Below, piece after piece: positions 1-32,000 of a DNA stretch of 32,000 nt. The stretch covers positions 1,320,001 to 1,352,000 of the forward strand of contig NZ_LN831039.1 of NCBI RefSeq assembly GCF_001457595.1. Direction: 5' to 3'. How positions within the stretch are numbered: position 1 is the first letter of the stretch; every line of letters begins with the position of its first letter. This DNA is from Mycolicibacterium smegmatis. Its GTDB lineage: Bacteria; Actinomycetota; Actinomycetes; Mycobacteriales; Mycobacteriaceae. The notes below the pieces were generated by a model that was not told the origin of the DNA, made no database searches, and saw only the letters and a list, made by a program, of their open reading frames with translations. The translations under genes and the position numbers were made by a program.

Positions 1-168
1 TTGTCCGCTGCCTCCAACGCGAAGCCGAGACTTGCCAACATTGGCCCCAGGTGTTGGTCGACACTCGTATGGCTCACAGTGACCATTCTTCCTCGCATCG
101 AAAGTCCGAGGCGACTCGTGCGAAGTCGCGTCACGCTCCGGAGACCGCAGCCGACGAGGACTTGTGTT

Positions 169-450
169 TCACGCAGGCCCTCGCCGATCGAGAGGCCAGG
201 CTGAAAGGTAGACGCCGATGGCGTTGTCGATCGCCCTGCCGCGTTCGTTGGGTATGTGCTCGGGTCCGTAGTTGTCGCTCAACGCTTCTGAGAGCGCGTC
301 GATGAGCGCGTCGCTCTGTTCGATGGTGGGCCGCTCACACCTCTGAAGCAGATACAGAAGTTCCGGATTTCTCTGCGCGAGTTCACCTTCGATGACTGCA
401 CGGGCATCATCTGAGATTGCATCAAGGACACTGCTCATGGTCTCCTCCAT
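169..450 (-). CDS. Hypothetical small acidic helical protein (about 89-93 aa)
   Basis: The C-terminal part of ORF 169..738 reads as a plausible protein (MEETMSSVLDAISDDARAVIEGELAQRNPELLYLLQRCERPTIEQSDALIDALSEALSDNYGPEH...). ATG at 450. An alternative ATG at 438 is preceded by GGAGGAG. The N-terminal 96 codons of the long ORF are Arg-rich junk. I recognise no family. Confidence 0.45.
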   Translation of the reverse strand: MEETMSSVLDAISDDARAVIEGELAQRNPELLYLLQRCERPTIEQSDALIDALSEALSDNYGPEHIPNERGRAIDNAIGVYLSAWPLDRRGPA

Positions 451-598
451 CCACCTCGGCGGGACGGGACTGGTGTATCGCGGCAGGCGTTCATGGCGGG
501 CGACAATGCAAAACCGCCACCACGTACACGAACGCGATTGCCGCTGCCGTGTGGGCGAGTATGCGACGCATCTCGTTCTGGATCTGATCATCGGCAAC

Positions 599-973
599 CT
601 ACGCCGGATCGGCATAGCGGCGTGGCTCGTTCGAGACCGCAGGCCGCTCGACGGGCGGTGCAATCGTGTGTTCGACCTTCGGTGCCTGATACCGATACTC
701 ATTCGGGATCTCCTCCACACGTGCCGGCAGTCCGTCATGCTCGTGCCCAGCCCACTGGATGGTATGAGGATCGAGAGGCTGCTCTGGAGGAAGTCCCGGC
801 CAATCCTCCTCGAGGTCGAGCAAGTAGTAGTACCGGACGGCTTCGTCCAGGTCTTGCCACGGTCCCGGGTTGATGATCGATTGCGTCGTATCGCGGACGA
901 GGCCCCATGGGGTGGGTGATGAAGACGCCGTGTACACCAGGTACATCTTCGTTCCGTGGGTCCACGCGTTCAC
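599..973 (-). CDS. Hypothetical protein (about 115-124 aa)
   Basis: ORF with protein-like composition (..PWQDLDEAVRYYYLLDLEEDWPGLPPEQPLDPHTIQWAGHEHDGLP..). GTG at 973 or ATG at 946. Same strand as, and upstream of, the 169..450 gene. I recognise no family. Confidence 0.4.
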   Translation of the reverse strand: MNAWTHGTKMYLVYTASSSPTPWGLVRDTTQSIINPGPWQDLDEAVRYYYLLDLEEDWPGLPPEQPLDPHTIQWAGHEHDGLPARVEEIPNEYRYQAPKVEHTIAPPVERPAVSNEPRRYADPA

Positions 974-1007
974 TGGCCCTGTCGACAGTTGTCGGAGACA
1001 CTAGCAT

Positions 1008-1036
1008 AATCAGGATGCGCGAGAGACATCCTGATT
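1008..1036. promoter_or_regulatory. Perfect 10-bp inverted repeat (AATCAGGATG-9 nt-CATCCTGATT) upstream of the 599..973 gene
   Basis: Read directly: arms at 1008..1017 and 1027..1036, 35-60 nt upstream of the GTG at 973. It could be an operator or an RNA hairpin. Confidence 0.3.
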
Positions 1037-1437
1037 CACTGTTCACGCTGAACTGAGACGCGGTGAGACCCGGTTCGGGGCTGGTATCGAGTTGGCTCGG
1101 GCCTCAACTGCAAATTGGCCGTCTTCCCGAGCGCATTCGCAGAAATGTGTCAAACACAGTCCAAGGTATTCCTCGCCAAGAAGCGTTGCAGCTTAGTTGA
1201 TTTGGATAATCGGGGCGCCCCTCCGCGCAACCCGAGCCTTGGGTTCAGCACCGTGCCTCGAGCATGACCGAACCTATGGCGGCCTTGAGAAGGCCAACAC
1301 CACACGACGAAGCCAGCACCACACCCGCGATATCCGGCGGTAAGCGCCGCCCGTCGTTGTCGCGCAGCGGCGCTGCTGAAGATCGAGCACTTCGAGAGCG
1401 ATAGGACCAAGACTGCCCTCGGTGCCGACTGTGCCGC

Positions 1438-2058
1438 TCAGACGATCGGGTCCGGCCCCTTGCCGGTGGCAGCGGCGAAGCGCACCTGTACGTCTTGCCA
1501 GTTGACGACGTTCCAGATCGCCTTCACATAGTCGGCCTTGACGTTCTTGTACTGCAGGTAGTACGCGTGTTCCCACATGTCGACCAGCAACAGCGGGATG
1601 ATTCCCAGTGGGACATTTGCTTGCTGGTCGTACAACTGGAAGGTCAGCAGCCGGTCACCGAGGGTGTCGTAGCCCAACACCGCCCAGCCGGACCCCTGCA
1701 AACCGTTGGCGGCCGCGGTGAACTGCGCGCGAAAGTTGTCGAACGAGCCGAACTGGTCGTCGATCGCAGCCGCGAGATCCCCGGTCGGCTTGTCGCCACC
1801 GTGCGGGGACAGGTTCTTCCACCAGATCGTGTGGTTGACGTGCCCGCCGAGGTGGAACGCAAGGTTCTTCTCGTGCAGGAAGATCGCGCCGTGATCGCCG
1901 TTGGCGCGCGCTTCTTCAAGCTTGGCGATCGCGTCGTTGACGCCCTTGACGTAGGTGGCGTGGTGCTTGCTGTGGTGAATCTCGTTGATCTGTCCGGAGA
2001 TATGCGGTTCCAGGGCCGCATAGTCGTAATCGAGCTCGGGCAGGGTGTACTCAGCCAT
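1438..2058 (-). CDS. sodA: Fe/Mn superoxide dismutase
   Basis: [37 protein letters not shown]...[18 protein letters not shown] is the classic Fe/Mn-SOD signature and mycobacterial SodA N-terminus. ATG at 2058 is preceded by GAGAGGA. The longer ORF to 2250 is an artefactual extension. Confidence 0.95.
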
Positions 2059-2209
2059 GGGTATCCTCTCGCGCTTGATGGACCTACACTCAGGATAGCT
2101 GTCCATCTTTACACATATACAGTTGGTAATGTATTTGTGGAAGTACCGCCCGTGCGATGGCGTACGCGGAAAGCCCGGAGTCACACCTACTTGAGTGGTC
2201 GATTCACCT

Positions 2210-2467
2210 ATGGCCGACGACGAGAAAACCCGTTGGGCGATTGACGTCATGACTGCGTGGCTCGACGACCGCGACGACGACCTGCTGCACGCCAGGATCG
2301 AGAGCTATCTGGGCGAGCCCGAGGGCGCTTCGGCGTTGGCGATCGGGCTTGTCAACTTGTCAGGGCTGCTGTTGATGGGCCTGGAGACGCTGATCGGCAA
2401 GGACGGGCAGGAAATCCTCCAGACCATCGCGATGACGGTCTCGCGTTCCAGCGCGGCCCCTGAGTGA
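2210..2467 (+). CDS. Hypothetical small protein (85-90 aa), divergent from sodA
   Basis: ORF 2195..2467 (GTG) with an internal ATG at 2210: [63 protein letters not shown]. Followed directly by a strong hairpin. Confidence 0.5.
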
Positions 2468-2474
2468 CTTCTCC

Positions 2475-2515
2475 GCGGGTGGTGGCCCCGGCGTCGGACC
2501 GGGGCCACCACCCGC
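2475..2515. terminator. Bidirectional intrinsic-terminator-like hairpin between convergent genes
   Basis: Perfect 17-bp stem GCGGGTGGTGGCCCCGG (2475..2491) / CCGGGGCCACCACCCGC (2499..2515) with a 7-nt loop. It lies between the stop at 2467 (+) and the metE stop at 2521 (-). Confidence 0.6.
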
Positions 2516-2520
2516 AGGGA

Positions 2521-4803
2521 TCAGGCATCCGCTCGTGCTTCTCTGGCGGCATCGACCATGTTGCGCAGTGACTCGGTGACCTCGTCGGTCTTGCGGGTTT
2601 TCAGTCCGCAATCAGGGTTGACCCAAAGGCGTTCGGCAGGTACAGCTTTCAGTGCGTTCCGCAAGGCGGTCGCCATCTCCTCGGTGGTCGGAACGCGCGG
2701 GGAGTGGATGTCGTAGACTCCGGGGCCGACGCCGTTGCCGAACCCGGCGGCGTTGAGGTCGTCGAGCACCTCCATGTGCGACCGGGCGGCCTCGATCGAG
2801 GTCACGTCGGCATCGAGATCGGCGATCGCCCCGATCACCTCGCCGAACTCCGAGTAGCACAGGTGAGTGTGGATCTGGGTGGAGTCCTCGACCCCCGAGG
2901 TCGCCAATCGGAACGCCTCGACGGCCCATTTCAGGTACGCCGCTTGGTCTTTCGACCGCAGCGGGAGGAGTTCGCGCAAGGCGGGCTCGTCGACCTGGAT
3001 GATCACGATGCCCGCGGCCTGCAGATCGACGGTCTCGTCACGGATGGCGAGCGCGACCTGGGCGGCGGTATCGGCCAGCGGCTGGTCGTCGCGGACAAAC
3101 GACCACGCCAGGATGGTGACCGGTCCGGTGAGCATGCCTTTCATCGGCTTGTCGGTCAGCGACTGGGCATACTGCGCCCAGCTCACCGTCATCGGCTCTG
3201 GGCGCGCCACGTCGCCGTACAGAATCGGCGGACGCACGCACCGTGAGCCGTAGGACTGCACCCAGCCGTTCTCGGTCGCGAAGAAACCCGTCAGCTGTTC
3301 GGCGAAATACTGCACCATGTCGTTGCGCTCCGGCTCGCCGTGCACGAGCACGTCGAGGCCCAGGTCTTCCTGCAACTTCACCACCCCCGCGATCTCGTGT
3401 TTCATCCGCCTCTCGTACTCGGCGGTGTCGATGGTGCCGTTGCGCAGTTCGGCGCGGGCCACGCGGATGGCCGACGTCTGCGGGTACGACCCGATCGTGG
3501 TCGTCGGGAGCGGGGGCAGGCCCAGCCGGTCCTGCTGAACCTCCCGCCGGCGTGCGGCCGGGCCGCGCTGGGCGCCCGAGGCAAGGATCGACGAGAGCCG
3601 TTCCCGCACGTGATCGTTGTTGAGTCGCGGGTCGGACTTGCGTGCGGCGATCGCGTCGTTGGATGCGGCGATCTCACCGGCGATGGCTTCGCGTCCCTGC
3701 GTGAGGCCGCGCGCCAGCGCGACGACCTCGGTGACCTTCTCGAACCCGAAGGCCAGCCAGCTGCGCAGTGCAGGGTCGAGCTCCGACTCGGCGTCGAGGG
3801 TGTAGGGCACATGCAGTGTCGAGCACGACGTGGAGACGGCGAGGTTGCCGACGGACCCCAGTAGTGACGCCAATGTCCCCAGAGCCGACTGCAGGTCGGT
3901 GCGCCAGATGTTGCGGCCGTCCACGACGCCGGCAACCACGGTCTTGGTCGTGAGTTCCGGCACGGCGGCCACCGCAGCGGCGGTCCCGGCCACCAGGTCG
4001 ACGCCGATCGCCTCGACCGGCGTGCGGGCCAGTGCCGGCAGCGCGTCGGTGAGCTCACCGAAGTAGCTCGCGACGAACAGAGCGGGCCGCTTCGCCAGCC
4101 CGCCGAGGACCTTGTAGGTCTGCCCGGCCAGCTCGGCCGCGTTGTCGAGGATGTCGGTGACCAGCACGGGCTCGTCGATCTGCACCCACTGCACGCCCTC
4201 GTCGGCGAGCAGCTCCAACAGTTGGCCGTACACGCTCACCAGCTCGCCGAGTCGGGAGATCGGAGCAACGGCCCCGCCGACGGCCTTGCTCAGCGCCAGG
4301 AATGTGATGGGTCCGACCACGACCGGGCGTGCTGGAATACCGAGTGCCCGTGCCTCTCTCAGCTCTTCGATGACTTTGGCAGGGTGGAGGGCGAAGCTGG
4401 TGTCGGGACCGAGTTCGGGGACGATGTAGTGGTAGTTGGTGTCAAACCACTTGGTCATCTCCAGTGGAGCGATGTCGGTGCCGTCGTAGGTGCCGCCTCG
4501 CGCGGCGGCGAAGTAGCGGTCCAGATCGTCGGCTACCCCGGCCACGCGGGGAGGCAAAGCGCCGACCAGAACGGCGGTGTCGAGCACGTGGTCGTAGTAG
4601 GAGAAGGTGTTCACCGGAACGGAATCCAGCCCGGCGGCGGTCAGCGATTCCCAGGTGTCGCGGCGGATCTTGGCCGCGACCGACTCCAGTCCGCTGCGGT
4701 CAAGGTTTCCGGCCCAGTACTTCTCGACGGCGCGCTTGAGTTCGCGATTCGGGCCGATACGGGGCGATCCGAGGATGGTGGCGGTGAACGGTGTTGCGGT
4801 CAT
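2521..4803 (-). CDS. metE: Cobalamin-independent methionine synthase (5-methyltetrahydropteroyltriglutamate-homocysteine S-methyltransferase)
   Basis: 760 aa. [32 protein letters not shown]..., HTHLCYSEF and NPDCGLKTR motifs are typical of MetE. ATG at 4803 is preceded by GAAGAGGA. The 11 extra N-terminal codons of the ORF track are probably not translated. Confidence 0.95.
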
Positions 4804-4937
4804 GAGGACGTCCTCTTCGGTACGGCGGAAGGCCATCGCCTTGAGACGTCGAACCGAACGCGGCTGACCACGACAGGTCTACCGATTCGGCCAATGCCCA
4901 TTCCACGAGGCGATGAACCACCGGACGCGGCGCATCC

Positions 4938-5112
4938 GGTACGGCTGGCAGGTCTTCGGACTCACAGGCGCGTGCGCTGACGCACACCTACTGGCCGTCG
5001 CTTCCCAGCCCCTAGGCGGGGCCAGTGCTGATGACGGCGGTCGTTCCTGCATACCGCTGCGGGACAGTCCCGGATTTTCACCGGGTTCCCTCTCGTTCCG
5101 CACCTGTGACAG
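4938..5112 (-). promoter_or_regulatory. Cobalamin (B12) riboswitch in the metE leader
   Basis: The minus-strand transcript reads ..GGTGCGGAACGAGAGGGAACCCGGTGAAAATCCGGGACTGTCCCGCAGCGGTA..CAGCACTGG..TGGGAAGCGACGGCCAG..GTGAGTCCGAAGACCTGCCAGCC. This covers the conserved core (GGTGAAAATCC, CCCGCAGCGGTA, CACTGG/GGGAAG) and a B12 box (AGTCCGAAGACCTGCC, about 4941..4965). A hairpin ACCGGA-9 nt-TCCGGT (4921..4941) follows, before the RBS. Confidence 0.85.
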
Positions 5113-5190
5113 CACACGGAACTCGATGGCCGGTACGGGCGTTCGTCGAGCGCCTGTAGCGGACAAACCAGCTGCGGCTGCAGCGTACCT

Positions 5191-5868
5191 CTACCGGGCT
5201 GTCGGCAGCGACCCTGACCGATGGTCGTTTCGGCGGTCCAGCCAGTCGGCCAGGGATCGGCCGGCTTCCAGGACGTGGTGCTCGGCGATGACCCGCGCGT
5301 GGTCGGCGTCACGTTTCTCCAGTGCGTCGAGGAGCTCTTCGTGCTCGGACAGCGAGTGTTTCTCGTGCTCGGGGAACAGGACCAGGAAGTTGGTGGGGAC
5401 CACGCGTGCCGCCTGCTTGATCGCAGCGAGCAGCCTTGGGGAATGGGCGGCGCGGTGAATGGCTTGGTGGAAACGCCAATTCGCTTCGCCGATGGCGTCG
5501 TCGCCGGAGTGTTCGGCGACGCCGGCCGCCAATGCCCGCAGCTGGTCGAGTTCTTCGTCGGTGACGCGTTCGGCGGCCCAGGCCGCCGCCTGTCCGGTGA
5601 GGACGCCGAGGATTGTGAAGCTGTCGAGGACGTCGGCCGAGCTGATGCCGATCACCGTGATGCCACTGCGCGGGGCCACGCGAACCAGGCCCTCGAACGA
5701 CAGCTCGAGCAACGCCTCGCGTACCGGCGTGCGACTGGTGGCGAACTCGGCGGTAATCGCATCCAGGTCGATTCGGGTGCCCGCAGGTAACGCGCCGGTG
5801 AGAATGCGGTCGCGGAGCTCACGGGCGGCGCGTTCGCGCACCGTTCCGCCGATGTCCATGCCGACCAC
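5191..5868 (-). CDS. GntR-family (FadR/FCD-type) transcriptional regulator
   Basis: N-terminal winged HTH (IDLDAITAEFATSRTPVREALLELSFEGLVRVAPRSGITV) followed by an all-helical FCD-like C-terminal domain. GTG at 5868 or ATG at 5859. Divergent from the monooxygenase operon. Confidence 0.85.
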   Translation of the reverse strand: MVGMDIGGTVRERAARELRDRILTGALPAGTRIDLDAITAEFATSRTPVREALLELSFEGLVRVAPRSGITVIGISSADVLDSFTILGVLTGQAAAWAAERVTDEELDQLRALAAGVAEHSGDDAIGEANWRFHQAIHRAAHSPRLLAAIKQAARVVPTNFLVLFPEHEKHSLSEHEELLDALEKRDADHARVIAEHHVLEAGRSLADWLDRRNDHRSGSLPTAR

Positions 5869-5907
5869 CCGACGATCCTAGCAAGCTACACATCTAACGT
5901 TTGAAAT

Positions 5908-5919
5908 CTGATATATCAG
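5908..5919. promoter_or_regulatory. Candidate GntR operator: perfect 12-bp palindrome CTGATATATCAG in the divergent promoter region
   Basis: Read directly. It lies in the AT-rich 70-nt gap between the GntR gene (5859/5868) and the monooxygenase start (5937). It is flanked by a second inverted repeat, ATCTAAC (5892..5898) / GTTAGAT (5922..5928). Confidence 0.35.
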
Positions 5920-5936
5920 GTGTTAGATTGCAATGC

Positions 5937-7298
5937 ATGGGTCAGCGTCGCACCGACAAGATGTCTCTCGTTGCTTTCATGCAGGCGGGAAGCGCCTCCG
6001 TGTATGCCGGATCCTGGCGCCACCCCGCCACCGAACACGGCTATCTCGACGCGGCGTACTACGCCAAGGTCGGGCGGCAGCTGGAGGAAGGCTGCTTCGA
6101 TCTGATGTTCTTCGACGACCGACTTGCGATGCCCGGCATCTACGGCGGTTCGGTCGCCGAAGCGGTCCGATACGGCGCGCGCCCAGTCAAACTCGACCTC
6201 AGCGTCATCCTCGGCGTACTCGCCCAAGCGACATCGCACATCGGCCTCGGCGCCACCTATTCGACGACGTACTACCAGCCGTTCCACGTCGCACGGACGT
6301 TCGCCAGCCTGGATCACCTGTCGCGCGGAAGGGCCGCATGGAATGTGGTGACCTCCGTCAACGACAGTGAGGCCCAGAATTTCGGCGTCGACGCCCATCT
6401 GGGCCACGACGAACGCTATGACCGCGCAGATGAGTTCCTCGACGTGGTCACCGGACTGTGGGACACCTGGGACGACGACGCCATCCGGCACGACCGGGCC
6501 GGTGGCATGTATGCCGACCCCGACAAGGTGCACGAACTCCGGCACCAGGGCAAATACTTCTCGGCTCGCGGACCGCTGACGGTACCCCGGACTCCGCAGG
6601 GCCGGCCGGTCATCCTGCAGGCCGGGTCCTCGGGACGGGGACGCGACTTCGCCTCCCGCTGGGCGGAATTGATCTTCACCGGCGATCCCGGCCTGGCGAT
6701 CGCACGAGAGCACTACGCCGACCAGAAGGCTCGTATCGCCGAAGCTGGACGCAACCCGTCGGCCGTGCGCATCTGCCCGATGGTCTATGCCGTGGTCGGC
6801 GAGAGCGAGTCGCACGCCAAGGAACGTGAGGCGATGTTCCTCCATGACCTCGTCGACCCGATGGCGTCGCTCACGCTGCTGTCGGAACTGATGAACTACG
6901 ACTTCGCTGCGCATGGCCTGGATGATCCGGTGACCGACGAGCTGATCGCGTCGGTGTCGGGGGTCAGGGGGCTGGTGCAGAACATCCGTAACCACATCGG
7001 CGGGGATACGGTGACGGTGCGTGACCTCGCCGGGCATCGGGCGACGCTGCTGCAAGGTCCCCGCTTCGTCGGGACCGGCCCCCAGGTAGCCGACCAGATG
7101 GCCGAGTGGTTCGAGGCGCAGGCCTGCGACGGGTTCGTCCTGGCCGCCACGCACATGCCCGGAGCATTCGAAGACGTGGTGCGCATGGTGGTGCCGGAAC
7201 TGCAGCGGCGCGGGCTGTTCCGCAGTGCCTACGAGGCGTCGACCCTGCGCGGGCACCTCGGATTGGAGCGGCCCGCATCGACCCGATTGAGCGCGTAG
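5937..7298 (+). CDS. LLM-class flavin-dependent monooxygenase (NtaA/SnaA/DszA family)
   Basis: MSLVAFMQAGSASVYAGSWRHPATEHGYLDAAYYAKVGRQLEEGCFDLMFFDDRLAMPG...VNDSEAQNFG...ILQAGSSGRGRDFA is typical of the nitrilotriacetate monooxygenase component A family. ATG at 5937 (alternative 5961). The TTG at 5901 is unlikely. Confidence 0.85.
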   Translation: MGQRRTDKMSLVAFMQAGSASVYAGSWRHPATEHGYLDAAYYAKVGRQLEEGCFDLMFFDDRLAMPGIYGGSVAEAVRYGARPVKLDLSVILGVLAQATSHIGLGATYSTTYYQPFHVARTFASLDHLSRGRAAWNVVTSVNDSEAQNFGVDAHLGHDERYDRADEFLDVVTGLWDTWDDDAIRHDRAGGMYADPDKVHELRHQGKYFSARGPLTVPRTPQGRPVILQAGSSGRGRDFASRWAELIFTGDPGLAIAREHYADQKARIAEAGRNPSAVRICPMVYAVVGESESHAKEREAMFLHDLVDPMASLTLLSELMNYDFAAHGLDDPVTDELIASVSGVRGLVQNIRNHIGGDTVTVRDLAGHRATLLQGPRFVGTGPQVADQMAEWFEAQACDGFVLAATHMPGAFEDVVRMVVPELQRRGLFRSAYEASTLRGHLGLERPASTRLSA

Positions 7299-8498
7299 AT
7301 GACACCGAACGCGATGCTCGAGGGAGTCCGAGTCCTGGATTTCGCCACGCTGGCCGCCGCCCCGCTGGCCGCGACGTACCTCGGGGAGTTCGGCGCCGAG
7401 GTGATCAAGGTCGAGCAGCCACATCACGGCGACCCGATCCGGACCTGGGGCAACCAGCGCGACGGGATCGGCCTGATGTGGAAGTCGGTATCGCGGAACA
7501 AGAAGTCGATCACTCTCGACTTGCGCAGCGCCGAGGGCCAGGCGCTGGCTCACCGACTGGTCGAGCATGCCGACGTGGTCGTCGTCAACACCCGCCCGCA
7601 GACACTGGCGCGGTGGAACATGAGCTACGAGACCCTACGCCGGATCAACGACCAGATCGTCATGCTGCACATCACCGGCTACGGACTGTCCGGTCCGAAG
7701 GCCGAGCGGCCGGGCTTCGGCACCCTCGGTGAGGCGATGAGCGGGTTCGCCCATCTCACCGGTGAGGCGGACGGTCCACCGACCCTGCCGCCGTTCATGC
7801 TGGCCGACGGGGTGGCGTCGCTGAACGCCGCATACGCCGTGATGATGGCGCTGTATCACCGCGACGTACACGGCGGCGACGGTCAGCTGATCGACATCAA
7901 TCTCATCGACCCGCTGGCCCGGCTGCTGGAGCAGACACTCCTGGGCTACGACCAATTGGGGCTGGTGCCTATGCGTGCCGGAAACCGCTGGGACATCTCG
8001 GCGCCACGCAACACCTATCAGACCGCCGACGGCAAGTGGCTGGCGATGTCGGGAAGCTCACCGGCACTGGCACTTCGGGTGTTCAAGGCCATCGGGCGTG
8101 CCGACCTCGTCAGCGACGCCGACTTCTCCGACCCGCAGCGCCGGCTGGCGCGGGCGAGGGAAGTCGATGCCGTCGTCGCGGAGTGGGTGGCCACCAAGAC
8201 CCTCGCGGAGGCGATGGCGGTGTTCGACAACGCGGAGGTGGCCGCGGCCCCGGTCTACGACATCGAGGGCCTGGTCGCCGATGAGCAGCTGCGCCACCGC
8301 GGCATATTCGTGGCTGTAGAGGACAGCCAGTTGGGCCGCGTGACGGTGCAGGCACCGGTGCCGCGGTTCTCGGACAGCGACGGACGCATCGACCACCTCG
8401 GCCCGGCCCTGGGCGAACACAACGACGAGATCTACGGAAACCTGTTGGGCCTGTTGCCGGCCGAACTCGACGAACTGCGCGCCCGAGGCGTGCTCTGA
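7299..8498 (+). CDS. Family III CoA-transferase (CaiB/BaiF type)
   Basis: MLEGVRVLDFATLAAAPLAATYLGEFGAEVIKVEQPHHGDPIRTWG... is the canonical family III N-terminus. The ATG directly abuts the TAG of the monooxygenase gene. Confidence 0.9.
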   Translation: MTPNAMLEGVRVLDFATLAAAPLAATYLGEFGAEVIKVEQPHHGDPIRTWGNQRDGIGLMWKSVSRNKKSITLDLRSAEGQALAHRLVEHADVVVVNTRPQTLARWNMSYETLRRINDQIVMLHITGYGLSGPKAERPGFGTLGEAMSGFAHLTGEADGPPTLPPFMLADGVASLNAAYAVMMALYHRDVHGGDGQLIDINLIDPLARLLEQTLLGYDQLGLVPMRAGNRWDISAPRNTYQTADGKWLAMSGSSPALALRVFKAIGRADLVSDADFSDPQRRLARAREVDAVVAEWVATKTLAEAMAVFDNAEVAAAPVYDIEGLVADEQLRHRGIFVAVEDSQLGRVTVQAPVPRFSDSDGRIDHLGPALGEHNDEIYGNLLGLLPAELDELRARGVL

Positions 8499-8515
8499 CC
8501 GATGGAAGAAGACCT

Positions 8516-9427
8516 GTGACCAATCTGCTGCGCCGCTCCGAACTCGCGTTGCCGGCTTGCAACGACCACATGTTCGACAAGGGCGTCACGTGCGGCGCCG
8601 ATCTGGTGTTCCTGGATCTGGAGGACGCCACACCGGTGGGGCTCAAGGTGGAATCGCGTGCCAAGGCCATTCACGCGCTGACCCAGCTCGACTGGGGCCG
8701 CACCGCGCGCGCTGTCCGGATCAACGGCCTCGATACCGAATGGTGCCATGACGACATCATCGAGATCCTCACACATGCAGGAGATCACCTCGACACCATT
8801 GTGATCCCGAAGGCCAAGACGGCGCGGGATGTGTGGTGGGTCGACGTCCTGCTGACCCAGCTGGAGGCGAAGCTCGGTCTGGACAAGACGATCCGCCTCG
8901 AAGTCCTGATCGAGGAGGTCGAGGGACTGGCCAACGCCGAGGACATTGTGCGGGCCAGTCCCCGGTTGGATGCGGTGATCTTCGGCGTCGGGGACTTCTC
9001 TCTGTCGCAGGGTGCCCGGGTGGACACCAACTTCGACCCGCTCGGCGAGTATCCCGGCGACTTCTGGGTCTATGCACGCAACAAGATCATGGTGGCGGCC
9101 CGCATCGCGGGGATCGACGCGATCGACTCACCGTATCCGGATTACCGGAACCTGGAGGGATACGAGCGGGACGCCCGACGGTCCTCGTTGATGGGTTACA
9201 CCGGAAAGTGGGCCATCCATCCCGACCAGGTGCCGATCGCCAACGAGGTCTACGCGCCCACTACCGACGAGATCGCCCGCGCCGAGCGTAATGTCGCCGC
9301 GTACCGGGAAGCAGAGGCCAAGGGTCGGGGCGCCGTCGGCGTCGAGGGCGTGCTGGTGGACGCCGCGCACGTCAAGATGGCCGAGGAGACTCTGGCCCGG
9401 GCGGCACTGATCAGCGGGGGTCGTTGA
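8516..9427 (+). CDS. HpcH/HpaI aldolase - citrate lyase beta (CitE)-like acyl-CoA lyase
   Basis: LRRSELALPACNDHMFDKGVTCGADLVFLDLEDATPV...VRINGLDTEW...IPKA...LIEEVEGL...FGVGDFS match CitE/malyl-CoA-lyase-like motifs. GTG start 17 nt after the CoA-transferase stop. Confidence 0.85.
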   Translation: MTNLLRRSELALPACNDHMFDKGVTCGADLVFLDLEDATPVGLKVESRAKAIHALTQLDWGRTARAVRINGLDTEWCHDDIIEILTHAGDHLDTIVIPKAKTARDVWWVDVLLTQLEAKLGLDKTIRLEVLIEEVEGLANAEDIVRASPRLDAVIFGVGDFSLSQGARVDTNFDPLGEYPGDFWVYARNKIMVAARIAGIDAIDSPYPDYRNLEGYERDARRSSLMGYTGKWAIHPDQVPIANEVYAPTTDEIARAERNVAAYREAEAKGRGAVGVEGVLVDAAHVKMAEETLARAALISGGR

Positions 9428-10835
9428 CCGTCGGGTAAGGAAGGTCGCTGCTTGCGTGGGGGTCGACCTTGACCGGACGCCCGATGTAGGGAAACGCGCG
9501 CTGAGGGCATGCGGGACGTTCGCAGACTTTGCATCCGGCGCCGATCGGGACAGCGGCGGCTTCGTCGGCGAGATCGATACCCGCCGAATAGATCAGCCGG
9601 TGAGCGTGGGCGAGGTCGCAACCAAGACCGATCGCAAAGCTCTTGGTCGGCCCGAGATAACTGCTCTGACTGGGTGCGGTGGTCCTGGCGATCCAGAAGT
9701 AGGACCGCCCGTCGGGCATCTGGGCGACCTGGGTGACGAACTGCCCCGGTTGGGCGAATGCCTGGTGCACAACCCACAGCGGGCAGTTTCCACCGACGCG
9801 CGAGAAGTGAAAAGCGGTCGCGGACTGCCGTTTCGAGATGTTTCCGGCGTTGTCGGTGCGGACGAAGATGAACGGAACCCCGCGGGCGTCGGGACGCTGC
9901 AGCGTCGACAGGCGATGGCACACGGTCTCGAAGCCGACCTCGAAGCGACGGGCCAGCCGGTCGATGTCATAGCGCAACTCCTCGGCCGCCGCCAGGAACA
10001 TCCGGTACGGCAGCAGCAGCGCGCCCGCGTAGTAGTTCGCGAGTCCGATGCGCGCCACTTCCCGTGCCTCGGTGCTGAGGTCGTCGGCATCGGCGACCAG
10101 CTCGGCGATCAATTCGGCCTGGGTCAGTAGCGCGTACTGAGTGGCAATCTGGAAGGCCCGTTGACCGGGATGTAGCCAGCGGGCGACGTACAGTGTCGCA
10201 TGGTCGGGTCGGTAGATGCGTTTGCCGTTGGCGCTTAGCACTTGTCCGTCGTCGATGACGACATTGATGCCCAACTCGTCGGACAACAGCTCGGCCAGCT
10301 GAGCGTCGAGCCCGCCGATCCGCAGGCCGCGGCGATCGAACACACCCTCCGCCGCCTGGTCGAGTTCAGCGACGTGGTTCTTGCGGTCGTAGAAGAAATC
10401 GCGGACCTCCTCGAACGGCATCGGTTGCTGCAACGGCACCGGCGCGTCCGCGCTGGCGCGGGTGTGCATCGCCTCGAGTTCGGTGGTCGCGTCGAACAAT
10501 CGGCGGTGCAGTGTCACCAACGTCTGCCCGACGGCGGGCATCCGGGCGACGAGTTCCTCGATCTGCGCTTGGGTGGCCGCGCTGTCGACCAGGATGTCGC
10601 GAAGGTCGGAGACCAGCCGGGCATCCGAGTCCGGGGTGAAGTAGTGGGTCGGCAGGTCGAAGCGCTCCGACAGCGACAACAGGACCGGCACCGTAACCGG
10701 ACGCTGGTCGTTCTCCAACTGGTTGATGTAGCTCGTCGACAGCCCGAGGGCACGCGCCAGCGCGACCTGAGTCAGGCCGTGCTCTTCCCGCAACCTGCGT
10801 AGGCGAGGGCCTATGAACGTCTTCGCCACACACAC
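9411..10835 (-). CDS. prpR: Short-chain fatty acyl-CoA regulator (PrpR / Rv1129c-like: XRE HTH + IrrE-like domain + Cys-rich C-terminal domain)
   Basis: N-terminal HTH LRRLREEHGLTQVALARALGLSTSYINQLENDQRPVT. C-terminal Cys motifs (GGNCPLW, GAGCKVCERPACPQRAFP). Divergent from prpD, as in mycobacteria. GTG at 10835 (alternative 10829). Confidence 0.85.
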   Translation of the reverse strand: MCVAKTFIGPRLRRLREEHGLTQVALARALGLSTSYINQLENDQRPVTVPVLLSLSERFDLPTHYFTPDSDARLVSDLRDILVDSAATQAQIEELVARMPAVGQTLVTLHRRLFDATTELEAMHTRASADAPVPLQQPMPFEEVRDFFYDRKNHVAELDQAAEGVFDRRGLRIGGLDAQLAELLSDELGINVVIDDGQVLSANGKRIYRPDHATLYVARWLHPGQRAFQIATQYALLTQAELIAELVADADDLSTEAREVARIGLANYYAGALLLPYRMFLAAAEELRYDIDRLARRFEVGFETVCHRLSTLQRPDARGVPFIFVRTDNAGNISKRQSATAFHFSRVGGNCPLWVVHQAFAQPGQFVTQVAQMPDGRSYFWIARTTAPSQSSYLGPTKSFAIGLGCDLAHAHRLIYSAGIDLADEAAAVPIGAGCKVCERPACPQRAFPYIGRPVKVDPHASSDLPYPTVNDPR

Positions 10836-10861
10836 AGCCTAACCGCGATTCTTACACAGGA

Positions 10862-10869
10862 TTTGCAAA
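10862..10869. promoter_or_regulatory. TTTGCAAA palindrome in the prpR-prpD intergenic region (candidate PrpR box)
   Basis: Read directly at 10862..10869. From memory, an 8-bp TTTGCAAA palindrome was reported as the M. tuberculosis PrpR binding site. Confidence 0.5.
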
Positions 10870-10937
10870 GGCTGGCCCACCAGGACACAAAACTACGCAT
10901 ATACAGGCTCTTTACGTGCCATTAGGGGCTGCGTAGC

Positions 10938-12452
10938 GTGCGGATCATGCGTATTCACGACGTCCGCACCCGGCGCAGCGCCGAGGACTTCCCCCGCTCC
11001 GAACATCTCGCGTGGAAGATCGCGCAGGTCGCCGCCGACCCGGTCGCGGTCGACGCCGATGTCGAGGAGATGGTGCTCAACCGGATCATCGACAACGCTG
11101 CGGTGTCGGCGGCCTCGGTCACCCGTCGGCCCGTGGCGGTGGCCCGGGCGCAGGCGCAGGCACATCGCGCCAACGCAGGCGCGACCGTCTTCGGCATCGA
11201 CGGTGGATACTCCCCGGAGTGGGCCGCCTGGGCCAATGGTGTCGCCGTCCGCGAACTCGACTTCCACGACACGTTCCTGGCCGCGGACTACTCGCACCCG
11301 GGCGACAACATCCCCCCGCTGGTCGCCGTCGCCCAGCATCTCGGCGTGCGTGGCGCCGACCTGATCCGCGGCCTGGCTACGGCGTACGAGATCCAGATCG
11401 ACCTGGTCAAGGGCATCTGCCTGCACCAGCACAAAATCGACCATGTCGCCCACCTGGGCCCGTCGGTCGCCGCTGGACTCGGCACCATGCTGCGGCTGGA
11501 CCCCGAAACGATCTATGCCGCGATCGGGCAGGCTCTGCACCTGACGACGGCCACCCGGCAGTCCCGCAAGGGCCTGATCTCGAGCTGGAAGGCCTACGCG
11601 CCCGCCCACGCGGGCAAGGTCGCCATCGAGGCCGTCGACCGCGCGATGCGCGGCGAGGGATCGCCGGCACCGATCTGGGAGGGCGAGGACGGAGTCATCG
11701 CCTGGATGCTCGCCGGCCCCGAGCACACCTACCAGGTTCCGCTGCCCGAGCCGGGTGAATCCAAGCGCGCGATCCTGGACAGCTACACCAAGGAGCATTC
11801 CGCGGAGTACCAGAGTCAGGCCCCGATCGACCTGGCTCGCAGAATGCGCGAACGGATCGGTGATCTCGACCAGATCGCCTCGATTGTGCTGCACACCAGC
11901 CACCACACCCACGTGGTGATCGGAACAGGCAGCAACGACCCGCAGAAGTTCGATCCCGACGCGTCCCGCGAGACCCTGGACCACTCGGTGATGTACATCT
12001 TTGCCGTCGCGCTGCAGGACGGCGTCTGGCACCACGAAACGTCGTATTCGCCGGAGCGGGCGCACCGACCGGCCACCATCGAACTGTGGCGCAAGATCTC
12101 CACTGTCGAGGATCCGGAGTGGACGCGCCGCTATCACGCCACCGACCCGGCCGAGAAGGCGTTCGGCGCGCGTGTCGAGATCACGCTCAAGAGTGGTGAG
12201 GTCATCACCGACGAGCTCGCGGTCGCCGACGCCCACCCGCTCGGGGCGCGCCCATTCGCGCGTGAGCAGTACCGCAACAAGTTCGTCACCCTGGCCGACG
12301 GCGTCGTCGATCCCGCGGAACAGCAGCGCTTCCTGGCCGCCGTCGACGAACTCGCCTCGCTGAAGCCGGGGGGCCTGGGCGTGCTCAACGTCCGGGTCGA
12401 CAAGACGGTGTTGGACAAGTCGCCGACGATCCCCTCGGGGATTTTCCAATGA
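10938..12452 (+). CDS. prpD: 2-methylcitrate dehydratase (MmgE/PrpD family)
   Basis: 504-aa MmgE/PrpD-type protein in prpDBC context. GTG at 10938 or ATG at 10947. Confidence 0.9.
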
Positions 12453-13366
12453 GCGGGCTGATGGGTTCCACCGTTTCGGCGGCCCAGAAGCGCAAGGCAT
12501 TCCGGGACGCCCTGGACTCCGGCCGGCTGCAGCGGATGCCGGGAGCGTTCTCGCCGCTGGTGGCCAAGAGCCTTACCGACATCGGGTTCGACGGAATCTA
12601 CGTCTCGGGTGCGGTGCTGTCGGCCGACCTCGGATTGCCCGACATCGGGTTGACGACCCTGACCGAGGTGGTCACCCGAAGCGCTCAGATCGCCTCGGCC
12701 ACCGACCTGTTTACCCTCGTCGACGCCGACACCGGCTTCGGCGAGCCGATGAGCGCTGCCCGGACCGTCACCCTACTCGAAGACGCGGGCTTGGCCGGCT
12801 GCCACCTCGAGGACCAGGTCAACCCCAAACGGTGCGGACATCTCGACGGCAAAGCCGTGGTACCGGCCGAGGACATGGTCAAACGGCTGCGTGCCGCGGT
12901 GGCTGCTCGCCGGGATCCGAACTTCATCATCTGTGCGCGCACCGACGCCGCCGGCATCGAGGGCATCGACGCAGCGATCGAAAGGGCCAAGACATATGCC
13001 GACGCCGGCGCGGACCTGATCTTCACCGAGGCGCTGTCCACCCCGGAGGAATTCGCCGCCTTCCGCGCCGCGGTCGACACCCCGCTGCTGGCCAATATGA
13101 CCGAGTTCGGCAAGTCCGAGCTGGTCAATGCCCGCGAGCTGGCCGACATCGGCTACAACGTCGTCATCTATCCCGTCACCACGCTGCGGCTGGCCATGCA
13201 CGCCGTAGAGATCGGTATGCGCGAAGTCTTCGACGCTGGAACGCAATCCGGCCTACTGGGCAGCATGCAGCACCGCAGCAGGCTCTACGAACTGCTGCGC
13301 TACGCCGACTACAACCAGTTCGACTCCGACATCTACAACTTCGCCGTGCAGGAGGTGAGAGCATGA
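12449..13366 (+). CDS. prpB: 2-methylisocitrate lyase
   Basis: PEP mutase/isocitrate lyase superfamily. Motifs [33 protein letters not shown] overlap with the prpD stop. Confidence 0.9.
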
Positions 13367-14493
13367 CCACAGCAACAGAATCCGAAGCTCCGCGCATTCA
13401 CAAGGGACTTGCCGGTGTCGTCGTCGACACCACCGCCATCTCGAAGGTCGTGCCCGAGACCAACAGCCTGACCTACCGGGGCTACCCGGTGCAGGACCTG
13501 GCCGCCCAGTGCAGCTTTGAACAGGTCGCGTATCTGTTGTGGCACGGCGAACTGCCGACCGATCAGCAGCTGGCTTTGTTCAGCCAGCGTGAGCGGGCGT
13601 CGCGGCGGATCGACCGGTCGATGCAGGCGCTGCTGGCGAAGTTGCCCGACAACTGTCATCCCATGGACGTGGTGCGTACGGCGATCAGCTATCTGGGAGC
13701 CGAGGATCCAGAAGAGGACGTCGACACGGCGGAGGCCAACTACGCCAAGTCGCTGCGGATGTTCGCCGTGCTGCCGACGATCGTCGCCACCGACATCCGG
13801 CGTCGTCAGGGATTGACCCCGATCCCTCCGCACAGCCAGCTCGGTTATGCGCAGAACTTCTTGAACATGTGCTTCGGTGAGGTGCCGGAGCCCGTCGTGG
13901 TGCGCGCGTTCGAACAGTCGATGGTGCTCTACGCTGAGCACAGCTTCAACGCCTCCACCTTCGCCGCCCGCGTCGTCACCTCGACCCAGTCAGACATCTA
14001 CAGCGCGGTGACCGCGGCGATCGGCGCTCTCAAGGGTTCGCTGCACGGCGGCGCCAACGAAGCGGTCATGCACGACATGCTCGAAATCGGTTCGGCCGAA
14101 AAGGCTCCGGAGTGGTTGCACGGCAAACTATCCCGCAAGGAGAAGGTCATGGGATTTGGCCACCGGGTCTACAAGAACGGTGATTCCCGGGTGCCGACCA
14201 TGAAGGTTGCTTTGGAGCAGGTTGCCCAGGTGCGTGACGGACAGCGTTGGCTCGACATCTACAACACGCTGGAGAGCGCGATGTTCGCAGCGACGAGGAT
14301 CAAGCCGAACCTCGACTTTCCCACCGGCCCTGCCTATTACCTGATGGACTTCCCGATCGAGAGTTTCACCCCGCTGTTCGTGATGAGCCGGATCACCGGT
14401 TGGACCGCCCACATCATGGAACAGGCTGCCTCCAATGCTCTGATCCGTCCCCTGAGTGAGTACTCGGGCCAGCCGCAGCGGTCCCTTGTCTGA
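13363..14493 (+). CDS. prpC: 2-methylcitrate synthase (citrate synthase family)
   Basis: [22 protein letters not shown]... with GFGHRVYKNGDSR and the SRITGW citrate synthase signatures. ATGA overlap with the prpB stop (ATG 13363). The ORF-track extension back to 12832 is an out-of-frame overlap with prpB and is not coding. Confidence 0.9.
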   Translation: MTTATESEAPRIHKGLAGVVVDTTAISKVVPETNSLTYRGYPVQDLAAQCSFEQVAYLLWHGELPTDQQLALFSQRERASRRIDRSMQALLAKLPDNCHPMDVVRTAISYLGAEDPEEDVDTAEANYAKSLRMFAVLPTIVATDIRRRQGLTPIPPHSQLGYAQNFLNMCFGEVPEPVVVRAFEQSMVLYAEHSFNASTFAARVVTSTQSDIYSAVTAAIGALKGSLHGGANEAVMHDMLEIGSAEKAPEWLHGKLSRKEKVMGFGHRVYKNGDSRVPTMKVALEQVAQVRDGQRWLDIYNTLESAMFAATRIKPNLDFPTGPAYYLMDFPIESFTPLFVMSRITGWTAHIMEQAASNALIRPLSEYSGQPQRSLV

Positions 14494-17400
14494 GCGCGCG
14501 ATCACCAAACTGCTTGTCGCCAATCGCGGCGAGATCGCCATCCGCGCGTTTCGGGCCGCCTACGAGCTCGGAATCTCGACGGTCGCGGTGTTTGCCTACG
14601 AGGACCGCAATTCGCCGCACCGTCTCAAAGCGGACGAGGCATACCAGATCGGCGAAACAGGTCATCCGGTCCGCGCATACCTGTCTGTCGATGAGATAAT
14701 CCGGGTAGCAAAGCATTCCGGTGCTGACGCAATCTATCCGGGGTACGGATTCCTCTCGGAGAATCCTGAACTGGCTGCGGCGTGTCACCAGGCCGGCATC
14801 GTGTTCGTCGGGCCGCGTGCACACGTTCTCGAGCTGACGGGAAACAAGTTCAAGGCGATCACCGCGGCGCGGGAGGCCGGCTTGCCGGTACTGGCGTCAT
14901 CGGCGCCGTCGGCGAACGTCGCCGAACTGGTTTCTGCCGCCGAGGCGATGGACTTCCCGCTCTTCGTCAAGGCAGTCTCCGGCGGCGGCGGTAGGGGAAT
15001 GCGGCGCGTGACCGAGCCGGCCGCGCTGGCCGAGTCGATCGAGGCGGCCAGCCGCGAAGCGGAGTCGGCATTCGGTGATCCGATGGTCTATCTCGAGCAG
15101 GCCGTCCTCAACCCACGCCACATCGAGGTGCAGGTCCTGGCCGACCGCACCGGCGAGATCATCCACCTCTTCGAACGTGACTGCAGCATGCAACGCCGGC
15201 ATCAAAAGGTCATCGAGCTCGCGCCGGCGCCGAACCTGAGCGACACACAGCGCCAACGGATCTGTGCCGATGCCGTCGCCTTCGCCCGGCAGATCGACTA
15301 CTTCTGCGCCGGCACCGTGGAGTTCCTTCTCGACGAGCGCGGTCATCATGTGTTCATCGAGTGCAATCCGCGTATCCAGGTCGAGCACACCGTCACCGAG
15401 GAGATCACCGACGTCGACCTGGTGGCGAGTCAGCTGCGGCTGGCGTCCGGAGAAACGCTCGGCGATCTCGGTCTGAGCCAGGACGCCGTCCGTATCCGCG
15501 GCACGGCGATGCAGTGCCGCATCACGACGGAGGACCCTGCCAACGGCTTCCGTCCGGACACCGGCAGGGTCACGGCCTACCGGTCGCCAGGCGGCGCTGG
15601 TGTTCGGCTCGACGGCGGTACCCACACCGGCGCCGAGATCAGCGCACACTTCGACTCGATGTTGGTGAAATTGACTTGTCGTGGACAGGATTTCACCGGA
15701 TCGGCAGCGCGGGCACGCAGGGCGCTGGCTGAGTTCCGGATCCGCGGCGTCGCGACCAACATTGGCTTCCTGCTCGCGGTCCTCGATGATCCCGACTTCC
15801 GGGCCGGCCGGGTCACCACGTCATTCATCGACGAGCGCCCGCACCTACTGGCCGCACACACCCCCGCGGATCGCGGTTCTCGCATCCTGAACTACCTGGC
15901 CGACGTCACGGTCAACAAGCCCCACGGCGAGCGCCCGTCGGCGGTGTACCCGCATGACAAGCTCCCCGCCATCGACCTGTCGGAGCCGCCGCCGCCGGGC
16001 ACCCGCCAGCGCTTGGAAAGCTTGGGCCCGCAGGGATTTTCGGATTGGTTGAGGGACAGCCCCGCAGTCGGCGTCACCGACACTACCTTCCGCGATGCAC
16101 ACCAATCCCTGCTGGCGACGCGGGTTCGCACCTCGGGGTTGGTGACAGTAGCCCCATACATCGCCCGCATGATGCCGGAGCTGCTGTCGATCGAATGTTG
16201 GGGCGGAGCGACGTACGACGTTGCCCTGCGCTTCCTGAAGGAGGACCCGTGGGAGCGGTTGGCCGTGCTGCGTGAGGCGGCGCCGAACATCTGCCTGCAG
16301 ATGCTGCTTCGTGGACGCAATACCGTGGGTTACACGCCGTACCCCGAATCGGTCACCGATGCGTTCGTGGCGGAGGCCACGGCAACGGGTATCGACATCT
16401 TCCGGATCTTCGATGCGCTCAACAACGTCGAGTCGATGCGACCGGCGATCGACGCCGTGCGCGCCACGGGCACCGCGGTCGCCGAGGTCGCTATGTCCTA
16501 CACGTCCGACTTGTCCGACCCGGCAGAGAACCTTTACACGCTCGACTACTACCTGAAGCTGGCCGAACAGATCGTCGAGGCCGGAGCTCATGTCCTGGCG
16601 ATCAAGGACATGGCCGGGCTGCTGCGTCCGCCGGCGGCGGCAACATTGGTCTCCGCGCTGCGGAGTCGCTTCGACCTGCCGGTGCATGTCCACACCCACG
16701 ACACCCCCGGAGGCCAGTTGGCCACCTATCTGGCGGCGTGGCAGGCAGGCGCGAGCGCGGTCGACGGTGCCGCGGCGCCGTTGGCGGGGACCACCAGTCA
16801 GCCGGCGCTCAGCTCGATCGTGGCGGCCACCGCGCACACCGAGTACGACACCGGGCTGCCGCTGCAGGCGGTGTGCGATCTGGAGCCGTACTGGGAGGCG
16901 CTGCGAAAGGTATACGCGCCCTTCGAGAGTGGGCTGCCCGCGCCGACGGGTCGGGTGTACCACCACGAGATTCCAGGCGGGCAGCTGTCGAATCTTCGGC
17001 AGCAGGCGATCGCGCTCGGACTGGGCGACCGCTTCGAGGAGATCGAGGCCAGCTACGCCGCCGCGGACCGGGTGCTGGGCAGACTGGTGAAGGTGACCCC
17101 GTCGAGCAAGGTCGTCGGCGACCTGGCGCTGGCCCTCGTCGGCGCCGGCGTGAGCGCCGAGGAGTTAGGGGCCGACCCGGCCCGGTACAACATCCCCGAC
17201 TCGGTGATCGGGTTCCTGCGCGGTGAACTCGGCGACCCGCCGGGCGGCTGGCCGGAACCACTGCGCAGCAAGGCGCTGGCAGGTAGGCCGCCCGCCAAAC
17301 CGCAGGTGGAGCTCGGCGCCGAGGACGAGGCGGTGCTGGCGCAGGCCGGGCCCAAACGTCAGGCCGCGCTGAACCGGTTGCTGTTCCCCAGTCCGACAAA

Positions 17401-17881
17401 GGAATTCGAACAGCACCGCGAGGCCTACGGTGACACCAGCCAGCTCAGTGCCAACCAGTTCTTCTACGGGCTGCGGTCCGGCGAGGAACACCGCGTCCAG
17501 CTGGAGCGCGGTGTCGAGCTGCTGATCGGGCTGGAGGCGATCTCCGAACCCGACGAACGCGGTATGCGCACGGTGATGTGCATCCTCAACGGCCAGCTGC
17601 GCCCGGTGCTGGTGCGCGACCGCAGTATCGCCAGCGACATCCCGGCCGCCGAGAAGGCCGACCGGTCCAACCCCGACCACATCGCCGCACCGTTCGCCGG
17701 CGTGGTCACGGTCAACGTCGAGCCCGGCGACGACGTCACCGCCGGCCAGACCGTCGCGACCATCGAGGCGATGAAAATGGAGGCAGCCATCACCGCACCC
17801 AAGCGCGGGGTCGTCGACCGGCTGGCCGTGTCGGGAACCACCCAGGTGGAAAGCGGGGACCTGTTGTTGGTCATCCGCTGA
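14456..17881 (+). CDS. pyc: Pyruvate carboxylase (biotin carboxylase + carboxyltransferase + biotinyl domains)
   Basis: KLLVANRGEIAIRAFRAAYELGI.. (ATP-grasp biotin carboxylase), HTHDTPGG (carboxyltransferase) and C-terminal IEAMKME (biotinyl-lysine motif). Start ambiguous: GTG at 14456 (38-nt overlap with prpC) or TTG at 14486 (8-nt overlap). Confidence 0.92.
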   Translation: MSTRASRSGPLSERAITKLLVANRGEIAIRAFRAAYELGISTVAVFAYEDRNSPHRLKADEAYQIGETGHPVRAYLSVDEIIRVAKHSGADAIYPGYGFLSENPELAAACHQAGIVFVGPRAHVLELTGNKFKAITAAREAGLPVLASSAPSANVAELVSAAEAMDFPLFVKAVSGGGGRGMRRVTEPAALAESIEAASREAESAFGDPMVYLEQAVLNPRHIEVQVLADRTGEIIHLFERDCSMQRRHQKVIELAPAPNLSDTQRQRICADAVAFARQIDYFCAGTVEFLLDERGHHVFIECNPRIQVEHTVTEEITDVDLVASQLRLASGETLGDLGLSQDAVRIRGTAMQCRITTEDPANGFRPDTGRVTAYRSPGGAGVRLDGGTHTGAEISAHFDSMLVKLTCRGQDFTGSAARARRALAEFRIRGVATNIGFLLAVLDDPDFRAGRVTTSFIDERPHLLAAHTPADRGSRILNYLADVTVNKPHGERPSAVYPHDKLPAIDLSEPPPPGTRQRLESLGPQGFSDWLRDSPAVGVTDTTFRDAHQSLLATRVRTSGLVTVAPYIARMMPELLSIECWGGATYDVALRFLKEDPWERLAVLREAAPNICLQMLLRGRNTVGYTPYPESVTDAFVAEATATGIDIFRIFDALNNVESMRPAIDAVRATGTAVAEVAMSYTSDLSDPAENLYTLDYYLKLAEQIVEAGAHVLAIKDMAGLLRPPAAATLVSALRSRFDLPVHVHTHDTPGGQLATYLAAWQAGASAVDGAAAPLAGTTSQPALSSIVAATAHTEYDTGLPLQAVCDLEPYWEALRKVYAPFESGLPAPTGRVYHHEIPGGQLSNLRQQAIALGLGDRFEEIEASYAAADRVLGRLVKVTPSSKVVGDLALALVGAGVSAEELGADPARYNIPDSVIGFLRGELGDPPGGWPEPLRSKALAGRPPAKPQVELGAEDEAVLAQAGPKRQAALNRLLFPSPTKEFEQHREAYGDTSQLSANQFFYGLRSGEEHRVQLERGVELLIGLEAISEPDERGMRTVMCILNGQLRPVLVRDRSIASDIPAAEKADRSNPDHIAAPFAGVVTVNVEPGDDVTAGQTVATIEAMKMEAAITAPKRGVVDRLAVSGTTQVESGDLLLVIR

Positions 17882-17884
17882 GGT

Positions 17885-18775
17885 TCAGCGGTCCGGTGCC
17901 CAGTAGTCGAGCATCGCGGCGAAGGTCTCGAACGCCGGAGCGGAGACCCCGTAGGGGGCCTCGAAATGCAGGCTGACTGGAAAACCGAGATCGATTACGC
18001 CGTCGATCACGCGCTTGTAGAGGTCCAGCATCTGGGCGCGCTTCTGCGCGGGCTCGCTCGCAGCCAACCGCCGCACGAACTGTTGTTCAGTCGCGACAGC
18101 CCCGTTGTCGGGGTCCTGGATGAGCCAGTCGATCAGGCCGACTTCGGATTCCATCTTCGGGACGAAACCGAACGACAAAAGGATCTCCGGGCGGTGGTCG
18201 GTGTTGCGCGAGAACTCGGTGAGGAAGTTGACGATCGCGTCGGAGTACAGCAGCTGGGTCATCCCGAAGGTGGCGCCCTCTTTGCACTTGAACCCGAATC
18301 GGCTCAGTTCGTCGTCCCTGGTCGGGATCAGGATCACGCCGCGGTGTTTCACCAGATGGGAAAAGGTCGACAGCGCGTCGGTCGGTGCGACTCCTGCGCC
18401 CTCACCGTCGGTCATGGTGCGCGGAACCCCGACAAACGCGATCCCCTCGAACCCGTGCTGAATCAACGCGGTCAACCGCCGACGCAGCGAGCGCTCACCG
18501 AGAAACGACGTGACCTGGGTGCACAGCCCACGCACGTCCGGAAGTTCGCGCTGGACCAACTCCCAGTAGTCGAGAACGTCGAGCTTTGGTTTCATCTCGA
18601 CGGGACGGCCGTCATCCTCCTCGATCATCCCGGGGATCATGATGTGGCGGATGCGTCCATCGAGACCGGCATCAACTGCCAACTTGCGCACCTTCTGCAA
18701 CTCCGCGAGCGCATGTGCCGTGCCGAGGTCCAGATTCGATGGGACAAGTTCCAGGGCAACAGTATTGAGAGTCAT
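17885..18775 (-). CDS. Non-canonical (flavin-independent) methylenetetrahydrofolate reductase-like protein (Rv2172c/MSMEG_6649 family)
   Basis: MTLNTVALELVPSNLD...RIRHIMIPGMIEEDDGRPVEMKPK...FVGVPRTM...GMTQLLYSD...ILLSFGFVPK. From memory this matches the mycobacterial Rv2172c-type MTHFR. ATG at 18775. The stop is 3 nt from the pyc stop. Confidence 0.7.
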   Translation of the reverse strand: MTLNTVALELVPSNLDLGTAHALAELQKVRKLAVDAGLDGRIRHIMIPGMIEEDDGRPVEMKPKLDVLDYWELVQRELPDVRGLCTQVTSFLGERSLRRRLTALIQHGFEGIAFVGVPRTMTDGEGAGVAPTDALSTFSHLVKHRGVILIPTRDDELSRFGFKCKEGATFGMTQLLYSDAIVNFLTEFSRNTDHRPEILLSFGFVPKMESEVGLIDWLIQDPDNGAVATEQQFVRRLAASEPAQKRAQMLDLYKRVIDGVIDLGFPVSLHFEAPYGVSAPAFETFAAMLDYWAPDR

Positions 18776-19280
18776 CAGGCACCCCTGGACTCAGCGGGCG
18801 GCATAGCGGATCCCTGTTCCGCGGTGTCGGCCGCATCAGGGCTATCGGGTGGCACGCTCAAGATGCCGCGTCGCCAGACGCACAGGCACATCACTGCATC
18901 GACTCCATCCGGGATGTCCACGTCCCAGCAAGAGGGCCAATGAGAGCAGTATCCTGACTTCTGGATCAGTGCTCACCCCGACCTTCCAGCCGTCAAGCCG
19001 TGGTCGATGTGGGGTTCGCTCCCCAGTCACAGTGGCGGGACCATGCCGGATTCACACCGGCTTCCTACCTACTCATCGGGCCGGTCGGGCCGACCAGCGC
19101 CACAACAATAGCCGACCGATGCGCCCTACTGCTGACCAGACCGTGCGGGAGGCCCACAACCGCAGCTGCTATGCCCTACATCGCGAGAAGATCACCGCTG
19201 CCGCGATTCGCCGGACCTCGCATTTGACGGTGTTTCCTGGACTGACACGCCGAGCGATGCTCGGCGGTAAAGGGGCCGTG

Positions 19281-19680
19281 ATGACGACACTGGAAGATGT
19301 GACCAAGAAGAAGGCCGAGTAGTCCGCCGAGCAGCAGGCTGCGTCGAGCGGGTCCGACTGGCACGAGAACAGGGCCTGTCGCTGACCGGACCCGACGGGC
19401 TGCAAGCAGTTAACCAAGACAGTCCTTGAGACCGCGCTCAATGAGGAGATGACCGAGCACCTCGGTTATGAGAAGCCGACCCGCCCAGGGCGGGGTCGGG
19501 CAACGTTCGCGACGGCACCCACACCACGCCGTACTTACCGTCACCACCGGCTCGGTCGAACTCGGCGTGTCAGACCAAGATCAGATCCACCGTTGTTCAG
19601 ACACTCCCAGGGGCATCCACGTTCGAGCCCCAGATCGTCAAGAAACGCCAGCACCAACTGTCCGGGGTTGAGGGACTGTC
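19281..19680 (+). pseudogene. IS256-family transposase, decayed N-terminal fragment
   Basis: Across three frames the region reads MTTLEDVTKKKAE*SAEQQAA.., LSLTGPDGL / KQLTKTVLETALNEEMTEHLGYEK / GSGNVRDGT.. / FEPQIVKKRQHQLSGVEGLS. These are the conserved N-terminal blocks of actinobacterial IS256-type transposases, broken by an in-frame stop and at least 2 frameshifts. The fragment ends abruptly at about 19680 and no DDE domain follows. Confidence 0.7.
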
Positions 19681-19683
19681 GCG

Positions 19684-20100
19684 CTAACGCGATAGTCCCG
19701 GGTGGCGTCGCGGCATCGGGACAACGACATGCGTGGCTTCGGCTCCTTGGTGAGTGAGTTCCGCGATCGCTGCCGACAGTGTCCGGATCTTGGCACGTAG
19801 TTCTGTGTTTTCGGCGGCGAGTTGGTGATTGTGCTCGCGTGCCTGGGCGAGTTGACGTAGCAGGGCAAGGGCATTCGTGGCAACAGGTCCGGTTGCGGCG
19901 GCGGCTTTGAACTCGTTGAGCAGGTCGGCGTGGTGTTCGTAGAGTCGTTGTCGGGGTATCCCTGATTCGCTGGCCAACGCGACAACGGTGTGGGCGCCGT
20001 TGCCGTGTTGGGCGGTGTTGTCCCGGATTCGGCTCATCGCGGCCAGTACGAGCTGGCGCTCGTCATCGGTTCTGGTGGTGCGCGGCGGCGGCACGGTCAT
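19684..20100 (-). CDS. Small HTH + coiled-coil accessory protein downstream of the recombinase trio (138 aa)
   Basis: ATG at 20100 overlaps the ritC-like 3' end by 38 nt. HTH-like segment HTVVALASESGIPRQRLYEHH, then a heptad-like helix LLRQLAQAREHNHQLAAENTELRAKIRTLSAAIAELT. Possibly the family I recall as DUF6262 (unverified). Confidence 0.55.
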   Translation of the reverse strand: MTVPPPRTTRTDDERQLVLAAMSRIRDNTAQHGNGAHTVVALASESGIPRQRLYEHHADLLNEFKAAAATGPVATNALALLRQLAQAREHNHQLAAENTELRAKIRTLSAAIAELTHQGAEATHVVVPMPRRHPGLSR

Positions 20101-22237
20101 GTTGCTGGTGTCCTGTCCGGGTGGGTGTTGCTGGTCGGCTGGATTCGTGTGCGTCGAGTGCCTTTTCGTGCTCGGTGAGCCGTGCACGGATGCGTTGTCG
20201 TAGCGGTTCGGGCAGGGTCAGGCTGTTGAGGTCGTGTGTGAGCGTGTCGGCATGGGCGCGCAGGTTCGCGACGTCGCGATCGGTGCGGGCGGCGTTGGTG
20301 CAGTCGAGACGGCAGCGGCTCCAGACGGGTCCGGTCACGTCGTCGGTGTGTGGCAGGCACGCTGCAGTGGCGGGGCGAAATACACAGCTGACCAGCGCGC
20401 CGTGGTGGATCTGCAGATCCGGGTTGGCCATCGCGGTGTTGACCTGGCTGGTGGTGGTGACGGTTAGGCCGGCGAAAGTGTTCGCGCGGCCGACGCGGGC
20501 CTTGTATTCGTCGGCTGCGGGGCCGGAGACGTGTTCGCCGCGCTTGAGTCGGTGGGCGTCATCGTGGAGGGTTTCGGCGCGGTGCAGGAACTGTTCGAAG
20601 GTGATCTCGTCGAGAAATCCTGCGTCTGCTCCGCCAGCGTAACCTTGGATGATCTGTGTGTGCAGGTGACCGTATTGCGTTGCGCCGGCGATGGTTCCGC
20701 CGGGTCGGCGGACGATGTGCCAGGCCAGTGTGCGCCGCAAGCGCGGCACCTGAATGGCGCCCTGCGGGTCGTCGGGAATCAGCGGGTGATCGACGGCGGG
20801 GGCGACGGCGCGGTTGAACCAATCGATGAAACGGGTGATGTCGGTGTTGATCGACCCGGGTGTCCTCGTCCGGTGGGATCCGTAGAGGAACTGTTCCTGA
20901 GAGCACCACTGGAATCCGGGGAAGAGCAGATCGCCGCCGGTGATCTGTTCGAGAACACTGACCGCGTGGGCGGTTTCCTCGGTTACCACCCACGGGATCG
21001 TGGCCGGTGATCGGTCCCCACGCCGCTCACCTGTCTTGAGCTGGTGGCCGGACATGAACGTCAAACCCAGCTGCGGGTCTCGGGTGATGCATCCGCGACG
21101 CAGGTTGAGGGCTTCCCCGGTCCGGACACCGGACAGGTAGGCGATCACCAGAAAGCAAGCGGTGGTGATGTAGCGAAGGTGTTCGACGATTTCTGGGGCC
21201 TCGATAGGGCTGTGCCGCCATCGGCGCGTGCCGATCGTGCTGAACGTGGTCGTGCGGACCATGTCTGCCTCGATAGGCAGTGCGTGGGCGGCCAGCATGC
21301 TCGCCGTGTCGTTCATGCGTGTGAGTTCGGTGTGGTTGAGCCATCCCGCCACCGCCAGGCCCGTGAGATCGACCGAGGTGCTCTCGCCGGTGCTGACACC
21401 CGGAAGCGGGTCGCCGCGGTGGGCCAGGGCGGTCAGCAGACTGTCGAGCTGTGCGGTGGTGGTGTCGTGCAGCGACACCGTGCTGGTGCGAGCGCGGCGG
21501 ATATCCGGTGCGATGCGATGCGCCAACGCGCGCATCGCGAGGAGGTTGCGTGCGGCAGGAAGCAGATCGGCGGCGACAGTGGTGCTGACGGCCAGGGCCG
21601 CCGAGAGCAGTGGCTCCATGACATCGGGATCAATGCGAGCTGTGGTGTTCGGCTTACCCCAGGAGGACTCGTACTGAGCGAGTCCTCGCGCGCTGGCCCT
21701 GCCCCACAGTGTGGCGGCCGGAAGCCGACATTGCGTTGGAAGGACGTCCCGGTACAGGTGGAGCCGCTTGACTGCCTGCAGCGATCGGCGTTGAGTGCCG
21801 GCGCTGACCCCGGGTGCGTCGGTGACGTGGAGCAGATAGCTGTCGAGGTGGTCGATGCTGACGTGACTGAAGGAAAGTACCTCCCGCTCTACGAGCCACC
21901 TGGTGAACCGACGCAGCGGCACCAATTCACCCAGAATCGTCTTGACATGCGGGTACGGCGAACGCGACGCATCCAGACGGGGCGCGTTGTCAACGATGTT
22001 GAGCAAAGCGAACAGGTAGAGCTTGCAGGCCTGGCGAAACGGCTCCGGAAATCGACCCCAATGCACAGCTTGTCCGGCGCTGTGGCGGTCCTGGATGGCC
22101 GCGGACAGATCCCATACCGGGTCGCCGAATCGGCACCTGGTTGCAGGGATGAACAGCGGGCGGTTGAGTAGCACCTCGGTGTCCGGGGTGAGGTGGACAC
22201 CGGCCACCGTGTCGGGAATTCTGGCCGCTCGCGTCAC
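20063..22237 (-). CDS. Tyrosine recombinase, third of trio (RitC-like)
   Basis: Catalytic-region motifs: YLSGVRTGEALNLRRGCI (Arg I), LRRTLAWHIVRRPGG (Arg II region), QYGHLHTQIIQGYAG (His/Tyr). The GTG at 22237 overlaps the TGA of the preceding gene (GTGA). The ORF-track extension to 22387 is probably not translated. Confidence 0.8.
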   Translation of the reverse strand: MTRAARIPDTVAGVHLTPDTEVLLNRPLFIPATRCRFGDPVWDLSAAIQDRHSAGQAVHWGRFPEPFRQACKLYLFALLNIVDNAPRLDASRSPYPHVKTILGELVPLRRFTRWLVEREVLSFSHVSIDHLDSYLLHVTDAPGVSAGTQRRSLQAVKRLHLYRDVLPTQCRLPAATLWGRASARGLAQYESSWGKPNTTARIDPDVMEPLLSAALAVSTTVAADLLPAARNLLAMRALAHRIAPDIRRARTSTVSLHDTTTAQLDSLLTALAHRGDPLPGVSTGESTSVDLTGLAVAGWLNHTELTRMNDTASMLAAHALPIEADMVRTTTFSTIGTRRWRHSPIEAPEIVEHLRYITTACFLVIAYLSGVRTGEALNLRRGCITRDPQLGLTFMSGHQLKTGERRGDRSPATIPWVVTEETAHAVSVLEQITGGDLLFPGFQWCSQEQFLYGSHRTRTPGSINTDITRFIDWFNRAVAPAVDHPLIPDDPQGAIQVPRLRRTLAWHIVRRPGGTIAGATQYGHLHTQIIQGYAGGADAGFLDEITFEQFLHRAETLHDDAHRLKRGEHVSGPAADEYKARVGRANTFAGLTVTTTSQVNTAMANPDLQIHHGALVSCVFRPATAACLPHTDDVTGPVWSRCRLDCTNAARTDRDVANLRAHADTLTHDLNSLTLPEPLRQRIRARLTEHEKALDAHESSRPATPTRTGHQQHDRAAAAHHQNR

Positions 22238-24018
22238 GGTGCTTCCAAGTTTCCCGACAGCAACAGCGTTGCGGTGCGGTGATCGCGCTGAGCGATCTGG
22301 CCGCGCGCCGCATCCAGCTGGGCCGGTTCGTACTCGGCGAAGATGTCCTCCAGCTGCGCCAGTGGACCGGCATACTCGGTGATCCACTGCGCGATCGGCA
22401 TCTCGGTGCGCAGGTCACGAAGCCGGTCGGCGACTACCAGCTGAATGGGCAGGTGCCGCGGAAACGCGCGGGCGTTGCTGCAGTCCAGACATGCCAGAAA
22501 CGACGCGCGGCAGCGTCTTCCGTCGACCGGGGAATGCTCGAAATCAGCACAGCTCCCCAAAACGGCATCCTGGCCAGAACCGTTGTCCTCGATGCTGGAA
22601 TGTACGGTCATCGAGCGGCGGTACAATGCTTGGGCGACCTGGGCATTGAGCGCCTCGGCCACGATGTGAAACCCCTCGGTGCGCACCGAATCCATCCGGC
22701 CCAGATAGCCCGCTAACGTCGCTGGCGTGTGCGCTGTCGGCATACGGACCCGTTCCAGATACGTTTTACGTAACCGGTCCATGCTGATCCCCATCAGCAG
22801 CTGATCACCTTCGGTATCCCCGGTCAGCCACGGCGCCATCCACCGTCGCCGTGCGTCGACACCACTGGCGGTGCTGCTGATGCCGTAGCCGAAGCGTTTG
22901 CCTTCCACCGCGTCGGGCTGGGCGCTGTAATAGACAAAAGCCTGCCGGCTACCGGTCAGCGCGCGAGCCGGCTCGGTCAGCTCCAGCAACAACATGAACA
23001 CCCCGTACGCCGTCGTGAGCGACGTATTGAGCACCGCGGCGCGCTGATGGTCGCCCCCGAGTGGCCGAAGCTCTGGGCGCAGCGCTGTCACCGGCACCGT
23101 CATCACCGATCGCCGGCCGCGGCGGGCTTTGTCAGCGTGGACGAAGACGATGCCGGGTTCGTCCGGGCTGCTCGCGGATCGGTGTGGGGCCGGCAGTGCG
23201 TCCAGCGTCGAGAGGTTTAGGCCGGTCAGCCCGGCCAGCAGCACACCGAACGCCCACGCCTCACCCGGTGTCACATGCAGCAACGGCAACAACCGACACC
23301 CGCCGGCAGACCTGACCGCCCGGCGTGTCACGTACGCCCTGGCACCCGACGCGGTGCGCGGAAAGTCACCTTCCCGGGCGCAGTGATCGAGCACTTCGGC
23401 CAGACTGCGACGCGGATCGGCTGTGGGGAGATGATCGAACCGACCGCCGCGAAAATCGGCAACCATCTCCCAATGCATCCGCAGCCGACTTCGCGCCCGC
23501 CGAACGATTGCCCGCGCCACCACATTGATCCGGCGAAACTCGTCAGCCGAATATGGTTGTCGCGCTGAAAGATTCCTTTTATGGCGCACCCGCGCGAATC
23601 CATGACAGACCTGCTCGGAGACGACAGGACTGCACCGCAGCAACGTCTTGAGCGCCGGCGCGGGACCCGGTCCACTGGGCACTCGACAGGACATGGCCAG
23701 CAACCCGGCATCAGCGACAGACAGCGCGGCCAGTCCCTCGATCCCCGGGCGGTTCTCGTCCAGCCAACAGCACGCGTGCCGGGCGGCCTGCCACAACGCA
23801 CCAGCGCCCCGCACCCGCTTGGACACTCCCAACACCCCGGTAGCTTCCTCGAACGCGACCGCAAAATCGTGACACACGCCGCCGTTACCCGGGAGGCGAC
23901 CGAAATCGAAATCCTTCCAAACCCCTCCGTCCTCGCTGACAAACCTCACGATCAGACCGCGGCGCCGCGATACGGGACGCCACGCTGGATCCGGCTGCGC
24001 CGCAGGTCGACCCGTCAC
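22234..24018 (-). CDS. Tyrosine recombinase-like protein, second of trio (RitB-like, divergent)
   Basis: 594 aa, located between two clear recombinases. C-terminal region DRLRKTYLERV...AHTPATLAGYLGR resembles the R...H...Y boxes. The GTG at 24018 overlaps the TGA of the ritA-like gene (GTGA). Confidence 0.7.
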   Translation of the reverse strand: MTGRPAAQPDPAWRPVSRRRGLIVRFVSEDGGVWKDFDFGRLPGNGGVCHDFAVAFEEATGVLGVSKRVRGAGALWQAARHACCWLDENRPGIEGLAALSVADAGLLAMSCRVPSGPGPAPALKTLLRCSPVVSEQVCHGFARVRHKRNLSARQPYSADEFRRINVVARAIVRRARSRLRMHWEMVADFRGGRFDHLPTADPRRSLAEVLDHCAREGDFPRTASGARAYVTRRAVRSAGGCRLLPLLHVTPGEAWAFGVLLAGLTGLNLSTLDALPAPHRSASSPDEPGIVFVHADKARRGRRSVMTVPVTALRPELRPLGGDHQRAAVLNTSLTTAYGVFMLLLELTEPARALTGSRQAFVYYSAQPDAVEGKRFGYGISSTASGVDARRRWMAPWLTGDTEGDQLLMGISMDRLRKTYLERVRMPTAHTPATLAGYLGRMDSVRTEGFHIVAEALNAQVAQALYRRSMTVHSSIEDNGSGQDAVLGSCADFEHSPVDGRRCRASFLACLDCSNARAFPRHLPIQLVVADRLRDLRTEMPIAQWITEYAGPLAQLEDIFAEYEPAQLDAARGQIAQRDHRTATLLLSGNLEAP

Positions 24019-25523
24019 CGATGCCCTGTCAACACACGCGGCTCACCAACGCCGACCGTGGCAACGAGACGCTCCAGGGATTGCCGATCATCGGCATCCA
24101 TCAATGCGACAAGTTCCTCGACCTGCAATGCTTGAAAGGGCTCCAGATACACATTCCGGGTCACCTCAGCGCTGCGATGCCCCAACAAGGTGGCCAGCAG
24201 GAACCACACATCGCCGAGCTGATTGCGGAAGTCTCGCTGCTCCTGTGCGGTCAACATGCCGGTGCGGCGCCACGCCACGAACGTCGCGATGCAGTACCAG
24301 CGCAGCGCGAAGGAATGCCTCAACATGTGGGGACGACACCACAGCGGAGCACCGTGCTCGTGCGTCAATGCCCCTGCGACTCTCGCGTTCGCCCTGTCAA
24401 AAGTCTTGTACCACGCGTGCTTCGGGCGGGGCGTCCCGTCATGGTTGAGCCACAACCACATCGGCTCCAATCCACCACGCACCCGGCGAAACATCTTCAT
24501 CCGCAACAGCGGATCGAGCGCATCCAAACTCACCACGCGCCGCGAACCCTCTTCATCGACAACGTCCAATCGTCTGTCGCTGCGAACCCGTTCAACGATC
24601 CAGCTATCCACCACCTGCTCGTAGCGACCCGCCGCCTGCGCACGGGCGACGGTCGCAATACGACTGCCCTCGTGCAGATAGAAATCAACCTGTTGAGAGA
24701 CGCGGTGTCGCATCCAGAAGGTTCGTCCGCTACCACCTTTGGCGCAGGCGGACGCAACACGCGAACGCGTCAGGCCCTCCGAGCCCGGTGTCGGCACCTC
24801 GCTCGTCAACACACTGGACCACTCACCGATGCGCAAACCGGTCCCGAACAAGCCGTCGACGAATGCGGTATCACGATCCTCGGTCGATCCCCGCCAATCA
24901 GGGTGCGGCATACCAGCCCCGGTGAAGCCACGCAAACCTAGGTTGCGCCACAGTCGAAATGCTTGTGGAGTAAGCCATTTCACGTCTGACCTGCGCATCC
25001 CCGACGGGGTGCTCTCCAAAGTCACACGCTGCCCACCCGCCCATGACGTGGCTATCGCCCGTGCTCGAACCGGGTTCTCAACTCCCTGATGCTCGGCCGC
25101 CCACAAATAGAACCCGCGGATCGCCGACCGATCAACGCAGAAGCTGGCAGCACTCACACACTGGGGATTCTCCCGCGCCGACAGTCGCCACTCCTTGAAC
25201 GCAGCGAACTCCGATCGCGACGCGTGGTCCCACCGAACATCCACCGCGTGCAAGAAATCCAGCCAGACCTTCAACGACAAGGCGTACCGGCGCACCGTCG
25301 CCGTTGCTCGCCGTCTTAACACCGGATCGCGCCAATAGGCGTTCACCACAGCATCCGCACGGCCCCACGGATCAAGAAAGAACGGTGTGCCATCACGCGC
25401 ACCATTGCGCTTCGCCCAGTCCGCAATGTCACCCAACCCGGGCACCACATCGTCCACCGAGACGAAACGGCGCTGGAAGTCATAGAAGTGCAGAGACCAA
25501 CCGGCAGCAGATTCACCAGCCAT
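24015..25523 (-). CDS. Tyrosine recombinase, first of trio (RitA-like)
   Basis: GLRIGEWSSVL (Arg I), RPHMLRHSFALRWY (HxxR), LLGHRSAEVTRNVYLEP (His...Tyr). ATG at 25523 is preceded by GAGAGGGA. Confidence 0.85.
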   Translation of the reverse strand: MAGESAAGWSLHFYDFQRRFVSVDDVVPGLGDIADWAKRNGARDGTPFFLDPWGRADAVVNAYWRDPVLRRRATATVRRYALSLKVWLDFLHAVDVRWDHASRSEFAAFKEWRLSARENPQCVSAASFCVDRSAIRGFYLWAAEHQGVENPVRARAIATSWAGGQRVTLESTPSGMRRSDVKWLTPQAFRLWRNLGLRGFTGAGMPHPDWRGSTEDRDTAFVDGLFGTGLRIGEWSSVLTSEVPTPGSEGLTRSRVASACAKGGSGRTFWMRHRVSQQVDFYLHEGSRIATVARAQAAGRYEQVVDSWIVERVRSDRRLDVVDEEGSRRVVSLDALDPLLRMKMFRRVRGGLEPMWLWLNHDGTPRPKHAWYKTFDRANARVAGALTHEHGAPLWCRPHMLRHSFALRWYCIATFVAWRRTGMLTAQEQRDFRNQLGDVWFLLATLLGHRSAEVTRNVYLEPFQALQVEELVALMDADDRQSLERLVATVGVGEPRVLTGHR

Positions 25524-25788
25524 TACGGATCCCTCTCACCGCGCGGGCAACGATCCCATCATTACCGATGCCACATCTTGAACGCCCTCGACACGCCCTG
25601 TCGGGCAGTGAACGGGGGTGTGAGACGAGGAAGGTTCGGAAGCCGTCAAGGTTGCGTGTTTCAATATGGCGCAAGAGATTTCGAAGTACGTCTCGCGCGA
25701 ACTTGCGCTGGGCGTCAGTGGATTCGGCCGGCGGTGACAAAGTGCTCTCCGTTCATTCCTTGTTCGTCGATCGCCCGGTTCAATGGAT

Positions 25789-25875
25789 TCAGAGGAAGTG
25801 GCTGGCCTGAGCAACCTGGACTTCGGAACTCCACCGTGGAACAGCGCTCAGGATTTCTGGCATGGTCTGATCGAC
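25789..25875 (-). pseudogene. 3' fragment (last 28 codons) of the gene interrupted by the ISL3 element
   Basis: The minus-strand reading VDQTMPEILSAVPRWSSEVQVAQASHFL* continues in frame from codon 142 of the 28566..28141 fragment once the IS and one target-duplication copy are removed. Confidence 0.7.
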
Positions 25876-25883
25876 ATAATCGG
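25876..25883. repeat. Target-site duplication ATAATCGG (left copy) of the ISL3 element
   Basis: The identical 8-mer recurs at 28141..28148 immediately outside the right IR. The last GG overlaps the first two bases of the left IR, so the exact boundary is ambiguous by 2 nt. Confidence 0.8.
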
Positions 25884-25908
25884 GCTCTTCGCAGTTGAGG
25901 GTGTAGAG
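25882..25908. repeat. ISL3 left terminal inverted repeat
   Basis: GGGCTCTTCGCAGTTGAGGGTGTAGAG; 25/27 match to the reverse complement of 28114..28140. Confidence 0.85.
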
Positions 25909-25992
25909 GTCGTCGGCGCGTCGGTGCCGGGATAGGGGTCGAGGTCTTCCGATGATGGAGGTTCCTACGCCATCCATCTGAAAGACCTCGAC

Positions 25993-27315
25993 GTGCCTGA
26001 CGCTACCGGTCGGGCGGGCTTCGCCTGCGCTGACCTGACGACTTTCTGCCGCCTCGACGAGCTCGGGTTGGAGGTGACCGGCCAACGCCTCGACCCTGAT
26101 CGGGCCGTGCTGGCGTGCCGGGTCGCCGATGAGGATCGGTGGTGCCGCCGCTGCGGCGAAGAAGGCGTTGTACGTGACAGCGTGACTCGCACGTTGGCTC
26201 ATGAACCGTTCGGGTGGCGACCCACGGCTTTGCTGGTCACGATCCGCCGTTACCGTTGCGCCGGCTGCGCTCATGTGTGGCGCCAGGATGCCAGCGCCGC
26301 AGCCGAACCGCGGGCCAGGCTGTCCCGGCGTGCTCTGCGGTGGGCGCTGGAAGCCCTTGTCTGCCAACACCTGTCGGTGGCCCGGGTCGCCGAGGCGCTT
26401 GCGGTGTCGTGGAACACTGCCAACAACGCCGTGCTCGCCGAAGGTCAGCGGGTGCTCATCGCCGATCCGGCCCGGTTCGATGGCGTCGCGGTGATCGGCG
26501 TCGATGAGCACGTGTGGCGGCACACTCGCCGCGGCGACAAGTACGTCACCGTCATCATCGATCTCACGCCCGTGCGTGACGGGACCGGCCCCGCACGGCT
26601 GCTCGACATGGTGGAGGGCCGCTCCAAGAAGGCGTTCGCCGACTGGCTGGCACAGCGGCCACAGGAGTGGCGTGATCGTGTGGACGTTGTTGCCATGGAC
26701 GGGTTCTCCGGGTTCAAGACCGCCGCCACCGAAGAACTGCCTGACGCGGCCACGGTGATGGACCCCTTCCACGTGGTCCGCCTGGCCGGCAACGCCCTCG
26801 ACGAGTGCCGACGCCGCGTGCAGCTGGCCACCTGCGGGCACCGCGGCCGCAGCACCGACCCGCTCTACCGATCGCGACGCACCCTGCACACCGGGGCCGA
26901 CCTGCTCACCGACCGCCAGAAAGCCCGACTGGCCGCACTGTTCGCCGCCAACGCGCACGCCGAGATCGAGGCCACCTGGGCGATGTATCAACGCACCGTG
27001 GCCGCCTACCGCGAACCAGACCGCACCAAGGGCCGCACCATGATGGCTGCACTGATCACCACGCTGAGCACAGGCGTCCCCACGTCGCTGACCGAGCTGA
27101 TCACCCTCGGGCGGACACTGAAGAAGCGTGCCGCCGACGTCCTGGCCTACTTCGACCGCCCCGGCACCTCCAACGGGCCGACCGAAGCGATCAACGGCCG
27201 CCTCGAACACCTGCGCGGATCCGCCCTGGGCTTCCGCAACCTCACCAACTACATCGCCCGGTCCCTGCTCGAGACCGGAGGCTTCCGAACCCAGCTCCGT
27301 CAACCTCGGCGGTGA
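25993..27315 (+). CDS. tnpA: ISL3-family transposase
   Basis: Zn-finger-like N-terminus (CRRCGEEG...YRCAGCAHVW). DDE core blocks IGVDEHVWRH, VVAMDGFSGFKTA, VMDPFHVVRLA. C-terminal TNGPTEAINGRLEHLRGSALGFRNLTNY is typical of ISL3. GTG at 25993. Confidence 0.9.
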   Translation: MPDATGRAGFACADLTTFCRLDELGLEVTGQRLDPDRAVLACRVADEDRWCRRCGEEGVVRDSVTRTLAHEPFGWRPTALLVTIRRYRCAGCAHVWRQDASAAAEPRARLSRRALRWALEALVCQHLSVARVAEALAVSWNTANNAVLAEGQRVLIADPARFDGVAVIGVDEHVWRHTRRGDKYVTVIIDLTPVRDGTGPARLLDMVEGRSKKAFADWLAQRPQEWRDRVDVVAMDGFSGFKTAATEELPDAATVMDPFHVVRLAGNALDECRRRVQLATCGHRGRSTDPLYRSRRTLHTGADLLTDRQKARLAALFAANAHAEIEATWAMYQRTVAAYREPDRTKGRTMMAALITTLSTGVPTSLTELITLGRTLKKRAADVLAYFDRPGTSNGPTEAINGRLEHLRGSALGFRNLTNYIARSLLETGGFRTQLRQPRR

Positions 27316-27322
27316 AGAATCC

Positions 27323-28075
27323 TCAACGCGTGTTCAACGCGGCCAGAGCGTCATTGGTCTCGGCCACCGAGAAACGGTCGGGGTGCCAGCCCCGGGGCAG
27401 CCAGTCCCTCATCTCCTGCGCACCGAGTCCCATCGGCGTTTCCCGCGGGTCGTACCCGCCGCGAACCCACGCAGCCAACTCCTCATAGCCGCCCAGGCCA
27501 CCACAGTCCTCCGGCGGACAGGCCATCTTTCCCGTCAGACACACCGCAGCCGGGGGCGGATCATCGAAAACGTCTTCGACCACGAGCACGTGGTCCCATC
27601 CGTCGCCGAAGTCGTAATCGTAGAACAACCGCTCGCCCTTATCGGACACCACCTGATCGAGGCGCACGCTGTCCTCGACGACACCGTCGTCGCCTTCGCT
27701 GAGATCAAACCCGGTGACGAAGTAGGCACGGGTCCGCCGGTCCGCCCCGACACCGAACTTATGCAGATGACTGTCCTGCCAGCCCATAACGACCTGCAGC
27801 ACAACATGGAGCTCATCGAGCATGAGGTCGCCCGGCAGGTCCAGCCGACGCCAGATCGGCGGCTTGGCGTACATCAGGTCGACGCGCACCCGGAAGCCCC
27901 GCGCACGATCCGGCACCGCCCGCACCTCGGGCGTCGGCTCATCGAACATTCCCGCGAACACGTTCCGACCAGCGTCGGCCATTAGCTTCTGCAGCAACGC
28001 CAGGTCCACACTGCCCCCGGACACTCCGCTCTTCCTCTTGCTCTTCCGCTTCTTCTCCGGCACACCCCAAGCCAA
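27323..28075 (-). CDS. pRiA4b ORF-3-like (MM3350-like) protein, IS passenger 'TnpR'-type
   Basis: FRVRVDLMYAKPPIWRRLDLPGDLMLDELHVVLQVVMGWQDSHLHKF...YDYDFGDGWDH...CPPEDCGG is the hallmark of the pRiA4b ORF-3 family. Start uncertain (TTG 28075 or ATG 27982). Confidence 0.8.
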   Translation of the reverse strand: MAWGVPEKKRKSKRKSGVSGGSVDLALLQKLMADAGRNVFAGMFDEPTPEVRAVPDRARGFRVRVDLMYAKPPIWRRLDLPGDLMLDELHVVLQVVMGWQDSHLHKFGVGADRRTRAYFVTGFDLSEGDDGVVEDSVRLDQVVSDKGERLFYDYDFGDGWDHVLVVEDVFDDPPPAAVCLTGKMACPPEDCGGLGGYEELAAWVRGGYDPRETPMGLGAQEMRDWLPRGWHPDRFSVAETNDALAALNTR

Positions 28076-28113
28076 CCAGACCCCTCGATCACAGCGCGAA
28101 AGCAGCTGATCGT

Positions 28114-28140
28114 CTCTACACCGTCAAGTGCGAAGAGCCC
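28114..28140. repeat. ISL3 right terminal inverted repeat
   Basis: CTCTACACCGTCAAGTGCGAAGAGCCC; the reverse complement matches the left IR at 25/27. Confidence 0.85.
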
Positions 28141-28148
28141 ATAATCGG
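28141..28148. repeat. Target-site duplication ATAATCGG (right copy)
   Basis: Identical to 25876..25883. Confidence 0.8.
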
Positions 28149-28566
28149 GAGGCGCTGACTTTTCGAGGCTATCCACCAGTAGAGAGTAGAAAGATGCCTG
28201 ATGGGCAGTGAACGACAATAATGCGCTTGGCGATGTCACCAATTCGAGAGTGAGCCCTGACGGTGTTCGCTTTGGGGTCGAGCGGATAATCGTCCATGCC
28301 GTACGACCGTGGTTGCGGTCAGTCTGTTGCCAGGAGTAAATGCTCACGCTTGCAGCAACTATCAGGGCCGTGCTGGTCGTCCTGATCTGGTCGGCGAGAC
28401 GCATCTCTAATAGGACCCCGAGCGTCGATGCTATACCGCTGTAGCGGATTTCTATTACTTGCGCCTCGGTCAGTGCGTCCTGGTCGGCAAATGGGTTGAC
28501 TGCATGAGCGTCGCCAACGGTTGGATTCCCGGGGGACGATGTGAATAGCTGTTCAAGCGTTGGCAT
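28141..28566 (-). pseudogene. 5' fragment (142 codons) of a 170-aa gene split by the ISL3 insertion. It is the fourth gene of the toxin locus and a possible second or orphan immunity protein.
   Basis: ATG at 28566 (MPTLEQLFTSSPGNPTVGDAH...SLEKSAPPDY). After codon 142 the ORF runs into the IS right end and becomes Arg/Cys-rich junk. The native continuation is at 25875..25789. Confidence 0.65.
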
Positions 28567-28667
28567 TCGTCGAGCGTACGTGCTACAGGTAGAGTTCGAG
28601 GGGCGACATTTGTGTAATGGCAGCGCTGGTTGTCAGCGTCTCACTTGTCAGGTTGCGGTGGTGCAAT

Positions 28668-29021
28668 TTAACGTGCCATCGATAAGGCGCGCGCTTTTTC
28701 CAGAAATTCACGTTGCTCGGGCGTGCTGGCCGAGACCGGTCGGTTGATACGGTCAAGGATAACGATCGACGGTGCGAGTACGGACTCCACCATTGCGCGC
28801 CCTACCTGATGGGAGCTGCGGAAATTCTCCTCGAAAACTTTCCGCACAAACGTCTCGAAGGTGGCGGGGTCAATGTAGTAGTAATCCGAAGCCATCGCGC
28901 TTAGTCCAGTGGGGAGGCCGAAGTGATCGCCGAGTTGAGTGAGGAACCGCACGTATAGATCGCCGACGCGTAAAGCGGGACTCCACACGGTGTCATCACC
29001 GACGTCGAAGACGTAGCTCAC
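28668..29021 (-). CDS. Putative cognate immunity protein (117 aa)
   Basis: The GTG at 29021 overlaps the TGA of the toxin gene (GTGA). Sequence VSYVFDVGDDTVWSPALRVGDLYVRFLTQLGDHFGLPTGL...YYIDPATFETFVRKVFEE. The N-terminal F-D-x-G-D-x-T-x-W pattern resembles a small actinobacterial family I recall as DUF6086 (unverified). Lower GC than the core genes. Alternative TTG at 29030. Confidence 0.6.
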   Translation of the reverse strand: MSYVFDVGDDTVWSPALRVGDLYVRFLTQLGDHFGLPTGLSAMASDYYYIDPATFETFVRKVFEENFRSSHQVGRAMVESVLAPSIVILDRINRPVSASTPEQREFLEKARALSMAR

Positions 29022-30760
29022 GAGGTCCAATCTATCAGAATTGTTACGCCCGGGTGCTTCGCTCTGAGTTCGGCTGCAGCCTGCTCAACTGCAGCCCTTA
29101 GCGCAGGATCCACGCCTGGGTTGGTAAATCTGATTCCGATCGGCGCGTTTTCTAGGCCGACGATGAATTGTTGAGATTCGATATATTTCTCTATCTTGTT
29201 CACGAATTGTTTATTTACCCACTGTTCGGGGTTCCCTGCGGACGTTGCAGACTTTTCTTCCCACAGAACCCCATTTTCAACGCGGTCGATGTCGGTGATC
29301 GTTCTTCCTAGGTCACCGGGCTTGTCGCTCTGTATTTCCGTCGCTCCATCTGGGATGTGGTATCTGTCATCGCTTCCCAACATTGGCCGGGACGAATCGG
29401 GGAAGGACACATCACCATCGACCGTGGGCGGCGAGTGATGATCGGGAGTGGGAACGCTGTCAGCGTGCTCGAGGCGTGCTGGGGACTCGGTGGCGGGACC
29501 CGACGACTGCGGATGTTCGGACGATGTGGGTGTCGGATGGTCGACCGGCGCTGTCCCAGGACGATCAAGGGTGGGCGGTGGGTGATGGCCGGCAAGGTTT
29601 GCTGCTGCATCGTCGGCCCGAGCTTCTGCTGCGGCAAGGGCTTTCGGGAGAACGTTTTCACCTGTGAGTCCAGCGGCGCCTTCGAAGGCCTCGCGGCCGA
29701 GTAGGGTTTTCAAGCCGTGGATGGCGGCTTCGCCGCCTCCTTTGACCATGGCCGCCGCCTCGGGTGCTCCGACCGCGAGGGTGACAGCGTTGAAAAGAAG
29801 TTCATCATCTGGGGTGACGCGGCCAGGGTCCGGTGTGTTGGTGGAGACCAGTTTCCCGTCTTTGAAGCTGTAGGAGGTGCCTTTCGCCTGGTCGAAGAAC
29901 TCGCCCGTGCCGTTCTTCAGTTGTCCATAGATTTGGAAGGGCACACCCTTGTCGACGCCGTTGATCAGGAAGTGTCCGTCCGGAGATACCGTCACGGACT
30001 TCGGGTCGATGTTCGAGTAGTCGGGAATGTTCCCCAGGTCGTTGAGGGCGGTGGCCAGTTCAGCTTTCAGCTTGCGGACCTTTTCGAATGCAGGGCTGCC
30101 GGCCCCACCTGTATACGCGGCGCTCATCGCCTCATCGAGCTGCTTCTGTATGCCGCGAATTTTGGTCATCTGGTCGATGACGGCCTGGTTGGTCGCCTCT
30201 TGGAGCTCTTCGAGCAGAACGGTGGGATCTGTGTGCGGCGCACCATCGGGTACCTGGATTGGTTTGTCGGCGACCGCAACCCGCAGCGCGTTCCCTATCT
30301 CGACATCGGTGGCAGTGGCTTTGACAAGTAGAGCTTTGAGCCGCTCCTCGGCGGTCGCCCGCACCCGTTCTCGTTGTGCGGCTTCGTCTTCGTCGGTAAC
30401 GTCCGCGGCTTGAGGATCCACCACCGAGCCATTCGGCTGTATCTGCATACCCAATGACTCGGGCTCGGCGCGCGCGGCTGCCAGTTCGTTGATACACCAA
30501 CGCACGTCTTTGATCGCGGTATCAATGATGCCCGCGACTGCGGTTGTTTCACGATGCTGTTGGTCGACTTCGACCATCGCTTTGCCATGTTCAGTACGCC
30601 ACGCCTCGGCCGCGTCTCCATGCCAATCGTCCAAGCTCTTCTTGGTGGCATCGAGGCCGTCGCCTAGCCGCCGGAGGCTATGACCGGCATTGAGCACACT
30701 GTCTTTCACCTGTTGAAGAAGGCCGACGTCCCACTGCTCGATGTCCGGAATCGAGACCAC
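29018..30760 (-). CDS. Putative T7SS-associated polymorphic toxin: WXG-type N-terminal helical domain, central region, Pro-rich linker, C-terminal PD-(D/E)xK-like domain (580 aa)
   Basis: N-terminus MVSIPDIEQWDVGLLQQVKDSV...LDDWHGDAAEAW (WxG at residues 46-48). Pro/His-rich linker at residues about 391-450. The C-terminal 125 aa contain TITDIDRVENGVLWEEKS (D490/D492...E501-x-K503), consistent with a restriction-endonuclease-fold toxin. The GTG at 30760 lies 3 nt after the upstream stop. Confidence 0.75.
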   Translation of the reverse strand: MVSIPDIEQWDVGLLQQVKDSVLNAGHSLRRLGDGLDATKKSLDDWHGDAAEAWRTEHGKAMVEVDQQHRETTAVAGIIDTAIKDVRWCINELAAARAEPESLGMQIQPNGSVVDPQAADVTDEDEAAQRERVRATAEERLKALLVKATATDVEIGNALRVAVADKPIQVPDGAPHTDPTVLLEELQEATNQAVIDQMTKIRGIQKQLDEAMSAAYTGGAGSPAFEKVRKLKAELATALNDLGNIPDYSNIDPKSVTVSPDGHFLINGVDKGVPFQIYGQLKNGTGEFFDQAKGTSYSFKDGKLVSTNTPDPGRVTPDDELLFNAVTLAVGAPEAAAMVKGGGEAAIHGLKTLLGREAFEGAAGLTGENVLPKALAAAEARADDAAANLAGHHPPPTLDRPGTAPVDHPTPTSSEHPQSSGPATESPARLEHADSVPTPDHHSPPTVDGDVSFPDSSRPMLGSDDRYHIPDGATEIQSDKPGDLGRTITDIDRVENGVLWEEKSATSAGNPEQWVNKQFVNKIEKYIESQQFIVGLENAPIGIRFTNPGVDPALRAAVEQAAAELRAKHPGVTILIDWTS

Positions 30761-30763
30761 GGG

Positions 30764-31072
30764 CTAAAGGGACGTTTCGGACTTCTGAATCTCGTCGGAG
30801 GCGCTATGGTCCGTTGTGAGATAGCCCGCAACGGCTTCGGACATCGCGCTACCGATCCGTCCTACCTCGGTGTGCAATGCAGCCCGTTTGTCCGCCCAAC
30901 ACGTCGCCACGTGCCCGAGGGCGGCGGCGATCTCGCCGTTCCACTTTCCGGCGGCACTCACGAGCTCATCGTCGTGGTTGGAGTGTTCACGTCGTGACGT
31001 GTCCATGTGATCAAGCATGGCGCTTGAAGCGTGATGAAGACTCTCGACATTGACACGCAACGGCTCAGGCAT
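30764..31072 (-). CDS. WXG100/EspC-like small T7SS substrate or chaperone-type protein (102 aa)
   Basis: Size of about 100 aa. Central W44-N-G46 (KWNGE) and C-terminal Y84-L-T-T-D88 (YxxxD secretion motif). N-terminal LRVNVESLHHAS is like the EspC-type L.V....L...A pattern. ATG at 31072 is preceded by GAGGGGGA (31076..31083). Confidence 0.7.
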   Translation of the reverse strand: MPEPLRVNVESLHHASSAMLDHMDTSRREHSNHDDELVSAAGKWNGEIAAALGHVATCWADKRAALHTEVGRIGSAMSEAVAGYLTTDHSASDEIQKSETSL

Positions 31073-31102
31073 AGTTCCCCCTCAGAGAAATACTGATAGA
31101 CA

Positions 31103-31108
31103 ATTTTA
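31103..31108 (-). promoter_or_regulatory. Candidate -10 element (TAAAAT) for the WXG/toxin operon
   Basis: The AT-rich stretch CTAGTAAAATTGTCTATCAGTATTTCTCTGAGGGGGAACTATG on the minus strand has the hexamer about 31 nt upstream of the ATG. No experimental support. Confidence 0.3.
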
Positions 31109-31280
31109 CTAGCCCGGATTTTTCGTCGATGGTGATGGCGGTGGATTTGTAGGGCGTGATGGTTGGTCGGGTGACGTCTGCGGTCACAAGGCATGCTGGG
31201 GTGGTCCCGTGTCGCCGGGTGGGGCGGGCTTTCCCATGGCCGGTAGGTCTTTCGTGATCGATCGGTCGGGAGGCCGGCTG

Positions 31281-32000
31281 TTATCCGAAGGCGGTGCGCA
31301 GGTGTTGCCAGGCGGTGGCGATCGCCGATGCCCAGCGCCAGGTGGCGTCGATGCGCAGCCGGAGTTGGCGGGCGCCGCGGGTGATGCGGGCTGCGACGTG
31401 CAGCACGCGGTAGCGGAACGTGGCGATCTCGGCGCGGGCCAGCGTCGGATCACTGGTGAATCCGATGAGCCGTGCCCAGGTGACCAGGTCGGTGGCGGCC
31501 AGGACGATCTCGAGCCAGGCGGCGTTGGCCCAGAAGCCGTGACACGGCAGGTTGCGTAGGCCGGTGTTCTTGAGTTCGCGGATGCGGTCCTCGACGCGGG
31601 CGTGCTGGCGGTGCCGCAACTCCAGGCCGGCGACTTGGCCGGCCACGACACCGGTGGGTGTGTCGGTGATGAACGCGGTGACGCGCATTCCGTCGGTGTC
31701 GGTGAACCGCAGCTGGGCGCCGGGATGCGGTCTCTCCTTGCGCAGGATCAGCCGGGTGCCCGGCGGCCAGCTGTTGAGGTTGACCAAGGTGGTGGCCTCG
31801 GCGACCCAGGCGCCGTCACGGATGCCGCCGTCGGTGTCGATGGCCGGGTACCAGCCCTCGGCAAGGTTGAGGGTGTCGGCGGCGTCCTGGACGCGGGCGT
31901 CGACGGGGTAGCCGAAGGAGAATCCGACTCCCTGCTCGCGGCAGGCGTCGGCGAATCGGTGGGTGGCTCCGGCGGTGTCGCAACGCACCAGCACCTGGGG
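31281..32000 (-). CDS. IS1380-family transposase, C-terminal part (5' end beyond the window)
   Basis: ..LELRHRQHARVEDRIRELKNTGLRNLPCHGFWANAAWLEIVLAATDLVTWARLIG...RYRVLHVAARITRGARQLRLRIDATWRWA.. is typical of the C-terminal region of IS1380-family DDE transposases. The reading frame stays open to the window edge. The IS terminus must lie between about 31130 and 31280. Confidence 0.8.
   Translation of the reverse strand, partial: PQVLVRCDTAGATHRFADACREQGVGFSFGYPVDARVQDAADTLNLAEGWYPAIDTDGGIRDGAWVAEATTLVNLNSWPPGTRLILRKERPHPGAQLRFTDTDGMRVTAFITDTPTGVVAGQVAGLELRHRQHARVEDRIRELKNTGLRNLPCHGFWANAAWLEIVLAATDLVTWARLIGFTSDPTLARAEIATFRYRVLHVAARITRGARQLRLRIDATWRWASAIATAWQHLRTAFG

Follow-up and report, generated by a model that had tools for sequence, protein, structure and literature searches.

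An IS-flanked cassette of Mycolicibacterium smegmatis predicted to encode a WXG-type polymorphic toxin, its partner and a DUF6086 immunity protein

What is encoded by four ORFs of 102, 580, 117 and 170 aa, which are found in the ORF listing on the minus strand of a Mycolicibacterium smegmatis chromosome segment, and what might their largest product attack? The genes were identified in a 32,000-nucleotide stretch of DNA (the window; NZ_LN831039.1, positions 1,320,001 to 1,352,000), where they occupy a cassette (28141-31110) of unique DNA between an ISL3 element and an upstream DDE_Tnp_1_4 insertion sequence (IS). The cassette is present in identical form in at least four assemblies, with the 102-, 580- and 117-aa ORFs all intact, and homologous loci repeat the three-gene layout, each toxin C-terminus being accompanied by its own downstream gene. 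The arrangement is thus not due to chance.

The first gene (30764-31072, minus strand), whose ATG is preceded by the Shine-Dalgarno sequence GAGGGGG, encodes the 102-aa protein, a putative WXG100-like partner equivalent to the Tap or 'WXG effector' proteins. It carries KWNGE at residues 43-47, which includes the WxG motif W44-N-G46, and YLTTD at residues 84-88, which fits YxxxD; across the family alignment W44, G46 and D88 are invariant, while the tyrosine is replaced by phenylalanine in two of seven sequences. Full-length matches were obtained to Pfam WXG100 (PF06013; E=6.5e-4, 20.4 bits against a threshold of 27.3) and to TIGR03930 (E=1.1e-3, 19.2 bits against 44.85), so that neither this protein nor the toxin N-terminus reaches the curated WXG100 threshold in Pfam or TIGR03930. 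The PDB matches to the family profile are all substrates of type VII secretion systems (T7SS), namely ESAT-6, EsxB and EspB (E 0.13-9), and the WXG genes that precede the homologous toxin P0004 and prophiGD05-2 gp63 align with the protein in register at 26-28% identity. The view taken in the initial annotation, that this is an ESX-type partner with both WxG and YxxxD signals, is supported by these motifs and matches.

Three nucleotides past the TAG of the partner gene, the 580-aa ORF begins with a GTG and runs to a TGA (29018-30760, minus strand). Homology to prophage toxins delimits a helical, WXG-type secretion domain at residues 1-175 (30236-30760), in which DDWHGDAAEAW at residues 44-54 includes W46-H-G48. 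Residues 1-182 match 12 'polymorphic toxin' genes of M. abscessus prophages (tblastn, E 3e-15 to 4e-9) at 29-32% identity, among them prophiGD05-2 gp63, the PEST2 representative. Divergent N-modules all retain W10, W46 and G48, and sub-threshold matches to WXG100, WXG100_2 and EspB_PPE were found. The WXG-type hairpin previously proposed for the toxin N-terminus therefore stands. This N-domain is common to approximately 22-33 of 120 homologues. By contrast, the central domain of 220 aa (residues ~180-400; 29561-30223) is covered by approximately 107-118 of the 120, whatever their N- or C-terminal modules; it is without a match in Pfam or PDB. A Pro/His-rich linker had been placed directly after the first 100 residues. 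The linker exists, but it is the central domain that comes first, and the linker and pre-toxin stretch lie at residues ~401-483 (29312-29560), where homologue coverage decays from ~99 to ~6 of 120 and pLDDT in the first model is below 50.

Beyond this point the homologues diverge. The C-terminal domain is common to only 4-6 of the 120, and the others end in TNT, Tox-REase-5, Colicin_D, CdiA_C_tRNase, Gln_amidase, DUF6883 or deaminase domains. The homologues keep their N-terminal and central parts and exchange the C-terminus along with the downstream gene, as was anticipated for a polymorphic system, and the 580-aa protein is accordingly predicted to be a modular polymorphic toxin.

The gene exchanged with the toxin end encodes the 117-aa protein (28668-29021, minus strand). 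Its GTG at 29021 overlaps the toxin TGA (GTGA), and the two genes are predicted to be translationally coupled. The protein matches DUF6086 (PF19564; E=6.5e-37, 126.7 bits against a threshold of 31.9) over profile positions 1-118 of 119, starting exactly at the GTG-encoded residue. In all 39 genome loci the C-terminal toxin domain is followed immediately by a DUF6086 gene, pairwise identities of the two proteins correlate (r=0.84), and loci with other toxin C-termini have other downstream genes. This linkage upholds the earlier proposal, made from gene position, that the 117-aa ORF is the immunity gene. When read by eye the DUF6086 protein has no signal peptide, which implies that the target of the toxin is cytoplasmic; on these grounds it is assigned as the putative cognate, cytoplasmic immunity protein of the C-terminal domain.

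The C-terminal domain itself (residues 484-580; 29021-29311, minus strand) contains the motif D492…E501-x-K503 within TITDIDRVENGVLWEEKS at residues 487-504. It is carried by 202 representative clusters and occupies a C-terminal position in 150 of 168 matches. The same domain is found on Rhs proteins, on ALF+PT-HINT (umbrella-type) proteins, on T7SS_signal+Rhs proteins and on Scabin-like proteins. From this distribution it appears to be a true toxin module, defining a predicted toxin family of approximately 200 clusters that is as yet unannotated.

The domain is likely, because its D…E-x-K triad is invariant, to be a restriction-endonuclease-type (PD-(D/E)xK) nuclease, as originally claimed; this is unproven, because fold searches gave no significant neighbour. 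All 116 sequences compared keep the D, E and K, whilst the middle residue varies. In the AlphaFold2 model (pLDDT 96), the order of elements is β-β-α-β-α-β, with the D and ExK on a β-hairpin that is followed by α-β-α-β, the order of the restriction-endonuclease core. An hhalign comparison with the Tox-REase-5 ends of other toxins in this mycobacterial family aligned the triad with P=6e-4, compared with P=0.037-0.15 for unrelated controls, at a probability of 28%. However, the Tox-REase or other PD-(D/E)xK profile match that had been expected did not materialise: none of 52 members matches any Pfam model, including Tox-REase-2, -3, -5, -7 and -9, and there is no sequence match in the PDB.

Could the cassette and its export be as described, yet the C-terminal domain be something other than a nuclease? 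It might be a compact α/β module, enzymatic or binding, whose target differs (RNA-specific, nucleotide or cell-envelope, for example) and whose triad serves another chemistry. Of the competing explanations this is the likeliest, though we consider it unlikely. In its favour, Foldseek searches of the pLDDT-96 model against PDB and BFVD gave no significant neighbour (best E=0.13 and E=0.027), the top matches are generic α/β sandwiches, and the Pfam result and the low hhalign probability point the same way. Nevertheless, such nucleic-acid enzymes as occur among the weak Foldseek matches are all PD-(D/E)xK nucleases: Hef/XPF (TMq only 0.42) and CdiA-CT EC869, which we take to have this fold. The hairpin and core order of the model, together with the cytoplasmic target implied by the immunity protein, also speak for a nuclease. 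Furthermore, an invariant D, E and K with a variable middle residue is the signature of all ten Tox-REase clades, which share D-[EQ]xK (Zhang et al. 2012, PMC3482391). A related and rather doubtful suggestion is that the domain represents an undescribed toxin fold or activity, served by DUF6086 as a dedicated immunity family and delivered by three actinobacterial routes (ESX/T7SS, Rhs and umbrella-type ALF/PT-HINT); it is prompted by the high-confidence model having no significant structural neighbour.

Taking the nuclease as the likelier payload, a mechanism can be proposed for the cassette as a whole. The 102-aa protein would pair with the helical N-domain of the toxin to form a helical bundle that presents the WxG and YxxxD signals. 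By analogy with EatA and CpnT, the complex would then be exported by an ESX system, most likely ESX-4, while the central domain and the Pro/His-rich linker may serve to carry the C-terminal toxin domain. Inside a competing mycobacterium, the latter would most likely attack cytoplasmic nucleic acid as a metal-dependent nuclease. In the producer, the DUF6086 protein, whose linkage to the toxin end is observed, would bind and neutralise the toxin. As a complete explanation, an ESX-type polymorphic toxin cassette acting in this way is given a probability of about 0.7.

The fourth gene adds a historical dimension to this proposal. It had been described as a 170-aa gene split by an IS, and both of its parts were located on the minus strand: codons 1-142 at 28141-28566 and codons 143-170 with the stop at 25789-25875. 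They are separated by an ISL3-family element of 2,259 bp (25882-28140), recognised by Pfam matches, its flanks and 27-bp terminal inverted repeats that are 93% complementary, with the target duplication GATTAT at 25876-25881 and 28141-28146. The element encodes a transposase (25993-27315, plus strand) and a passenger PRiA4b-ORF3 gene (27323-28075, minus strand), and contigs of other assemblies break at its insertion point. The 5' part was recognised by its likeness to another 170-aa gene, to which it is 58% identical; that gene immediately follows the gene of the P0005 toxin, whose C-terminus is a different one. The 3' part was placed by reading the sequence and by tblastn with the 170-aa protein of L049, whose residues 136-166 align at 25896-25804 (E=4e-5). 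Past residue ~148 the tail of the 5' ORF reads into the IS out of frame. The fourth gene is identified as an orphan immunity gene that belongs to another toxin end, and the ISL3 insertion has inactivated it. This leftover shows that the toxin-end/immunity module was swapped at an earlier time.

On its other side, the cassette directly abuts the DDE_Tnp_1_4 IS (31108-32000, minus strand). Only the 3' part of this element lies in the window, past the end of which it runs; it was identified by Pfam, the full record gives its transposase as 468 aa, and plasmid matches suggest that it ends near 31108. The segment common to different genomes starts at the distal end of the element. A tyrosine-recombinase cluster lies near the cassette, the surroundings of which contain no phage structural genes, PHROG matches or recognisable prophage; nor does the window hold an ESX locus. 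The cassette is accessory and IS-flanked.

This mobile setting is compatible with a role other than interbacterial competition, either as an addiction or abortive-infection module that acts within the cell to stabilise or defend the mobile island, or as a weapon aimed at eukaryotic grazers or hosts in the manner of CpnT/TNT. We regard such a role as improbable. Rhs and umbrella-type (ALF/PT-HINT) proteins, which are exported antibacterial weapons, end in this same toxin domain. A WXG partner of its own and a secretion domain at the N-terminus would make no sense for a toxin-antitoxin module acting only inside the cell. No PADLOC defence match was found, and an orphan immunity gene of the kind typical of competition loci is present. 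The authors of the PEST study leave competition, virulence and phage defence all open as roles (PMC10654092). EatA shows that ESX-4-dependent killing between mycobacteria exists (PMC13444075).

It is likewise improbable that the cassette is a silent and decaying relic whose promoter was removed by the upstream IS: the IS ends ~35 nt upstream of the 102-aa gene start, such that the native promoter may be lost, a consensus scan of the coding strand found no promoter-like site, and the neighbouring fourth gene is disrupted, but such scans are unreliable for the promoters of mycobacteria, outward-facing promoters are often provided by IS ends, the Shine-Dalgarno sequence is strong, and three intact, coupled ORFs are conserved without change between assemblies.

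How, then, does the competition cassette favoured here compare with known systems? The initial annotation held that ESX-delivered nuclease toxins with a dedicated WXG100 partner are barely characterised in mycobacteria, a statement overtaken by two reports that describe such cassettes (PMC10654092; PMC13444075). PEST cassettes, published in 2023, were shown in M. abscessus prophages to have toxicity and immunity, with a predicted PE/PPE-like heterodimer, and in the accompanying survey are almost confined to the M. abscessus/chelonae complex (PMC10654092). The closest of them is PEST2 (prophiGD05-2 gp64/gp63/gp62), which likewise comprises a ~100-aa WXG protein, a WXG-domain toxin and an immunity gene, the junctions being short or overlapping; its toxin N-domain is 29-32% and its small partner 28% identical to those described here, and in PEST too the immunity gene changes along with the toxin end. 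In contrast, the present cassette lies between IS elements on the M. smegmatis chromosome, without a prophage, and its central and C-terminal domains differ from those of prophiGD05-2, which has a RipA-like peptidase. Neither PMC10654092 nor its supplements mention DUF6086. In the CpnT/PEST3 type there are two esx genes and an N-domain of ~300 aa with a double WXG (PMC10654092); here, unlike in CpnT/EsxE-EsxF and PEST3, there is one upstream partner and one WxG, and the IS abuts the 102-aa gene. Unlike the Firmicute LXG toxin/Lap systems (T7SSb), the cassette gives no LXG Pfam match at E≤1.

The payload resembles the Tox-REase families (e.g. Tox-REase-5, PF15648) in its invariant D…E-x-K, on a predicted β-hairpin followed by α-β-α-β, and in its C-terminal position on Rhs, HINT and WXG carriers. 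It differs from them in matching no Pfam Tox-REase model and in its partner, DUF6086 not being among the Imm families given for the Tox-REase clades; membership of the REase-4 or REase-7 clade is possible.

ESX-4-dependent secretion and inter-mycobacterial killing were reported in 2026 for EatA, which works with Tap partners, and Eat-type loci are widespread in Mycobacteriales, nuclease payloads included (PMC13444075). Likened by description, EatA/TapA1/TapA2/EatI shares with the present cassette a small upstream helical partner, a toxin whose N-terminal carrier domain is helical and, behind it, an immunity gene. Here, however, there is one partner gene rather than two, a probable cytoplasmic nuclease in place of the GH183 arabinanase of EatA, and a putatively cytoplasmic DUF6086 protein in place of the EatI lipoprotein. 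The type of cassette is already published, and only its toxin end and the DUF6086 family were without annotation. Judged by gene order and homology, the cassette is assigned to the PEST / Eat-Tap family of type VII (ESX) polymorphic toxin cassettes.

Four minus-strand ORFs lie at 28141-31110, in the unique DNA between an ISL3-family element and an upstream DDE_Tnp_1_4 IS, and an ORF listing places them where the initial annotation, which had proposed an ESX toxin operon with a WXG partner and an immunity gene, had put them. The first gene (30764-31072) encodes a 102-aa protein containing KWNGE and YLTTD and is preceded by a strong Shine-Dalgarno sequence. The gene for the 580-aa toxin follows from a GTG start at 30760, three bases past the TAG of its predecessor, and the best start of the DUF6086 gene, a GTG at 29021 at which the Pfam DUF6086 match begins exactly, overlaps the toxin TGA. 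In public records, the products of the cassette are described as 'hypothetical protein' or 'DUF6086 family protein'. A scan of the locus for promoters and terminators gave nothing informative.

The 102-aa protein is predicted to be a WXG100-like partner of the toxin. Its alignment to WXG100 spans the whole protein (Pfam E=6.5e-4; TIGR03930 E=1.1e-3), with both scores under the curated cut-offs. W44, G46 and D88 are invariant across its small family, and with a cut-off of E<=10 the family profile picked out 13 PDB sequences, every one a T7SS substrate: ESAT-6, EsxB, MAB_3112, EspB and a 103-aa chain, probably T. curvata EsxB, whose deposited name is 'Uncharacterized protein'. A WXG100-type gene encoding 102-134 aa precedes the toxin gene by 2-16 nt in all the homologous toxin loci inspected.

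A homologue search with the 580-aa protein returned 130 mycobacterial proteins, the best 120 of which were mapped onto the query. Residues 1-175, the N-terminal domain, are common to about 22-33 of these 120 and the central domain (residues 180-400) to about 107-118, while the last ~100 residues are common to only 4-6; the remaining homologues end instead in TNT, Tox-REase-5, Colicin_D, CdiA_C_tRNase, Gln_amidase or DUF6883. The N-terminal and central parts are thus kept while the toxin ends differ, as had been anticipated, and the protein is, judging from these alignments, a modular polymorphic toxin. Over its N-terminal 182 residues it shares 29-32% identity with the starts of proteins annotated 'polymorphic toxin ... 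WXG motif' in 12 M. abscessus prophages, including prophiGD05-2 gp63, where the locus order is WXG protein, toxin, immunity. Divergent N-modules keep W10, W46 and G48 invariant, and Pfam matches to the N-terminus (WXG100, WXG100_2 and EspB_PPE) are sub-threshold only. Neither the toxin nor its C-terminal domain gave a significant match in Pfam, NCBIfam, PADLOC and PHROGs scans. The central domain (29561-30223) is ~50-70% identical in nearly all 120 homologues and is fused to three or more kinds of N-terminal secretion domain, among them Hydro_N_hd (PF22905). It has no Pfam match and a PDB profile search was empty; it could have a role in translocation or be a pre-toxin module.

An exhaustive profile search detected the C-terminal domain in 202 representative clusters, a family size of ~200 that refers to clustering at 50% identity. 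In 150 of 168 hits it forms the very end of the protein; its carriers span 61 to 2,625 aa and include Rhs proteins, an ALF-repeat/PT-HINT (umbrella-toxin-like) protein, a Scabin-like fusion and, in Nocardia, at least one carrier of ~470 aa with a weak WXG100_2 match. This position, together with the range of carriers, argues that the domain is a genuine polymorphic-toxin module. The ALF-repeat/PT-HINT protein, which resembles the umbrella-toxin component UmbC, is from Streptomyces sioyaensis; the same toxin domain also terminates a Streptomyces Rhs protein that begins with a T7SS_signal domain, and a 1,003-aa Abhydrolase_8 protein. These three carriers are those of the comparison loci L036 (1275-5363) and L021 (675-5378) and the protein P0130. 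Such varied carriers (ALF/PT-HINT, T7SS_signal-Rhs, Abhydrolase_8) point to one warhead served by several delivery systems.

The initial annotation had assigned this toxin end to the PD-(D/E)xK nucleases. Across 116 sequences, strict invariance is limited to one Asp, one Glu and one Lys, arranged as (I)D-x8-E-x-K with a variable middle residue in the ExK; a D-[EQ]xK site is common to all ten described Tox-REase clades (PMC3482391). In the 580-aa toxin, the triad corresponds to D492, E501 and K503, so that two of the catalytic residues originally proposed (E501 and K503) stand, whereas the Asp is D492 rather than D490. An AlphaFold model from a 52-sequence input (pLDDT 96.1) has a β-hairpin bearing the D and ExK, followed by α-β-α-β. 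When compared by hhalign with the Tox-REase-5 ends of sister toxins, the domain aligned over the triad and the next strand (P=6e-4), against P=0.037-0.15 for control profiles of unrelated families. On the other side, no Pfam model, Tox-REase families included, and no PDB sequence was matched by profile search, and Foldseek of the model against PDB and BFVD returned no significant neighbour, with a Hef/XPF nuclease among the top weak matches. On balance, a restriction-endonuclease-type nuclease is the likely identity of the domain.

One genome per species was scanned for the C-terminal domain, giving 39 loci from Nocardia, Streptomyces, Actinomadura, Saccharopolyspora, a verrucomicrobium and a cyanobacterium. 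In 36 of these, tblastn places a DUF6086 homologue immediately downstream in the same orientation, and in the remaining three it was found with a profile made from the tblastn hits, bringing the total to 39/39. The gap between toxin domain and DUF6086 is -1 to 11 nt in 32 of the 34 loci where both matches are long enough to measure. Pairwise identities of the two are correlated (r=0.84), with DUF6086 diverging faster than the toxin domain (mean identity 39% vs 58%). The cognate immunity gene proposed downstream of the toxin is borne out by this linkage, and DUF6086 is, on comparative evidence, the immunity protein of this toxin domain. Read by eye, its sequence has no signal peptide and no membrane segment, which suggests that the target of the toxin would be cytoplasmic. 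In three loci (L024, L027 and L038) the toxin-domain match is split over reading frames, and in a fourth (L034) the domain stands alone as a 118-aa ORF; the DUF6086 gene is still next in each, which suggests toxin-end/immunity modules that are orphaned or in decay.

The fourth gene, as initially described, encodes 170 aa and is cut by an IS, the ISL3-family element at 25882-28140: codons 1-142 are at 28141-28566 and codons 143-170 at 25789-25875. A 194-aa version of this ORF was rejected, as its last ~46 residues are an out-of-frame read-through into the IS. The product is 58% identical to the 170-aa product of the gene directly after the toxin P0005, a homologue sharing residues 1-449 with the 580-aa toxin but differing at the C-terminus. 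The fourth gene is thus a putative orphan immunity gene, and its kinship implies that the present toxin-end/DUF6086 module was gained ahead of an immunity gene already in place, with the disruption by ISL3 coming later. In the locus of a second homologue, P0004 (L045 4472-4813), whose N-module differs while its C-terminus and DUF6086 are the same, DUF6086 is followed by a frameshifted remnant of this orphan gene; the module swap therefore predates the divergence of these loci.

The surroundings are a mobile mosaic. The ISL3-family element (2,259 bp) is bounded by 27-bp inverted repeats and flanked by a GATTAT target duplication, and is probably multi-copy, since contigs in other assemblies end at it. 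Adjoining its transposase gene is a passenger encoding a PRiA4b ORF-3-like protein (27323-28075), the 5' region of which is ~91% identical to genes of M. avium plasmids. In every assembly the cassette has the DDE_Tnp_1_4 IS (31108-32000) immediately upstream. In two genomes with different left flanks, the far boundary of this IS is precisely where the common DNA begins, so IS and cassette may move or rearrange as a single unit. The cassette has a G+C content of 57-61%, compared with 65-70% across most of the window, and an identical copy is present in four or more M. smegmatis or M. goodii assemblies. Three large overlapping minus-strand ORFs (502, 594 and 774 aa) at 20063-25523 form the edge of the mosaic, beside chromosomal genes (MTHFR at 17885-18775). 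With a tyrosine integrase as the first and weak matches to integrases for the third, the trio are probably tyrosine recombinases. A tRNA integration site was ruled out, the window having no tRNA genes. Plasmid megablast matched the flanking mobile elements only, which indicates that the cassette is not a known plasmid segment.

Taken as a whole, the evidence supports the original interpretation; its nuclease step is likely but unproven. Membership of the LXG toxins, to which no Pfam match belongs, was ruled out, as was membership of the CpnT group, which has two esx genes and two WXG motifs where this cassette has one upstream gene and one WxG. The claim that such systems are barely characterised is overstated. 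PEST (phage-encoded ESX-secreted toxin) cassettes of M. abscessus prophages comprise a WXG100 effector, a polymorphic toxin and an immunity gene; three superfamilies have been defined, PE/PPE-like heterodimers predicted, and toxicity and immunity demonstrated in M. smegmatis (Hatfull laboratory, PMC10654092). For the M. abscessus system EatA/TapA1/TapA2/EatI, ESX-4 secretion and inter-mycobacterial competition were shown in 2026, and a survey in that study reports many Tap-toxin-immunity loci across Mycobacteriales, nucleases included, 47% of them without predicted function (PMC13444075). The locus thus belongs to a known type and opens no new class: its architecture, its toxicity/immunity logic and ESX-4-dependent competition are already published.

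A literature search on DUF6086 found no paper, and the supplements of three key papers on PEST, Eat/Tap and Tox-REase contain nothing on this toxin domain. Neither the toxin-domain family nor its link to DUF6086 is described in the searchable literature, and the same goes for a cassette in M. smegmatis flanked by IS elements rather than lying in a prophage. DUF6086, a Pfam family with no assigned function, thereby gains a predicted role as an immunity protein, and an unannotated toxin domain, mounted by Actinobacteria on ESX, Rhs and umbrella-type carriers, is defined. PEST cassettes have been reported almost exclusively from the M. abscessus/chelonae complex (PMC10654092). The present cassette lies outside prophages, between IS elements, extending the PEST/Eat type to a model organism where genetic tests of toxicity, immunity and ESX dependence are easier than in M. 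abscessus.
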